Shown one piece after another: positions 1-64,000 of a stretch of DNA of 64,000 nt. Position 1 is the stretch's first letter. Each line of letters starts with the position of its first letter. The translations under genes were made by a program, and so were the position numbers. Source of the stretch: a bacterium (GTDB lineage Bacteria; Patescibacteriota; Dojkabacteria; JAKAPS01; JAJZLI01); the NCBI GenBank assembly GCA_021785355.1, contig JAJYFR010000001.1, forward strand, positions 66,976 through 130,975. Direction: 5' to 3'. The notes under the pieces were generated by a model. That model did no database searches. It was given only the letters and a program-made list of their open reading frames with translations, and was not told where the DNA came from.

Positions 1-31
1 TTACGATTTGTTATGTTGAGGATTTGATGTC

Positions 32-400
32 ATGTATACTTATTTTAATAAAACAGCTTATATTCCTAAGATTTTAGTGAAATCTATGATTTCTGTAAAT
101 CCTAATATTTTAATAACAACTTTAATTGATTTTATGTTTGTTTTAGTGGGTTTTATTTTTTTTATAACTGTATTAATCTCTGGGGTTGAGTGGATGGTAT
201 CTGGTTCTGATAGTAAAAAAAATGAAAATGCTAAAAAAAGATTAATAAACTCAATAATAGGTATATTTATTATTGGAGGATCTTATTTAATCTTAGAAGT
301 TTTAGGAGGTATATTAGGGTTTAATAATTTTTTTAATAAAACTCTGTTTACGAATAAATGCAATAATACTACATATCAGAATCATATATGTCTAGGTTAA
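32..400 (+). CDS. VirB2/TrbC-like T4SS pilin family small membrane protein (paralog 1, no cleavable signal peptide)
   Basis: 122 aa with two hydrophobic helices flanking a charged loop (GVEWMVSGSDSKKNENAKKRLINSIIGIFIIGGSYLILEVLGG), strongly paralogous to the next ORF. C-terminal tail carries two Cys. An in-frame TGA lies upstream at 17-19, so the ORF starts inside the window. Confidence 0.4.
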   Translation: MYTYFNKTAYIPKILVKSMISVNPNILITTLIDFMFVLVGFIFFITVLISGVEWMVSGSDSKKNENAKKRLINSIIGIFIIGGSYLILEVLGGILGFNNFFNKTLFTNKCNNTTYQNHICLG

Positions 401-471
401 TATTGCAAAAATATTAGAAATCTTATATAGTCTATGTTATAATAGTATAAGTTTAGTCTATAAGAACAAAT

Positions 472-927
472 ATGAAAAGAATTAAAAATAAAATATTAAG
501 TTTAATTTTAACTTTATCAGCTCTAATCTCAGCAACATTAGTTCCTGTGTTTGCAGCTACTAGTTATGTTCCTGCATCTATATCAGGTTCTACTCTATCT
601 ACAAATCCAAATGGAATAATATCTACAATTATTAATTTTCTTTTTATAATAGTAGGTTTAATATTCTTTGTTATTCTTGTTATTGCAGGAATACAGTGGG
701 TAACAGCAGGTGGAGAAGAGAAAGGAAAAGAGGAAGCTCAAAAAAGAATTATTAATGCAATCATAGGAGTTGCTATTGTAGCAGGATCTTACTTGATAGT
801 AGAAATAGTATCAGGATTATTAGGAATAGGTGGAATATTTGGAAATAATCTATTTACTCATAATTGTGGTACTACTACAAATTCTTCTGGATCAAGTGTT
901 TGTCTTAATGGTACATTAGGAAATTAA
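472..927 (+). CDS. VirB2/TrbC-like T4SS pilin family small membrane protein (paralog 2, N-terminal signal peptide)
   Basis: 151 aa. Signal-peptide-like N-terminus (MKRIKNKILSLILTLSALISATLVPVFAAT), then the same two-helix core as ORF 32..400 (IAGIQWVTAGGEEKGKEEAQKRIINAIIGVAIVAGSYLIVEIVSG) and a C-terminal Cys pair. Confidence 0.4.
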   Translation: MKRIKNKILSLILTLSALISATLVPVFAATSYVPASISGSTLSTNPNGIISTIINFLFIIVGLIFFVILVIAGIQWVTAGGEEKGKEEAQKRIINAIIGVAIVAGSYLIVEIVSGLLGIGGIFGNNLFTHNCGTTTNSSGSSVCLNGTLGN

Positions 928-943
928 TTTAGATTTATAAAGT

Positions 944-975
944 AAAAAAAAGGAAGCTTTTGCTTCCTTTTTTTT
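944..975. terminator. Bidirectional rho-independent terminator between convergent pilin-like gene (+) and hsp20 (-)
   Basis: A-run 944-950, stem aggaagc (951-957), loop tttt, stem gcttcct (962-968), T-run 969-975. Confidence 0.6.
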
Positions 976-976
976 G

Positions 977-1387
977 TTATTTTACTGAAATACTCTTAGG
1001 TTTTGATTGTTCTGATTTTGGAAGAATAAGAGTAAGTACTCCATTTTTATATTCAGCTTGAGATTTATCATTTTCTACTCTTGATGGTAGAGTAATAGAT
1101 CTTGCTATGCTTTGATGTTTAATCTCTTTTCTGTAATATTTTTTTCCTTTATCTTCATTTTCTTCTTTAGCTTCCGCTTTTATAGTTAAAGTATCTCCTT
1201 CTACAGTTAGGGAGAAGTCTTCCTTTTCAAAACCTGGAGCTTTCATTTTCACTACAACATTGTCTTTTTCTTCATAAATATCTAATGATCCTGTTCCTGT
1301 TTGAAAAAAATTATCCAAATCAAAATCATCGTCATCAAAAAATTTAGGAAAGACTATGTTATAAGGATTCCATCTTGTTATTGCCAT
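977..1387 (-). CDS. Hsp20/alpha-crystallin family small heat-shock protein
   Basis: 136 aa. Alpha-crystallin domain features (KAPGFEKEDFSLTVEGDTLTIKAE ... GVLTLILPK). Good SD aggaggtg upstream on minus strand. Confidence 0.8.
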   Translation of the reverse strand: MAITRWNPYNIVFPKFFDDDDFDLDNFFQTGTGSLDIYEEKDNVVVKMKAPGFEKEDFSLTVEGDTLTIKAEAKEENEDKGKKYYRKEIKHQSIARSITLPSRVENDKSQAEYKNGVLTLILPKSEQSKPKSISVK

Positions 1388-1471
1388 AAATATTCACCTC
1401 CTTTTATCACTCATTAGTGATGTCTGCCAATATTTTACAACTAGTTTTTTCATTTGTCAACACATCTTTGT

Positions 1472-1477
1472 TATAAT
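1472..1477 (+). promoter_or_regulatory. Candidate extended -10 promoter (TGtTATAAT) for the sbcD-sbcC-spoIID-like operon
   Basis: ctttgtTATAATg 10 nt upstream of ATG 1487. Weak -35. Confidence 0.3.
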
Positions 1478-1486
1478 GATTAAATA

Positions 1487-2611
1487 ATGAATAATATTAC
1501 TTTTATACATACAGCAGATATACATTTAGGACGTAAGTTTCTTTACTTAAAAGATAAATCAATTGAGGCTAGAGAACATTTATTCGATATTTTAGAAAAA
1601 ATTGTAAATATAGCTATAGAGAAGAATGTTAAATTTTTAATAATATCAGGAGATCTTTTTGATTCTAATAATCCTTCAATGTATGTAGTAGCAAAATTTT
1701 TAGATAGTGTTTCTTTATTAGAAAAACATAAGATAAAGATAATCTTACTTCCAGGAACTCATGATTATTTAAAAGCAAATGGAATATATTCTAATAGTAT
1801 TTTCAATTCATATAAAAATCTATATATCTTTAATGATCCTAGTAAGAAATCTATTGAATTTGAAGATTTATCTTTAGGTTTTTATGCCTATCCTCCTATT
1901 TCTAATAAAATGAAAGACTCTCCCATTGTAGGTTTTGATTTTAATAATAATCTAAAGTACAGGATCATTCTTGCTCATGGATCAGTTCAAATTACAGGAA
2001 AATCTGCTTTTGATGATAGCCCAATAACTCTTGATGAAATTAAGAATTCAAATGCTTCATATATTGCATTAGGTCACTGGCATCAGAACATAGATTTTTC
2101 CAACACAGTACCATGTTTTTACAGTGGATCACCTGAATTAATAGATTTAGATCAAATTAATTCTGGTTTTGTTATGTATGGAGATCTAAATAATAATAAA
2201 TTTGAAAAAATTAAAGTAGGAGAAAGATTTTTTGATGAAATAATTATACCTATAGATAGTATTAAATCTAGAGAAAAATTAATTGAACAAATCATATCAA
2301 ATGCAGATAGAAATCTTATAAGAAAAGTTAATATAATAGGTAAAAAGAACGAAAGTACCTTAGGTTTGAATTTTGATTTAATTAGAGATGAGATATATAA
2401 GTATTTCTATTATCTTATTATTGATGATAAATCATATTTGGATATAGATCTTTCTATAGATTATGATAATTTATCAAGCATAGAGAAAGCTTATATAGAT
2501 AAAATGAAAAATTTAATAGATAATTCTAAAACTGAAGAAGAGAAAGATCTATATAAAGAGTCTTTAGAATTAGGTTATGCATTATTACAAGGGAGGTTTG
2601 ATTTACTATGA
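1487..2611 (+). CDS. sbcD: Mre11/SbcD-family DNA repair exonuclease (calcineurin-like metallophosphoesterase)
   Basis: 374 aa. Phosphoesterase motifs HTADIHLG, ISGDLFD, LPGTHD, ILAHGS, ALGHWHQ. Stop overlaps next start (ATGA). Confidence 0.8.
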   Translation: MNNITFIHTADIHLGRKFLYLKDKSIEAREHLFDILEKIVNIAIEKNVKFLIISGDLFDSNNPSMYVVAKFLDSVSLLEKHKIKIILLPGTHDYLKANGIYSNSIFNSYKNLYIFNDPSKKSIEFEDLSLGFYAYPPISNKMKDSPIVGFDFNNNLKYRIILAHGSVQITGKSAFDDSPITLDEIKNSNASYIALGHWHQNIDFSNTVPCFYSGSPELIDLDQINSGFVMYGDLNNNKFEKIKVGERFFDEIIIPIDSIKSREKLIEQIISNADRNLIRKVNIIGKKNESTLGLNFDLIRDEIYKYFYYLIIDDKSYLDIDLSIDYDNLSSIEKAYIDKMKNLIDNSKTEEEKDLYKESLELGYALLQGRFDLL

Positions 2612-4668
2612 AGCTTAAAAATATAGATATACAAAATTTTAGACAAATAGAGAATAAAAAATATGAGTTTAAAGATGATATAAACATAATATATGGTAAA
2701 AATGAATCTGGAAAAACCACTTTATTTTATTCAATAATATCTGCTTTTTTTGATAATCCTAAAAAAATAAGAAAAACTTTACTTGAAAGTTATAAGCCTT
2801 GGGGTAAAGATGTTTATCCTGTAATAAAATTTTTATTACAAAAAGATAATGACAAATTCTATATTACTAAAGATTTTAATCAGAAAAAAACTTATTTGAA
2901 TGATAATGAAGTCGAAAATGTAGACAAATTAATACTAGATCTACTAGGACTTAATAAAGATTTATTTGAAAAATTATCATGTGTATACCAAAATCAAATA
3001 TCTTCTATTGAGGATAATCCAAAAGCTTTAGAAAAGTCCATATTAGATATAATATCTTCAAATTCTTCACAAGGAGTAAATGTTTTAGAAGTTGAAGATA
3101 AAATACAGAAAAAAGTTCAAAATATGAAATTAGGTTTAGATAGAGCATCTAAAAATATAGGAATATTAAAAAAATTAGATTTAGAAATAGAAGATTTAGA
3201 ACAAAAAATATTATTTGATAAAAAAGAGTTATCTTCATATTCTGAGAAGATAGATGATTTGAGTAAGAAAAAGAAAGAGAGAAGTGATATAGAAAAAAGA
3301 TTCAATGAAAATAAATCTTTTATAGAAAAATCACAAAAAGCAAAAACTTTAGTATCTCAACTAAAGAATATAGAAGAAGAAATGAAATCTTTAGAATCTA
3401 AATTAAATAGATTGAATAATTTAAATAAAGATTTTGAAAGAGTACAAAGTGAATACCAAAAAGATTTATTAGAAAAAATGGATAAAGCTCAGGACAAGAT
3501 AATAAATCTAAGAAATTCAATAGATTTAAGAAAAAATGATTTGAAGTTATTAGAAGTAGAGAAAGGAAACATAGATAATATGAAGTTAAAACCGATTAGG
3601 ACTAATTCTCCTATAATAATTATTGTAAGTTTATTTCTTCTTCTTCTTACATTTATATCAGCATTCTTTTCTTTTTATATACTTATAAGTTTATTTTTAG
3701 ATATAGTGTTTGTAGCCTTCTATTTACGATTTGTGGATTATAATAGGCTTGAAAAATTTCATAATCCAGCTATAGAAGGAATTAGTTCTCTTCAAAAAGA
3801 TATTTTAGATAAAGAAACGGAACTAAATTTAATATTAAGTGAATTTCATCTAACAAATATTAATGAATTTTTTAAAAAAAGAACGAAAATGCTTTCTTTA
3901 AAAGAAGAGTTTATCAAATTAGATTCAACTATAAGAGGACTTTTAGGTACAGATTCTTTAGAAATATTTGAGAATAAATTAAGTGAATTTTCCATGAAAA
4001 AGAGGGATATAAATACAGAATTAGATCAAGGATTGAGAGATTTTATGGATATAGATAAAATTCTTTTAAATAGAAAGATTTTAGAAAATGAAGACTTAGA
4101 TCTAGATCTTTTTTCTTTAAATGAAGATATTATTGCACTGGAGTCTAGAGTAGGTGATAATTCTATTACAGAAGAAGATATTGAGAATTTAGAATTGTTA
4201 TTAGAAAATAAAAAGGAAGAAAAAAGTTTTTATTCAAAAAGATTGAATGTATTAAATATCATAGTAAACAATTTGTCTGGAGCAAAAGATACTGTTATAA
4301 AAACAATATCTGAAGATTTAGTTAAACTAGGGAGTGAGTGGATAGAAAAAATAACGGAAGGTAAATATTCTAAAATAGATTTATTAAATAATGAAAAATT
4401 TACAATTTTTGACAGAGGAACGAGTAAATATGTAGATTCATCTCAGTTTCTTTCTACAGGTCTTAAAGATCAAATATATTTATTATCTAGGCTTTCTATA
4501 TTAAATGTTGTTTTAGAAGGGAAATCTTCAGTTATGTTTTTTGATGATCCATTTATTAATTTTGATATAGAGAGATTAACTATATTAATAGATCTTTTAA
4601 AAAACTTTTCCTCTAATAATCAAATTTTCATATTTACTTGTCATAAAATATTAAAAGATTTGGCATGA
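2608..4668 (+). CDS. sbcC: Rad50/SbcC-family SMC-like ATPase with a central transmembrane hairpin in place of a zinc hook
   Basis: 686 aa. N-terminal Walker A GKNESGKTT. C-terminal signature LSTGLKDQ, Walker B VMFFDDPF. Long coiled-coil-like K/E/L-rich arms. About 40 hydrophobic residues at aa 334-373 (nt 3607-3726); no CxxC in the middle. Confidence 0.75.
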   Translation: MKLKNIDIQNFRQIENKKYEFKDDINIIYGKNESGKTTLFYSIISAFFDNPKKIRKTLLESYKPWGKDVYPVIKFLLQKDNDKFYITKDFNQKKTYLNDNEVENVDKLILDLLGLNKDLFEKLSCVYQNQISSIEDNPKALEKSILDIISSNSSQGVNVLEVEDKIQKKVQNMKLGLDRASKNIGILKKLDLEIEDLEQKILFDKKELSSYSEKIDDLSKKKKERSDIEKRFNENKSFIEKSQKAKTLVSQLKNIEEEMKSLESKLNRLNNLNKDFERVQSEYQKDLLEKMDKAQDKIINLRNSIDLRKNDLKLLEVEKGNIDNMKLKPIRTNSPIIIIVSLFLLLLTFISAFFSFYILISLFLDIVFVAFYLRFVDYNRLEKFHNPAIEGISSLQKDILDKETELNLILSEFHLTNINEFFKKRTKMLSLKEEFIKLDSTIRGLLGTDSLEIFENKLSEFSMKKRDINTELDQGLRDFMDIDKILLNRKILENEDLDLDLFSLNEDIIALESRVGDNSITEEDIENLELLLENKKEEKSFYSKRLNVLNIIVNNLSGAKDTVIKTISEDLVKLGSEWIEKITEGKYSKIDLLNNEKFTIFDRGTSKYVDSSQFLSTGLKDQIYLLSRLSILNVVLEGKSSVMFFDDPFINFDIERLTILIDLLKNFSSNNQIFIFTCHKILKDLA

Positions 4669-6524
4669 ATATTATTAAAAGAAAATACATTTATATACTT
4701 TTATTCTTTATATTTATAGTGTCTATTAAAACTTTGTTTGCTCAAAGTGTAGGTAGTGTTAGTCAATATAATTCTCAAATCAATCAAGATAATCAACAAA
4801 TACAACAATTGCAAACTCAAGAAACTTCTCTACAGAATGCGTTAAATTCTCAAATTGCAAATAAAAATACAATACTTTCTAATTTATATAATATTAATTC
4901 TAATATATATACTTATGAAAGTAATATAAGTAAGATAAAAATCTTAATCTCAAATCTTAATTCATTAAATATCAAAAATAGGGAAAAGATAAAAAAAGAT
5001 ATTATTGTTAGAAATAATATAGAAAGTTCTATTTATATAAATATGCAAACAAACCCTATATATTATATTTTTTCTTCTAAAGATTTTAATAATGCAATTG
5101 TAACTATATATTTAAGTCTTTCTCAATTGTCTTCATATAAAAACAAGATAATATCTATAAATAATGAGATTAATACAATAAAAACTGACCTTTTGAAGCA
5201 GAAGAATTTTGAAAATACTCTTATTACAGAAGAAAATAATCTTAAACCTGTTCAACAAACCCTATATTCCAATCTGAATCAATATAATAATTCTATAAAT
5301 AGTACAAACAACACACTTAATCAAGTTGGAGGTCAAATCTCTGCACTTCAAGCCGATATTCAAAGACTTAATAATCTTGAAACTTTAGCTCAAGCAAAAG
5401 CTTCAACTCAAACATCTTCACCTCCTAGTGAAATAAATCCAAATCCATTATCCAGTTGTAATAATAATCAATGTAATTTTCAATTTACATCATATGGTTT
5501 TGGTAATCCTATGGGAATGTCTCAATATGGAATGTTAGGGATGGCAAATCAGGGCAGTAATGCATCTCAGATAGCTACTAACTATTATCAAGGAAGTAGT
5601 ATTTCTGCTGTAGCAAATTTAGATAATACTATAGTTAATGTTCCAGGATATGGAAAAATGACACTACAGAATTATTTAGCGGGAATAGGAGAAGTTCCAA
5701 ACTCTTGGCCCAATCAAGCTATTGAGGCCCAAATAATAATATCTAGAAGTTATGTTCTATATAGGCTAGATTCTTGTTCTGATTATTCATCTTGTACTCC
5801 TACTGTACCTACAAATATAAATATACCTTCAACAGGAACCGATTTTCAAGTATATGACGGTGGGACCGCTAAAATGAGTGAAGTTATAGCTAGTGAAAAT
5901 CAAGTGCTAACATATAATGGATCTTTAGTTAATGCCTTTTTTTCTTCTTCTAATGGAGGATACGAAGAGAGTATAGGTACTGTAGAGTGTGTTTTATGGA
6001 ATAATTGTAATTACAGTTCTTTTCTTTCGAATTATCTTAAAGCTCAACCAGACCCATATGATACCTCAACTGCTAATGTAGACCCTTCTTATCAATATGC
6101 AAATCCTGCTATGAATACGACACAACTTATTAATATAGTAAATACAGCACAAGCTTTGTGTGCAGGTGTAAATTCTTGTTATTTATTTAATAATAATAAT
6201 GGGTCGAATTCTTTTGATAATGCTTATTCAACGGATAATTCTAATACTAATTATAATAATTCTTCAAATGATACATTTACCAATATCAATCAATACCTTA
6301 CATCTAATGGTATATCTCCGATAAATTCTATTGTAAATTTTTCAATATCTACAATGGGACATATGCCATCTGAGATTAATGTAGTAAGTCTTCATCATAA
6401 TATAACAATAAATGCGGGAGTGTTTTGGTTAGCATTTTTATTAGTTTCTCCTAATTATTCTAATTTTAATGATGATTTAGTCGGTTTTAGATATACAGTT
6501 AATATAACAGGTACTACACCATAG
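4665..6524 (+). CDS. Secreted coiled-coil protein with C-terminal SpoIID/LytB-like domain
   Basis: 619 aa. N-terminal signal/anchor (ILLFFIFIVSIKTLFAQS), Q/N-rich coiled-coil region. SpoIID-like motif GFGNPMGMSQYGMLGMANQG ... YYQGSS. Start overlaps sbcC stop (ATGA). Confidence 0.5.
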   Translation: MNIIKRKYIYILLFFIFIVSIKTLFAQSVGSVSQYNSQINQDNQQIQQLQTQETSLQNALNSQIANKNTILSNLYNINSNIYTYESNISKIKILISNLNSLNIKNREKIKKDIIVRNNIESSIYINMQTNPIYYIFSSKDFNNAIVTIYLSLSQLSSYKNKIISINNEINTIKTDLLKQKNFENTLITEENNLKPVQQTLYSNLNQYNNSINSTNNTLNQVGGQISALQADIQRLNNLETLAQAKASTQTSSPPSEINPNPLSSCNNNQCNFQFTSYGFGNPMGMSQYGMLGMANQGSNASQIATNYYQGSSISAVANLDNTIVNVPGYGKMTLQNYLAGIGEVPNSWPNQAIEAQIIISRSYVLYRLDSCSDYSSCTPTVPTNINIPSTGTDFQVYDGGTAKMSEVIASENQVLTYNGSLVNAFFSSSNGGYEESIGTVECVLWNNCNYSSFLSNYLKAQPDPYDTSTANVDPSYQYANPAMNTTQLINIVNTAQALCAGVNSCYLFNNNNGSNSFDNAYSTDNSNTNYNNSSNDTFTNINQYLTSNGISPINSIVNFSISTMGHMPSEINVVSLHHNITINAGVFWLAFLLVSPNYSNFNDDLVGFRYTVNITGTTP

Positions 6525-6568
6525 ATAGTGTATATTTGATTTTTTAAATATGGTATCATTTTTATATA

Positions 6569-7657
6569 ATGAAATTAGATGTAAAAATAAAGACATATAT
6601 ACCTAAGAATAATGAAAAAGATTCATTTTCTCATGTATATATGCATGATCCACAAGAAGAAAGTCTTCTTGAAACAAGAGGAAAACTATTTTCAGCTATA
6701 GATGTAAGGACTAAGAATAGAGATGTAGATATAGAATCTTTAGTAAATGAGTTTCTAGATAATATAGAGTTAGAATATTTTAGTAATGATGTCTCTAGTA
6801 TTATAAATATTCTTGATAAATCAGTAAATATAGCTTATTCAAAATTATCACAAAAGATTATAGATATGGAATTGAGTGGGAATATAGATTTTAATGTAGG
6901 TTGTTTTGTAATTTGGGGTGATATTGCTTATATGGCAAGAATAGGGGAAACAAAGATTTATCTTTTTAGAGACGGTAAGTTTATGAATTTATCAGATCAT
7001 TTATTAGCAGTTGGAAAGAGTATTGTCTCTACAGCTAGTGGATATGCTAAAAATAAAGATATTTTTTTTATGTCCACATCTTTGATTAAAAACTATTTAG
7101 ATGAGAAAAAAATAAAAGATATTTGTAATTCATCTCAAGAAGAAATTTCACAAATGGAATTAGGGAATAAGAATATATCATTTATTGTAATGCAAATAGA
7201 AACAACAGAGGAAGATATAAAAGATGAAGAATTAGAAAAAGATGAAGAGGTAGTAGTTGAATTAAATGATTCTTCTGATAATATAGAGAGTGAAGAACAT
7301 ATAGATAATATTCAGAAAAGATCTCTTAATGATTTTGATTTAAAAAATAAAGCGAAAAAAATGACCTCTTATATTATAAATTCAACAAAAAATACTTCTT
7401 CTAATATATACAAAAATATAAATACTAATGTAAAGAAAGTGGATTGGAAATCTTTAATGAAATCTATTTTAACTGTTATATTAACTTTTTTTGAATGGAT
7501 ATTTTATTCACTAGTATACCTAAAAGATAGATCCCAAAAACAATATAAATTAAAAATTAATAGAGATATAGAGATTTTAAAAAAAGAGAAAAAAACAGTT
7601 ATTGGTATAGTAATATTTCTTATATTATTTATACTAATATATAATTTTTTTTTTTAA
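6569..7657 (+). CDS. Hypothetical membrane-anchored protein with PP2C-phosphatase-like core (possibly degenerate), acidic linker and C-terminal TM
   Basis: 362 aa. NVGCFVIWGDIAYMARIGETKIYLFRDGKFMNLSDH resembles the PP2C motif (VANVGDSRAYL.RDG...LT.DH) with D-to-E change. DE-rich linker. C-terminal hydrophobic helix. Confidence 0.3.
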   Translation: MKLDVKIKTYIPKNNEKDSFSHVYMHDPQEESLLETRGKLFSAIDVRTKNRDVDIESLVNEFLDNIELEYFSNDVSSIINILDKSVNIAYSKLSQKIIDMELSGNIDFNVGCFVIWGDIAYMARIGETKIYLFRDGKFMNLSDHLLAVGKSIVSTASGYAKNKDIFFMSTSLIKNYLDEKKIKDICNSSQEEISQMELGNKNISFIVMQIETTEEDIKDEELEKDEEVVVELNDSSDNIESEEHIDNIQKRSLNDFDLKNKAKKMTSYIINSTKNTSSNIYKNINTNVKKVDWKSLMKSILTVILTFFEWIFYSLVYLKDRSQKQYKLKINRDIEILKKEKKTVIGIVIFLILFILIYNFFF

Positions 7658-7799
7658 AGCTCTAAAAAATCAAAAAAATACATATAGTAGTAATATTGTA
7701 TCAAAAAAAATTTTATCTGAGATTGCTACTAATATTAAATCTATAAATAATCAAAATTCTATATCTTCAAAAGATATTATTATAAATAGAACTTATTCT

Positions 7800-8711
7800 T
7801 TGATTAATAAATTAAAAGATAATTCTTCTAGTAAATCTTACCTTAATGAATTGAACAATATATATTATTCTTTAAATGATGTAATTCCTATAAATAATTA
7901 TACAATCCTGTCAGACATAGGGATTTCTTATCCTGGAGCTGAAATTAGTTCTTTACAAAACTTATCTGGAAATATATATCTAACTGATCCTAAACTGCAA
8001 TATGTATATTCAATATCAGATACTACTCAATCAACTCCAACTCAGTTTGAGAGATTGTCTTCAGGTATATCCATTCCTCAATCAATTACATATTCATTGT
8101 CAAAGAATTCCTTATTTTTATATGACACAGATAGAGGTCTTTTTAGTGTAGCACTAAATGGAACTTTATCTCCAATAATAGGTCCTGTACCAAATTCAAA
8201 TATATCAAGTATTCAATCATATATGGGGAACATCTATATGTTAGATAGCTCTAAAGGTATAATATATAATGTAAACACAACAACTCTTTCATATACTAAT
8301 GGATTAAAATCCAAATATTTAGTAGGTGCAAGGTCGTTTGCTGTAGATGGAAATATTTTTGTTATAGATAAATCTGGTAATATTGTACGTTTTTATGCAA
8401 ATACATATACTCCATTTGCAATTTCTAATTCTCAAGCTATGGAATATTCTTTGAATAAGAGTTCATATATTTATGATAATCAGTACTCTAATTATATATA
8501 TATTGTAGATCCAGCTCATTACAGAATAGTAGTTTTACAAAAACCTGCAGCAGGTTCAGTAAATACAACGGATTATAAATTTGTAAAGCAGTATGTATAT
8601 ACAGGAAGTAATAAAAGCTTATTTTCAAATATAACAGATTTATCGATATCAGCATCTGGAAAGAGTTTTTATTTATTATCTGGAACTAAAATAATTAAAA
8701 TATTTATATGA
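7800..8711 (+). CDS. Hypothetical protein with repeated beta-propeller-like (NHL/YVTN-type) blades
   Basis: 303 aa. Repeats GNIYLTDPK, GNIYMLDSSKGIIYNV, DGNIFVIDKSGNIVRF, NYIYIVDPAHYRIVVL. The only start available is TTG at 7800: frame open from 7638, no ATG/GTG, no SD. Start uncertain. Confidence 0.3.
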   Translation: MINKLKDNSSSKSYLNELNNIYYSLNDVIPINNYTILSDIGISYPGAEISSLQNLSGNIYLTDPKLQYVYSISDTTQSTPTQFERLSSGISIPQSITYSLSKNSLFLYDTDRGLFSVALNGTLSPIIGPVPNSNISSIQSYMGNIYMLDSSKGIIYNVNTTTLSYTNGLKSKYLVGARSFAVDGNIFVIDKSGNIVRFYANTYTPFAISNSQAMEYSLNKSSYIYDNQYSNYIYIVDPAHYRIVVLQKPAAGSVNTTDYKFVKQYVYTGSNKSLFSNITDLSISASGKSFYLLSGTKIIKIFI

Positions 8712-9163
8712 AATTAATAGTATCTAATAAAAAGGTCTCCCATAACTATGAGATTATACAAAAATATATATCAGGTATAATACTTTATGGTTATGAAGTA
8801 AAATCTGTGAAATCAGGAAGTATAAGTTTGTCAGAATCATTTATTACTCTAAGAGAGGAAGAATTATTCATTTTACATATGTATATTGCTCCAATAGCAG
8901 AGATAAAGAATATGGAAAGATATAATTCTTTGAGAGAAAGAAAACTTTTATTAAATAAAAATGAAATAAATGAAATAGGGAAGTATTTAAAGCAATCAGG
9001 GTATACAATAGTACCTCTTTCTGTTTTTTTGAAAAATGGGTTAATAAAATTAAATATTGCTGTAGTTAAAGGTTTAAAGCAGTATGATAAACGAGAAAAA
9101 GAGAAGAAAAGATCTCATGAAATGGATATAGAAAGATCTCAGAATATAAAATATAAATTATAG
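8708..9163 (+). CDS. smpB: SsrA-binding protein SmpB
   Basis: 151 aa. Typical SmpB layout (N-terminal KKVSHNYEI...GYEVKS, C-terminal basic tail KREKEKKRSHEMDIER). Confidence 0.85.
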   Translation: MKLIVSNKKVSHNYEIIQKYISGIILYGYEVKSVKSGSISLSESFITLREEELFILHMYIAPIAEIKNMERYNSLRERKLLLNKNEINEIGKYLKQSGYTIVPLSVFLKNGLIKLNIAVVKGLKQYDKREKEKKRSHEMDIERSQNIKYKL

Positions 9164-9202
9164 GATATTTACAAAAATAAATATAAGTGATATTATTATA
9201 CT

Positions 9203-9460
9203 ATGAGTCCAATTGAAAGAATAGAAAATAAACCTAATATAGATGAAAGCTTAATAAATGCTGGATCTACGATTGATACTGGTATAAAAATAGATTCTTC
9301 TTTGAATGAGGGTGTTACAGTAGAAGCAGGTAGTCCAGTGGAATTGGCAAGAAAAAAAGCTGATGATTATGCAAGAGAGAATTCATTAAGTGGAAATAAA
9401 GAGAAAGGTTATAATACAACTTCTTCTTGGAGAGGATTAAGAGCAGTTATTTCAAAATAA
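9203..9460 (+). CDS. Hypothetical small protein
   Basis: 85 aa ORF with no recognisable motif. Sits between smpB and the conjugation-type ATPase. Confidence 0.2.
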   Translation: MSPIERIENKPNIDESLINAGSTIDTGIKIDSSLNEGVTVEAGSPVELARKKADDYARENSLSGNKEKGYNTTSSWRGLRAVISK

Positions 9461-9515
9461 TACAGATATTTCTATCTATTTTATATTAAACATCTTTACT
9501 GTATAATTCCTTTAT

Positions 9516-11948
9516 ATGGTTTCTCATTTAGTTATTAACACAAATTATATCCATACTCTATATTCTAATATGATTAGTGTCATTACAATAGTTTTTATTG
9601 TACTGGTTATTTTACTTATAATAGTAGTAATTTTTCTTATAACAGCATTTTTTCTTCTAAGAGATATTAAAATTTCTAATTTTATTAAAAATAGCAAGAA
9701 ATTAGTAACTTTTGAAGTAACACTTCCTATGGATAATGAAGTAGAGATTGCTGCAGCTGAACAAATGTATTTAGCATTATCAGGTATTAAAGGGGGGAAG
9801 AAATTTGAAAGATTAGTAGGAAAATTTGACTATATAACATTTGAAATATTAGCAACTTCAGAATTAATAAATTTCTATGTAACTTGTAGTGAAAAAATGT
9901 CTGATTTTATTGAAAAACAGATACATTCAAGTTATCAAACAGCTGAAGTTGTTAAAATTGAACATCCTGATATTTTTGAGAAAGATGCTTATGTTGAATA
10001 TGCATCCTTAGTTTTTTCAAAAGAATCATATTATCCTATAAAAACTTATGGAGAAGAAGTAAAGGTTGATACAATATCTAACATAACTAGTGTTATAAGT
10101 AAGTTATCAAAAGATGAATATGCTTCTTTTCAATTAGTTATATACCCTTCAACTGGTAAATGGATTAAGAATGGGAATAATCATACTAAACCAAAGAGTG
10201 TGAAAAAAGATGAGGCTCCAAAACCTGAGAGTAATTCTAAGCAATATCAGAATCAAAAGATAGATGACAAGACAAAAAACCCTGGATTTGTTTCTACAAT
10301 AAGACTTTTAGCTGTAAGTGAAAATGAAGAAAAAGCTAAAGCATTACTTAATAATATGGTTTCAAGTTTTTCTCAATTTACTGAGATAGGTGGAAATAAA
10401 TTTAAAAAAGCTAAATTAAGGTTCTTTAATAAAAAAGATTTTCAATTGGGTTATTTGTTTAATTTCCCATCTTTGTATGAAGAATACAAATCTACATCAA
10501 CAATACTTAATACTACAGAATTAGCAACTATTTTTCATTTTCCAAATAAGGATGTACAAACCCCTCATATACATAGATTAAATGCCAAGAGAGCACCTGT
10601 TTCGGCTGATATTCCATATGAAGGTCTATTCTTAGGTAATGGTATTTATAGAGGGCATACTAGACCTGTATATATAGGAGATGATGATAGAAGAAGACAT
10701 ATGTATATGGTAGGTAGAACTGGTACAGGAAAATCAACATTTTTAGAATCTTTAGCTTTACAGGATATACAAAATGGAAAAGGTGTTGCATTTCTTGATC
10801 CTCATGGTCAGTCTGCCGAAAATATTATTGCAAGAATACCTCCTGAGAGAGCAGGTGATGTGATTTATTTTAATGCAGGAGATTATGATAGACCTATGGG
10901 AATAAACATAATGGAGTATTATTCTGAGGAAGATAAGCACATGATTGTAAATTCTTTTTACCATATGCTTGAAAAGCTTTTTGATCCAAATAGAACAGGA
11001 ATTACAGGTCCTAGATTAGAAAGAGCTGTTAGAAATTGTATGTTAACTGCTATGTCAAAACCAGGTAGTACACTCATAGAAGTATTCAGATTAGTTTTAT
11101 TAGATCAAAAATTCATAGATGAAGTATTACCTTATGTAAAAGATGATTTAGTTAGAAAATATTGGACAGAAGAGATAGCAAATACTTCTGATTATCATAA
11201 ATCAGAAACATTAGGTTATTTTGCATCAAAATTTGATAGATTTGTTGTTAATAAGATGATGCGAAATATTTTAGGTCAGAGTAAATCATCCTTTAATTTA
11301 AGAGAAATAATGGATAATCAGAAGATATTAATTGTAAATCTTGATAAAGGTAAGATAGGAGAAGAAAATTCTCAGTTTTTAGGTTTATTATTAGTGCCAA
11401 AAATACTTTCTGCTGCAATGTCTAGATCAAATATTCCAGAAGATCAGAGAAAAGATTTTTACTTATATGTTGATGAATTTCAGAATTTTGCAACAGAAGA
11501 TTTTGCTCAAATTTTATCTGAGTCAAGAAAATATAGACTTAATTTAATTGTAGCAAATCAATATATAAATCAAATGATAGATGAAGTTAAGAATGCTATA
11601 TTTGGAAATGTTGGTTCTTTAGTAAGTTTTAAAGTGGGTGTTTCTGATGCTGAATTTCTAGAGAAAGAATTTGAACCAATTTTTAATCAACAAGATCTAA
11701 TTAATTTAGAGAATAGATATGCTTATGTTAAAATTATATCTAAAGGAGAAGCTCAGCCTCCTTTTTCTATGCAGACCGTAATGAGTTCTGCGAAGCCAGA
11801 TAATGAAATAGCTGAGTCTATAAAGCATTTATCTAGAATAAAATATGGAAGAGATATTAATGAAATAGAGGATGAAATTAAATCTAGAGGTCTTTTAGAT
11901 AATACTCTAAATCCATCTGCTCTTGAAGATATATTGAAGCAGAAGTAA
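9516..11948 (+). CDS. Membrane-anchored FtsK/HerA-superfamily conjugation-type ATPase (VirD4/TraG/TraD coupling-protein-like, possibly VirB4-like)
   Basis: 810 aa. N-terminal hydrophobic segment. Walker A MVGRTGTGKST followed by VAFLDPHGQS (the DPxG box typical of TrwB/VirD4-type proteins). Walker B YLYVDEF and SRKYRLNLIVANQ. About 340 aa between the TM and the NTPase domain. Confidence 0.55.
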   Translation: MVSHLVINTNYIHTLYSNMISVITIVFIVLVILLIIVVIFLITAFFLLRDIKISNFIKNSKKLVTFEVTLPMDNEVEIAAAEQMYLALSGIKGGKKFERLVGKFDYITFEILATSELINFYVTCSEKMSDFIEKQIHSSYQTAEVVKIEHPDIFEKDAYVEYASLVFSKESYYPIKTYGEEVKVDTISNITSVISKLSKDEYASFQLVIYPSTGKWIKNGNNHTKPKSVKKDEAPKPESNSKQYQNQKIDDKTKNPGFVSTIRLLAVSENEEKAKALLNNMVSSFSQFTEIGGNKFKKAKLRFFNKKDFQLGYLFNFPSLYEEYKSTSTILNTTELATIFHFPNKDVQTPHIHRLNAKRAPVSADIPYEGLFLGNGIYRGHTRPVYIGDDDRRRHMYMVGRTGTGKSTFLESLALQDIQNGKGVAFLDPHGQSAENIIARIPPERAGDVIYFNAGDYDRPMGINIMEYYSEEDKHMIVNSFYHMLEKLFDPNRTGITGPRLERAVRNCMLTAMSKPGSTLIEVFRLVLLDQKFIDEVLPYVKDDLVRKYWTEEIANTSDYHKSETLGYFASKFDRFVVNKMMRNILGQSKSSFNLREIMDNQKILIVNLDKGKIGEENSQFLGLLLVPKILSAAMSRSNIPEDQRKDFYLYVDEFQNFATEDFAQILSESRKYRLNLIVANQYINQMIDEVKNAIFGNVGSLVSFKVGVSDAEFLEKEFEPIFNQQDLINLENRYAYVKIISKGEAQPPFSMQTVMSSAKPDNEIAESIKHLSRIKYGRDINEIEDEIKSRGLLDNTLNPSALEDILKQK

Positions 11949-12004
11949 AAAAATGATGAAAAAATTATTTTTTTCTGATACAATATTTACTATTCTTAAT
12001 TTTA

Positions 12005-12078
12005 GGGCACATAGCTCAGTTGGTTAGAGCACCGTTCTTATAAAGCGGGGGTCGATGGTTCAAATCCATCTGTGCCCA
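12005..12078 (+). tRNA. tRNA-Ile (anticodon UAU, reads AUA)
   Basis: Cloverleaf: acceptor gggcaca/tgtgccc, D-arm agctcagttggttagagc (Ile-like), anticodon stem ccgtt/agcgg, loop cTTATAa, T-arm gatggttcaaatccatc. No encoded CCA. Confidence 0.8.
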
Positions 12079-12084
12079 ATTTAA

Positions 12085-12945
12085 TTATAAAATAGGTAAA
12101 TTGGGTAATCTTTCTGTATCAATTTTTATTTTTCCTAGATATTTTTCTGTAGTAGCAATTCTTTTGTGTCCTATTATTTTTGATAATGCATATATATTAG
12201 TTCCTCTAGATAAATGATGTGCTATAAAAGTATTTCTTAAATCATTAACTTTTGCATTTTCAATTCCAGCTTTTCTAAACATTCCATCTATAGAAGTTCT
12301 TATATTTCTAACTAATAAAGGATTTCCATTTTTAGTTATAAATAAATTATCTGTTTTAGCATTTTTAGGTCTTATACTTATATACTGTCTTATTACATCT
12401 AATGATTGGTCATTTAGAGGTACTTCTCTAGAAGGTGTAGTTCCATATTCTATTATATGAATATATTTTTCCTCACCTGTCATGTGAAGATCTGTTGTTT
12501 TTATTCTACATAATTCTCCTATTCTAATACCTGTTTGTAAAAGTATTTCGATTATAAGAGCTGTTCTTGTATCATTTTTTGCTGTATCTCTTAAAGCTTT
12601 AAATTCTACTTCTGTAAGAATTCTAGGTATAACGTTTTTTATCTTAGGATGAGCAATTAAGATTGCGGGGTTCTTATCTACAATATTTAGAGTTTGAAGA
12701 TATTTAAAAAAAGTTCTAGTACTATTAATCTTTCTAGAAACAGTTTTTGCTGATAAATTTTGTTTTTTTAATTCATCAAAATATTTAACGAGTATATCCT
12801 CTGTTACATCTGCAGGATTTTTTATATTTGAGAGTTTAATATATTCATCTAATTGCTCTAAATCCTTTTTATAAGCTATAATAGTATGTATGGATTTTTT
12901 GTCTTTATCCAATTCTTCTGTAAAATTTTTTATGTACTGATCCAT
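12085..12945 (-). CDS. Tyrosine site-specific recombinase (XerC/XerD-family or integrase)
   Basis: 286 aa. N-terminal SAM-like core-binding domain. Catalytic boxes (GIRIGEL with R; HxxR region; IGHKRIATTEKYLG with C-terminal Tyr). Stop only 7 nt from the tRNA-Ile(UAU) 3' end. Confidence 0.8.
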   Translation of the reverse strand: MDQYIKNFTEELDKDKKSIHTIIAYKKDLEQLDEYIKLSNIKNPADVTEDILVKYFDELKKQNLSAKTVSRKINSTRTFFKYLQTLNIVDKNPAILIAHPKIKNVIPRILTEVEFKALRDTAKNDTRTALIIEILLQTGIRIGELCRIKTTDLHMTGEEKYIHIIEYGTTPSREVPLNDQSLDVIRQYISIRPKNAKTDNLFITKNGNPLLVRNIRTSIDGMFRKAGIENAKVNDLRNTFIAHHLSRGTNIYALSKIIGHKRIATTEKYLGKIKIDTERLPNLPIL

Positions 12946-13025
12946 AAGATAGACTTATAATGTATTTATATATGATTTTATCACCTGTTATTGCTTTTTG
13001 TCAAATATAATGAATATAATAAAAT

Positions 13026-13424
13026 ATGCCTAGAAGAAGAAAAAATTTTAATAGAACAGGAAATTTGAGTAAATATTTTTTCTCAATAATATTATTATTT
13101 TTTATATCCCTCCTTTCATTCAATTTGGTAAGGACTTATGGAAGATATGTTTCTATAAAATCCCAAATTAACAAGATATCTTCTTTAGTAAATAATCAAA
13201 AAAAACAAAATAATACATTAAAAAAAGAATATGCTTACTATAGTAGTAATTATTATAAAAATAATATAGCAACAAATGACTTAAATTTATATAAGAAAAA
13301 TTCTTCAGAGATAGTTTTGCCAAAAAATCCTCCATCTAGTTATATAAATTTACCATCTCAGAGTAAAAGCAAAAAAACGACCCAAAAAACTTCTTTAATA
13401 GAATGGATTAATCTCTTATTTTAA
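13026..13424 (+). CDS. Hypothetical bitopic membrane protein, FtsB/DivIC-like (TM plus coiled coil)
   Basis: 132 aa. Basic N-terminus, one TM (FFSIILLFFISLLSF), then a heptad-like segment. Weak resemblance only. Confidence 0.25.
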   Translation: MPRRRKNFNRTGNLSKYFFSIILLFFISLLSFNLVRTYGRYVSIKSQINKISSLVNNQKKQNNTLKKEYAYYSSNYYKNNIATNDLNLYKKNSSEIVLPKNPPSSYINLPSQSKSKKTTQKTSLIEWINLLF

Positions 13425-13559
13425 TATAAAAACATTAAAATTTAATCCAAATTCTTTTACAAAGTATTAAGTTAAAAGAAAAAAAATATTGTTAATTATA
13501 GCTTTAATATTTTAATTAAAATTTAATAAGTACAAATTATAATATTACGATTGTTTAAA

Positions 13560-13588
13560 TTGACTACATGATGAAAATGTTGTAACAT
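13560..13588 (+). promoter_or_regulatory. Sigma70-type promoter for the tRNA-fMet/tRNA-Met pair
   Basis: TTGACT (13560-13565), 17 nt spacer, TAACAT (13583-13588), about 24 nt upstream of the tRNA. Confidence 0.4.
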
Positions 13589-13611
13589 CAATAACAGTAG
13601 ATATTTTATTC

Positions 13612-13686
13612 CGTGGGGTGGAGCAGTGGTAGCTCATCAGGCTCATAACCTGAAGGTCGTTGGTTCGAATCCAACCCCCGCAACCA
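13612..13686 (+). tRNA. Initiator tRNA-fMet (CAU), CCA encoded
   Basis: Near-identical to E. coli tRNA-fMet. C1:A72 mismatch, three G-C pairs in the anticodon stem (ggctCATaacc), ends gcaaCCA. Confidence 0.85.
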
Positions 13687-13709
13687 AATTGATTCTGAAT
13701 TTAACTTTT

Positions 13710-13782
13710 GGCGACGTAGCTCAGTCGGTAGAGCAAAGGACTCATAAGCCTTAGGTCACAGGTTCGATTCCTGTCGTCGCTA
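13710..13782 (+). tRNA. Elongator tRNA-Met (CAU)
   Basis: ggcgacgtagctcagtcggtagagc ... loop ctCATaa ... T-arm acaggttcgattcctgt. Resembles E. coli tRNA-Met elongator. Could formally be a lysidine-type tRNA-Ile2, though a tRNA-Ile(UAU) already exists at 12005. Confidence 0.75.
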
Positions 13783-13808
13783 TATACTTAATATGATATA
13801 ATTTATAT

Positions 13809-15638
13809 ATGAATAACAAAAAAAAATTTTCACTAAATAAACCAAAAAAAAATAACACATTTGTATGGATTTTTTTTATATTTGTAGTTGTTTTTTTTCT
13901 GATATATCTTTTTATTCCAACACTAAATAATGGAAAATCTGTTCCTATAAGTACTTTAATTGTTGATTTAAAGTCTAATAAAATAAAACAATTAACCATA
14001 TATCAAACATATGCTACAGCTACTTTAAAAAATGGAACATTAATTAACTCTAATCTAGGTAGTCCTACTAATCCTACAAGTATTTTTACTAGTAATGGAG
14101 TTAATTTAAGTAAGTATAATAATATTACAATTGCACAGAATCCGACTTTAAGTGCAAGTGATATCATAACCTTAATCTTTATACTAGTTATTGTATTAAC
14201 TACTTGGTATACAGTAAGGCAATTCAAGTCAGCAGGTAATGGAGGAGGCATTTTTTCCATGGGAGAGAGTAAAGCTAAACTATTTATAGGTTCAAAGCAA
14301 TCTATTAAATTTGATGGTATAGCAGGTTTAGTTGAAGCTAAAGAAGAAGTATTTGAAATTGTAGATTTTTTGAAAAATCCTAAGAAATATTCAGATTTGG
14401 GGGCAAGAATTCCCAAAGGAGTATTATTAGTTGGTCCTCCAGGGACAGGGAAAACTTTGTTAGCAAAAGCTATTGCAGGAGAAAGTGGTGTATCTTTTTT
14501 TTCTACTTCAGGTTCTGAGTTTGAGGAGATGTTGGTAGGTGCTGGTGCATCTAGGGTAAGAGATCTTTTTTCAAAAGCAAGAAAATCTTCTCCTTCTATT
14601 ATTTTCATAGATGAAATTGATGCTGTTGCAAGAAAAAGAGGTTATTCTATTGCAGGAGCTCATACAGAACAAACCTTAAATCAAATATTGGTAGAAATGG
14701 ATGGTTTCGATACTTCAACAAATGTTATTGTTATAGCTGCTACTAATAGACCAGATGTTTTAGATCCTGCTCTATTAAGACCTGGTAGATTTGATAGGAC
14801 TATTATGTTGAGTTTGCCTGATTTAGAAGAGAGAAAAAGTATACTAAGACTTCATTCTAAGAATAAACCAATGGGTAAAGATTTAGATTTTGATAAAATA
14901 GCTAAAAGAACAATAGGTTTCTCTGGAGCTGATCTAGAAAATGTTTTAAATGAAGCCGCTATATTAACTGCTAAAAAAGAACTAAAAACTATTACAGAAG
15001 TTGAAATTGAAGAAGCTGCAACAAAAGTTGTTATGGGTCCTGCAAAAAAGACATCTAGAACAGAAGATGAAAAGAAAATAGTTTCTTATCATGAAGCTGG
15101 ACATGCTCTGGTTTCGAAATTTCTACCAGAATCAGATCCTGTACATAGAATTTCTATAGTTCCAAGAGGTATGTCAGGTGGAGCAACAATGTATCTTCCT
15201 ACACAAGATAATTATTTATATACAAAAACTAAATTTCAAACAATGATTACTCATATGTTTGGTGGAAGAGCAGCTGAGAAAATAATTTTTGATGATATTA
15301 CCAATGGTGCTTCAGATGATATAAAAAAAGCTAGTGAAATGGCTAGACGTATGGTTACTGAATTCGGAATGAGTGATTTGATAGGTCCTATTGAGTTTGG
15401 GAATGACGAAGAAGCTGGTTATTATGGAAATGTAGAGAAAAACTATAGTGAAGAAACTTCATCCATTATAGATAAAGAGGTCTCTAAAATATTAAATTCT
15501 TCATACAAGAAAGCTTTAGATATATTATCAAAGCATAAAAATATATTAGATGCTATTGCTTCAAAACTTATTGAAGAAGAAGTATTAGAAGGAGAAGATT
15601 TTAACAAAATAGTAGATTCAATGCTTAATGTCGGATAA
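13809..15638 (+). CDS. ftsH: ATP-dependent zinc metalloprotease FtsH
   Basis: 609 aa. Two TMs. AAA motif GVLLVGPPGTGKT. Zinc site HEAGHAL. Confidence 0.9.
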   Translation: MNNKKKFSLNKPKKNNTFVWIFFIFVVVFFLIYLFIPTLNNGKSVPISTLIVDLKSNKIKQLTIYQTYATATLKNGTLINSNLGSPTNPTSIFTSNGVNLSKYNNITIAQNPTLSASDIITLIFILVIVLTTWYTVRQFKSAGNGGGIFSMGESKAKLFIGSKQSIKFDGIAGLVEAKEEVFEIVDFLKNPKKYSDLGARIPKGVLLVGPPGTGKTLLAKAIAGESGVSFFSTSGSEFEEMLVGAGASRVRDLFSKARKSSPSIIFIDEIDAVARKRGYSIAGAHTEQTLNQILVEMDGFDTSTNVIVIAATNRPDVLDPALLRPGRFDRTIMLSLPDLEERKSILRLHSKNKPMGKDLDFDKIAKRTIGFSGADLENVLNEAAILTAKKELKTITEVEIEEAATKVVMGPAKKTSRTEDEKKIVSYHEAGHALVSKFLPESDPVHRISIVPRGMSGGATMYLPTQDNYLYTKTKFQTMITHMFGGRAAEKIIFDDITNGASDDIKKASEMARRMVTEFGMSDLIGPIEFGNDEEAGYYGNVEKNYSEETSSIIDKEVSKILNSSYKKALDILSKHKNILDAIASKLIEEEVLEGEDFNKIVDSMLNVG

Positions 15639-18282
15639 TAAAAAATTTTTTATTATAGATTCTCATGCACTGATATATCGTGCTTATCATGCTGTACCTC
15701 AACTTACGTCTAAAAATAGAAATGTTAATGCTGTATATGGGTTCTTTTCAATATTACTTAGATTAATAGATAAATATGAACCAGCTTATATAGTATGTGC
15801 TTTTGATTCTCCAACAAGTACTTTTATTAAAAAAAAGAAATTTACATGGTATAAAGCTAATAGAGAAAAAGTCCCTGATGAATTAATTGAACAATTTGAG
15901 TATGTAAAAGAAATATTAAGAGCTTTTAATATTAGTATAATAGAATCTTTAGATTATGAGGCAGATGATGTTGTTTCTTCTATAGCTAAAAAATTTAAAA
16001 AAGATTTTGATATCTTTGTTATTACAGGTGATAAAGATTTACTACAACTTGTAGATGATAAGGTATCTTTAATAATGCCAGGGAAATCTTTTTCTGATCC
16101 TAAAGAAATAAATAATTCAAATGTAGAAGAAATTCTAGGTTTTAAGAATAAATATCTTTTAACTTTTAAAAGTTTAAAAGGTGATCCTTCTGATAATATA
16201 CCTGGAGTACCTGGTATAGGAGATAAAACAGCTCAAGATTTAATTCTTCTTTATGGAGATCTTTTTGGTATATATGAAAATATAGATAATGTTAAAGAAT
16301 CATTAAAGCAAAAACTTATAAAAGGAAAGCAGTCAGCATATGATTCTTTTGAAGCTGCAAAATTATTTTATGATATTGATGTTAATCTTGATGTTAGTAA
16401 AATAAAAATAGCATTTGATTATGATAAGATTGTTGAAAAATTGAATGAATATGATTTTAATAGTCTAAAAAATAAATATTTTTCTAAATATAAGATAGAG
16501 GAGAATTCGGGAGTAGAATATAAAGCTCCTAAAGAAATTAATGATGATAATATAAAAACAATATCTAAGGATTTAGAGGAATTAAAAATAGTATATTTTT
16601 ATATACTCAATAATCATACTAATAACTCTATATACAGCATCTTTTTTCTTGTTAAAGATACTATTTATTATATAGATGATTTTAAGAAAGATTCTAATAT
16701 AAAGATTTTAAAAGATATTTTTTCTGATATTAATATAGAAAAAGTTTCTTTTCAGAGTAAAGATGATATGCACTCTCTAAACAACATAGGTATACCTTTT
16801 GAGGGTAAGTATTTTGATATAAATCTAGGTTATTTTATTCTAAAAGGTAAAAATACAACAATTAAATCTATTATTTATGAAATTTTTTCAGTAGAAATTG
16901 AAGATATATCTCTATTAACAATGAATGGTAAGTTTAGTTTAGATGATATAGATAAAGAAAAGTTATTAAAAAACTCTTTTTATTATATATATTATCTTCC
17001 TCTTTTGTATGAAAATATTGTACATAATCTTGAAAAAGATGATTTAAATAATTCTGTATTTAGGAATATTGATTTACCTTTAATTAAAGTACTTTTTGAC
17101 ATAGAAAAGACAGGGATAGAAATAGATGTTGAATATTTAAAAAATCTTTATAAAGAAATTAATGAAAAGATACTTTTGTTAGAGAACAAGATTTTCAAAT
17201 CTGTAGGTAAAGATTTTAATATATCTTCATCTTTACAATTAAGTAATGTGTTATATGAAGACTTAAAATTACCTTACTTTAAAAAATTAAAAAGTGGTAT
17301 ATTTCCTACAGATGATATAACACTGGAAGGTTTGTCTAAAAGAAATCCAGTAGTTGATGATATTCGTAAATACAAAGAATTAAAAAAACTTAATAGTACA
17401 TATACATTAAGTTTAGTTAAATTTGTAGATGATAAATTAAGAATACATACTACATATAACATAACAGGTGTAAGTACAGGTAGATTATCATCAAAGAATC
17501 CTAATTTACAAAATCTTCCAAATAAAACAGAATTAGGTAGAGATATAAGAAAGGCTTTTATTCCTAGTAAAAATCATATATTTATATCTTTTGATTATTC
17601 TCAGATAGAACTGAGGTTGATGGCTTTCTTTTCTCAAGATGAAAATATGAAAAAAGCATTTAATGAAGGTTTAGATATACATACATATACAGCTTCTCAG
17701 ATTTTTAATAAATTAGAAAAGGATATTACTAAAGATGAAAGAAACAAAGCTAAGACAATTAATTTTGGAGTAATATATGGCATATCTTCATATGGTTTAT
17801 CTCAACAGTTAGGTATTACAAGGAAAGAAGCTAATGATTTTATAGAGAATTATTTTAAAAGATTTTCTTCAATAAAAAATTATTACAAATATATAGAAAC
17901 TTTTGTTGAAAAAAATGCATTTGTAGAAACTTTGTTTGGAAGAAAAAGACATTTTGATACTACTTCTGGAAGTTATATAGTTAAGAGTCACATATTTAGG
18001 GAAGCTATCAATATGCCAATTCAAGGTACTTGTGCTGATATAATAAAAATATCTATGAATAAAATTTTCAATAATAATGAATATTTGAAATATAAAGCCA
18101 AAATATTAATGCAGATCCATGATGAATTAGTGTTTGAAGTGCCAAAGAATGTTGATAAAGAGGCATTTATAAAATTAATTAGTTCTTTAATGACAGATTT
18201 TAAGGAAATCGATATTCCTTTGAGGGTAGATTCTAAATATGGAGATAATTTAAGAGATTTAGTTGTATATGAAAATAAATAA
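15628..18282 (+). CDS. polA: DNA polymerase I
   Basis: 884 aa. N-terminal 5'-3' exonuclease domain. Polymerase motifs DYSQIELR (A), RNKAKTINFGVIYG (B), QIHDELVFE (C). Confidence 0.9.
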   Translation: MSDNKKFFIIDSHALIYRAYHAVPQLTSKNRNVNAVYGFFSILLRLIDKYEPAYIVCAFDSPTSTFIKKKKFTWYKANREKVPDELIEQFEYVKEILRAFNISIIESLDYEADDVVSSIAKKFKKDFDIFVITGDKDLLQLVDDKVSLIMPGKSFSDPKEINNSNVEEILGFKNKYLLTFKSLKGDPSDNIPGVPGIGDKTAQDLILLYGDLFGIYENIDNVKESLKQKLIKGKQSAYDSFEAAKLFYDIDVNLDVSKIKIAFDYDKIVEKLNEYDFNSLKNKYFSKYKIEENSGVEYKAPKEINDDNIKTISKDLEELKIVYFYILNNHTNNSIYSIFFLVKDTIYYIDDFKKDSNIKILKDIFSDINIEKVSFQSKDDMHSLNNIGIPFEGKYFDINLGYFILKGKNTTIKSIIYEIFSVEIEDISLLTMNGKFSLDDIDKEKLLKNSFYYIYYLPLLYENIVHNLEKDDLNNSVFRNIDLPLIKVLFDIEKTGIEIDVEYLKNLYKEINEKILLLENKIFKSVGKDFNISSSLQLSNVLYEDLKLPYFKKLKSGIFPTDDITLEGLSKRNPVVDDIRKYKELKKLNSTYTLSLVKFVDDKLRIHTTYNITGVSTGRLSSKNPNLQNLPNKTELGRDIRKAFIPSKNHIFISFDYSQIELRLMAFFSQDENMKKAFNEGLDIHTYTASQIFNKLEKDITKDERNKAKTINFGVIYGISSYGLSQQLGITRKEANDFIENYFKRFSSIKNYYKYIETFVEKNAFVETLFGRKRHFDTTSGSYIVKSHIFREAINMPIQGTCADIIKISMNKIFNNNEYLKYKAKILMQIHDELVFEVPKNVDKEAFIKLISSLMTDFKEIDIPLRVDSKYGDNLRDLVVYENK

Positions 18283-20014
18283 ATACAGTTTTGATTCACT
18301 TTGTGAACATTTAATTTTATTAGAAAAAATTTCATCTAGAAATCAAATTACAGAGGTTATATCAAACCTATTAAAAGAGATACCTCAAGAGTATGTGGAG
18401 GAATTTATGTATTTGATAAATGGTAGGGTAGCTCCATTTTATGTGAAATCTGATTTTAATATAGGAGATAAAATGATAACAGATGTTCTTAGTGAAGTTC
18501 TTTTACTAGATAATGCTCAGGTAGTATCATATCTAAATGAATATGGAGATTTAGGTACTGTTTTTTATAATAACAAAAAAGGAGATATTCAAAACTATGA
18601 ATTCATAGATATATTTAATTTTTTAAAAGAGATTTCCTTAATTGAGGGGAAAGATTCAAATAAAATAAAGCGAGATCGACTTATTGAAATGTTAAAAACA
18701 TTATCTCCTAATTCTGGAAAATACCTAATTAGAATAGTCTTAGGGAAACTAAGGTTAGGGTTTAGTAATAAAACTTTATTAGATGCAATATCATACTCAA
18801 TAAAAGGTGATAAATCTTTAAGGAAACCTTTAGAATCTGCATATTCTAGATGTTCAGATATTGGAATAGTAGCAAAATATGCTTTTTTAGATATAAATTC
18901 TTTAAATGATTTTTCAATAAAGATAGGTATCCCTATATTTCCAAAATTAGTAGAACGTTCATCATCTATAAATGATGGTATTAAAAGATTTAAAGAAGTT
19001 TATGCCCAACCTAAATTTGATGGATTAAGGTGTCAGATCCATATATTAGATTCAGGAGAAATAAAACTATTCTCAAGAAATCTTAATGATATAACTGATT
19101 TATTTCCTCAATTTATAGAAAGCTTTCAAAAACTAAATGTTAAAAATGCTATTTTTGATTCAGAAATAATAGGAATAAATCTTATTACAAATAAATTTTT
19201 ATTGTTTCAAGATACGGTTAAAATGAAGAGAAAGAACAATCTAATAGTAGATGATAACAATGAGATGAAAGCTTTTATATTTGATGTAATATATCTTAAT
19301 TCCAAATCTTTTTTAAATGAACCTTTCAAAAATAGAATTATGGTTTTATCAGGTCTTTTTTCTGATAATAATTATAAAAATATAGAATTAACAGAAACGA
19401 AAATTTTTTCTAAAGAAGAAGATGTCTACGATTATTTTGAAGAAAATATTAATAAAGGTTTGGAAGGTGTAGTCCTTAAGAATCCCAATAGTTTATATAC
19501 TCCAGGCACACGTAATTTTGATTGGCTAAAACTGAAAAGAGATTCTTTGAAAGATGTTGTTGATACAATTGATGCTGTAATAATGGGGTATTACAAAGGT
19601 AGTGGTAGTAGAGCAAAGTTAGGGATAGGTGGGGTTTTAGTAGGTATATATAATTCTAATAAAAATAAATTTGAAACTATATGTAAATTAGGAAGTGGTT
19701 TTTCAGAAGAAGAACTGGTAGATTTAAAAGCATCTTTAGATTTAAATATCATTAATAATCCAGATAAATTCTATGTTTTCAATAAAGATATCACTCCAGA
19801 TGTATGGGTGGATCCTAAGATAGTAGTAGTTATAAGATCTGATGAAATAACAAAAAGTCCTATACATACATCAGGTATGGATCAGGATAAAGATAAGAAA
19901 GGTTTTGCTTTAAGATTTCCTAGATTTATAAGTTTTAGAGTCGATAAAGGGGCTTATGATTCAACAAGTGTCTCTGAGGTGGAATCTATGTATAAAATTG
20001 AAAAAAATATATGA
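18263..20014 (+). CDS. ATP-dependent DNA ligase
   Basis: 583 aa. Motif I KFDGLR, motif IV EGVVLK, motif V DAVIMGY, motif VI FPRFISFRVDK. Start overlaps the polA end (alternative ATG at 18269). Confidence 0.8.
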   Translation: MYMKINKYSFDSLCEHLILLEKISSRNQITEVISNLLKEIPQEYVEEFMYLINGRVAPFYVKSDFNIGDKMITDVLSEVLLLDNAQVVSYLNEYGDLGTVFYNNKKGDIQNYEFIDIFNFLKEISLIEGKDSNKIKRDRLIEMLKTLSPNSGKYLIRIVLGKLRLGFSNKTLLDAISYSIKGDKSLRKPLESAYSRCSDIGIVAKYAFLDINSLNDFSIKIGIPIFPKLVERSSSINDGIKRFKEVYAQPKFDGLRCQIHILDSGEIKLFSRNLNDITDLFPQFIESFQKLNVKNAIFDSEIIGINLITNKFLLFQDTVKMKRKNNLIVDDNNEMKAFIFDVIYLNSKSFLNEPFKNRIMVLSGLFSDNNYKNIELTETKIFSKEEDVYDYFEENINKGLEGVVLKNPNSLYTPGTRNFDWLKLKRDSLKDVVDTIDAVIMGYYKGSGSRAKLGIGGVLVGIYNSNKNKFETICKLGSGFSEEELVDLKASLDLNIINNPDKFYVFNKDITPDVWVDPKIVVVIRSDEITKSPIHTSGMDQDKDKKGFALRFPRFISFRVDKGAYDSTSVSEVESMYKIEKNI

Positions 20015-20027
20015 TATAATATTTCCC

Positions 20028-21128
20028 ATGATTCCATTAGGTAAAGATAAGAAAGTTTTAGTAGCAATGTCTGGGGGAGTAGATAGTTCCGTAGCTGCAT
20101 ATATTTTAAAAGAACAAGGTTTTGATTTAATTGGGGTTCATATGAAATTTTGGACAGAAGAACAGGGAGATGAATATGGACATCTTTCAGCAAAAGATAA
20201 TAAATGTTGTTCTATAGAAGGGGTTGAAGATGCTAGAAATCTTTGTGATCAACTAAATATTCCTTTTTATGTATTAAATTTTAGAGATGATTTTAAGGAA
20301 GATATTGTTAATTACTTTATATCTTCTTTTAAAAATGGTTTAACTCCAAATCCTTGTGTTATGTGTAATAAAAAAATAAAATTTGGACTTTTATATGAAA
20401 AAATGAAAGATTTTAATGCTCAATATGTTGCTACAGGTCATTATGCTAGAATAATCAAAGAAGATGGTGAATTTAAGCTTTCTAGAGCCCTAGATTTATC
20501 TAAAGATCAATCATATTTCTTACACAGTATTAATAAAAACAATCTTGCAAGTACTTTATTTCCTATAGGAGAGATTAAGAGTAAAGATGAAGTAAGAGAT
20601 ATTGCGCATAAAGCAGGATTGAGAGTATCAGCTAAAAAAGATTCTCAAGAAATATGTTTTATTCCTGGAAATGATTATAAAGGTTTTATAGAAAGAAATG
20701 TAAATATAGATCATACTCCTGGGGATATTGTAGATTTATCTGGTAATATAATAGGAAAGCATAATGGTCTGTCATATTACACTATTGGTCAGAGGAAGGG
20801 TATAGAAACTGTTTTAATAAAGCCATTATATGTAATTAAAAAAGATTTTAGAAATAACAGATTAATAGTAGGTGATATAGAAGATTGTAAGACATATAAT
20901 TTAACCTTGTCGAATATCAATATGTTGAGTGATGATGATAAAATGAATAAAGGGACTAGAATTCAGGTAAGATATAGGGGTAAAATATTAGATATAAAAG
21001 ACTTGCATAAAGAAGGTGATGATCTAAAAATTTTACTAAAAGATGGTGAAATAGGTGTAGCTCCTGGTCAATATGGAGTTTTGTATAATGAAAATATAGT
21101 TATAGGAGGAGGTGTTATTAGTATATGA
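20028..21128 (+). CDS. mnmA: tRNA 2-thiouridylase MnmA
   Basis: PP-loop VLVAMSGGVDSSVAAY. The conserved family N-terminus begins at the second in-frame ATG (20028); the track ORF begins at 19956 overlapping the ligase. Confidence 0.85.
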   Translation: MIPLGKDKKVLVAMSGGVDSSVAAYILKEQGFDLIGVHMKFWTEEQGDEYGHLSAKDNKCCSIEGVEDARNLCDQLNIPFYVLNFRDDFKEDIVNYFISSFKNGLTPNPCVMCNKKIKFGLLYEKMKDFNAQYVATGHYARIIKEDGEFKLSRALDLSKDQSYFLHSINKNNLASTLFPIGEIKSKDEVRDIAHKAGLRVSAKKDSQEICFIPGNDYKGFIERNVNIDHTPGDIVDLSGNIIGKHNGLSYYTIGQRKGIETVLIKPLYVIKKDFRNNRLIVGDIEDCKTYNLTLSNINMLSDDDKMNKGTRIQVRYRGKILDIKDLHKEGDDLKILLKDGEIGVAPGQYGVLYNENIVIGGGVISI

Positions 21129-21571
21129 AGAGTATTTTGAATATTAATCTAAAAGAATTAATTAATTTATCTTATCTAACGGCAAATCCTTTGCCTAAGT
21201 TTATATATATTAATTATTTTATAATTTTATCTATAGATTTATTCTTAGTATGGGTTATTTTTTTATACTTATATATTTTAAAGAAAACCTATAAAACTCC
21301 TATATATAATGTGTTTAGAAAGATTTCTTGGATTTCATTTTATCTTTGTATTTTATTATTAGTATTATTATACTCTAGAGCTTTTGGAATAGCATTTCTT
21401 TCAATGAGGTTATTTTTAGAAATCTATTTATTAATTTTAATAGTATTTATAGTATATTTTGCTATATACTTTCTTTTCTTTCTAAAAAAGGATAATATAG
21501 AGTATTATAAAAAAATAACAAGAGAAAAGTATCTTCCTAAGAAGAAAAGAAATAAGTCAAAAAAGTCTTAA
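21125..21571 (+). CDS. Hypothetical polytopic small membrane protein
   Basis: 148 aa, 3-4 hydrophobic helices, basic C-terminus. Overlaps the mnmA stop (ATGA). Confidence 0.3.
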   Translation: MKSILNINLKELINLSYLTANPLPKFIYINYFIILSIDLFLVWVIFLYLYILKKTYKTPIYNVFRKISWISFYLCILLLVLLYSRAFGIAFLSMRLFLEIYLLILIVFIVYFAIYFLFFLKKDNIEYYKKITREKYLPKKKRNKSKKS

Positions 21572-21588
21572 GCTATAGGTTTTTTTGT

Positions 21589-21649
21589 TTGACTTTTTCC
21601 ATTTATCATGGTATAAGAATTAAGTTTATAATGCTCTTTTTACAATTTA
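21589..21649 (+). promoter_or_regulatory. rrn promoter (TTGACT-17-TATAAG) plus boxA-like antitermination element
   Basis: TTGACT 21589-21594, TATAAG 21612-21617. TGCTCTTTTTACAATTTA (21632-21649) resembles rrn boxA (TGCTCTTTAACAATTTA). Confidence 0.45.
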
Positions 21650-21713
21650 AAAGTAGTAGGTCTCTAAAATTCTGGATTTTTAATGTTGATCCTACAAATA
21701 ACATTTTTTTTGA

Positions 21714-23210
<1,497 letters not shown>

Positions 23211-23322
23211 TTAAGGAGATATTTATAAAAACCTAAATAGAAAATTAGAGTTCCTGCTACTTTTAAATTGTAAAAAACATTACAAAGAATGATCTTTAAA
23301 ATATTTTATTGTATGGAGTAAG

Positions 23323-23396
23323 GGGCGACTAGCTCAGTTGGTTAGAGCGCAGTCCTGATAAGACTGAGGTCCATGGTTCGATTCCATGGTCGCCCA
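23323..23396 (+). tRNA. tRNA-Ile (GAU) in the 16S-23S spacer
   Basis: gggcgac...agctcagttggttagagc...ctGATaa...ggttcgattcc...gtcgccca. Confidence 0.9.
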
Positions 23397-23408
23397 GTTT
23401 TAATCAGT

Positions 23409-23481
23409 GGGGACGTAGCTTAGTTGGTATAGCGCTTCATTTGCACTGAAGAGGTCAGGAGTCCGAATCTCCTCGTCTCCA
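23409..23481 (+). tRNA. tRNA-Ala (UGC) in the 16S-23S spacer
   Basis: ggggacgtagcttagttggtatagc, anticodon loop ttTGCac, T-arm aggagtccgaatctcct. Confidence 0.9.
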
Positions 23482-23546
23482 AAAATAAAATATGGTGCTC
23501 TTTTAAAAGTGAATAGAAAAGTGGGTATTTAATATTTAAATTACTC

Positions 23547-26658
<3,112 letters not shown>

Positions 26659-26742
26659 AATTAATATTAAATACAAGACTTTCTATTCACTTTTAAAGGA
26701 GTATTCTCTTTTTGAGAAATTTCTGTTAAAATACTTTTAAAT

Positions 26743-26848
26743 TCTTGGTGATTGTAGCAAAGTGGAACTACCTCTTCCATTCCGAACAGAGTCGTAAAAC
26801 GCTTTAGCTCCGAAAATACTGTAAGGGAAGATAGGTCATTGCCAAGAT
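26743..26848 (+). rRNA. rrf: 5S ribosomal RNA
   Basis: cttggtgattgtagcaaagtggaactacctcttccattccgaacagag...gtaagggaagataggtcattgccaag, matching the bacterial 5S pattern. Confidence 0.8.
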
Positions 26849-26859
26849 TTTTTTTATAT

Positions 26860-27975
26860 ATGGTTGTAACAAAAAAAGAAACAATAAATAAATTTTCAGA
26901 TCTGATAAAAGATAGCTCTGTTTCTATAAAATATCTCAAAAGAGGTGATATAGTACAGGGTGAAGTTGTTAAGATAATGAAGGGTGTTGTTTTAGTTGAT
27001 CTAAAGCATAAATCTGAAGGTTTAATCTCTGGATCAGAATTAAGAAGTCCTGGATTTTTATTAAAAGATATGAAAATAGGTGATGATCTAACCCTTTTTG
27101 TATTGAATCCTGAGAACGATAAAGGTCAAATAGAATTATCCCTAAGAAGAACAGAAGATATTAGGAAATGGAGTGTATTAGAGAACTCTTGGAAAAATGG
27201 AGAGGTAATAGAAGTAACTGTGATGGATTATAATAATGGAGGTTTACTAGTAGATATAGAGGGTTCATTGTCAGGTTTTGTTCCAATTTCTCAATTAGAC
27301 TTTGCAAGAATATACAAGGATAATGCTGTAGAAAATAATATTTCAGAAAGTTTAAATAAATTAATAGGTCAAAAACTATTAGTTAAAGTAATAGAATTAG
27401 ATAAAACTAAAGATAGAATTATACTTTCTGAAAAATTAGTTTCTAGTAATGATGATGTTTTATTAAGAAATGAAACTATAAAAAACATAAAAGTAAATGA
27501 TATATTAGAAGGAGTAGTCACAAGTGTTACTCCTTATGGACTATTTGTCACAGCACAAGGGTTAGAGGGATTAGTTCATTTATCTGAAATTTCTTGGGAT
27601 AAAGTTGCTAATCCAAGTGATTTTTATAAAATAGGAGATGAAGTAAAAGTGCAATTGATAAGTATGGGTGATGATGGAAAGAGAGTTGCATACTCAATAA
27701 AGAGATTACAACAAGATACATGGGATTCAATAATATCTAACTATAAAGTAGGTCAAATAGTAAAAGGTACTGTTCAAAAAATTGTAGATTATGGTGTATT
27801 TGTAAGAATAGCAGAAGGTGTGAATGGTTTAATTCACATATCTGAATTATCTGATGAACCTATTGATGATGTATCTAAAATAATATCAATTGGTCAAGAG
27901 TTAGAATTGAAAGTACTCTCAATTTCCCCAGTAGAAAGACATTTAGGTCTTAGTTTAAAAAAAGCTTCAATATAA
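26860..27975 (+). CDS. rpsA: 30S ribosomal protein S1 (short, four S1 domains)
   Basis: Repeated S1-domain signatures (GDIVQGEVVKI...VDL, GEVIEVTV, EGVVTSVTPYGLFV, GTVQKIVDYGVFV). First ATG at 26860 lies 12 nt after the 5S 3' end; the track ORF begins at TTG 26839 inside 5S. Confidence 0.75.
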   Translation: MVVTKKETINKFSDLIKDSSVSIKYLKRGDIVQGEVVKIMKGVVLVDLKHKSEGLISGSELRSPGFLLKDMKIGDDLTLFVLNPENDKGQIELSLRRTEDIRKWSVLENSWKNGEVIEVTVMDYNNGGLLVDIEGSLSGFVPISQLDFARIYKDNAVENNISESLNKLIGQKLLVKVIELDKTKDRIILSEKLVSSNDDVLLRNETIKNIKVNDILEGVVTSVTPYGLFVTAQGLEGLVHLSEISWDKVANPSDFYKIGDEVKVQLISMGDDGKRVAYSIKRLQQDTWDSIISNYKVGQIVKGTVQKIVDYGVFVRIAEGVNGLIHISELSDEPIDDVSKIISIGQELELKVLSISPVERHLGLSLKKASI

Positions 27976-28017
27976 TATAAAGATTTCATATTTTAAGTAT
28001 ATGATATAATATATATT

Positions 28018-30495
28018 ATGGATTTAGATTCAAGTATAGATAAATTTTCAAAAAATGCTATTAGTGCTATTAATTTAGCATATGAATATGCTAATAATAA
28101 TAATTCTGTTTTAGATGTAAAACATTTATTTTTAGGTATAATTAATCAAAAAGAAGGTTTTGTATTTAAAGCGCTTGAAAGTGTAAATTTTAATGCATCT
28201 ATATCTTTTGATGAAATAATATTTGAAGAAAATAAAAAGAATAATGTAGAAATAACGGTCTCTGAAGATTTCAAGAAAGCACTTGTAAACGCGTTCTATG
28301 TTTCTCGTAAAATGGGGCATGTCTACGTTGGTACAGAACATTTAATGTTAGGAATACTTCAGTTAGTAAATAATTCTTTTGTTAAAGAATTACAAAATTT
28401 TGGTTTAGATTTTGAATATTTTCAAAATCTCATATATTCATATGGTAATTATCCTCCTGGAGTATTTTTCCATAATAATGCAACTCTAGATTCTTCAATG
28501 AACATAGATTATCTAAATAGATCAACTCTGTCTTTTATGGCTCAGAATATGGTTGAAAATGCTTCTAAGAATAAAAACATTGAGATTGTAGGTAGAAGTG
28601 AAGAGTTAAATAGAATGATCCATATCTTATCGAGAAGAAATAAAAATAATCCTATTTTAATTGGAGAAGCTGGGGTAGGAAAGACATCTTTGGTAGAATA
28701 TTTGGCATATAAAATATATAAGAAAGATGTCCCTGAGAATATTCAAGATTTTGAAATATGGAATTTAGATTTAGCTAAGTTAATGATGTCAACTGAAATG
28801 AGAGGTGAATTAGAGTCGAAGATTAATAATATCATGGAAGAGATTAAATCAAGGAAAAATGTTATTCTATTTATAGATGAAATACATATGATTTTTAATC
28901 TAGGAAACAATGGTAGTAATAATGATATAGCTAACATGTTAAAACCCCATCTTACAAGTGAATATTTAAGATGTATAGGTGCTACAACTTTATATGAATA
29001 TCAAAGGTTTTTTGAGAATGACACTGCTCTAAATCGCAGATTCTTACCAGTTAAAGTGGATGAATTATCAAAAGAAGATTCAGTTAAAGCTATTCGTAAT
29101 ATAAAGTCAAATATAGAGAAATTTCATAATGTAGTGATAACCGATGAATCAATAAATGAAGCCGTTAATCTTTCAGATCGTTTTATAGTAGATAGATTTC
29201 TTCCGGATAAGGCAATTGATCTGCTAGAAGAATCTGCAACTACAAAAAATTTAGAAGAAAATAAGACGGCAAATAAACTTAGGAATATAAAAAGTAGTTT
29301 AGATAAAGTGTCTATTAAGAAAGAAAGTTATTTGGAAAATAGAAGGTACATGCAATCTTTGTATTATCAAGAAAAAGAGAATGACTTGAAAATGAAGATT
29401 AGTACTTTAAATAATGAAATTAAATCAAACAGTAAAAAAGTTTTTAAAGAAGATATTGTAGATGTTGTATCAAAATGGACAGGAATCCCTGTATATAATA
29501 TAACTAATTCAAATTTAAAATCTGTAAAAAATATAGATTTAAAAATAAAGAAAGAAATAATAGGTCAGGATAATGCAGTAGAGAGAGTGGTAAGTGTTTT
29601 AAGAAGCGCTAGAGTAGGATTTAGAGATGAGACTAGACCCTTAGGCATATTCTTGTTTGTAGGCCCTACAGGAGTAGGTAAGACTGAATTAGCAAAACAA
29701 ATAGCATTGAAATATATGGGAAGCTCAAAATCTCTTGTTCAAATAGATATGAGTGAATACATGGAAGCCCACAGTGTATCTAAGTTTATAGGTTCTCCCC
29801 CTGGATATGTTGGATATCAAGATGGAGGGCAACTCACTGAAAAAGTTAAAAATAAACCTTATTCAGTAGTTCTTTTTGATGAAATAGAAAAAGCTCATCC
29901 AGAAGTTTTAAATATATTATTGCAAATGATGGAAGAAGGTCATTTAACTGATAGTAGAGGTCGATTTATCAATTTTAAGAATACTATAATAGTAATGACT
30001 TCTAACATAGGCTCAGATATTATTGAGAACAATTCTTTGCTTGGATTTAATGTTAGTAATGATATTTCTTCTGCTACTGATAAAGAAATAGAGAGTGAAT
30101 ATGATTCTATAGAGGATGATACTTTAATAAAACTTAAAGATTATCTTTTACCCGAATTTTTAAATAGAATTGATGACATAGTTGTATTTAAGTCTCTTAA
30201 TAGGACCGATGCGCTTAAAATAGTGAAGAAAATAGCTAAGAAATATATAGAAAAATTAAATAAAATTAATATAGAGATAGAGTTTTCTGATAACTTCTTA
30301 AAATTTATATCAGAAAAAGGATTCAGCGAAGAATTTGGAGCTAGGCAATTAAGGAGAATCTTTACTAAATATACAGAAACAAGTCTATCGTCATTCTTTA
30401 TAGAAAACTCAAACTTCTCTATAGTTGAAAACTCTTCAAAGAAATTAATATTAGATATAGATAAAGACTCAAAGGTCAATATTAGTATTCTTTAA
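28018..30495 (+). CDS. clpC: ATP-dependent Clp protease ATP-binding subunit ClpC
   Basis: 825 aa. Two Clp_N repeats, AAA1 GEAGVGKT, middle coiled-coil, AAA2 GPTGVGKTELAK, sensor-2 region. Confidence 0.85.
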   Translation: MDLDSSIDKFSKNAISAINLAYEYANNNNSVLDVKHLFLGIINQKEGFVFKALESVNFNASISFDEIIFEENKKNNVEITVSEDFKKALVNAFYVSRKMGHVYVGTEHLMLGILQLVNNSFVKELQNFGLDFEYFQNLIYSYGNYPPGVFFHNNATLDSSMNIDYLNRSTLSFMAQNMVENASKNKNIEIVGRSEELNRMIHILSRRNKNNPILIGEAGVGKTSLVEYLAYKIYKKDVPENIQDFEIWNLDLAKLMMSTEMRGELESKINNIMEEIKSRKNVILFIDEIHMIFNLGNNGSNNDIANMLKPHLTSEYLRCIGATTLYEYQRFFENDTALNRRFLPVKVDELSKEDSVKAIRNIKSNIEKFHNVVITDESINEAVNLSDRFIVDRFLPDKAIDLLEESATTKNLEENKTANKLRNIKSSLDKVSIKKESYLENRRYMQSLYYQEKENDLKMKISTLNNEIKSNSKKVFKEDIVDVVSKWTGIPVYNITNSNLKSVKNIDLKIKKEIIGQDNAVERVVSVLRSARVGFRDETRPLGIFLFVGPTGVGKTELAKQIALKYMGSSKSLVQIDMSEYMEAHSVSKFIGSPPGYVGYQDGGQLTEKVKNKPYSVVLFDEIEKAHPEVLNILLQMMEEGHLTDSRGRFINFKNTIIVMTSNIGSDIIENNSLLGFNVSNDISSATDKEIESEYDSIEDDTLIKLKDYLLPEFLNRIDDIVVFKSLNRTDALKIVKKIAKKYIEKLNKINIEIEFSDNFLKFISEKGFSEEFGARQLRRIFTKYTETSLSSFFIENSNFSIVENSSKKLILDIDKDSKVNISIL

Positions 30496-30603
30496 ACAAC
30501 TTATCCACACTAATACAATTGTGTTAAACTTATCCACAATTTTTAATTAAAGCCTTTAAATCAATGTTTTTGAATGCATTTTGAGAGATAAATATCTATG
30601 GGG

Positions 30604-30632
30604 TTGACATAAATAACTTTATAGGTTAGAAT
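30604..30632 (+). promoter_or_regulatory. Strong sigma70 consensus promoter P1 (TTGACA-17-TAGAAT) driving a short structured transcript
   Basis: TTGACA 30604-30609, TAGAAT 30627-30632. Confidence 0.45.
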
Positions 30633-30759
30633 ATAAATGTTCTTAAAAAAATTAATAAAATAAACTTACATCCCTGGGTCTGGTTAGTAAAAGAAGCTTT
30701 GCTGGTCCCATGGATGTGAGTTTATAATAATAAGTTAATTTTTTTTTTAATTTATTATT

Positions 30760-30795
30760 GGGATCGGTGGGGGGCAGTACCGATCCCTTTTTTTT
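30760..30795 (+). terminator. Rho-independent terminator/attenuator upstream of rplJ
   Basis: Stem gggatcggt (30760-30768) / accgatccc (30779-30787), G-rich loop, then 8 T (30788-30795). Confidence 0.6.
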
Positions 30796-30799
30796 GTGT

Positions 30800-30828
30800 T
30801 TGACTAATTCTATATTTTTGTATAGAAT
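30800..30828 (+). promoter_or_regulatory. Second consensus promoter P2 (TTGACT-17-TAGAAT) immediately downstream of the terminator, about 80 nt upstream of rplJ
   Basis: TTGACT 30800-30805, TAGAAT 30823-30828. Leader contains the hairpin gtaggat...atcctac (about 30857-30890). Confidence 0.45.
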
Positions 30829-30907
30829 ATAGTTCGTACACTTTTTAGTTAAAGACAGTAGGATCCAATCTGGATTAAAAGTTCATCCTACAGAAACTAC
30901 AAAATCT

Positions 30908-31432
30908 ATGGCAATAAATAAACAAAGAAAGCAAGATTTATTAAAATTATATGATATAGAAATATCTAATTCTGAATGTATATTTTTTATAAATACTAAT
31001 GGTTTAAATGTTATAACTATTGATAACTTAAGAAATTCATTAAGTGAGTTTGAAGGTGCAAAATATAAACTGATAAAAAATACTCTATTTAAAAAATCTC
31101 TTAAAGAATTAAAGTTTACAGATGATGTTATAGATTCTATATCAGGATATAACGCAGTTATTTTTGCTCATAAAGATAGTAATCTTTTAGCAAAATTAAT
31201 AATTAAATTTTGTGAAGACAATAGTGTTAATGTAAATTTTGCTATTTTAGATAAGCAAAAATTGTTAGTTGATGATGTTGTTAAACTAAGTAATATTAAA
31301 TCAAAGGAAGTATTAGTACTTAATATGATATATATACTTAAGGATGGAATTAATAATGTGGTTCATTCATTAAATTATAATACTAATTTATTAGTTAATA
31401 CTTTAGATTTAATTGAAAATAAAAGGGGGTGA
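30908..31432 (+). CDS. rplJ: 50S ribosomal protein L10
   Basis: 174 aa. Followed 8 nt later by rplL, the canonical rplJ-rplL pair. L10-like N-terminus. Confidence 0.75.
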   Translation: MAINKQRKQDLLKLYDIEISNSECIFFINTNGLNVITIDNLRNSLSEFEGAKYKLIKNTLFKKSLKELKFTDDVIDSISGYNAVIFAHKDSNLLAKLIIKFCEDNSVNVNFAILDKQKLLVDDVVKLSNIKSKEVLVLNMIYILKDGINNVVHSLNYNTNLLVNTLDLIENKRG

Positions 31433-31440
31433 ATTAACAA

Positions 31441-31845
31441 ATGAAAGACAATGATAAAAAATTAAGTTCTATTGTTTCTGAGATAGAGAAGTTAAATATA
31501 GTAGAAGTTTCAGAATTGGTAAAACTTTTAGAAGAAAAATTCGATGTAAAAGCTAATAATCAAATGCAATTTGTTGCTGCAAATAATCAGTCTGTTGCAA
31601 GTGGTGAAACAGAAGAAGCTACTGAAGAGAAAGATGTGTTTGAAGTCGTATTAGAAAGTGCTGGAGATAAAAAAATTGAAGTTATTAAAGCTTTAAGAGT
31701 CGTAAGTCCTGAATTAGGATTAAAAGAAGCAAAAGATTTGACAGAATCTACTCCAAAAACAATAAAGGAGTCTGTTAATAAAGAAGAAGCTGAAAAAATA
31801 AAGAAATTATTTGAAGATGCTGGTGCTAAAATAACTTTAAAGTAA
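31441..31845 (+). CDS. rplL: 50S ribosomal protein L7/L12
   Basis: 134 aa. Ala/Glu-rich hinge and the conserved C-terminal domain (IEVIKALRVVSPELGLKEAKDL ... AEKIKKLFEDAGAKITLK). Confidence 0.9.
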   Translation: MKDNDKKLSSIVSEIEKLNIVEVSELVKLLEEKFDVKANNQMQFVAANNQSVASGETEEATEEKDVFEVVLESAGDKKIEVIKALRVVSPELGLKEAKDLTESTPKTIKESVNKEEAEKIKKLFEDAGAKITLK

Positions 31846-31870
31846 TAAGCGTTTTTAGTAAATCAATTAT

Positions 31871-31903
31871 AAAGAAAGGGGATTTTTAAGAATCCCTTTC
31901 TTT
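31871..31903. terminator. Candidate bidirectional terminator hairpin between rplL (+) and the convergent membrane-protein gene (-)
   Basis: aaagaaaggg (31871-31880) / ccctttcttt (31894-31903), 13-nt loop. Weak flanking U-runs. Confidence 0.35.
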
Positions 31904-33206
31904 ATATTGTAGATATAGCTAAAGTTATTCCCATAAATTCCCATACAAATAGTAATGTAAAGTATGAATGAAATAAGTTCGCAATAATAATACCAATGAA
32001 TCCTGCCAATAGAGATATAACAACTACATCTTTTTCTTTTTTTATATATAATAAAACTTTCCTTAAAAATACAGATAAAAAAGAAATATAAGATAAAAAA
32101 CCTATCAACCCAATCTCAGATAACCATAATAAGAATAAAGGAGGTGTATCTATATTGTTATAATAATAGTGGATGTAAGGTTTTATATAAGTTCCAAAAT
32201 AATAAGTAAAAGTACCTATTCCTGTTCCAAATAGAATATGTTTTGTAAATATTATAAAGCTATATTTTGTTAATATAAAATGTTCTATATAAGTAAATTT
32301 TTCTTTTATATATAAATAATATAAAAAATTATATTTAATTTCTATTAATAATAATATTAAAATAGAAGTAATAAGTGTATATATAAATTTCTTTTTATTA
32401 TATATTTTAAATACATAAACAATATATGCTACAGAAAATAAGAGTCCTATAATCGAACTCTTAGAAAATGTAGTGATAAAGTAAAATATTATGAAAGGGA
32501 GCATGTAATTGTATAGAGTGCCAATGATCTTTGTTTTATCTTTTATTACAAGATAATAACTTATTATTAGGGGTATTATTAGTAATATAAAACCTGAAGC
32601 AGTATTTACATCTGTAAATGTAGAATTAGGTCTCAGTAGAAGAATATGATGAATATATAACGTAAATGCTGTTGGGTTAATAGTCGAAGAATGTAATATT
32701 TTTGATATATGGAAAGAGTCTATTTTGAAAAATAAGAAACCAAAGAATTGTAATATTCCATATATGGAAACTATAAAAGTTGAAACTATAAAAGTATTAA
32801 TAATTTGGATTTTATTTTTGTAATATAGTATATACATATATGCATATAAAAATATAAAGAAACTTAATATTACATAAGGAGTAGATTTTAAAGATAGAAA
32901 CTTATTTATAGAAAAAATGTCTGATAAGAAAATACTTAATATGATAATAATTAATGTTATATAAAGTAAATTATCTTTTTTTGATAAAACTCTTTTTTTA
33001 AATAATTGAAATATATCTTTATTAATATATAAAGAGAGTACTATTATTGGAATATATAAAAGTAAAGGTTCTAATGTAAATCCAATATAGAGATTGAATC
33101 TTTCCAAAGGCATAAGTATTATAGAAATAGGTAGTATTACCTTAGGGTAATTAATGCTAATTAATCCTACTATTAAATAAATAATTATTATTATTATAAA
33201 AAACAT
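31902..33206 (-). CDS. Polytopic membrane protein, O-antigen ligase/Wzy_C-like
   Basis: 434 aa, about 10-12 TM helices. C-terminal LFLLWLSEIGLIGFL resembles the Wzy_C/WaaL L..L.E.G.IG segment. SEDS/RodA identity not supportable by eye. Confidence 0.35.
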   Translation of the reverse strand: MFFIIIIIIYLIVGLISINYPKVILPISIILMPLERFNLYIGFTLEPLLLYIPIIVLSLYINKDIFQLFKKRVLSKKDNLLYITLIIIILSIFLSDIFSINKFLSLKSTPYVILSFFIFLYAYMYILYYKNKIQIINTFIVSTFIVSIYGILQFFGFLFFKIDSFHISKILHSSTINPTAFTLYIHHILLLRPNSTFTDVNTASGFILLIIPLIISYYLVIKDKTKIIGTLYNYMLPFIIFYFITTFSKSSIIGLLFSVAYIVYVFKIYNKKKFIYTLITSILILLLIEIKYNFLYYLYIKEKFTYIEHFILTKYSFIIFTKHILFGTGIGTFTYYFGTYIKPYIHYYYNNIDTPPLFLLWLSEIGLIGFLSYISFLSVFLRKVLLYIKKEKDVVVISLLAGFIGIIIANLFHSYFTLLFVWEFMGITLAISTI

Positions 33207-33216
33207 ATCTGTATCA

Positions 33217-34236
33217 TTAAAAATTCTTTATATTTTTTTGTAGTGTATCTATGAACTTTAGAGCCTCTGATGCACCATACGCAACTGTATCCATAGGATT
33301 ATCACTTATATATACTGGTATGCCAATAGCCCTTGATATTAAAGTATCTATGTTTCTTAGTAAAGAAGTACCTCCGCTTATTAGAATGCCTCTATCCATT
33401 ATATCTGAAGATAATTCTGGAGGAGTTTTTTCCAATACATGCCTTGAAGTCTGTATTATTAAATTTAAGGGATTTTTTATTGCATCTACAATCATATTGC
33501 TATCTATACTTATAGATTTAGGCATTCCTGTTATTACATCTCTTCCTTTTATATTCATAGATAATGGGGAAGTCAGAGGTAGTGCCGATCCAATCTCAAG
33601 TTTAATTTTTTCTGCCATTTGATCTCCAATTAAAACACCTCTGTTTTTCTTTAAAAAATTTATAATAGATTCATTTATATATTCTCCACCAACTCTAATA
33701 GAATCGGATACAACTATTCCATTAAGAGATATTACTGCAAATTCAGCAGTTCCACCACCTATATTGATAACCATATTCCCAGAAGATGTTCCAATAGGAA
33801 GATTTGCACCTATTGCAGTTAATAATGCTTCAGGCATAAGGTATATTTTTTTTGCTCCGGAATTTAGTATAGATTCATATATTGCTCTTTTTTCTACGGA
33901 TGTTAACCCTGAAGATATACTTGCAATAACTTGAGATCCTGTTAAAAATCTTGTTTTAGACACTTTAGAAAAAAAATATTTTATCATTAACTCAGATATT
34001 TTATAATTGGAAATAGCTCCTCCTATTAAAGGTTTTCTCGATATAATACCTTCAGGAGTCCTTCCTAACATTTCTTTAGCTTCGTGTCCAATAGCTATTA
34101 TTGTTTTATCTTCTATTGATATTGCTATTACAGAAGGTTCGTTCAATATTATTCCTTTATTTAGAGATGATATTAGGGAATTTGATGTGCCAAAATCCAG
34201 TCCGAATTTATTTGTGTTAAACATTTTATAATACAA
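33217..34236 (-). CDS. Divergent MreB-family actin-like protein (second paralog)
   Basis: 339 aa. FGLDFGTSNSLI...NEPSVIAI and GRTPEGIISRKPLIGGAISNY parallel the MreB phosphate-1 and GRTP...P.KDGVI.D motifs. C-terminal GG.S motif ILISGGTSL. Confidence 0.7.
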   Translation of the reverse strand: MYYKMFNTNKFGLDFGTSNSLISSLNKGIILNEPSVIAISIEDKTIIAIGHEAKEMLGRTPEGIISRKPLIGGAISNYKISELMIKYFFSKVSKTRFLTGSQVIASISSGLTSVEKRAIYESILNSGAKKIYLMPEALLTAIGANLPIGTSSGNMVINIGGGTAEFAVISLNGIVVSDSIRVGGEYINESIINFLKKNRGVLIGDQMAEKIKLEIGSALPLTSPLSMNIKGRDVITGMPKSISIDSNMIVDAIKNPLNLIIQTSRHVLEKTPPELSSDIMDRGILISGGTSLLRNIDTLISRAIGIPVYISDNPMDTVAYGASEALKFIDTLQKNIKNF

Positions 34237-34297
34237 TATATATTAATTTTTATGATATAATTCTATCATATACTAACTAATTATAAAAATTATTTTA

Positions 34298-35740
34298 ATG
34301 GTTAAATCAAAGTTCAATCTGAAGAAATTATATTCTAAAGTCTTTTCAATATTAATAATCCTATTAATATTGGTTATAACCTTTATAATAATTTTATATG
34401 CTAGAGGTTATCAATTTAATTTTAAAAATTTTACCCTTACAAGTAGTGGGATAATTAGGGTTAATTCGACTCCTCAAAATGCCAAGATATATTTAAAAGG
34501 TAAGTATCTAGGAACATCCCCTTTAATTATAAACTCCTTGAGTCCTGGTACCTACAAGGTGAGTCTCTCTTTAAGTAATTATACGAATTGGAGCAGTATG
34601 GTTACTGTTAAGACGGGAGATATAACTAATGTGGACGCATTTCTGATACCAAATAATGCTCAAGAGAATCCTGCTGTAACAAATGCTAATATATATAAGG
34701 TTATATATAGCAATAGCAGTAACTATATATATGTGATAAATGATATTAATAATATCTATAAATTGTATTATATTGACACTGCTTCTCAACAAGGAACTTT
34801 TCAGTTAAGTTATATTGCTAATCTTACTAGTCTAATTAAATTTAATGGAAAAGGTAGTATTAATGTTGTAATAAGTAATACTCTTAATTATGCAATTATT
34901 CAATATAATAATGAAAATTATCTATATGACATTGTAAGTAATAAGATGATTAATTTATATAAGTTAACGTACTTTAATAATCTGAGTGATATAAGTATAG
35001 AATCTTATTATATAATATTTGAAGAGAATTCAATGCTTGTAAGCTTTAATATATTAACAGGGCAGACTTATTTATTATCAACAGGATTACCATCCTCTAG
35101 TTCTTATTATTCTTATGAAATTCTCAACTATAATCAGATAATTTTTTATAAGTACAATTCTATTACAAATGAAACTTCTATTTTCATTTCAAATTTAGAT
35201 GGAAGTAGCAGAAGAGTAATTAGTTCTATAAAAGGAAATGTTGTAAAAATATTTTTAAATAATTACTCTAGTTATATTGCAGTTTCTAATAATTTAGGAG
35301 AAAACTATTTAATACAAATAAAACAAGCTTCTATGTCAGCCCCTGTTAAGTTTGCTAATGGATATTCTCTTGTTAATTTTGAGGGAGAAAGTGACTATGT
35401 TTTGGCTGTTAAGAATAACGTACTATATGGGTTTTATGTGAATGATTTATCAGAGATAAAGATTCTTGATAATTATTCCAGATTATATGGACTTCAGCAG
35501 TATGTATTAGGTAGTTATATCTTTTTTCAATTAAAGAATAAAAATAATACATTTTCTGTATACCAAAGATCTATAGGTTCTAAAACTAATCATTTATTAA
35601 CTAGTAACAGTAATGGAACATATTTTATATCTAATGGAGGGAATTATCTGTTTTTCAATTATCCTTACCTAAAAGATCAATATTATTTATACTTTATTAC
35701 TTTAATACAGAATACTAATATATTACCTTTTTCACTATAA
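34298..35740 (+). CDS. Hypothetical surface protein with N-terminal TM anchor and PEGA-like domain
   Basis: 480 aa. TM at the N-terminus. GIIRVNSTPQNAKIYLKGKYLGTSPLIINSLSPGTYKVSL fits the PEGA-domain pattern. N/Y-rich repeats follow. Confidence 0.4.
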   Translation: MVKSKFNLKKLYSKVFSILIILLILVITFIIILYARGYQFNFKNFTLTSSGIIRVNSTPQNAKIYLKGKYLGTSPLIINSLSPGTYKVSLSLSNYTNWSSMVTVKTGDITNVDAFLIPNNAQENPAVTNANIYKVIYSNSSNYIYVINDINNIYKLYYIDTASQQGTFQLSYIANLTSLIKFNGKGSINVVISNTLNYAIIQYNNENYLYDIVSNKMINLYKLTYFNNLSDISIESYYIIFEENSMLVSFNILTGQTYLLSTGLPSSSSYYSYEILNYNQIIFYKYNSITNETSIFISNLDGSSRRVISSIKGNVVKIFLNNYSSYIAVSNNLGENYLIQIKQASMSAPVKFANGYSLVNFEGESDYVLAVKNNVLYGFYVNDLSEIKILDNYSRLYGLQQYVLGSYIFFQLKNKNNTFSVYQRSIGSKTNHLLTSNSNGTYFISNGGNYLFFNYPYLKDQYYLYFITLIQNTNILPFSL

Positions 35741-35744
35741 AATA

Positions 35745-35818
35745 TGTCTCTGATAGGATTCGAACCTATGACCTTCTCGTTAGGACCGAGACACTCTATC
35801 CAACTGAGCTACAGAGAC
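35745..35818 (-). tRNA. tRNA-Arg (CCU)
   Basis: Reverse complement folds: acceptor gtctctg/cagagac, D-arm gctcagttggatagag, anticodon stem tctcg/cgaga, loop gtCCTaa, T-arm ataggttcgaatcctat. Confidence 0.75.
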
Positions 35819-35883
35819 ACCTTTGAATAAAATACAATTATATAGTAAAATTCAGATTATGTTAAATTTATGAAATTATTATT

Positions 35884-36492
35884 ATGAATGACGTATATCA
35901 AAAAACTTTAGTATTAATTAAGCATGATGGGGTATCAAGAGGGTTGGTAGGAGAAATATTATCTCGATTTGAAAGAATCGGGTTGAAAATAGTTGCTTTA
36001 AAAATGGTTCTTCCTAGTAAAGAATTAGCAGATAAACATTATTTAGCTTCAGAAGAATGGTGTATCAATATAGGGAATAGGATCTTAGAAGATTATAGTA
36101 AATCAGACACAAAAAATATAATAGAAGATTTTGGGACAAACAATGCTAAAGATATTGGTATGAAAATAAAAGAATGGAATAATGAGTTTTTAATTGCAGG
36201 TCCTGTAATAGCTATCGTTTTAGAAGGTCCAGAAGCTATTGATTTAGTTAGAAAGATGGTTGGATCTACTAGTCCATTGGAATCACCTATGGGTACTATT
36301 AGAGGTGATTATACTTGGGATAATAGAGATATTTCTAGTAAACAGAAAAGACCTATGTACAATTTAATACATGCTTCAAGTTCTATAGAAGATTCTAAAT
36401 ACGAAGTAAATCTCTGGTTTTCTGATTCAGAAATATGTAATTATAAGACTTCTGACCAAGATTTCATGGGATGGAGTAGTAAATTAAAATAA
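35884..36492 (+). CDS. ndk: Nucleoside diphosphate kinase, with an internal insertion
   Basis: 202 aa. KTLVLIKHDGVSRGLVGEILSRFERIGLKIVALK and NLIHASSSIEDSKYEVNLWF match Ndk N- and C-terminal signatures. About 50 extra residues in the middle relative to typical 140-150 aa Ndk. Confidence 0.75.
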   Translation: MNDVYQKTLVLIKHDGVSRGLVGEILSRFERIGLKIVALKMVLPSKELADKHYLASEEWCINIGNRILEDYSKSDTKNIIEDFGTNNAKDIGMKIKEWNNEFLIAGPVIAIVLEGPEAIDLVRKMVGSTSPLESPMGTIRGDYTWDNRDISSKQKRPMYNLIHASSSIEDSKYEVNLWFSDSEICNYKTSDQDFMGWSSKLK

Positions 36493-36500
36493 TATATAGA

Positions 36501-37766
36501 TTAATTTATATTTTCATGTAGTGTAGAAAGGAATTCTGAGTTATTCTTTGTTTTCTTTAATCTATCTATCAATAATTGACTACTTTCTGTAGATTTTAAT
36601 GTATCTAACATTCTTCTGATTAACCAAGATTGACTAAGAACTTCAGATGATAAAAGTTGTTCTTCGTGTCTAGTACCTGATTTTATAACATCTATTGCTG
36701 GATACACTCTTCTTTCAGAAAGTTTTCTATCTAAGTGAAGTTCCATATTTCCTGTTCCTTTGAATTCTTCAAAAACTAAATCATCCATTCTACTTCCTGT
36801 ATCAACCAATGCCGTAGCTATTATAGTTAAACTTCCATACTCTTCTAAATTTCTAGCTGATCCAAAGAATTTCTTAGGAGGGTATAGAGCAATTGGGTCA
36901 AAACCTCCTGATAAAGTTCTTCCTGACGGAGGTACTGTTATATTATATGCTCTAGCTAGTCTTGTTAAACTATCCATTAATATTATTACATCCTTTCCTT
37001 CTTCAACAAGTCTCTTTGCACGATCAAGTGCTATTTCTGCTACTTTTATTTGATTGTCAGGTTGCTCATCAAAATTAGAGGCAAAAACTTCTGCGGAGGT
37101 GGATTTCCTTATATCTGTAACCTCTTCAGGTCTTTCACCTATAAGTAAAATCATTAAATGTATATTTTTGTCATTTCTAGTGACTCCATCGGCTATATCT
37201 TTCAATAATGTTGTTTTACCAGACTTAGGAGGTGAGACTATCATACCTCTTTGCCCTTTGCCGATAGGCGCCAATAAGTCTATAATTCTGTTAGAAAGTC
37301 GAAATTGATCAATTTCTAAAATTATTTGTTCATTTGGAAAAATAGGAGTTAATCTTTCAAAAGGAGTTCTTTTTGCAGCTTCATTTGGGTCTCTATCATT
37401 AATAGATTCTATTTTTAAAACACTTAAGTACCTTTCATTATCTTTTGGTAATCTTGCTTTACCTTTTACATAATCACCTTGTTTTAAATTAAATTTCTTT
37501 ATTTGAGAACCTGAAACATAAACATCATTTTCTCCAGGTAGTAGAGTATATGATCTGAGAATTCCGTGTATTCCGTCATTTATTATTTCAAGAATTCCTT
37601 CTATACTTATATCAGCTTCATCCTTATCAATAGACTTTAAAATACTAAAAATCAAATCTTTTTTATTTAGTTCTTGATAATTATCAATTTTTTGTTTTTC
37701 AGCTATTATTCTTAAGTCCGCTATACTTTTAGAATCTAAACTTTGTAGTGAGAATGTTTCTTTCAT
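36501..37766 (-). CDS. rho: Transcription termination factor Rho
   Basis: 421 aa. N-terminal RNA-binding domain. Walker A GKGQRGMIVSPPKSGKTTLL. RecA-like core. Confidence 0.9.
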   Translation of the reverse strand: MKETFSLQSLDSKSIADLRIIAEKQKIDNYQELNKKDLIFSILKSIDKDEADISIEGILEIINDGIHGILRSYTLLPGENDVYVSGSQIKKFNLKQGDYVKGKARLPKDNERYLSVLKIESINDRDPNEAAKRTPFERLTPIFPNEQIILEIDQFRLSNRIIDLLAPIGKGQRGMIVSPPKSGKTTLLKDIADGVTRNDKNIHLMILLIGERPEEVTDIRKSTSAEVFASNFDEQPDNQIKVAEIALDRAKRLVEEGKDVIILMDSLTRLARAYNITVPPSGRTLSGGFDPIALYPPKKFFGSARNLEEYGSLTIIATALVDTGSRMDDLVFEEFKGTGNMELHLDRKLSERRVYPAIDVIKSGTRHEEQLLSSEVLSQSWLIRRMLDTLKSTESSQLLIDRLKKTKNNSEFLSTLHENIN

Positions 37767-37803
37767 GTTAAGTAATTTTTTAATATATAAAATATAATAG
37801 GTA

Positions 37804-38499
37804 CTATATAACTTTGATAATATCTTCTATATTTAGTTTTAGAGATGCACCCATTGTAGGACATATATAGATAGTTTTAAAAACTGATTGAGAAGGTTTC
37901 CCTGTTATATTAATTATCGATTTTATTATTTCAATAAAATTATCATACAATTCTTCTTTTGTATTGTCTATATTTCCTATAATAGTATGAATTGTGCCAG
38001 TTTGATCTGATTTATAGTCATATTTACCACTTTTATATTTTTCAACAGTGCCTTCTAAATCTTCTGTAACTGTACCAAGTTTAGGGTTTGGCATCAGAGA
38101 TTTTGGTCCTAATATTTTTCCTAAAATAGCTATTTTAGGCATTACATTTGGAGTTGCTATAACTAGGTCAAAATCAGTCCATCCTGATTGAATTTTTTCT
38201 ATATATTCATCTAATCCTATGTAATCAAATTCTTTTTTTAATTTTTCGCTAAGATCTTTTCTGTCAGTTAATAATAATATTTTTTTATCTTTTCCAACCT
38301 TATTTTTATAAAAAACACTACCTCTAATAATCTGTTTATTATCCTTTTTACTAGATAATGTAGATATATGAACTTCAATACTTCCTTTGAAGTTAGATAT
38401 AGAAAGATTTTTTACTGTATCAAAGATATCAATATTAAATACATTATTTATTGTATTTTCTTTTAATTTTGTTATATATTTTTTACTTCTTTTTTTCAT
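37804..38499 (-). CDS. rplA: 50S ribosomal protein L1
   Basis: 231 aa, downstream of rplK in the conserved order. L1-like composition. Confidence 0.8.
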   Translation of the reverse strand: MKKRSKKYITKLKENTINNVFNIDIFDTVKNLSISNFKGSIEVHISTLSSKKDNKQIIRGSVFYKNKVGKDKKILLLTDRKDLSEKLKKEFDYIGLDEYIEKIQSGWTDFDLVIATPNVMPKIAILGKILGPKSLMPNPKLGTVTEDLEGTVEKYKSGKYDYKSDQTGTIHTIIGNIDNTKEELYDNFIEIIKSIINITGKPSQSVFKTIYICPTMGASLKLNIEDIIKVI

Positions 38500-38512
38500 A
38501 ATGATTTAATGT

Positions 38513-38941
38513 CTATTCTTTTATAGTTATTCCCATATTTATAGCAGTTCCTGCTATAATTTTCTTTGCTTGATCTATATCATTTGTATTTAGATCTGCC
38601 ATTTTTGTTTTTGCAATTTCTTCTAATTGGTTTTGATTTAATTCACCTACTTTTTCTTTTAAACTGTCTTTAGAACCTTTTTCTAAGTTTAGTGCTTTTT
38701 TTATCAATATTGCTGCAGGAGGGGTTTTTATTATAAATTTAAAAGTTCTATCAGCATATATATCTATTATTACAGGAAATATAAGATCTCCTTTATCTTT
38801 TGTTATATTATTGAATTGATTGCAAAAATCCATAATATTAACTCCATGTTGACCAAGTGCTGGTCCTATAGGTGGAGTAGGTGAAGCTTTTCCTGCTTTA
38901 ATTTGTAATTTTACTTGTGCTGTTACTTTTTTATTATTCAT
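38513..38941 (-). CDS. rplK: 50S ribosomal protein L11
   Basis: 142 aa. [32 protein letters not shown] is the L11 N-terminal signature. Confidence 0.9.
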
Positions 38942-38950
38942 AAAAATATA

Positions 38951-39502
38951 TTATATTAATTTTATTTGCATTAAGTCTAATTCTACTGGAGTTTCTCTTC
39001 CAAATATTGAAATTAGAACCTTTACTTTTCCTTTTTCTTCATTAACTTCACTAACCTTACCATTGAAATCTTTAAAAGCTCCATCTGTAACGACAATAGC
39101 ATCATCTACATTAAATGTAGTTTGTACTGCTGGAGTATCCAATTCCATGAATTTCAATATAGCATTAACTTCTTGTTCTATAAGGGGAGATGGTTTATTA
39201 CCTGGTCCAACAAAACCTGTAACTCCTTGAGTATCTCTTACAATAGGCCAAGTATCTTTATTTAATTCCATTTTTATTAAAACATATCCAGGAAGAATCT
39301 TATCTTTTACTTGTCTCTTTTTACCATCAGATATGACTGTTTTATTTTGAGTTGGGATAACAATATCTTCTATATATTTAGATAAATTAGCTGTATCAGC
39401 TCTCTGTTTAATTATTATAGAAACTTTATTTTCATGACCAGTAAACACATTTACTGCATACCATTTAAAATTATATTTATTATTATCTTTTTTCTTTTCC
39501 AT
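38951..39502 (-). CDS. nusG: Transcription termination/antitermination factor NusG
   Basis: 183 aa. NGN domain (KWYAVNVFTGHENKV) and C-terminal KOW region (GKVSEVNEEKGKVKV). Confidence 0.85.
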   Translation of the reverse strand: MEKKKDNNKYNFKWYAVNVFTGHENKVSIIIKQRADTANLSKYIEDIVIPTQNKTVISDGKKRQVKDKILPGYVLIKMELNKDTWPIVRDTQGVTGFVGPGNKPSPLIEQEVNAILKFMELDTPAVQTTFNVDDAIVVTDGAFKDFNGKVSEVNEEKGKVKVLISIFGRETPVELDLMQIKLI

Positions 39503-39504
39503 TA

Positions 39505-39681
39505 CTATATAAATAACAATAATATTTTTTGAAATATTATATCAATACCAAACAATATCAAACTTATAACTAAAGATATTGTTATTACAACAAGGGTAGA
39601 ATTATATAACTCTCTACCAATATACCACTTAGTATTCTTCAACTCAACAAATACGTCTTTTAAAAATTTAAATAAGTTCAT
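39505..39681 (-). CDS. secE: Preprotein translocase subunit SecE (58 aa, absent from the ORF track)
   Basis: Manual translation: MNLFKFLKDVFVELKNTKWYIGRELYNSTLVVITISLVISLILFGIDIIFQKILLLFI. Has SecE-like KEL..V.WP.RKEL...T..V and a single TM. Stop 2 nt before the nusG start. Confidence 0.65.
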   Translation of the reverse strand: MNLFKFLKDVFVELKNTKWYIGRELYNSTLVVITISLVISLILFGIDIIFQKILLLFI

Positions 39682-39744
39682 GAATGATTATATAAAGGAT
39701 GATAACAAATATTTCATATTATATCAACAATCTATAATATGAAT

Positions 39745-39815
39745 CAGGTTCAGGGGGACTCGAACCCTCATTATTGGTTTTGGAGACCAATGTTTTACCC
39801 TTAAACTATGAACCT
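39745..39815 (-). tRNA. tRNA-Trp (CCA)
   Basis: Reverse complement aggttca...ttggtctCCAaaaccaa...gggttcgagtccccc...tgaacctg. Canonical position upstream of secE-nusG. Confidence 0.85.
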
Positions 39816-39816
39816 T

Positions 39817-39981
39817 TTATTTTACCTCCTTGTGAGAAGTATGCTTTTTACAAGTATTACAGAATTTATTAATTTCTATTTTTTCTGTACTATTTATAAA
39901 GTTTTTTTCAGTAGTATAGTTTTTATTTTTACATACACTACATTCTAAGTTAATATATCTTCTATTTTCTTTTTTTGCCAT
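39817..39981 (-). CDS. rpmG: 50S ribosomal protein L33 (54 aa, absent from the ORF track)
   Basis: Manual translation: MAKKENRRYINLECSVCKNKNYTTEKNFINSTEKIEINKFCNTCKKHTSHKEVK. Two CxxC pairs and a ...HKE.K terminus typical of L33. SD aggagg present on the minus strand. Confidence 0.75.
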   Translation of the reverse strand: MAKKENRRYINLECSVCKNKNYTTEKNFINSTEKIEINKFCNTCKKHTSHKEVK

Positions 39982-40020
39982 ATTCTTAATATTATTATAT
40001 ATAAAATTATATTTTAAGAT

Positions 40021-40093
40021 AGCCTAGAAGCGGATTTGAACCGCTGACCTTTCCCTTACCATGGGAATGCTCTGCCACCTGAGCTATCTAGGC
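40021..40093 (-). tRNA. tRNA-Thr (GGU)
   Basis: Reverse complement gcctagatagctcaggtggcagagc a ttccc atGGTaa gggaa ... ggttcaaatccgc...tctaggct. Confidence 0.8.
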
Positions 40094-40095
40094 TT

Positions 40096-40178
40096 TGCAG
40101 AGAGAAGGATTCGAACCTCCGTAGCCTATTGGCAACTGATTTACAGTCAGCCGCGATTGTCCACTCCGCCATCTCTGC
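40096..40178 (-). tRNA. tRNA-Tyr (GUA) with long variable arm
   Basis: Reverse complement gcagagatggcggagtggacaatcgcggctgactGTAaatcag...ggttcgaatccttctctctgca. Confidence 0.85.
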
Positions 40179-40191
40179 TTAAGCCTAAATT

Positions 40192-40263
40192 AGCCTCCTG
40201 TCAGATTTGAACTGACGACCTGCTGTTTACAAAACAGCTGCTCTACCACTGAGCTAAGAAGGC
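40192..40263 (-). tRNA. tRNA-Thr (UGU)
   Basis: Reverse complement gccttcttagctcagtggtagagcagctgttTTGTAaacagc...gttcaaatctgacaggaggct. Completes the thrU-tyrU-thrT-like cluster. Confidence 0.8.
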
Positions 40264-40564
40264 ATTTTACTTTATTTATTATCTAAGAGCTACTGAGATT
40301 TTATCTAATTAATACATATTTCGCAATAGATAAACATTAATAACCCATCAATATATTAAATTTGATTTCATAAATCAAATATTTAAAACTCAAATACATC
40401 CAATGGAAGATATTATATTGTTTTATAAAAAAGTAAATTGTTAAATCAATTAAGCAATATTGATGGGCTTGAATTATTATATCAATTTTATAAGGAATTG
40501 CATAATTTAACTTTTTATTATACTATATGTAAGTTAAATTATTTTTTCAGTATATTACAAGATT

Positions 40565-40780
40565 ATGTCAAAAGTATGTGATGTATGCAATAAGGGCTCA
40601 ATAATGGTTACTAATATAAGCCATAAGCAATCAGGTGGATGGGCAAAAAGAGCTCCAAAGACAAAACATAGATCTTATGCTAATTTAAGGCCATTAAAAA
40701 TTTATTATAATGGTGAAAGTAATGCTACAAGAATAAAGATCTGTATGACTTGCTATAAAACCATTGGTAAATCAAGTTAA
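40565..40780 (+). CDS. rpmB: 50S ribosomal protein L28
   Basis: 71 aa. MSKVCDVC...SHK and a basic core, as in L28 (MSRVCQVTGK...NRSHA). Confidence 0.75.
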   Translation: MSKVCDVCNKGSIMVTNISHKQSGGWAKRAPKTKHRSYANLRPLKIYYNGESNATRIKICMTCYKTIGKSS

Positions 40781-42784
40781 TTGTATAGGTAATACATCTA
40801 TACTCAAATATCTATCCTGGTTATAATTATTCCTTAAAATTTTCTTTATTAAACTTGAATTATTATTTACTTTTATTATTATATTTTTAGAATATAAGTA
40901 ATTATTCCTATAGGGATATGAATTTACTGGATAATATATTTTTATTCCGTCTATATTTTGATTAACTAGATTTTTATATATATCTTTTGATCTAGAGTTA
41001 AGTGTTTTTTCTGTTTTAGATTTAATTTGAATCTTTATTATTTCTGAAAAAGGTGGATATCCAAATAATTTTCTGTTTTTTATTTCTTCTTCAAAAAAAG
41101 ATTCATAGTTATTCTCAATAGCTTTTTTTAAGATATCATTTTCAGGATCATATGTCTGTATAAGTACTTTTCCTGAGTTTCCTTTTCTAGATGTTCTTCC
41201 AAATATCTGTACTAATTTTTGATAAGAATTTTCATAACCTCTATAGTCAGGAAAAGATAATTCTAGATCAGGATTGAGTAAACAAATTAGTTTTACTTTA
41301 TCTATGTCCCATCCTTTTATAATAAGTTGTGTTCCTATTATAATATTTATATTTTTATTATTTAATTTATCGTATATATTTTCATCTTTTGATAATTTAT
41401 TGTTCTTGTTATAATCTTTGTCCAATATAAAAATATTAAGATCACCTTTAATGGCAGAAAATTCTTTTTCTATTTCATTTTTTACATATTGAGTGCCAAA
41501 TCCATAAAATTTTATTTTCTTATTACCACATGACATACATTTCAGTTCTTTTATATTTTTTTGATAATCACAATGATGGCATTTATAATAAAAAGAATGA
41601 TTACCTGGATTTAATGTATGAATATTTAAAGGTATATTGCATCTTGGGCACTCTTCAGAATAACCGCATTGATCACATAATGTTATAGGGGAGTAGCCTC
41701 TTCTGTTAATATATAATATTAATTTACCATTTTCTTCTATTATATCCTGTATATATTTTTTTAGTTTATTTGAGAAAATAGATTTATTGTAATTAAGTTT
41801 TTCTTCTTTTAAGTCAATAATTTCAAAGGATGTCTCTCTGTTAAATTTATATTTTTCGTTAAGTTTTATGATTTTATATTCATTCTTATTGCTTAAATAC
41901 CTATAATACGTGTCAATTCTAGGTGTTGCACTACCTAATAATACCTTAATTTTTGAAAGATCAGAGATATATTCTGCTATTTCTATTGTGTCGTACCTTG
42001 GGTCTTGTTCTTGTTTATAGCTGTTGTCATGGAATTCATCCATGATTATTAGTCCTAAATTGTTAAATCTTGAAAAAATTGCAGATCTAGCCCCTATAAT
42101 AATTCTCTTTTTATTTTCATAGATCAGATTATTCTCTATGTTTTTATCTTTTTTTGAAATTTTACTATGAATTAATGAAATTATATTTTCATTAAATATA
42201 AGGTTAATTTTTAAAAATAGTTGAGAGGTCAATGTTATATCTGGAACCAAAATCAAAACTTGTTTATTTTCCTGTATATATTTCTTTATTAGATCTATGT
42301 AAATCTCAGTTTTTCCGCTACCAGTAACACCCAAGAGTATATATTTCTTTACATTAATTTCAGAAATAAATTCATTAACTACAAATGATTGTTTTTCTGT
42401 AAGAATTTTTTTTTCTATATTAACGGCTCTATTATAATCATTTACATCTTTTATTTCATCATTTTTTGAGTGGTAACGTTTTGTTATAAAAGGATTTATT
42501 GAATTACTTATCATACCGTTATAGTAAGTGATTAAATGTTTCAATATCTTTAATTCTGTGATACTTAAGGGTATATATTCTGTTTTAGAATCCTCTATTA
42601 TTTCTTTTATTTTAAAGTTGTAATTATGTTCATTTGTACTTAATTTATCTACTATAATACCAATAGTAGTTTCTTTTCCAAAAGGTACAGAAACTATATC
42701 TCCTATATTATATTTATTATTGCTTTTGTAAATGACAGGATCATTAATTTTTAATTTAGTCTTTACAAAAATTTTATATATCAT
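40772..42784 (-). CDS. priA: Primosomal protein N' (PriA helicase)
   Basis: 670 aa. Walker A GVTGSGKTEIY, DEFH box (IMDEFHD). Cys-rich zinc-binding insert (CDQCGY..CPRCN...CHHCDY...CMSCGN). Confidence 0.85.
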   Translation of the reverse strand: MIYKIFVKTKLKINDPVIYKSNNKYNIGDIVSVPFGKETTIGIIVDKLSTNEHNYNFKIKEIIEDSKTEYIPLSITELKILKHLITYYNGMISNSINPFITKRYHSKNDEIKDVNDYNRAVNIEKKILTEKQSFVVNEFISEINVKKYILLGVTGSGKTEIYIDLIKKYIQENKQVLILVPDITLTSQLFLKINLIFNENIISLIHSKISKKDKNIENNLIYENKKRIIIGARSAIFSRFNNLGLIIMDEFHDNSYKQEQDPRYDTIEIAEYISDLSKIKVLLGSATPRIDTYYRYLSNKNEYKIIKLNEKYKFNRETSFEIIDLKEEKLNYNKSIFSNKLKKYIQDIIEENGKLILYINRRGYSPITLCDQCGYSEECPRCNIPLNIHTLNPGNHSFYYKCHHCDYQKNIKELKCMSCGNKKIKFYGFGTQYVKNEIEKEFSAIKGDLNIFILDKDYNKNNKLSKDENIYDKLNNKNINIIIGTQLIIKGWDIDKVKLICLLNPDLELSFPDYRGYENSYQKLVQIFGRTSRKGNSGKVLIQTYDPENDILKKAIENNYESFFEEEIKNRKLFGYPPFSEIIKIQIKSKTEKTLNSRSKDIYKNLVNQNIDGIKIYYPVNSYPYRNNYLYSKNIIIKVNNNSSLIKKILRNNYNQDRYLSIDVLPIQLT

Positions 42785-42837
42785 TTTACTATATTATATT
42801 TAAGTGTTAAAATAATGTTGCTTTACGATTATATATT

Positions 42838-43896
42838 ATGGCATTTTCTGATTTTTTTTGGAACATATTCACTTTTGATATAGGTATAGACCTTGGGACG
42901 GCTAATACTTTAGTTCTTGTTAAAAATCAGGGAATCATTATTAATGAGCCTTCGGTTGTTGCATTAAATACAAGAACTAATGAAATTTTATCTGTAGGGA
43001 AAGATGCTCAAAAGATGTTAGGTAGAACTCCTGCTTCTATTACAGCAATAAGACCTTTAAAAGATGGAGTAATATCAGATTTTGATGCAACTAGAGAAAT
43101 GATACACTATTTTATAGAAAAAGTTCATGATAATTCTTCAAAATTTTTTAAAATAGCAAGACCTAGGATAGTAATAGGTATACCTTCTTCTATAACAGAA
43201 GTCGAGAGAAAAGCTGTAATTGATGCAGCTATATCTGCTGGAGCTAGAAGTGTTTATTTGATAGAAGAACCTATGGCAGCTGCTATTGGCGCTGGACTTC
43301 CTGTGTCAGAAGCACTGGGTTCTTTTATTGTAGATATAGGGGGAGGAACAACAGATATAGCTGTTATTTCTTTGGGTGGTATAGTAATAGATAAATCTAT
43401 TAGGGTTGCAGGAGATGAATTAACTCAAGATATAATAAATTACATTAGGAATAAATATAATTTATTAATAGGTGAAAGATCTGCAGAAGAATTAAAGATT
43501 ACTTTAGGTAATGCTTATCCTAGAAAAGAAAATAAAAAAGTGTCAATAAAAGGTAGAGATATATTCTTAGGTTTACCTAAGACAGTACTTATATCAGAGG
43601 CTGAAGTTAGAGAGGCTTTATCAAATTCATTAAATATAATCATTGATTCAGTATATGAAGCTTTAGAGGAAACTCCTCCAGAGCTTATTTCAGATATAAC
43701 AGAAAAGGGAATTTGTTTAACAGGAGGAGGATCTTTAATTCCTGGAATAAAAAAATTATTCTCAGATAAAATAAAAGTGCCTTTTTATGTTGCAGAAAAT
43801 CCATTAGAAAGTGTTGTAATAGGTACATCTATATTGTTAGATGATATAAGTATGTTAGAGAAAATTAATATATCTGATTCTCAGGATTATTTATAA
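42838..43896 (+). CDS. mreB: Rod shape-determining protein MreB
   Basis: 352 aa. DIGIDLGTANTLV...NEPSVVA, GRTPASITAIRPLKDGVISDF, DIGGGTTD, LTGGGSL. Confidence 0.9.
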   Translation: MAFSDFFWNIFTFDIGIDLGTANTLVLVKNQGIIINEPSVVALNTRTNEILSVGKDAQKMLGRTPASITAIRPLKDGVISDFDATREMIHYFIEKVHDNSSKFFKIARPRIVIGIPSSITEVERKAVIDAAISAGARSVYLIEEPMAAAIGAGLPVSEALGSFIVDIGGGTTDIAVISLGGIVIDKSIRVAGDELTQDIINYIRNKYNLLIGERSAEELKITLGNAYPRKENKKVSIKGRDIFLGLPKTVLISEAEVREALSNSLNIIIDSVYEALEETPPELISDITEKGICLTGGGSLIPGIKKLFSDKIKVPFYVAENPLESVVIGTSILLDDISMLEKINISDSQDYL

Positions 43897-43897
43897 T

Positions 43898-44704
43898 ATG
43901 TTAAGATCTAAAAAGAAGTATTCTCAATTATATTATTTTAAAATTATTAGTATTTATATTGTTATAGATCTATTTTTAATATTAATATTTAATCCAGGGA
44001 GTTTTATATATGCAGATATAGGAAAAATTTTTATTCCTGTAAAAAGTTATACTTCAAAAATCTCCAATAATGTTAGCAATTTTTTATTTTCATTGGGCAA
44101 TATAAGTTCTATAGAAACTAGTAATATGAAATTACAAAGGGAGAATTATAAATATAAATCAGAAATTATTAATATTAATAATTTAAAAAATCAAAATGTT
44201 CTTTTAAAGAAACAATTATATGGAAAATATTTACCTAGTAATTATAAATATCTTTATACAGAAATAATGTATTATGGTACAAATAATACATTAGGATATA
44301 CATATATTAATTCAGGAAAGAATGAAGGAGTTGTTAAAGGAGATTCTTTAGTCTTTCAGAATTATTTGATAGGTGTAGTTAGTTCTGTTTCTAATTACTA
44401 TTCTAAAGTATCTCTACTTTCTAATATTAATAGTAATATTCCTGTCCTTGTTAATAATGTAAATGGTATAATAACTGGGAGCCTTTCTAATTCACTAGTA
44501 TTAAATGATATTACTGAATTGAATAGTATTTCAAGAGGTGATGTAGTGCTTACTTCTGGTTTAGATGGTCTACCTAAAGACCTTATAGTTGGGTATGTTG
44601 AAAGTGTAGGTTCAGGAAATAGTAATATTTTTAAAAAGGTATTTGTAGACTCAGCTATTAATATAAATAGTATTAAATCAGCATTTATAGTTATCCATGA
44701 ATAA
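43898..44704 (+). CDS. mreC: Rod shape-determining protein MreC
   Basis: 268 aa. N-terminal TM and coiled-coil, then beta-rich domain. Immediately follows mreB. Confidence 0.7.
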   Translation: MLRSKKKYSQLYYFKIISIYIVIDLFLILIFNPGSFIYADIGKIFIPVKSYTSKISNNVSNFLFSLGNISSIETSNMKLQRENYKYKSEIININNLKNQNVLLKKQLYGKYLPSNYKYLYTEIMYYGTNNTLGYTYINSGKNEGVVKGDSLVFQNYLIGVVSSVSNYYSKVSLLSNINSNIPVLVNNVNGIITGSLSNSLVLNDITELNSISRGDVVLTSGLDGLPKDLIVGYVESVGSGNSNIFKKVFVDSAININSIKSAFIVIHE

Positions 44705-45200
44705 AATAATTGCAACAATCTATATAGTATATACAATAATATTACTACTTTTTAGCAATAACAATTTCTTATTGATAAGAATTGGATTTTTTACTTTTAA
44801 TATAGTTTTTATATTCTCTTGTTTGATCTTTTTTTTGAGTCAGAATAAAAATTTGTTATTTATATATTTGTTTATATATGGGATTATTTTTGATACGTAC
44901 ACTCTAAATAGAATAGGTTTAACCAGTTTAATATTTTTTATTCCATTATTTCTTGTACTATTAATGTCTATATTTAGGCTTAAATTCAATTATTTTATAA
45001 TGATGTATCTTTTTGTAGTGAGTTTACTGTTTAATTTATTTGTATACCTTTATTTCTACGGATTTGGGTCTTTTTATGCCATATCTCATTATTTACTGTA
45101 TATTCTTATATATTCAATTATAGATACCTTACTGGTATACATATTCTTCAAAAAACTTAATAAGTCTTCTGGTGTTAATGAATATAAAGTTAATATTTAA
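44697..45200 (+). CDS. mreD: Rod shape-determining protein MreD (positional call)
   Basis: 167 aa polytopic membrane protein overlapping the mreC stop, upstream of PBP2. Confidence 0.5.
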   Translation: MNKIIATIYIVYTIILLLFSNNNFLLIRIGFFTFNIVFIFSCLIFFLSQNKNLLFIYLFIYGIIFDTYTLNRIGLTSLIFFIPLFLVLLMSIFRLKFNYFIMMYLFVVSLLFNLFVYLYFYGFGSFYAISHYLLYILIYSIIDTLLVYIFFKKLNKSSGVNEYKVNI

Positions 45201-45212
45201 TTATAAATTTGT

Positions 45213-47066
45213 ATGAAAATATCTGATTATGAAATTTCAGACCTAAATAATCTTCCTGGAGAGGAGATTGATGCATCTAAAAATAATAATTTTTCGAGAT
45301 ACTATTTATTTGCTACTATTTTTATTTTTATATCTTTTATAATTTTCAGTTTTTATCTTTCATATTTTAAGTTTAATAAATATTCAGAATTATCTTTGCA
45401 AAATAGAGTAATAAAAATTCCGGTGATAGCTACAAGAGGAGTAATTTTTGACAGAAATATGAATCAATTATCTTTCAATGTTCCTAGCTTTGATTTGTAT
45501 ATAAATATATCAAATCTGTCTAATGAAGAAATAAAAACCGATGAATACTTTTTGTCGTCAATACTTAATATACCTGTAAAAAAGATTAAAAAAAATATTC
45601 AAAATCAAATTAAGTTAGGATATCAGAGTATACTTATTGCTAATAGTATAAGTAAGGAAAATGATATATTAATAACATCAAATAAGTCTACTAAAGGTCT
45701 ATATATAAAGCAATCTTATTATATAAAATATAGGTATAATAATTTGCTTTCTCATATTATAGGTTACACTGGTCCTGTTACTGAACAGGAACTTCTTGCT
45801 AATAAAAATCTAAATCCTGAGGATATTATAGGGAGGTATGGAATAGAACAAAGTTTCAATAATTATTTAATGGGGAAGGATGGAGTAGATATTACTCAAG
45901 TAAATACATTAGGAAATAGGGTCTCAAATTTTGGAGAGATATCTCCTGTGCCAGGGGATAATGTTCAATTGACTATTAATTCTAATATACAAAAAGAACT
46001 TCAAAGTTTAATAATTCAAAATATAAAAATTAATCCAAATCATGTTACAGGTGCTGTAGGTATTGTTGAAAATGTAAATACAGGGGGTATATTAGCTATG
46101 GTAAGTTATCCTACTTTTAATAATAATAATTTCGAAGCAGGAGGAATAAGCAGTGCTAATTATAGTAAGTTGATAAATAATCCTGAAGACCCACTCTTAA
46201 ATAGAGCTATTACAGAAGAACAGCCTGTGGGTTCAATTATGAAAACAATTTTACTTTTAGCTGGATTACAAGTTAAAGCTATTACACCTACTACTCAATT
46301 TTCTGTACCTGGTACATTTGTTTATGATGGTACTACATTTCAAAATTATGCAAAAATAAATTGGGGTGTTGCAGATATTGTTAAATGTTTACAATTTTCG
46401 ATTAATGTTTTTGCATTTAAATCAGCATTAAAGATTGGTATAAATAATTTTGTTAAGTTTGAAAAAGATTTTGGATTAGGTGCAAAGACTAATATTCAAT
46501 TACCAGGAGAGTTATCTGGTATAATTTCAGATCCTAAAAATAAATATTTAATTACTAAACAACCTTGGAATCCAGGAGATTTATTAAATGCTTCAATTGG
46601 TCAAGGATATACAGAAGTTACTCCTATTCAAGTTGTAAATTGGATAAGTGCTATAGCTAATGGAGGTAAATTAATGCAACCAAGAATTGTAAAAGCTATA
46701 TATTCTTCAAATAATAAATTAGTTAAAAGCTTTGGTCCTAAAATAATAAGACAGGGATTTGTTTCTCAAGCTAATTTATCTGTTATCAAGACTGGAATGC
46801 TTCAAGCTGTACAAAATGGTATAGATATTGCAGCAAAAAGTACATTAGCTGATAATGCAGGAAAAAGTGGAACAGCTCAATTTGGAGTAGAAAGTGTTGG
46901 AAATCAAAATAATAGATATACTCAAGCTCATTCATGGATGTCTTCATTTGCTCCATATAATAAACCTCAGATAGCTATGGTAGTATTTGAGGAGAATGGA
47001 GGATTGAGTACTTACTCCGCTGAGGTTGTAAAAAATTTTATGAACTGGTATTTTAAGACTTATTAA
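45213..47066 (+). CDS. mrdA: Penicillin-binding protein 2 (transpeptidase)
   Basis: 617 aa. N-terminal TM. Transpeptidase boxes SIMK (SxxK), SIN (SxN), KSGT (KTG-like). Confidence 0.8.
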   Translation: MKISDYEISDLNNLPGEEIDASKNNNFSRYYLFATIFIFISFIIFSFYLSYFKFNKYSELSLQNRVIKIPVIATRGVIFDRNMNQLSFNVPSFDLYINISNLSNEEIKTDEYFLSSILNIPVKKIKKNIQNQIKLGYQSILIANSISKENDILITSNKSTKGLYIKQSYYIKYRYNNLLSHIIGYTGPVTEQELLANKNLNPEDIIGRYGIEQSFNNYLMGKDGVDITQVNTLGNRVSNFGEISPVPGDNVQLTINSNIQKELQSLIIQNIKINPNHVTGAVGIVENVNTGGILAMVSYPTFNNNNFEAGGISSANYSKLINNPEDPLLNRAITEEQPVGSIMKTILLLAGLQVKAITPTTQFSVPGTFVYDGTTFQNYAKINWGVADIVKCLQFSINVFAFKSALKIGINNFVKFEKDFGLGAKTNIQLPGELSGIISDPKNKYLITKQPWNPGDLLNASIGQGYTEVTPIQVVNWISAIANGGKLMQPRIVKAIYSSNNKLVKSFGPKIIRQGFVSQANLSVIKTGMLQAVQNGIDIAAKSTLADNAGKSGTAQFGVESVGNQNNRYTQAHSWMSSFAPYNKPQIAMVVFEENGGLSTYSAEVVKNFMNWYFKTY

Positions 47067-47082
47067 TTTAAAAATAGTTATT

Positions 47083-49233
47083 ATGGCGAAGAATTTAATA
47101 ATAGTAGAATCTCCAACTAAAGCAAATACTTTATCTAAATTTTTGGATTCAAGCTATGATGTAATAGCAACTAAGGGACATATAGAAGATTTACCAAAGA
47201 GTAAATTTGGAGTAGATATTGAAAATCATTTTTCTCCTGAATACCAGATTTTAAAGGATAAAGTTAAATTATTAAAAGAAATACAGAAAAAAGCAAAAGA
47301 TGTAAGTAATCTTTATATTGCAACAGATCCTGATAGAGAAGGTGAAGCAATAGGTTGGCATATTTTAGAAAATTTAAAACTTAATAAAGACACAATAGTA
47401 CAAAGGATAGCTTTTCATGAAATAACAAAGAAGGCTTTATTGGAGTCTTTAAATAATCCGACAGAATTAAATTCTAATCTTATAAAATCTCAGCAAGCAA
47501 GAAGAATTCTAGATAGAATTGTAGGTTATAAACTTTCTCCTTTGATATGGGAAAAAATAAGATATGGTTTATCGGCGGGTAGAGTTCAGTCTGTAGCTTT
47601 AAACCTTATAGTTAAAAGGGAAAATGAAATAAAGAGCTTTATTCCAGAAGAGTATTGGGATATAAGTTCGATCATTGATATAGATAAGATTTCTATTAAG
47701 TTCTTATTATCTAAGTTAAATAACAAGAAAATCAAATTAAGTAATGAAAAAGATGTAGACAATGTAGTGAATGAAATAGAGAAAGGTGACTTAAAATTAA
47801 AGGATATAAAAATTTCTAGTTTGAAAAAATATCCCAAACCTCCTTATACAACATCTACACTTCAACAAGATGCAAATTTAAGATTAGGATTCTCTTCTAA
47901 AAAAACCATGTTATTAGCTCAACAGATGTATGAAGGAGTTAAAATTGATAATGAACAAGTGGGTATAATAACATATATGAGAACAGATTCTGTTTCTTTA
48001 TCTAGTGATTCTATTTCAGATATAAGAATTTTGGTAAATGATAAATATTCAGAAAAATATCTTCCATCAAAACCTAATTTATATAAAGTAAAAAGTAAAT
48101 TAGCTCAAGAAGCTCATGAAGCAATTAGGCCTTCTGTTGTAAGCAGAGACCCTGATTCAATAAAACAATATCTAACAAATGATCAATATAAAGTATATAA
48201 ATTAATTTGGGAGCGTACTGTAGCTTCTCAAATGAATCCTGCTGTATATGATAATAAAAAATTGATATTAGAGGTTTTATATAAAGAGAATATATATGAA
48301 TTATATGCTAGTTTTTCGTCATTAAATTTTGATGGCTTTAAGAAAGTTTATAATATAAAAGAGAAAGATATTGAAGAAATTAAATTTCCTTTTAGTTCTA
48401 TAGATGAGATAAAAAAAGCTGTTTTGAATATTGTAAAAATAAATAAAGATCAACATTTTACTGAACCTCCTGCTAGATATAATGATGCTTCCTTGATAAA
48501 AAAATGTGAATTAATAGGTATAGGAAGGCCTTCTACTTATTCTTCTATAATTTCAACTCTGCTTAATAGGGGGTATATAATAAGGAAAGATCGAAATTTT
48601 TTTCCTACTGACATCGGAATAGTAGTTAATGATTTTTTAGAAAAATATTTTTCTAATATAGTAGATGCAAATTTTACTTCAAAAATGGAAGATGATTTGG
48701 ATAAAGTAGCTTCTGGTAATCTAGATTGGGAAAAGGTAATAAAAGATTTTTATTTTCCTTTTGAGAAAGAAATTGAGAGTAATAAAGATAAAATTAACAA
48801 AAATGATATTACAAATTTGGGTGAATCTGAAGAAAAATGTCCAGATTGCGGGGCTCCCATGTTCTATAAATTAGGTAAATATGGTAAATTTTTGAGTTGT
48901 TCTAGATATCCTGAATGTAAAGGAATGAAAGCTATTTTATCCGATGAAGATAAAGATATAGTTAATATAGAAGAAAAATGTCCAGATTGTGGAGGAAATC
49001 TTATCTTGAAAAAAGGAAGATTTGGAGATTTTTATGCATGCAGTAATTACCCTGACTGTAAATATACTAGATCTTTAAAGAATAACCCAAAAAAAGTTTT
49101 AGAAATTAAGTGTCCAGATTGTGGAGAAGGTAATTTGGTGGAAATTAGAAATAAAAGAGGTCAAATATTTTATGGTTGTAGTAATTATCCTAAATGTAAA
49201 TTTACTACAAATAAATTAGATGATTTATCCTAA
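47083..49233 (+). CDS. topA: DNA topoisomerase I
   Basis: 716 aa. TOPRIM start LIIVESPTKA. Catalytic core. Four C-terminal C4 zinc ribbons (CPDCG...C..YP.C). Confidence 0.9.
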   Translation: MAKNLIIVESPTKANTLSKFLDSSYDVIATKGHIEDLPKSKFGVDIENHFSPEYQILKDKVKLLKEIQKKAKDVSNLYIATDPDREGEAIGWHILENLKLNKDTIVQRIAFHEITKKALLESLNNPTELNSNLIKSQQARRILDRIVGYKLSPLIWEKIRYGLSAGRVQSVALNLIVKRENEIKSFIPEEYWDISSIIDIDKISIKFLLSKLNNKKIKLSNEKDVDNVVNEIEKGDLKLKDIKISSLKKYPKPPYTTSTLQQDANLRLGFSSKKTMLLAQQMYEGVKIDNEQVGIITYMRTDSVSLSSDSISDIRILVNDKYSEKYLPSKPNLYKVKSKLAQEAHEAIRPSVVSRDPDSIKQYLTNDQYKVYKLIWERTVASQMNPAVYDNKKLILEVLYKENIYELYASFSSLNFDGFKKVYNIKEKDIEEIKFPFSSIDEIKKAVLNIVKINKDQHFTEPPARYNDASLIKKCELIGIGRPSTYSSIISTLLNRGYIIRKDRNFFPTDIGIVVNDFLEKYFSNIVDANFTSKMEDDLDKVASGNLDWEKVIKDFYFPFEKEIESNKDKINKNDITNLGESEEKCPDCGAPMFYKLGKYGKFLSCSRYPECKGMKAILSDEDKDIVNIEEKCPDCGGNLILKKGRFGDFYACSNYPDCKYTRSLKNNPKKVLEIKCPDCGEGNLVEIRNKRGQIFYGCSNYPKCKFTTNKLDDLS

Positions 49234-49358
49234 TTTAAATTTGTTTTATAACATATAACATGTTAGAATAAGCATATATAATTTTAGTATTACATAATCA
49301 ATATTTCTCTTTCCTTACTTATAAGGCTTGTTGATTAGGTGTAAAAAGGAGTAATTTT

Positions 49359-50033
49359 ATGAAAGAAATAACAGTTGAAAATTTATTAAAAGCAGGAGTT
49401 CATTTTGGACATCAAACAAAAAGATGGAATCCAAAAATGAAAAAATATATTTATACTTCAATAAATAATTCTCATATAATAAATTTAGATATGACTTTAG
49501 AGTATTTAGAGTTAGCTTTAAAATTTCTTAAGACAGTAAATCCTAAAAATATATTATTTGTGGGGACTAAAAAACAAATACAAGATATTGTAAAAGAAAA
49601 TGCTGAAAAATTGAATTCCTTTTATGTTACAGAAAGATGGCCAGGAGGTTTATTAACTAATTTTAAAACAGTAAGTTTAAGTTTGAGAAAATTGGATGAA
49701 TATGACTCAATTCTAAACTCAGAAGATGCAAGATCTAAAAGGACTAAGTTAGAATTATTGAAAATTTCTGAAGATAGAGAAAGATTATTACGATTATATG
49801 GTGGAATAAGAAAAATATCTAAGAAAATAGACGCAATATTTATTGTAGATGTAAAAACAGAGCAAGTTGCTCTAAAAGAAGCAAAAAAATTAGGAATACC
49901 TGTTGTTGCTATTGTTGATACTAATGTTGATCCAGATGACGTAGAGTACCCTATTCCAGGTAATGATGATGGTATTAAATCTGTAGAATTAATATTAAGT
50001 TATATTACAGATAATATTTTAAATTCTAAATAA
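49359..50033 (+). CDS. rpsB: 30S ribosomal protein S2
   Basis: LLKAGVHFGHQTKRWNPKM signature. SD aaaggag upstream. Confidence 0.9.
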   Translation: MKEITVENLLKAGVHFGHQTKRWNPKMKKYIYTSINNSHIINLDMTLEYLELALKFLKTVNPKNILFVGTKKQIQDIVKENAEKLNSFYVTERWPGGLLTNFKTVSLSLRKLDEYDSILNSEDARSKRTKLELLKISEDRERLLRLYGGIRKISKKIDAIFIVDVKTEQVALKEAKKLGIPVVAIVDTNVDPDDVEYPIPGNDDGIKSVELILSYITDNILNSK

Positions 50034-50035
50034 TT

Positions 50036-50632
50036 ATGAATATAAGTGTAGATTTAATTAAACAATTAAGAGAAATGACAAATGCTGGAGTTTCTGATTG
50101 TAAGAAGGCTTTGGTTGAAGCAAAAGGGAATATAGAAGAAGCTGTTAAAATTTTAAGAAAGAATGGAGCTTTAAAAACAATTTCTAGAAATTCTAGAGAA
50201 GTTTCAGAAGGTTGGATTGGAAGTTATGTTCATCATAATGGAAGACTTGCTTCTCTACTGGTTTTAAAATGTGAAACAGATTTTGTTGCTAGAACAGATT
50301 TATTTAAAGATTTGGCACATTCTTTGGCTGTTCAAGTTATAACTTCAAATCCTCTATATGTTTCAAGAGAAGATGTTCCAGAAGATGTTATAGAAAAAGA
50401 AAAAGCTATAATTTTGGAAGATAAAATGTTCTCAGGTAAAAATAAAGATGTTCAAGATAAAATATTAGAAGGTAAATTAGAAAAAGTTTTCGAAGAAATT
50501 TGTTTACTCGAACAATCTTTTTATAAAGACGGAGCCTTAAAAGTATCTGATGTTATAAATGAAATTGCTTCTCAAACAGGAGAAAATATTAAAGTTGAAA
50601 ATTTTGTTAGATTAGAACTTGGAAATTCATGA
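50036..50632 (+). CDS. tsf: Elongation factor Ts
   Basis: 198 aa. N-terminal UBA-like LIKQLREMTNAGVSDCKKAL. Follows rpsB. Confidence 0.85.
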   Translation: MNISVDLIKQLREMTNAGVSDCKKALVEAKGNIEEAVKILRKNGALKTISRNSREVSEGWIGSYVHHNGRLASLLVLKCETDFVARTDLFKDLAHSLAVQVITSNPLYVSREDVPEDVIEKEKAIILEDKMFSGKNKDVQDKILEGKLEKVFEEICLLEQSFYKDGALKVSDVINEIASQTGENIKVENFVRLELGNS

Positions 50633-51177
50633 CAATAGATGAATTTAAATCTAAAATCTCAAAGAATATAGAGTTTTTTAAACAAGAAATTAAATCTTTG
50701 AGGTCGAGTTCTGCAAATATTGGAATAGTTGAAGATATAAAAGTGAATGTATATGGTTCTAATATGCCTATATCTCAGATAGCAACTATTACAGTTCCAG
50801 ATGTTAATTTAATTTTAATACAACCTTGGGATAGTTCTAATATAGATCCGATATGTAATGCTATTACAAATCTTAATATAGGTATTAATCCTATAAAATC
50901 TGTTAATGAAATAAAACTACCTATACCACCTTTAAGTGAAGAAAGAAGAAAGGATTTTATTAAAATTTTAAATTTAAAAATGGAAGAAAGTAAGATCTCT
51001 ATGAGAAATTTACGTAAAGAATATCTAAATAAAATAAAAAAAGATTTTGATAATTCAGAAATAAGGGAAGATGATTTTAAACGAGATGAAGAAATGGTAG
51101 ATTCAATAATTAAAGAAAAAACAAAAGAATTGCAAGATATTCATGACGAAAAGAGGGAAGATTTACTAAAAGTTTAA
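50629..51177 (+). CDS. frr: Ribosome recycling factor
   Basis: 182 aa. RRF-like (IKVNVYGSNMPISQIATI ... NLRKEYLNKIKK). Confidence 0.85.
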   Translation: MTIDEFKSKISKNIEFFKQEIKSLRSSSANIGIVEDIKVNVYGSNMPISQIATITVPDVNLILIQPWDSSNIDPICNAITNLNIGINPIKSVNEIKLPIPPLSEERRKDFIKILNLKMEESKISMRNLRKEYLNKIKKDFDNSEIREDDFKRDEEMVDSIIKEKTKELQDIHDEKREDLLKV

Positions 51178-51180
51178 TAT

Positions 51181-52332
51181 ATGAGTTATATAATCACATT
51201 AATAATATTTATTATACTATTAAGTTTACTTATAGTAGTTCATGAATTGGGTCATATGATTGTGGCTATTAAACGAGGAGTAATAGTTAATAGCTTTGCT
51301 TTAGGATTTGGTCCGAAATTATATTCTTTTAATCACAATAATATTGAATATAGAATTAATTTATTGCCCTTTGGAGGATATGTAAGTTTATTTGGAGATG
51401 ATGATCCTGGTAATAAAATAAAAGGATCGCTCTCAGCAGCTACAGCTTTATCGAAATTTATGATAACAATTGCTGGTGTTTTCATGAATTTAATTTTAGC
51501 TTTAATATTTTTATTTATATTTCTTTTTTCTATAAATTTCAAATTCTATTATTCAAATATTATACCTAACTTTAAATTTACTTTTGGCCAAAATGTAAAT
51601 AATATTCTATTTTCAAGAATAAATAGTGATAAAACTTCAACTTTATCAAAAGATAATATTAATGGATTATATTTAATAAAAAGTATAAATAATGTTCCTA
51701 TTCATTCTATATCTCAAATACAAAAAATTGTAGATCAGAATAAGGGAAAGTATCTTTACTTTAATTATAGTTATGTCAAAAATATTAATTTATATGGTAT
51801 AGACTTAGGAAAGGTTTCCAGAGCTAAATTTCTGGCAAGAAAAAATTTCCCAAAAAACTCAGGATCTATAGGTATATCTATTCAATCTATTTCTCATATA
51901 GAATTTACTTCTGTTCAGAGTAAAATATTTTCAGTAATAGCATTTCCATATGATGTTCTTCAATTAACTTTTCAAGGATTTGGTTATCTTATTAATCAAT
52001 CTATTGTTCAAAAAAATTCTAAAATAATAACTACTCAAATAGCAGGTCCTATTGGTATATATATGTATACTAATATTTTATTTCAAAATGATGGATTTAC
52101 AGGATTATTATTTATATTTGGAATAATATCTCTATCTTTAGCATTTATGAATTTATTACCTATACCTCCTTTGGATGGATTCTATGTTTTATTATCTATT
52201 TTAGAAGGATTTTTTTCTATTAAAATTAATGAAAAATGGATGTACTATATTTCTATGGCTGGTGTAATATTTTTTATTATATTAATGATCTTTGTTACAT
52301 TTAATGATTTAATAAATTTTAAAATAATCTAA
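51181..52332 (+). CDS. rseP: RseP-type site-2 zinc metalloprotease (M50)
   Basis: HELGHMIVA (HExxH) in TM1, PDZ-like middle, NLLPIPPLDGF motif. Confidence 0.8.
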   Translation: MSYIITLIIFIILLSLLIVVHELGHMIVAIKRGVIVNSFALGFGPKLYSFNHNNIEYRINLLPFGGYVSLFGDDDPGNKIKGSLSAATALSKFMITIAGVFMNLILALIFLFIFLFSINFKFYYSNIIPNFKFTFGQNVNNILFSRINSDKTSTLSKDNINGLYLIKSINNVPIHSISQIQKIVDQNKGKYLYFNYSYVKNINLYGIDLGKVSRAKFLARKNFPKNSGSIGISIQSISHIEFTSVQSKIFSVIAFPYDVLQLTFQGFGYLINQSIVQKNSKIITTQIAGPIGIYMYTNILFQNDGFTGLLFIFGIISLSLAFMNLLPIPPLDGFYVLLSILEGFFSIKINEKWMYYISMAGVIFFIILMIFVTFNDLINFKII

Positions 52333-52387
52333 TTTGTTGATTATTTTTTTTTATGTTATACTTTTATGTTATTTATTTTTATTATTT

Positions 52388-52729
52388 ATGAATTCTAACT
52401 GTGTATTTTGTAGTATTATAAATAGAGATATACCTGCACAGATTATTTATGAAGATGAGGATTTTTTAGTTTTTGATGATATTAATCCTTCATCTAAAAT
52501 ACATAAATTAATAGTACCTAAAAAACATATTAAAAATTTGTCAGAAATAGGTATAGAAGAAAATAAATACTTATGGAATAAATATATTGATATTATTAAT
52601 ATATTAAAAACAAGTCTTAAAGTATTAAATTTTAAGATAGTTATTAATAATGGAGATAAATTACAATTAGTAAAACACTTACATTTTCATTTTCTTAGTG
52701 GAGATGATGTAAATGATAAGTTGAATTAG
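52388..52729 (+). CDS. HIT-family (histidine triad) protein
   Basis: Starts MNSNCVFCSII and ends with the histidine triad VKHLHFHFL. The track ORF start (52334) adds a hydrophobic extension, probably spurious. Confidence 0.7.
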   Translation: MNSNCVFCSIINRDIPAQIIYEDEDFLVFDDINPSSKIHKLIVPKKHIKNLSEIGIEENKYLWNKYIDIINILKTSLKVLNFKIVINNGDKLQLVKHLHFHFLSGDDVNDKLN

Positions 52730-52743
52730 GAGGTGAAATATAT

Positions 52744-52971
52744 ATGGCTATAATAGTAAGAGATAATGAAGTTTTTGAATCTGCATGGAGGAGATTTATG
52801 CGTGAATTGATAAGTAATGGAGTACTAGATGAGATAAAAGATCGTACTTATTATAAAAAACCTTCAGTTGAAAGAACTGCTATTAGAAGAGAATTTAAAA
52901 AAAGGAAAACAAGACATCATAGAGCTATGAGAAGAATTCGTAGTAAATATGGTAAAGGTTTTTCGGTGTAA
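52744..52971 (+). CDS. rpsU: 30S ribosomal protein S21
   Basis: 75 aa basic protein. VRDNEVFESAWRRFMR ... KKPSVERTAIRRE resembles S21. SD ggagg upstream. Confidence 0.75.
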   Translation: MAIIVRDNEVFESAWRRFMRELISNGVLDEIKDRTYYKKPSVERTAIRREFKKRKTRHHRAMRRIRSKYGKGFSV

Positions 52972-52979
52972 TATCAATA

Positions 52980-53420
52980 GTGTACAATACTTTATTAGAA
53001 GATATAAAATCTGCAATGAAAACGAAGGATAGTGAAAAGCTCTCTGTCCTTCGTTTGTTATATGCCAACATAAAAAATTCTCTTATTGATAATAGTTCAA
53101 AGCAAGTAGATGATAAATTTTTTTATAATATATTATCAAAATATATAAAAGAGTTAGAAGAAAATATAGAGAATTACAGTAAATTAGGGAGAGTAGATCT
53201 TGTAGATAAGGAAGAATATGAACTTAAGGTTTTAAAGAATTATTTACCTACTCAGCTTACAGACGAAGAGATATATTCATTAGTAAAATCAGAAGTAGAC
53301 AAGATATCTGATTTTTCAATAAAAAATATGGGTGAAGTGATAAATAATATATCAAAAGAATATGAATATAGAGTTACATCTAAAAAAATATCAGAAATAA
53401 TTCGTTCTAAATTTTTATGA
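52980..53420 (+). CDS. GatB/YqeY-domain protein
   Basis: 146 aa. DIKSAMKTKDSEKLSVLRLLYANIKN matches the YqeY N-terminus. Confidence 0.65.
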   Translation: MYNTLLEDIKSAMKTKDSEKLSVLRLLYANIKNSLIDNSSKQVDDKFFYNILSKYIKELEENIENYSKLGRVDLVDKEEYELKVLKNYLPTQLTDEEIYSLVKSEVDKISDFSIKNMGEVINNISKEYEYRVTSKKISEIIRSKFL

Positions 53421-53824
53421 TATACAATTCATATAAAAATTCATATGATATCAATCATTATAAATTATTAAAAATATCAAAAATTTTATTCAAAGAATTA
53501 GGATTAAAGGAAAAAAATTTTTCTATTTTTATAGTAGGAGATAAAAAAATAAAAGATATCAATTATAAATTTAGAAATATTAATACTACTACAGATGTAG
53601 TATCTTTAGAATATAAGGATCCTTTTTATATAGGAGATATATATATATCCCCTAACAATATTTTAAAGAATGCTAGAAAGTACAATATCTCTTTTAAAGA
53701 TGAGTTTGATAGGACTTTTATACATGGACTATTACATTTATTAGGTTTTGATCACAAATCAAGCTTAAATTTAAATGAAAAAATGTTTATAATACAAGAA
53801 GATATATTATCTAAAATTATATGA
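53417..53824 (+). CDS. ybeY: rRNA maturation endoribonuclease YbeY
   Basis: HGLLHLLGFDH zinc-binding motif. Confidence 0.8.
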   Translation: MIYNSYKNSYDINHYKLLKISKILFKELGLKEKNFSIFIVGDKKIKDINYKFRNINTTTDVVSLEYKDPFYIGDIYISPNNILKNARKYNISFKDEFDRTFIHGLLHLLGFDHKSSLNLNEKMFIIQEDILSKII

Positions 53825-54354
53825 ATCATTTGATAGTGGGATTGGGAAATCCTGATAAAGAGTATCACAATAATAGACATAATGTGGGTTTCTTATTCTT
53901 AGATTTTATTGTTAATCAAGAAGGAATAAAAGAAAAATTTTTATTTAATAAGGATTTTTCAGGGGAAATATTAAAACATGATAATTTGTTTTTACTTAAA
54001 CCTTCTACTTATATGAATAATTCAGGGTTATCAGTAAAAAAAGTAATAAATTTTTATAAAAATTCTTTTGAAGAAGTTACTATAGTATATGATGATTTAG
54101 ATATATTATTTAAACAATTTAAAATAGGAGATAAATCTCCTAGAGGACATAATGGTATAAAATCTATATTAAGTCATATTGATAATATTAATATTAGAAA
54201 TATAAGAATTGGAGTAGAGAATCGTTTTAATAGAGATCTAATTAATGGGGCAGATTATGTATTAGATAATTTTACTAAAGATGAAATGTATTATTTATTG
54301 AACACTTTATTTCCCCAAATTTATATAGAAATAAAAAATATATACAGTGAATAA
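53821..54354 (+). CDS. pth: Peptidyl-tRNA hydrolase
   Basis: LIVGLGNPDKEYHNNRHNVGF N-terminal signature. Confidence 0.85.
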   Translation: MNHLIVGLGNPDKEYHNNRHNVGFLFLDFIVNQEGIKEKFLFNKDFSGEILKHDNLFLLKPSTYMNNSGLSVKKVINFYKNSFEEVTIVYDDLDILFKQFKIGDKSPRGHNGIKSILSHIDNINIRNIRIGVENRFNRDLINGADYVLDNFTKDEMYYLLNTLFPQIYIEIKNIYSE

Positions 54355-56734
54355 TTCATCACTAGAAATCCAAGATACTTTTAGAGGGGATAGTAATTTT
54401 CTGTCAATTATAAAAAAGATAGAGAATAATAGTAATTCTTTATTAAATATTTCAGGTTTAGATAAATATTTAATTGATTATTTTCCTTCTTTTTTAAATA
54501 CTTTTTTTGATAATTTTAGTTTTCTATATTCATATAAGGAACAGAATTTTGATTCATTTTTATTAAAGAATGATACTACTCGAAGTGATTTAATTACTAT
54601 ATTAGAAAGTCTTGATTTTTATACAAAGGTAGATATCATAAATGATAATTATGAATATTCTGTATTAGGAGATAAGGTCGATATTTGTCTAAATAAGATT
54701 ATTTACAGATTTATTTTTTTTGGAAATATACTTGAAAGTATTTCAGTAAGAGATTTTTTGACATTTAAAAATATATTATTCTTAGATAAGTTATATTTGC
54801 CAAAAAATAAGGATGTATTTTTCTCATCATATGAAAAAGAATTATCTAAAACTCATATCTATTTCAATTTAGGTATAGATGGAGATATAAATTTAGATTA
54901 TAATTATTTTTCAGATTATCATATTTCTTTTAATACCTTGTTTAAGTCGATAGAAGCTAATGTTGACACTTTTATAATATTTACTTCAAGAGGTATATTT
55001 GAGAGTAATTTATTGAATGGAAAAAAAGTTATTTATTCTAATATAGAATTTCCGAGAGGATTTTTTTCTGCAAATGGTAGATTTGCTGTATTTACAGATG
55101 TTGAACTATATGGAGAATTTAACCTTAATCAATATAGAAAGAAAAAAAGTAAAAGAATTGTAACAGATTTTACTGATGGTAAAATTTATGAAGGAGACTA
55201 TATTGTTCATATAAACCACGGTATTGGTATTTTTAGGGGTATAAAATCGAAAAATATAAAAGGTATTAATAAGGATTTTATAGAAATAGAGTATAGTAAT
55301 AATGATAAATTGTACTTGCCTTTAGAAATTTCAGATAGAATAACTAAATATATTTCAGATACTAATAAACCCCCTAAATTAACTAAATTAGGTACAAGGG
55401 AATGGGAGAATGTTAAGTCTAAAATAAAAAAAGAGATTCAAAATATAGCTAAAGATATAATATTGGTTCATGCCCAGAGAATTTCTGTAAAAAAGGTTCT
55501 AGATAATAATATAAATTATGAACTTGAAGAGGAATTTAATAATCAATTTGAACATATAGAAACAAGTGATCAATTAGAGGCTATTAAGGATGTAAGGAAT
55601 GATTTATTATCTGAGAAAGTAATGGATAGGTTGATAGTTGGTGATGTTGGTTTTGGTAAAACAGAAGTCGCAGTAAGGGCTGCTTTTATTTCTGTTATGA
55701 TGAATAAACAAGTCTTATTTGTTGCTCCGACAACAATATTGGTAGAACAGCATTATAAAGTTTTTAAAAAAAGGTTTAAAAATTTCCCAGTAAAAATAGC
55801 TTATTTGAATAGAAATATAACTAAAAAAGAAGAAAAGGCTATTTTTGCAGAAGTTGAGAGAGGTAGTCTTGATATATTGATAGCAACACATAAAGCATTT
55901 TCTAATAATCTAAAATTCAAAAAATTAGGATTAGTAATAGTCGATGAAGAGCAAAGATTTGGAGTTAAGCAAAAGGAAAAATTAAAAAAGATAAAAGCAG
56001 ATATTGATTATCTTTCTATGACGGCTACACCTATTCCTAGAACTTTATACTCTTCTTTTACAGGGATAAAAGATATTAGTATTATTGCTTCTCCTCCTTT
56101 AGGAAGAAAACCTATTTATACTGAAATTATAGATTTTGACGTTGATAGAATGAATAATATTATTATGAGGGAAATCAAAAGATTGGGGCAAGTGTTTTTC
56201 TTACACAATAATATATCTACGCTATATAATATTAAAACTTTACTTATAGAAAAAATCCCTAATATTAGAATAGAGATAGCTTATGGTTCATTACCAGGTT
56301 TAGATAAATTATTATATAAATTCAAAAATAAAGAATTTGATGTATTATTGTCAACTTCAATTATAGAAAATGGTATAGATTTTCCAAATGTTAATACTAT
56401 TATTATAAATCAGGCATTTAGATTTGGATTAGGACAATTGTATCAAATTAGAGGTAGAGTAGGGAGATCAGATAGAGATGCTTATTGTTACTTAGTTTGC
56501 CCTCCTAGTATTATAAATAATAATGGAGTGGTAAAAGATAGGTTAGAAACTCTTGTAAAAAATCAAAATGTAGGAAGTGGTTTTACAATTTCTCTAAAAG
56601 ATTTAGAAATTAGAGGAGCAGGTGAGATTTTAGGTGTAAACCAACATGGTAATGTATCTAGAATTGGATTTGATTTGTATTCTCAGTTATTACAAAAAGC
56701 TATTGATGATATCAATATTTTTAGTAATAAATAG
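54347..56734 (+). CDS. mfd: Transcription-repair coupling factor Mfd (short form)
   Basis: 795 aa. RNAP-interaction/CarD-like domain (GDYIVHINHGIGIF...KLYLPL). Helicase motifs GDVGFGKTEVA, VIVDEEQRFGV, TATPIPRTL. N-terminal 350 aa not recognisably UvrB-like. Confidence 0.7.
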   Translation: MNNSSLEIQDTFRGDSNFLSIIKKIENNSNSLLNISGLDKYLIDYFPSFLNTFFDNFSFLYSYKEQNFDSFLLKNDTTRSDLITILESLDFYTKVDIINDNYEYSVLGDKVDICLNKIIYRFIFFGNILESISVRDFLTFKNILFLDKLYLPKNKDVFFSSYEKELSKTHIYFNLGIDGDINLDYNYFSDYHISFNTLFKSIEANVDTFIIFTSRGIFESNLLNGKKVIYSNIEFPRGFFSANGRFAVFTDVELYGEFNLNQYRKKKSKRIVTDFTDGKIYEGDYIVHINHGIGIFRGIKSKNIKGINKDFIEIEYSNNDKLYLPLEISDRITKYISDTNKPPKLTKLGTREWENVKSKIKKEIQNIAKDIILVHAQRISVKKVLDNNINYELEEEFNNQFEHIETSDQLEAIKDVRNDLLSEKVMDRLIVGDVGFGKTEVAVRAAFISVMMNKQVLFVAPTTILVEQHYKVFKKRFKNFPVKIAYLNRNITKKEEKAIFAEVERGSLDILIATHKAFSNNLKFKKLGLVIVDEEQRFGVKQKEKLKKIKADIDYLSMTATPIPRTLYSSFTGIKDISIIASPPLGRKPIYTEIIDFDVDRMNNIIMREIKRLGQVFFLHNNISTLYNIKTLLIEKIPNIRIEIAYGSLPGLDKLLYKFKNKEFDVLLSTSIIENGIDFPNVNTIIINQAFRFGLGQLYQIRGRVGRSDRDAYCYLVCPPSIINNNGVVKDRLETLVKNQNVGSGFTISLKDLEIRGAGEILGVNQHGNVSRIGFDLYSQLLQKAIDDINIFSNK

Positions 56735-56771
56735 ATTTCATTTTTTTATAGTCTATTATATAATCAATTTT

Positions 56772-57773
56772 ATGAAACAAAGAATGTTAACAGGCGATAG
56801 ACCTACAGGATTACTTCACATTGGTCACTATGTAGGGTCTTTAAGCGCTAGAGTAAAATTCCAAGATGATTTTGATGTTATTGTTTTAATTGCAAATATA
56901 CAGGCTTTAACTGATAATTTTGAAAATCCCAAAAAGGTTAATCTCAATATAATGGAGGTTTTAAAAGATTATATTGCTATTGGATTAGATCCCAAAAAAG
57001 TAACTTTTGTTTTGCAATCTGATATATCTGAAATTGCAGAATTAACTGTTATTTATTCTAATTTAGTTACTATATCTCGATTAATGAGAAATCCTACTGT
57101 AAAAAGTGAGGTAATACAGAAGAAAAATACATTTTCTAATGATAATATTACATATGGATTTTTAGGTTATCCTGTAAGTCAGGCTGCTGATATTACTGCA
57201 TTTATGGCAGATATAGTCCCCGTAGGAGATGATCAATCTCCTATGTTAGAGCAGACCATAGAAATAGTTAGAAAGTTTAATAAGATTTATGGAGATGTTC
57301 TTAAATCACCTAAAATATATTTAAGTGAGGTTCCTAGATTGGTTGGTTTAGATGGAAAGAATAAGATGTCAAAAAGTTTAAATAATGTTATTACTTTTAA
57401 AGATACTGAGTCAGAATTAAAAAAGAAAGTAATGAGTATGTATACTGATCCTACTCGAATACATAAAAATGATCCAGGGCATACAGAAAATAACCCTGTT
57501 TTTATATATCATAATATATTTAATAATAATAAGGATGAAGTAAAAGAAATGGAATCTCTTTATAGGGAAGGTAAAATAAGTGATTTAGAAGTAAAAGAAA
57601 GATTATTTTCTGTATTGAATGACTTTCTATTGCCTATAAGGGAAAAAAGATGTAGTTTAGAAGGAGAAGAAGATTCATTATATGAAATTTTAAAAGAAGG
57701 AACTAAGAAAGGTCAAAATATAGCAAAAGATACATTAAAACGAGTTAAGGATTCAATGTTTTTAACTTATTAA
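56772..57773 (+). CDS. trpS: Tryptophanyl-tRNA synthetase
   Basis: HIGH motif (TGLLHIGHYVG), VPVGDDQ, KMSKS. The track ORF start (56646) overlaps mfd; ATG at 56772 gives the canonical N-terminus. Confidence 0.85.
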   Translation: MKQRMLTGDRPTGLLHIGHYVGSLSARVKFQDDFDVIVLIANIQALTDNFENPKKVNLNIMEVLKDYIAIGLDPKKVTFVLQSDISEIAELTVIYSNLVTISRLMRNPTVKSEVIQKKNTFSNDNITYGFLGYPVSQAADITAFMADIVPVGDDQSPMLEQTIEIVRKFNKIYGDVLKSPKIYLSEVPRLVGLDGKNKMSKSLNNVITFKDTESELKKKVMSMYTDPTRIHKNDPGHTENNPVFIYHNIFNNNKDEVKEMESLYREGKISDLEVKERLFSVLNDFLLPIREKRCSLEGEEDSLYEILKEGTKKGQNIAKDTLKRVKDSMFLTY

Positions 57774-57793
57774 GAATTATAGGAAAGATTATT

Positions 57794-59020
57794 ATGGTAT
57801 TTAAAAATTTAAAAGGTTTTAAGGATTATTATCCAGAAGAATTTAAAAAGAAGGAGTATATATTAAATATATTTAATGAAGTATCTATATCTTTTGGATA
57901 TATTCAGTATGATGGACCTATTATAGAAGAAGCATCTTTATATGAAGCTAAATCAGGTGAAAGTCTATTAGAAGAAGTATATTCTTTTACAGATAGAGGA
58001 GATAGAAGAGTTATATTAAGACCAGAGATGACACCAACTTTAGCCAGGATGTTAGCGGAAAAATCTTCTCAATATAAGAAACCCATTAGATGGTTTTCTG
58101 TACCGGATTTATTTAGAAATGAAAAACCTCAAAAAGCTAGATCGAGACAATTTACTCAATATAATGCTGATATTATAGGTGCAAATTCTAATTTATCTGA
58201 AATAGAAATATTGAATATCAGTATAAATATATTAGAGAGATTAGGTTTTAGTAGAGATGATTTTGATATATTAATAAATAATAGAGACGTAGCATTTAAG
58301 TTTCTATCCAATTTCACAGAAGATGTAAACAATCTGTTGAGAGTAATAGATAAAAAAGGAAAAATTAAAGAAGAAGATTTCAATAGATCAGTAGAAGCTT
58401 TATTAAAAGATAAGAAATTTCTTAAAGATGTATTAGTTTATATTAATGATTCAGATAGTAATAAATTTGAAGAAATAAAAGATATTACAGATAAAGCAAG
58501 AGATTTTGGATTATCATTAAAGTATGACCCTAGTATTGTTAGAGGTTTAGATTATTATACAAGTACAGTTTTTGAGATATGGGATAAGAAAAGGTTAATA
58601 AAAAGGTCTTTATTTGGAGGTGGGAGATATTCAGATCTTATATCTAGTTTAGGAGGAGAAGATATTGTTGCAGTGGGTATAGCTTGTAGTATAGAAGGTC
58701 TTACTTCTTTAATAAAAGAGTATAATAAAGAGATACCTTCTTTAATAGAATACGATTATTTTATATTAACTTTTGGAAATGTTGAACTTTCTCATTATTC
58801 TAATATTGCAAATACTCTTAGAAGTAAAGGGTATTCTGTATTAATGAATATAAGTGAAGATTGGAATATTTCAAAACAAATTGAATTTGCATTAAAAATG
58901 AATGTGAAAAATTTAGTCATATTAGGGGAGAAGGAATTAGAAAATAAATCACTGATTATTAAAAATCTTAAATTAAAAAAAGAATCGATTATAAATATTA
59001 AAGATCTTGAAAATATATGA
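57794..59020 (+). CDS. hisS: Histidyl-tRNA synthetase
   Basis: 408 aa. Class II motifs, GFKDYYPEE, RPEMTP, FGGGRYSDL (motif 3). Confidence 0.85.
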   Translation: MVFKNLKGFKDYYPEEFKKKEYILNIFNEVSISFGYIQYDGPIIEEASLYEAKSGESLLEEVYSFTDRGDRRVILRPEMTPTLARMLAEKSSQYKKPIRWFSVPDLFRNEKPQKARSRQFTQYNADIIGANSNLSEIEILNISINILERLGFSRDDFDILINNRDVAFKFLSNFTEDVNNLLRVIDKKGKIKEEDFNRSVEALLKDKKFLKDVLVYINDSDSNKFEEIKDITDKARDFGLSLKYDPSIVRGLDYYTSTVFEIWDKKRLIKRSLFGGGRYSDLISSLGGEDIVAVGIACSIEGLTSLIKEYNKEIPSLIEYDYFILTFGNVELSHYSNIANTLRSKGYSVLMNISEDWNISKQIEFALKMNVKNLVILGEKELENKSLIIKNLKLKKESIINIKDLENI

Positions 59021-60498
59021 GTAATAATACTATTTTATACCAAAAATATAGACCAAAAAAATTTTCTGAAGTTATTGGTCAAGACAATGTAGTGCGCATA
59101 TTAATAAATGAAATATTATTAAGTAATATAGCAAATGCATATATATTTTTTGGTTCAAGAGGTACGGGTAAAACCTCTGTTGCAAGAATTTTTGCAAAAG
59201 CAATAAATTGTGAAAATCTTTCAGATAAAGGAGATCCCTGTAATAAATGTTTAAATTGTAAAGAGATTAATTCTGGGAGTTATTTAGATCTGATTGAAAT
59301 AGATGCAGCATCGAATAGAGGAATAGAGGATATAAGAGAGTTAAAAAATAAAATACAATTCTCTCCTGTATCAGGAAAATTCAAAGTTTATATAATAGAT
59401 GAAGTGCATATGTTAACAAATGATGCATTTAATTCTCTTTTAAAAACATTAGAGGAACCTCCCAAAAATGTTATTTTTATATTTGCTACTACAGAGATTA
59501 ATAAAGTTCCTCAAACAATAGTTTCTAGATGTCAGAGATTTGATTTTTTGAAGGCTTCATATAAAGATATAATGACTCAAATAAATTTTGTTTTAAAATC
59601 TGAAAAAACAGAATTAAATGATGATATTAAAGATCTTGTAGTTACCATTGCAGATGGAAGTTTTAGAGATTCAATGACTAATTTGCAAAAAATATTATCT
59701 ATATATAAGCATGATATGTCTTATAATGAAGTAATAAGTATATTAAATTTCCCAGATATTGAATTTGTGAAAATGATATGGACATCTGTTATATCAGGAG
59801 ATTTAGAAAAAGTATTAGAAAATATTAAAAGTAACAATATAAATGTGTCAGTTTTTATAAAGAATTCACTAGATTTTATTAGAAAGTCAATGATAAATAA
59901 GACTTTAAATTATAACTATTATTCAATAGATGATAGTGTTTTTGAAAATATTGAGTCTAGAGATCTTATTAAAATAGTTAATATTTTACTCAATACATTA
60001 GAAAAAATAAAAATATCATATTTAGATGAAATTAATTTAGAAATAAGTTTTGTTTCTGTTATAGATCAGTTAGGAATTGATGTATTGAAGTCTAAAGAAG
60101 AAGTTAATGAAAAAAAAACTAGAGATATGCAAGTAGAAAATAAAACAAAAAAATCTATAACTATAGATGAAAATAAAGATTTAAATTTAAATCTTTATTG
60201 GGGTGAGATAATAGATAAATCTAAAACATTTAATCACCATATGAGTGCATTTCTATCAAAATCTTCTTTTATGATTGAAGAAAATAAAATCATAATAATA
60301 GTGCCATTTTCCTTTTATAAAGATATGTTGATTGAAAAAAGAAGTAAAGAGTTTTTATCTAATTTGATAAAAGATATTGTTGGAAAGAAATATATATTAG
60401 ATTGTATTGTTGATAAAGATATAAAACCTATATTTAAAAATATAAATAAGATAAATAACATTGATAATGAAATAAAAGAAGTCTTTGATTTAGAATAA
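59017..60498 (+). CDS. dnaX: DNA polymerase III subunit gamma/tau
   Basis: Walker A GSRGTGKTS. Zn module CENLSDKGDPCNKCLNC. SRC/sensor motifs. Confidence 0.85.
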   Translation: MSNNTILYQKYRPKKFSEVIGQDNVVRILINEILLSNIANAYIFFGSRGTGKTSVARIFAKAINCENLSDKGDPCNKCLNCKEINSGSYLDLIEIDAASNRGIEDIRELKNKIQFSPVSGKFKVYIIDEVHMLTNDAFNSLLKTLEEPPKNVIFIFATTEINKVPQTIVSRCQRFDFLKASYKDIMTQINFVLKSEKTELNDDIKDLVVTIADGSFRDSMTNLQKILSIYKHDMSYNEVISILNFPDIEFVKMIWTSVISGDLEKVLENIKSNNINVSVFIKNSLDFIRKSMINKTLNYNYYSIDDSVFENIESRDLIKIVNILLNTLEKIKISYLDEINLEISFVSVIDQLGIDVLKSKEEVNEKKTRDMQVENKTKKSITIDENKDLNLNLYWGEIIDKSKTFNHHMSAFLSKSSFMIEENKIIIIVPFSFYKDMLIEKRSKEFLSNLIKDIVGKKYILDCIVDKDIKPIFKNINKINNIDNEIKEVFDLE

Positions 60499-60567
60499 TA
60501 AGTGATAGAATTTACTTTATGAGCTTATAGTGATATAATATACGACAAATTTAGGTGTAATATATAA

Positions 60568-61362
60568 ATGACTGAAATGGAATCTACACAATTTGAAAAT
60601 TTTGATTCTTTTGAGAAGAGAGTTTCTGCTTTATGGGAAGAATATGCTAAAGTGTATCCTTTTCTGATTCATTCTAGTGCATATAAAGGTTTAGTCCATG
60701 ATTTTTTAGAAGGTTCTAATGTAGAAAATTTAAGAACAGGAGGTGAAGTATTAGATTTAGGTGCAGGAACAGGAAATATTACAAATGCATTATTAGAAAA
60801 AAATCCGGCTATTAAAATTACAGCAGTGGATAATAATGATGCAATGGTTCAATATTTGAATAATAGATTTTCTGAGGACAGTAGGGTTAGTGTAAAAAAA
60901 GAAGACATAGGAGATTTAGATGTATGGAAAAAAAGAGAAGAAGTATTTAATATTGTAGCTTCAAATCTTGTTTTACCTTATATAACACATCTTAATGGAA
61001 ATAAGGGGAAAGACGTTTTACCAGAATTAATAAAATATGTATATGGCAGTTTATCTGAAGATGGTACTTTTGTATGGTCTAGTCCAAAAAATGAAGTGAA
61101 TTTTGGAAAAGTATTTAAAGATGCAGTAACACATTTAGATTTTGCTAGAGTTCCAGGACATTCTCCAATAAAAGGTTTAAAATCTGCAAAAAGAATTCTA
61201 TCTCACGCAAATGAAATAGCTGAATTAGGAAGATTAGGCATTTTTTATTTTCCTAAAGAAGAAGATATAATTGATATTATGAAAGAGAGTGGGTTTAGGA
61301 AAATTACTATCAAAGAAAGTTTTGTTAAACAGTCCAATGTTATTACTGGTAAAAAAATTTAA
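60568..61362 (+). CDS. Class I SAM-dependent methyltransferase
   Basis: Motif I VLDLGAGTGNIT. Acidic motif II region. Confidence 0.6.
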   Translation: MTEMESTQFENFDSFEKRVSALWEEYAKVYPFLIHSSAYKGLVHDFLEGSNVENLRTGGEVLDLGAGTGNITNALLEKNPAIKITAVDNNDAMVQYLNNRFSEDSRVSVKKEDIGDLDVWKKREEVFNIVASNLVLPYITHLNGNKGKDVLPELIKYVYGSLSEDGTFVWSSPKNEVNFGKVFKDAVTHLDFARVPGHSPIKGLKSAKRILSHANEIAELGRLGIFYFPKEEDIIDIMKESGFRKITIKESFVKQSNVITGKKI

Positions 61363-61381
61363 AATATTATAAAGTTGGCAT

Positions 61382-63577
61382 ATGATATATGCTTTATCTT
61401 TATTATTATTTGTATCTATAATATGTTTTTTTGTTGGTATATCTATACTTGTAAAAAGTAAAGATAATATTCTTTATAAGAGATTCTCCTTTTTAATAAT
61501 TAGTTCGAGTACTTGGGCATTATTTATTTTTTTGTTTTTTATAACAAAATTTAGCTATTCATTTGCTTACCTATATTATTTATCAGCAATATCAATATTG
61601 ATATTTATGATTAAGTTCACAAAAGGTTTCCCTTTTTATAAAAATGAAAATTCGATTATTGATCTTTTATTGTATTTATTATTGTTATTTTTTACAATAA
61701 TTCTTCCATTTAAAGAATTTAGTTTTATATATAATATAAATTATCCTTTATTCACACCCAACATACTTTATATAATATACAGTATTATTTTTATTCTGTT
61801 AGCTTTATATTCAATTTTAAATCTTGTGAATTCTTATAGATCTCTTGTAGGTATATATAAAATGCAAGCAAAATATATTCTAGGTTCTATACTGCCAGCT
61901 CTTTTTATAGGGTTAGTTTTTAATTTAGTATTACCTTTATTTCATAATTATTCTTTGATTATGTTAGGCCCTATTGGTTTATTAGTGTTTGTATTTCTTA
62001 TTTATATATCCATGTCAAAATATCAATTTTGGGGAGGTACATACTTATTTAATAAAATAGCGGAGTACTTTTTTTTAATTATATTGGCTTTTGGTTTATT
62101 TTATCTTTCTATTTTTATAGAAAGATATTTATTTGGAACAGTTTTTGGAATATATTCATACACATTAGGATTTTTTTTGGCTTTTTTATTTGTACTTCTT
62201 TTTAGTATTATTTCTAAAAAATTTGAAAAAGTAAAATTTAAAAATGAATTAATATTTGATCAATTAAAAGATTATTTATTAATTGAAATAGATGTATCAG
62301 ATATTATAAATAATATATCTGAAAAAATGAAAAAAGCTTTAGATGTAAAACTTATTGAAATCTTTTTCCAGAATAATTTTAGTTATAAAATTGATGGTTT
62401 AAACGAACTACTAGAAGAATATCATGGTGTTCTCTTTTTAGATGAAATATCTATTAATAAAAATTATAAAATTAATGATAATGTTCAGGTTATAATAAGG
62501 AAACTTTTGAAAGAAGATATATTAGTATTAATATCGAATAAAGATATTTCTCTTTTTATTCACAATAAATTAGATCTAAAACCTCTTAGTAAACAAGAAA
62601 AATATATGATAACAGATTTTTCTAGATACCTTTTTATTACTTTTCAAAAAATAGACCTCATTGTTAATCTAAAATCTAAAGTAGAAGAAGCTACAAAAGA
62701 ATTAGAGCATAATAATAAAGAATTGGAGAAGGTTAATGAAGATTTAAAAGGATTAGATCAATTAAAAGATGATTTAATTTCAATTTCTTCTCATGAACTT
62801 AGAACTCCCGCAAGTATAGTAAAAGGAAATATTTATATGGCTCAAAGTGCTATAAATGAATATATAAAAAAACTACCTTTATCAAAGAAAAATAATGAAT
62901 ATTTAGAAAAATTAAAGAGATATATTCAAAGAAGTATTGAAAGTATTGAAAATGAAATTAGAATTATTAATACACTTCTTGAAGCTTCAAGGATGGGTAG
63001 ATCAGATGTCCCTATACTCCCAGAAAATTTAGATTTATCTTCAATGATTGAGTCACAAGTAGATGGCTTTTCTAAAGAAGCTAATAATAAAGGTTTGAAA
63101 ATAGTATATATAAAAACAAATATAGATAGAGTCTTTGGAGATAGATCAAAAGTAGAAGAAATTATTGGGAATTTAATATCAAATTCTATAAAATACTCAG
63201 AAAGGGGTGTAATAAAAATTTTCACTACACAGGATAAAAATTTTGTTACAGTAAATATTAAAGATCAAGGTGTAGGAATTCCAGAAAAAGAAATTCCTAA
63301 TTTATTCCAAAAATTTCATAGACTTAATAATTATATAGGAAATCCTAATGATCCAAAAGACACGAAACATCTTTTAGTAAGACCAGGTGGAACAGGATTA
63401 GGTCTTTATGTTGTCAAAGGATTAGTTCAAAGAATGGGTGGAGATATTTGGATTAATAGTACAGTAGGAAAAGGATCAACTTTTTCTTTTACTATTCCTG
63501 TATCAAAGAATGTAGATACATATAAATCAAATAAGTTTGAAACTCAAGATATTTTTAAAAAAATGAACCTTAAATAA
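61382..63577 (+). CDS. Membrane sensor histidine kinase
   Basis: About 7 N-terminal TMs. H-box SHELRTP. N/G boxes (GGTGLGLYVVKGLVQRMGG). Confidence 0.8.
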   Translation: MIYALSLLLFVSIICFFVGISILVKSKDNILYKRFSFLIISSSTWALFIFLFFITKFSYSFAYLYYLSAISILIFMIKFTKGFPFYKNENSIIDLLLYLLLLFFTIILPFKEFSFIYNINYPLFTPNILYIIYSIIFILLALYSILNLVNSYRSLVGIYKMQAKYILGSILPALFIGLVFNLVLPLFHNYSLIMLGPIGLLVFVFLIYISMSKYQFWGGTYLFNKIAEYFFLIILAFGLFYLSIFIERYLFGTVFGIYSYTLGFFLAFLFVLLFSIISKKFEKVKFKNELIFDQLKDYLLIEIDVSDIINNISEKMKKALDVKLIEIFFQNNFSYKIDGLNELLEEYHGVLFLDEISINKNYKINDNVQVIIRKLLKEDILVLISNKDISLFIHNKLDLKPLSKQEKYMITDFSRYLFITFQKIDLIVNLKSKVEEATKELEHNNKELEKVNEDLKGLDQLKDDLISISSHELRTPASIVKGNIYMAQSAINEYIKKLPLSKKNNEYLEKLKRYIQRSIESIENEIRIINTLLEASRMGRSDVPILPENLDLSSMIESQVDGFSKEANNKGLKIVYIKTNIDRVFGDRSKVEEIIGNLISNSIKYSERGVIKIFTTQDKNFVTVNIKDQGVGIPEKEIPNLFQKFHRLNNYIGNPNDPKDTKHLLVRPGGTGLGLYVVKGLVQRMGGDIWINSTVGKGSTFSFTIPVSKNVDTYKSNKFETQDIFKKMNLK

Positions 63578-63684
63578 AAAAAATATTTATAATTTAATGT
63601 TATTTTCTTTTATTCTATATATATAGTTAATAAAATTTTAGTTTTATGTTATTATATTAATATATATTTTAGTATTTTTTTATC

Positions 63685-63990
63685 ATGGCAAATCCTTTTT
63701 CACAAGCAAAAGATTTATATAAATTACAAAGTGAGGCTCGAAAATTACAAAAAGATTTGGAGTCAAAAATCTTTATAGGAGAATCAAAAAAATCTTTAGT
63801 AAAAATATCTTTAAATGGTACAGGGGAAATTATTAACATAGAAATGGATGATTTATTATTCGACAAAGATAGAAAATCAGATTTCATAGAACATATAAAA
63901 GATGCGTATAAAGATGCTCAGAAAAAAATAGCTAAAGATATGTCTAAAGATATGGATTTATCTAAACTTAAAAGTATGATGGGTATGTAA
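63685..63990 (+). CDS. ybaB: Nucleoid-associated protein YbaB/EbfC
   Basis: 101 aa. Q/K-rich N-terminus. Typically follows dnaX. Confidence 0.75.
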   Translation: MANPFSQAKDLYKLQSEARKLQKDLESKIFIGESKKSLVKISLNGTGEIINIEMDDLLFDKDRKSDFIEHIKDAYKDAQKKIAKDMSKDMDLSKLKSMMGM

Positions 63991-64000
63991 TTGAAGCTTA

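Follow-up and report, generated by a model that had tools for sequence, protein, structure and literature searches.

The region immediately upstream of rplJ in the 64,000-nt stretch of DNA analysed here (the window) carries two consensus promoters, hairpins and a terminator stacked between positions 30604 and 30907, and it raises the question of whether the first promoter and the structures behind it form the attenuator of an L10 leader or constitute a gene of their own. A previous reading of this DNA, made without database searches (hereafter the sequence-only reading), had put forward both possibilities. The results of our analysis point to the second: positions 30604-30795 probably represent a separate gene for a structured RNA of ~157 nt, belonging to an unannotated family that is conserved across Patescibacteria. 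The features on which this argument draws are the following:

30501-30509, + strand: DnaA box 1 (TTATCCACA), a perfect 9-mer located 103 bp 5′ of the −35 hexamer of P1
30530-30538, + strand: DnaA box 2 (TTATCCACA), a perfect 9-mer located 74 bp 5′ of the −35 hexamer of P1
30604-30632, + strand: promoter P1, sigma-70 type, TTGACA-17-TAGAAT with TATGGGG just 5′ (11/12 consensus match)
30639-30795, + strand: predicted small RNA transcript of ~157 nt, the 5′ end inferred from the −10 hexamer and the 3′ end placed at the U-tract
30660-30725, + strand: H1, a long irregular hairpin whose basal stem covaries and whose upper part is conserved
30671-30714, + strand: conserved core of H1 (UCCCUGGGUCUGGUUAGUAAAAGAAGCUUUGCUGGUCCCAUGGA), 44 nt, nearly invariant in the window clade and its sister clade
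30726-30759, + strand: H2, an AU-rich middle hairpin, variable among relatives
30760-30795 (hairpin 30760-30787), + strand: H3, a GC-rich hairpin plus U8, predicted intrinsic terminator and signature of the family
30800-30828, + strand: promoter P2, sigma-70 type, predicted for rplJL, TTGACT-17-TAGAAT (10/12 consensus match)
30852-30891, + strand: L10 leader-like element, 16 nt 5′ of the rplJ ATG
30908-31432 and 31441-31845, + strand: ORFs of rplJ (L10 homologue, PF00466) and rplL (Pfam L12 domains)

On its 5′ side, the feature is preceded by an rRNA operon (16S, two tRNAs, 23S, 5S), a gene for an S1-domain protein and clpC. On its 3′ side, rplJ and rplL are followed on the other strand by Wzy-like and MreB genes and then by PEGA and NDK genes, beyond which rho, rplA, rplK and nusG are found on the minus strand. 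Both promoters described in the sequence-only reading were recovered at the coordinates claimed for them. P1 was the best plus-strand promoter match within 26-36 kb, and the rRNA promoter at ~21589-21617 is similar to it in layout. Promoter-like hexamers were not enriched in the window, which has a GC content of 26.9% (64 observed vs. 71.6 in shuffles), so consensus matching alone is weak evidence for a promoter in DNA this rich in AT. Comparison with relatives showed that TTGACA and TAnAAT of P1 are invariant in eight aligned loci that are linked to rplJ. Across all sampled lineages, the −35 hexamer reads TTGAC(A/G), with TATRGG located 5′ of it, and the −10 hexamer varies (TAnAAT, TATACT or TATTAT). 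A second promoter-like site was found 3′ of H3 in every sampled lineage, with a TTGACT/A-17-TAnAAT-like sequence before rplJ and TTGACA-17-TATACT before rho. Rather than an unusual duplication of near-perfect promoters, as had been proposed, P1 and P2 represent two adjacent transcription units.

The RNA encoded by positions 30638-30795 was predicted to fold at −59.8 kcal/mol, as compared to −30.7 kcal/mol for shuffled sequences (z = −7.85). The imperfect hairpin previously noted at about 30669-30720 is real; its extent had been drawn too short, since H1 spans 30660-30725 and consists of 24 pairs with three single mismatches or bulges, capped by a 7-nt loop (AAAAGAA). The H1 core was found to be near-invariant in 12 distinct loci of two clades, among which ClpC identity is 46-72%, and the rare changes within it either preserve pairing (G-U to A-U, U-G to U-A) or turn a U-U mismatch into G-A. 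Distant lineages retain the frame UCCC-4bp-U-CUGG...CUGG-K-4bp-N-GGA, within which a helix with tandem G-U pairs and two mismatches are conserved in every lineage sampled. H2, which the sequence-only reading had passed over, has a different sequence in most relatives and is absent from loci L003, L010 and L011; larger inserts occupy its position in L013, L016 and L017. A small ORF inside the RNA (MDVSL), read directly from the letters, was not conserved.

H3 and its tract (GGGATCGGTGGGGGGCAGTACCGATCCC followed by T8) comprise a 10-bp stem with six GC pairs, and H3 was the strongest of seven terminator-like sites in 26-36 kb, where shuffles led us to expect 2.4. The strong terminator claimed at 30760-30795 was borne out by a GC-rich stem-loop with a U-tract immediately behind it and, judged by its letters, H3 with U8 possesses every feature of an intrinsic terminator in the window clade. 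The H3 loop (GGGGCAGU, 30771-30778) was invariant in all 15 aligned lineages, and the stem stays paired via G-C to A-U and A-U to G-U changes. Because pairing is kept through G-U pairs, the constraint appears to act on RNA and not on a DNA palindrome. In distant lineages H3 was almost unchanged (GGGGUCGGU-N-GGGGCAGU-ACCGAUCCC). The U-tract 3′ of H3 ranges from U5 to U9 in the window clade, is weak in L019 and L020, and reads UUUUCU in L018 and L021-L023.

Relatives of the locus were identified via L10 homologues and by a DNA pattern scan of species-representative genomes, and the promoter-H1-H3 unit recurred in 18 distinct relatives, with sampling confined to only ~20 loci. A word-based search returned only four clusters of L10 homologues, at 42-50% identity, and ClpC relatives showed 58-72% identity within a small clade and ≤46% (down to 40%) thereafter. 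In the window and seven related species, the unit lies directly 5′ of rplJ and in the same direction, in the shared order clpC, two DnaA boxes, P1, H1, H2 (where present), H3 with its U-tract, P2, a second element and rplJ. The flanks of these loci have diverged, yet the H1 core and H3 are almost unchanged and the base of H1 covaries. Conservation of the hairpin and terminator in relatives having the clpC-rplJ arrangement, one of the points on which the sequence-only reading had staked its proposal, was found in all of them. Ten other loci (L012, L013 and L016-L023) contain the unit with no rplJ nearby, and rho is the next gene in each except L019. In L012, whose ClpC is 61% identical, the boxes, promoter, H1, H2 and H3 are flanked by clpC and rho. 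The unit of L013 (ClpC 46% identical), like that of L016 and L017 (metagenome contigs, 37-38% GC), is located between radA and rho. Six distant loci (L018-L023), reached via ClpC homologues at 41-45% identity and including Candidatus Dojkabacteria, have the order S1, clpC, radA, a gap of 430-570 bp and the next gene, which was rho in five of the six and a 518-residue ORF without a Pfam hit in L019. Each of these gaps contained a promoter (TATRGG-N-TTGAC, spacer, −10), one or two H1-like hairpins, H3 and another promoter. The intact unit upstream of rho, with no rplJ nearby, argues that it is independent of rplJ.

Covariation was analysed in two alignments, A2 (10 distinct sequences) and A4 (15 sequences), using 500 shuffles for each. 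In A2, 98.2% of cells pair and seven pairs show double changes, six of them in H1. None of the 500 shuffles reached the observed paired fraction or covariation score, 15 reached the number of double-change pairs, and slid controls, in which the 3′ partners were shifted, gave 36-50% pairing. In A4, which was fitted to a covariance model and so favours the structure of that model, the paired fraction is 98.0% of cells and double changes occur in 18 pairs (17 in H1); no shuffle out of 500 matched these values on any measure, and pairing in slid controls was 38-51%. The covariance model (R1) was built from the window clade and sister clade only. It scored the window copy, the single one present, at 153.8 bits, and recovered the six distant copies left out of the model at 51-70 bits (E-values of 1e-12 to 1e-18), with one match per locus spanning the whole model. 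The covariation analysis across relatives that the sequence-only reading had recommended thus supports a conserved structure, with 18 double-change pairs on 15 sequences. As R1 already recognizes distant copies, it can be used at once to map the family across genomes.

Support for the stand-alone small RNA transcribed from P1, which had been listed as the alternative reading, comes from conservation, from covariation and from the fact that the unit does not depend on the gene behind it. Transcription would begin near 30639 and end at the U-tract, giving a discrete molecule of ~157 nt, and this RNA would act away from its own locus. An Rfam/Infernal scan, likewise recommended earlier, showed that no family of Rfam 15, including SRP, 6S and L10_leader, matches the unit at gathering scores or at permissive E-values. 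The gaps of L018-L023 gave no Rfam match at E ≤ 1, and a literature search for a described small RNA, SRP RNA or 6S RNA of Patescibacteria/CPR returned nothing relevant. The small RNA family is new to Rfam 15 and to the searchable literature.

Several other explanations of the unit were weighed against a separate RNA gene. Autoregulation by L10 via a leader is established, and in an L10-leader attenuator the rplJ mRNA would begin at P1, L10(L12)4 would bind H1, and H3 would be the attenuator terminator, an arrangement that fits the placement of the unit directly 5′ of rplJ and in the same direction in the window and seven related species. Synteny contradicts this reading, since rho-linked copies occur with no rplJ nearby among 10 other loci (the 518-residue ORF being the next gene in L019). 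In addition, L10_leader gave no match at E ≤ 10 over 30480-30920, a promoter follows the terminator everywhere, and P2 is conserved among the rplJ-linked loci. The core motif of the L10 leader (AAGACAG-AGG...UUAA...CCU) is itself located 3′ of P2, not of P1, and the second element that lies there has its own terminator in L003 and L010. That P1, H1 and H3 form an L10(L12)4 attenuator, as had been suggested, is extremely improbable. A highly divergent SRP 4.5S RNA or 6S RNA would account for a long hairpin that is conserved in its upper part and covaries at its base, for a strong promoter and for presence in every sampled lineage of Patescibacteria, and the 5′ strand of H1 (GGUCUGGUU) resembles GGUCAGGUC of E. 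coli 4.5S RNA. However, models for SRP (RF00169 and RF01854) and 6S (RF00013) gave no match at E ≤ 10 on a 441-nt query and none at E ≤ 1 in the distant copies. Neither a GNAR tetraloop nor an AGCA/AGG symmetric loop is present in H1, which at the position of the SRP symmetric loop has a CUGG/CUGG helix that is backed by G-U to A-U changes. The RNA folds as separate hairpins and lacks the large central bubble and the 5′/3′ closing stem that 6S RNA requires. With no covariance-model match and with the defining loops and bubble absent, we rejected both identities as very improbable, and the earlier dismissal of an SRP-RNA-like reading was upheld. A DNA-level element (replication origin, recombination site or palindromic operator) in place of an RNA would be in keeping with the pair of perfect DnaA boxes at the site and with its AT-rich stretch and GC-rich palindrome, but there are no more than these two boxes, the H1 and H3 stems keep their pairing through G-U pairs, which form no palindrome in DNA, and the asymmetric loop of H3 is conserved. 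Moreover, GC skew keeps its positive sign across 30.5 kb, and a fork leaving this site would run head-on into the rRNA operon on the left. A replication origin was rejected here on the grounds of skew and gene orientation, and the probability of any DNA-level element is practically negligible.

Two further explanations accept an RNA and assign it a different role. Transcripts from P1 could serve as a leader, with H3 acting in cis as a conditional terminator that is read through to raise the next gene (rho ancestrally, rplJL here) and with H1 and H3 serving as a sensor or RNA polymerase modifier. The unit is always immediately 5′ of, and pointing at, the next gene, and the weak U-tracts of L019 and L020 and the UUUUCU of L018 and L021-L023 agree with such a role, as do a boxA-like predicted 5′ end (GUUCUU(U)AAAA) in many lineages and an upstream segment in L018 capable of pairing with the loop and 5′ arm of H3. 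On the other hand, the unit stayed intact after the next gene changed from rho to rplJ, a promoter is found 3′ of H3 in all lineages, and the terminator of the window clade, with its U5-U9, is a strong one. Across lineages the boxA-like word recurs but, with 12 hits in 64 kb, is too frequent in AT-rich DNA to serve as evidence, and alternative pairing of H3 was found in L018 only, so that a conserved anti-terminator/terminator switch was also rejected. We consider a leader of this kind quite unlikely. Alternatively, the RNA could regulate by base pairing, with C/U-rich sites in mRNAs bound by the G-rich loop of H3 (GGGGCAGU) or by the purine-rich loop of H1. The 8-nt single-stranded H3 loop, invariant across all sampled lineages, is a candidate seed, and for L021 and L023 pairing between this loop and the rho leader (UUGCCCCAA) reached −11 to −15.5 kcal/mol (p ≤ 0.03). 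This pairing was not significant in six other lineages tested, and a regulator of rho acting through the H3 loop was rejected because significance was confined to these two loci. Apart from the antisense of the gene itself, the 64-kb window contained no exact complement of the H3 loop, and the H1-loop complement was matched only with one mismatch; no targets of the RNA were found within the window. Seed pairing would also leave the invariance of 44 mostly helical nucleotides in H1 unexplained, and we regard a base-pairing regulator as unlikely. Seed-type small RNAs mostly conserve just a short single-stranded stretch. Constancy across deep divergence of a mostly helical, mismatch-rich RNA segment of 44 nt together with an 8-nt loop led us to favour a structured RNA that is bound by protein, and such a pattern of conservation is typical of RNAs that are read by proteins. 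A conserved protein would bind the surfaces that stay invariant, namely the core of H1 and the loop of H3; by analogy with recognition in other RNA-protein particles of the housekeeping kind, this role is plausible, and we propose it tentatively.

Resemblance of the RNA to rRNA was also considered. The arms of H1 resemble helix 91 of the organism's own 23S rRNA (window 26237-26264), which was the best match in the rRNAs (permutation p ~0.02-0.03). Since the H1 arms differ in L018-L023 and the likeness is lost there, mimicry of rRNA was rejected, and the resemblance is probably due to chance or specific to the clade. A likeness to the L11/L10-binding region of 23S rRNA failed against the organism's own 23S, and a 12-mer shared with 23S (GAAGCUUUACUG) was located on a variable bulge.

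The second transcription unit has a structure of its own. The hairpin noted after P2 in the sequence-only reading (gtaggat...atcctac) was confirmed at 30858-30891, with the rplJ ATG at 30908, and appears to be a homologue of the L10 leader, having the core AAGACAG-UAGG-hairpin-UUAAAA-CCUAC. The full element (30852-30891) reads AAGACAG-UAGGA-inner hairpin-UUAAAAGUUC-AUCCUAC, corresponding to the window letters AAGACAGUAGGA...UUAAAAGUUCAUCCUAC. Infernal aligned the equivalent element of L003, together with its downstream terminator, to the whole Rfam L10_leader model (RF00557), with the core AAGACAGcAGGg-hairpin-UUAA..CCUgC visible, at a score of 14.1 bits vs. a gathering score of 44. The window copy of the element gave no L10_leader report at E ≤ 10. 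In an alignment of eight sequences, 95% of cells in the outer and inner helices are paired and four pairs show double changes; the covariation score obtained was not reached by any of 500 shuffles. Because the L003 score is below the gathering score and the window copy went unreported, we describe the element as L10 leader-like and not as a certified member of RF00557. In the window it is without a terminator, and no Shine-Dalgarno sequence precedes the rplJ ATG, so any control of rplJ would be translational. From this layout, rplJL would be expressed from P2, with its own L10 leader-like putative operator. For annotation, the two stacked units are hereby separated, and the candidate L10 operator is the 40-nt element adjoining rplJ.

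The DnaA boxes at 30501 and 30530, likewise passed over in the sequence-only reading, were the only perfect matches to TTATCCACA in 64 kb. Among 12 distinct loci from the window clade and sister clade, 10 have boxes that start 101-103 and 71-74 bp 5′ of the −35 hexamer, and L011 and L012 have them at 90-93 and 62-64 bp. The spacing from box to box is 28-30 bp in every locus of these two close clades, while the stretch that separates the boxes from the promoter shows no conservation and the position of the boxes relative to the upstream stop codon varies. No DnaA-box pair was found in the more distant lineages. The fixed geometry of the boxes relative to P1 suggests that P1 is under DnaA control in the window clade and sister clade, and two boxes held at a fixed distance would couple transcription from P1 to DnaA.

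The genomes of Patescibacteria are very small and few regulators are known in them, and this RNA, conserved across the sampled lineages, would count among the few non-coding genes that define the lineage. It combines sequence constraint near that of rRNA with its own promoter and a fixed genomic place, and offers a concrete handle on new biology, be it a partner protein or a connection to Rho or DnaA. A more speculative possibility, which we raise with some doubt, is that it is a fourth housekeeping RNA of Patescibacteria beside RNase P RNA, SRP RNA and tmRNA: an abundant RNA transcribed from an rRNA-like promoter at the clpC/radA-rho junction, acting as the RNA subunit of a new RNA-protein particle and tied to DnaA in one sub-lineage.

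Comparison with known systems places the two units in different contexts. The element at 30852-30891 shares with RF00557 its position and core (AAGACAG-(U)AGG, a nested hairpin, a 3′ UUAA(AA) bulge and CCUAC), and in L003 and L010 it is followed by a terminator, as in L10 leaders of Firmicutes. In contrast, P1-H1-H3 shares nothing with RF00557, and about half of the copies of the unit lie upstream of rho. The predicted small RNA is similar to 4.5S RNA in being a stand-alone gene with a strong promoter and a long hairpin with a covarying base, and in having an invariant, mismatch-rich upper part, as expected for recognition by a protein. It differs from 4.5S RNA in the absence of the Ffh-binding signature (GNAR tetraloop, symmetric and asymmetric loops) and in the presence of a second invariant hairpin, H3, at its 3′ end. 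E. coli DnaA is described as favouring closely spaced pairs of sites (PMC11317965). The locus resembles DnaA-box pairs that regulate promoters outside oriC in having two perfect boxes close together 5′ of a promoter; unlike in those pairs, the putative regulated gene is a non-coding RNA, and the boxes are far upstream, at about −139 and −110 from the inferred start. A further parallel is provided by orphan structured RNAs of bacteria, such as raiA and OLE, whose function is not known. Like them, this RNA was found by conservation and covariation, is restricted to one large lineage, and is under strong constraint with no known ligand or partner. Unlike raiA and OLE, it is shorter and simpler, with two conserved modules, and it occupies a fixed place between clpC/radA and rho, preceded in one sub-lineage by DnaA boxes on its 5′ side.

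The small RNA contains H1, a long irregular hairpin with a conserved core, and ends in H3, a GC-rich terminator-like hairpin. In three of the more distant loci (L020, 11980-12110; L021, 9105-9235; and L023), two H1-like hairpins were found in tandem. Both of them show the frame UCCC...U-CUGG/CUGG-G...GGA, and the conserved H1 module thus appears to be duplicated inside the RNA in these loci. A different arrangement occupies the last ~110 nt of the 2396-bp contig L004, where the reverse complement of H3 is joined straight to H1. Because the site is rich in hairpins, this inverted junction is probably an artefact of assembly.

Words resembling boxA were found at three places in the window:

~21643-21656, boxA-like word UGCUCUUUUUACAA, rRNA leader
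~23497-23510, boxA-like word UGCUCUUUUAAAAG, 16S-23S spacer
~30639-30651, similar word GUUCUUAAAAAAA, small RNA (predicted 5′ end)

The word at the 5′ end of the small RNA also occurs in L003, L011, L018, L019, and L020. It may nevertheless mean nothing, because the window contains 12 instances of the loose form of the word. The 23S rRNA gene of the window (23547-26657) has ~80 nt inserted in domain I when compared with the bacterial model, and the 23S genes of relatives (L013, 486-1080; L020, 1586-2329) contain LAGLIDADG ORFs and a group I intron-like match.

Two further features of the window concern the surroundings of rplJ-rplL (30908-31845):

31876-31899, two-way terminator-like hairpin between rplL and a converging wzy-like gene
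36501-39502, minus strand, block of nusG, rplK, rplA, and rho

Since ~5 kb and an inversion separate this block from rplJ-rplL, the usual rplKAJL cluster is split in the window. There, rho comes directly after rplA, whereas in L012 and in all of the more distant relatives except L019 it immediately follows the small RNA. In L019, the gene at that position is a 518-residue ORF without a Pfam hit. The same locus gave a match to L20_leader (RF00558) at 7843-7953 (33.8 bits, E = 0.007, below the gathering score of 58.7), which covers the end of an S1-domain gene and the S1-clpC spacer; neither rplT nor infC is present near it.

No Shine-Dalgarno-like sequence precedes the rplJ ATG in the window (30892-30910; cagaaactacaaaatctATG), despite the presence of CACCUCCUUU at the 3′ end of its 16S rRNA. 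Between the L10 leader-like element and rplJ, L003 has a hairpin followed by a U-run (3476-3500; CUUCCUUUUGGAAG-UUUUUUU), and L010 likewise has a hairpin and U-run at the equivalent position. The window and its closest relatives are without this combination, which in L003 and L010 completes, with the leader-like element, an attenuator layout like that of Firmicutes.
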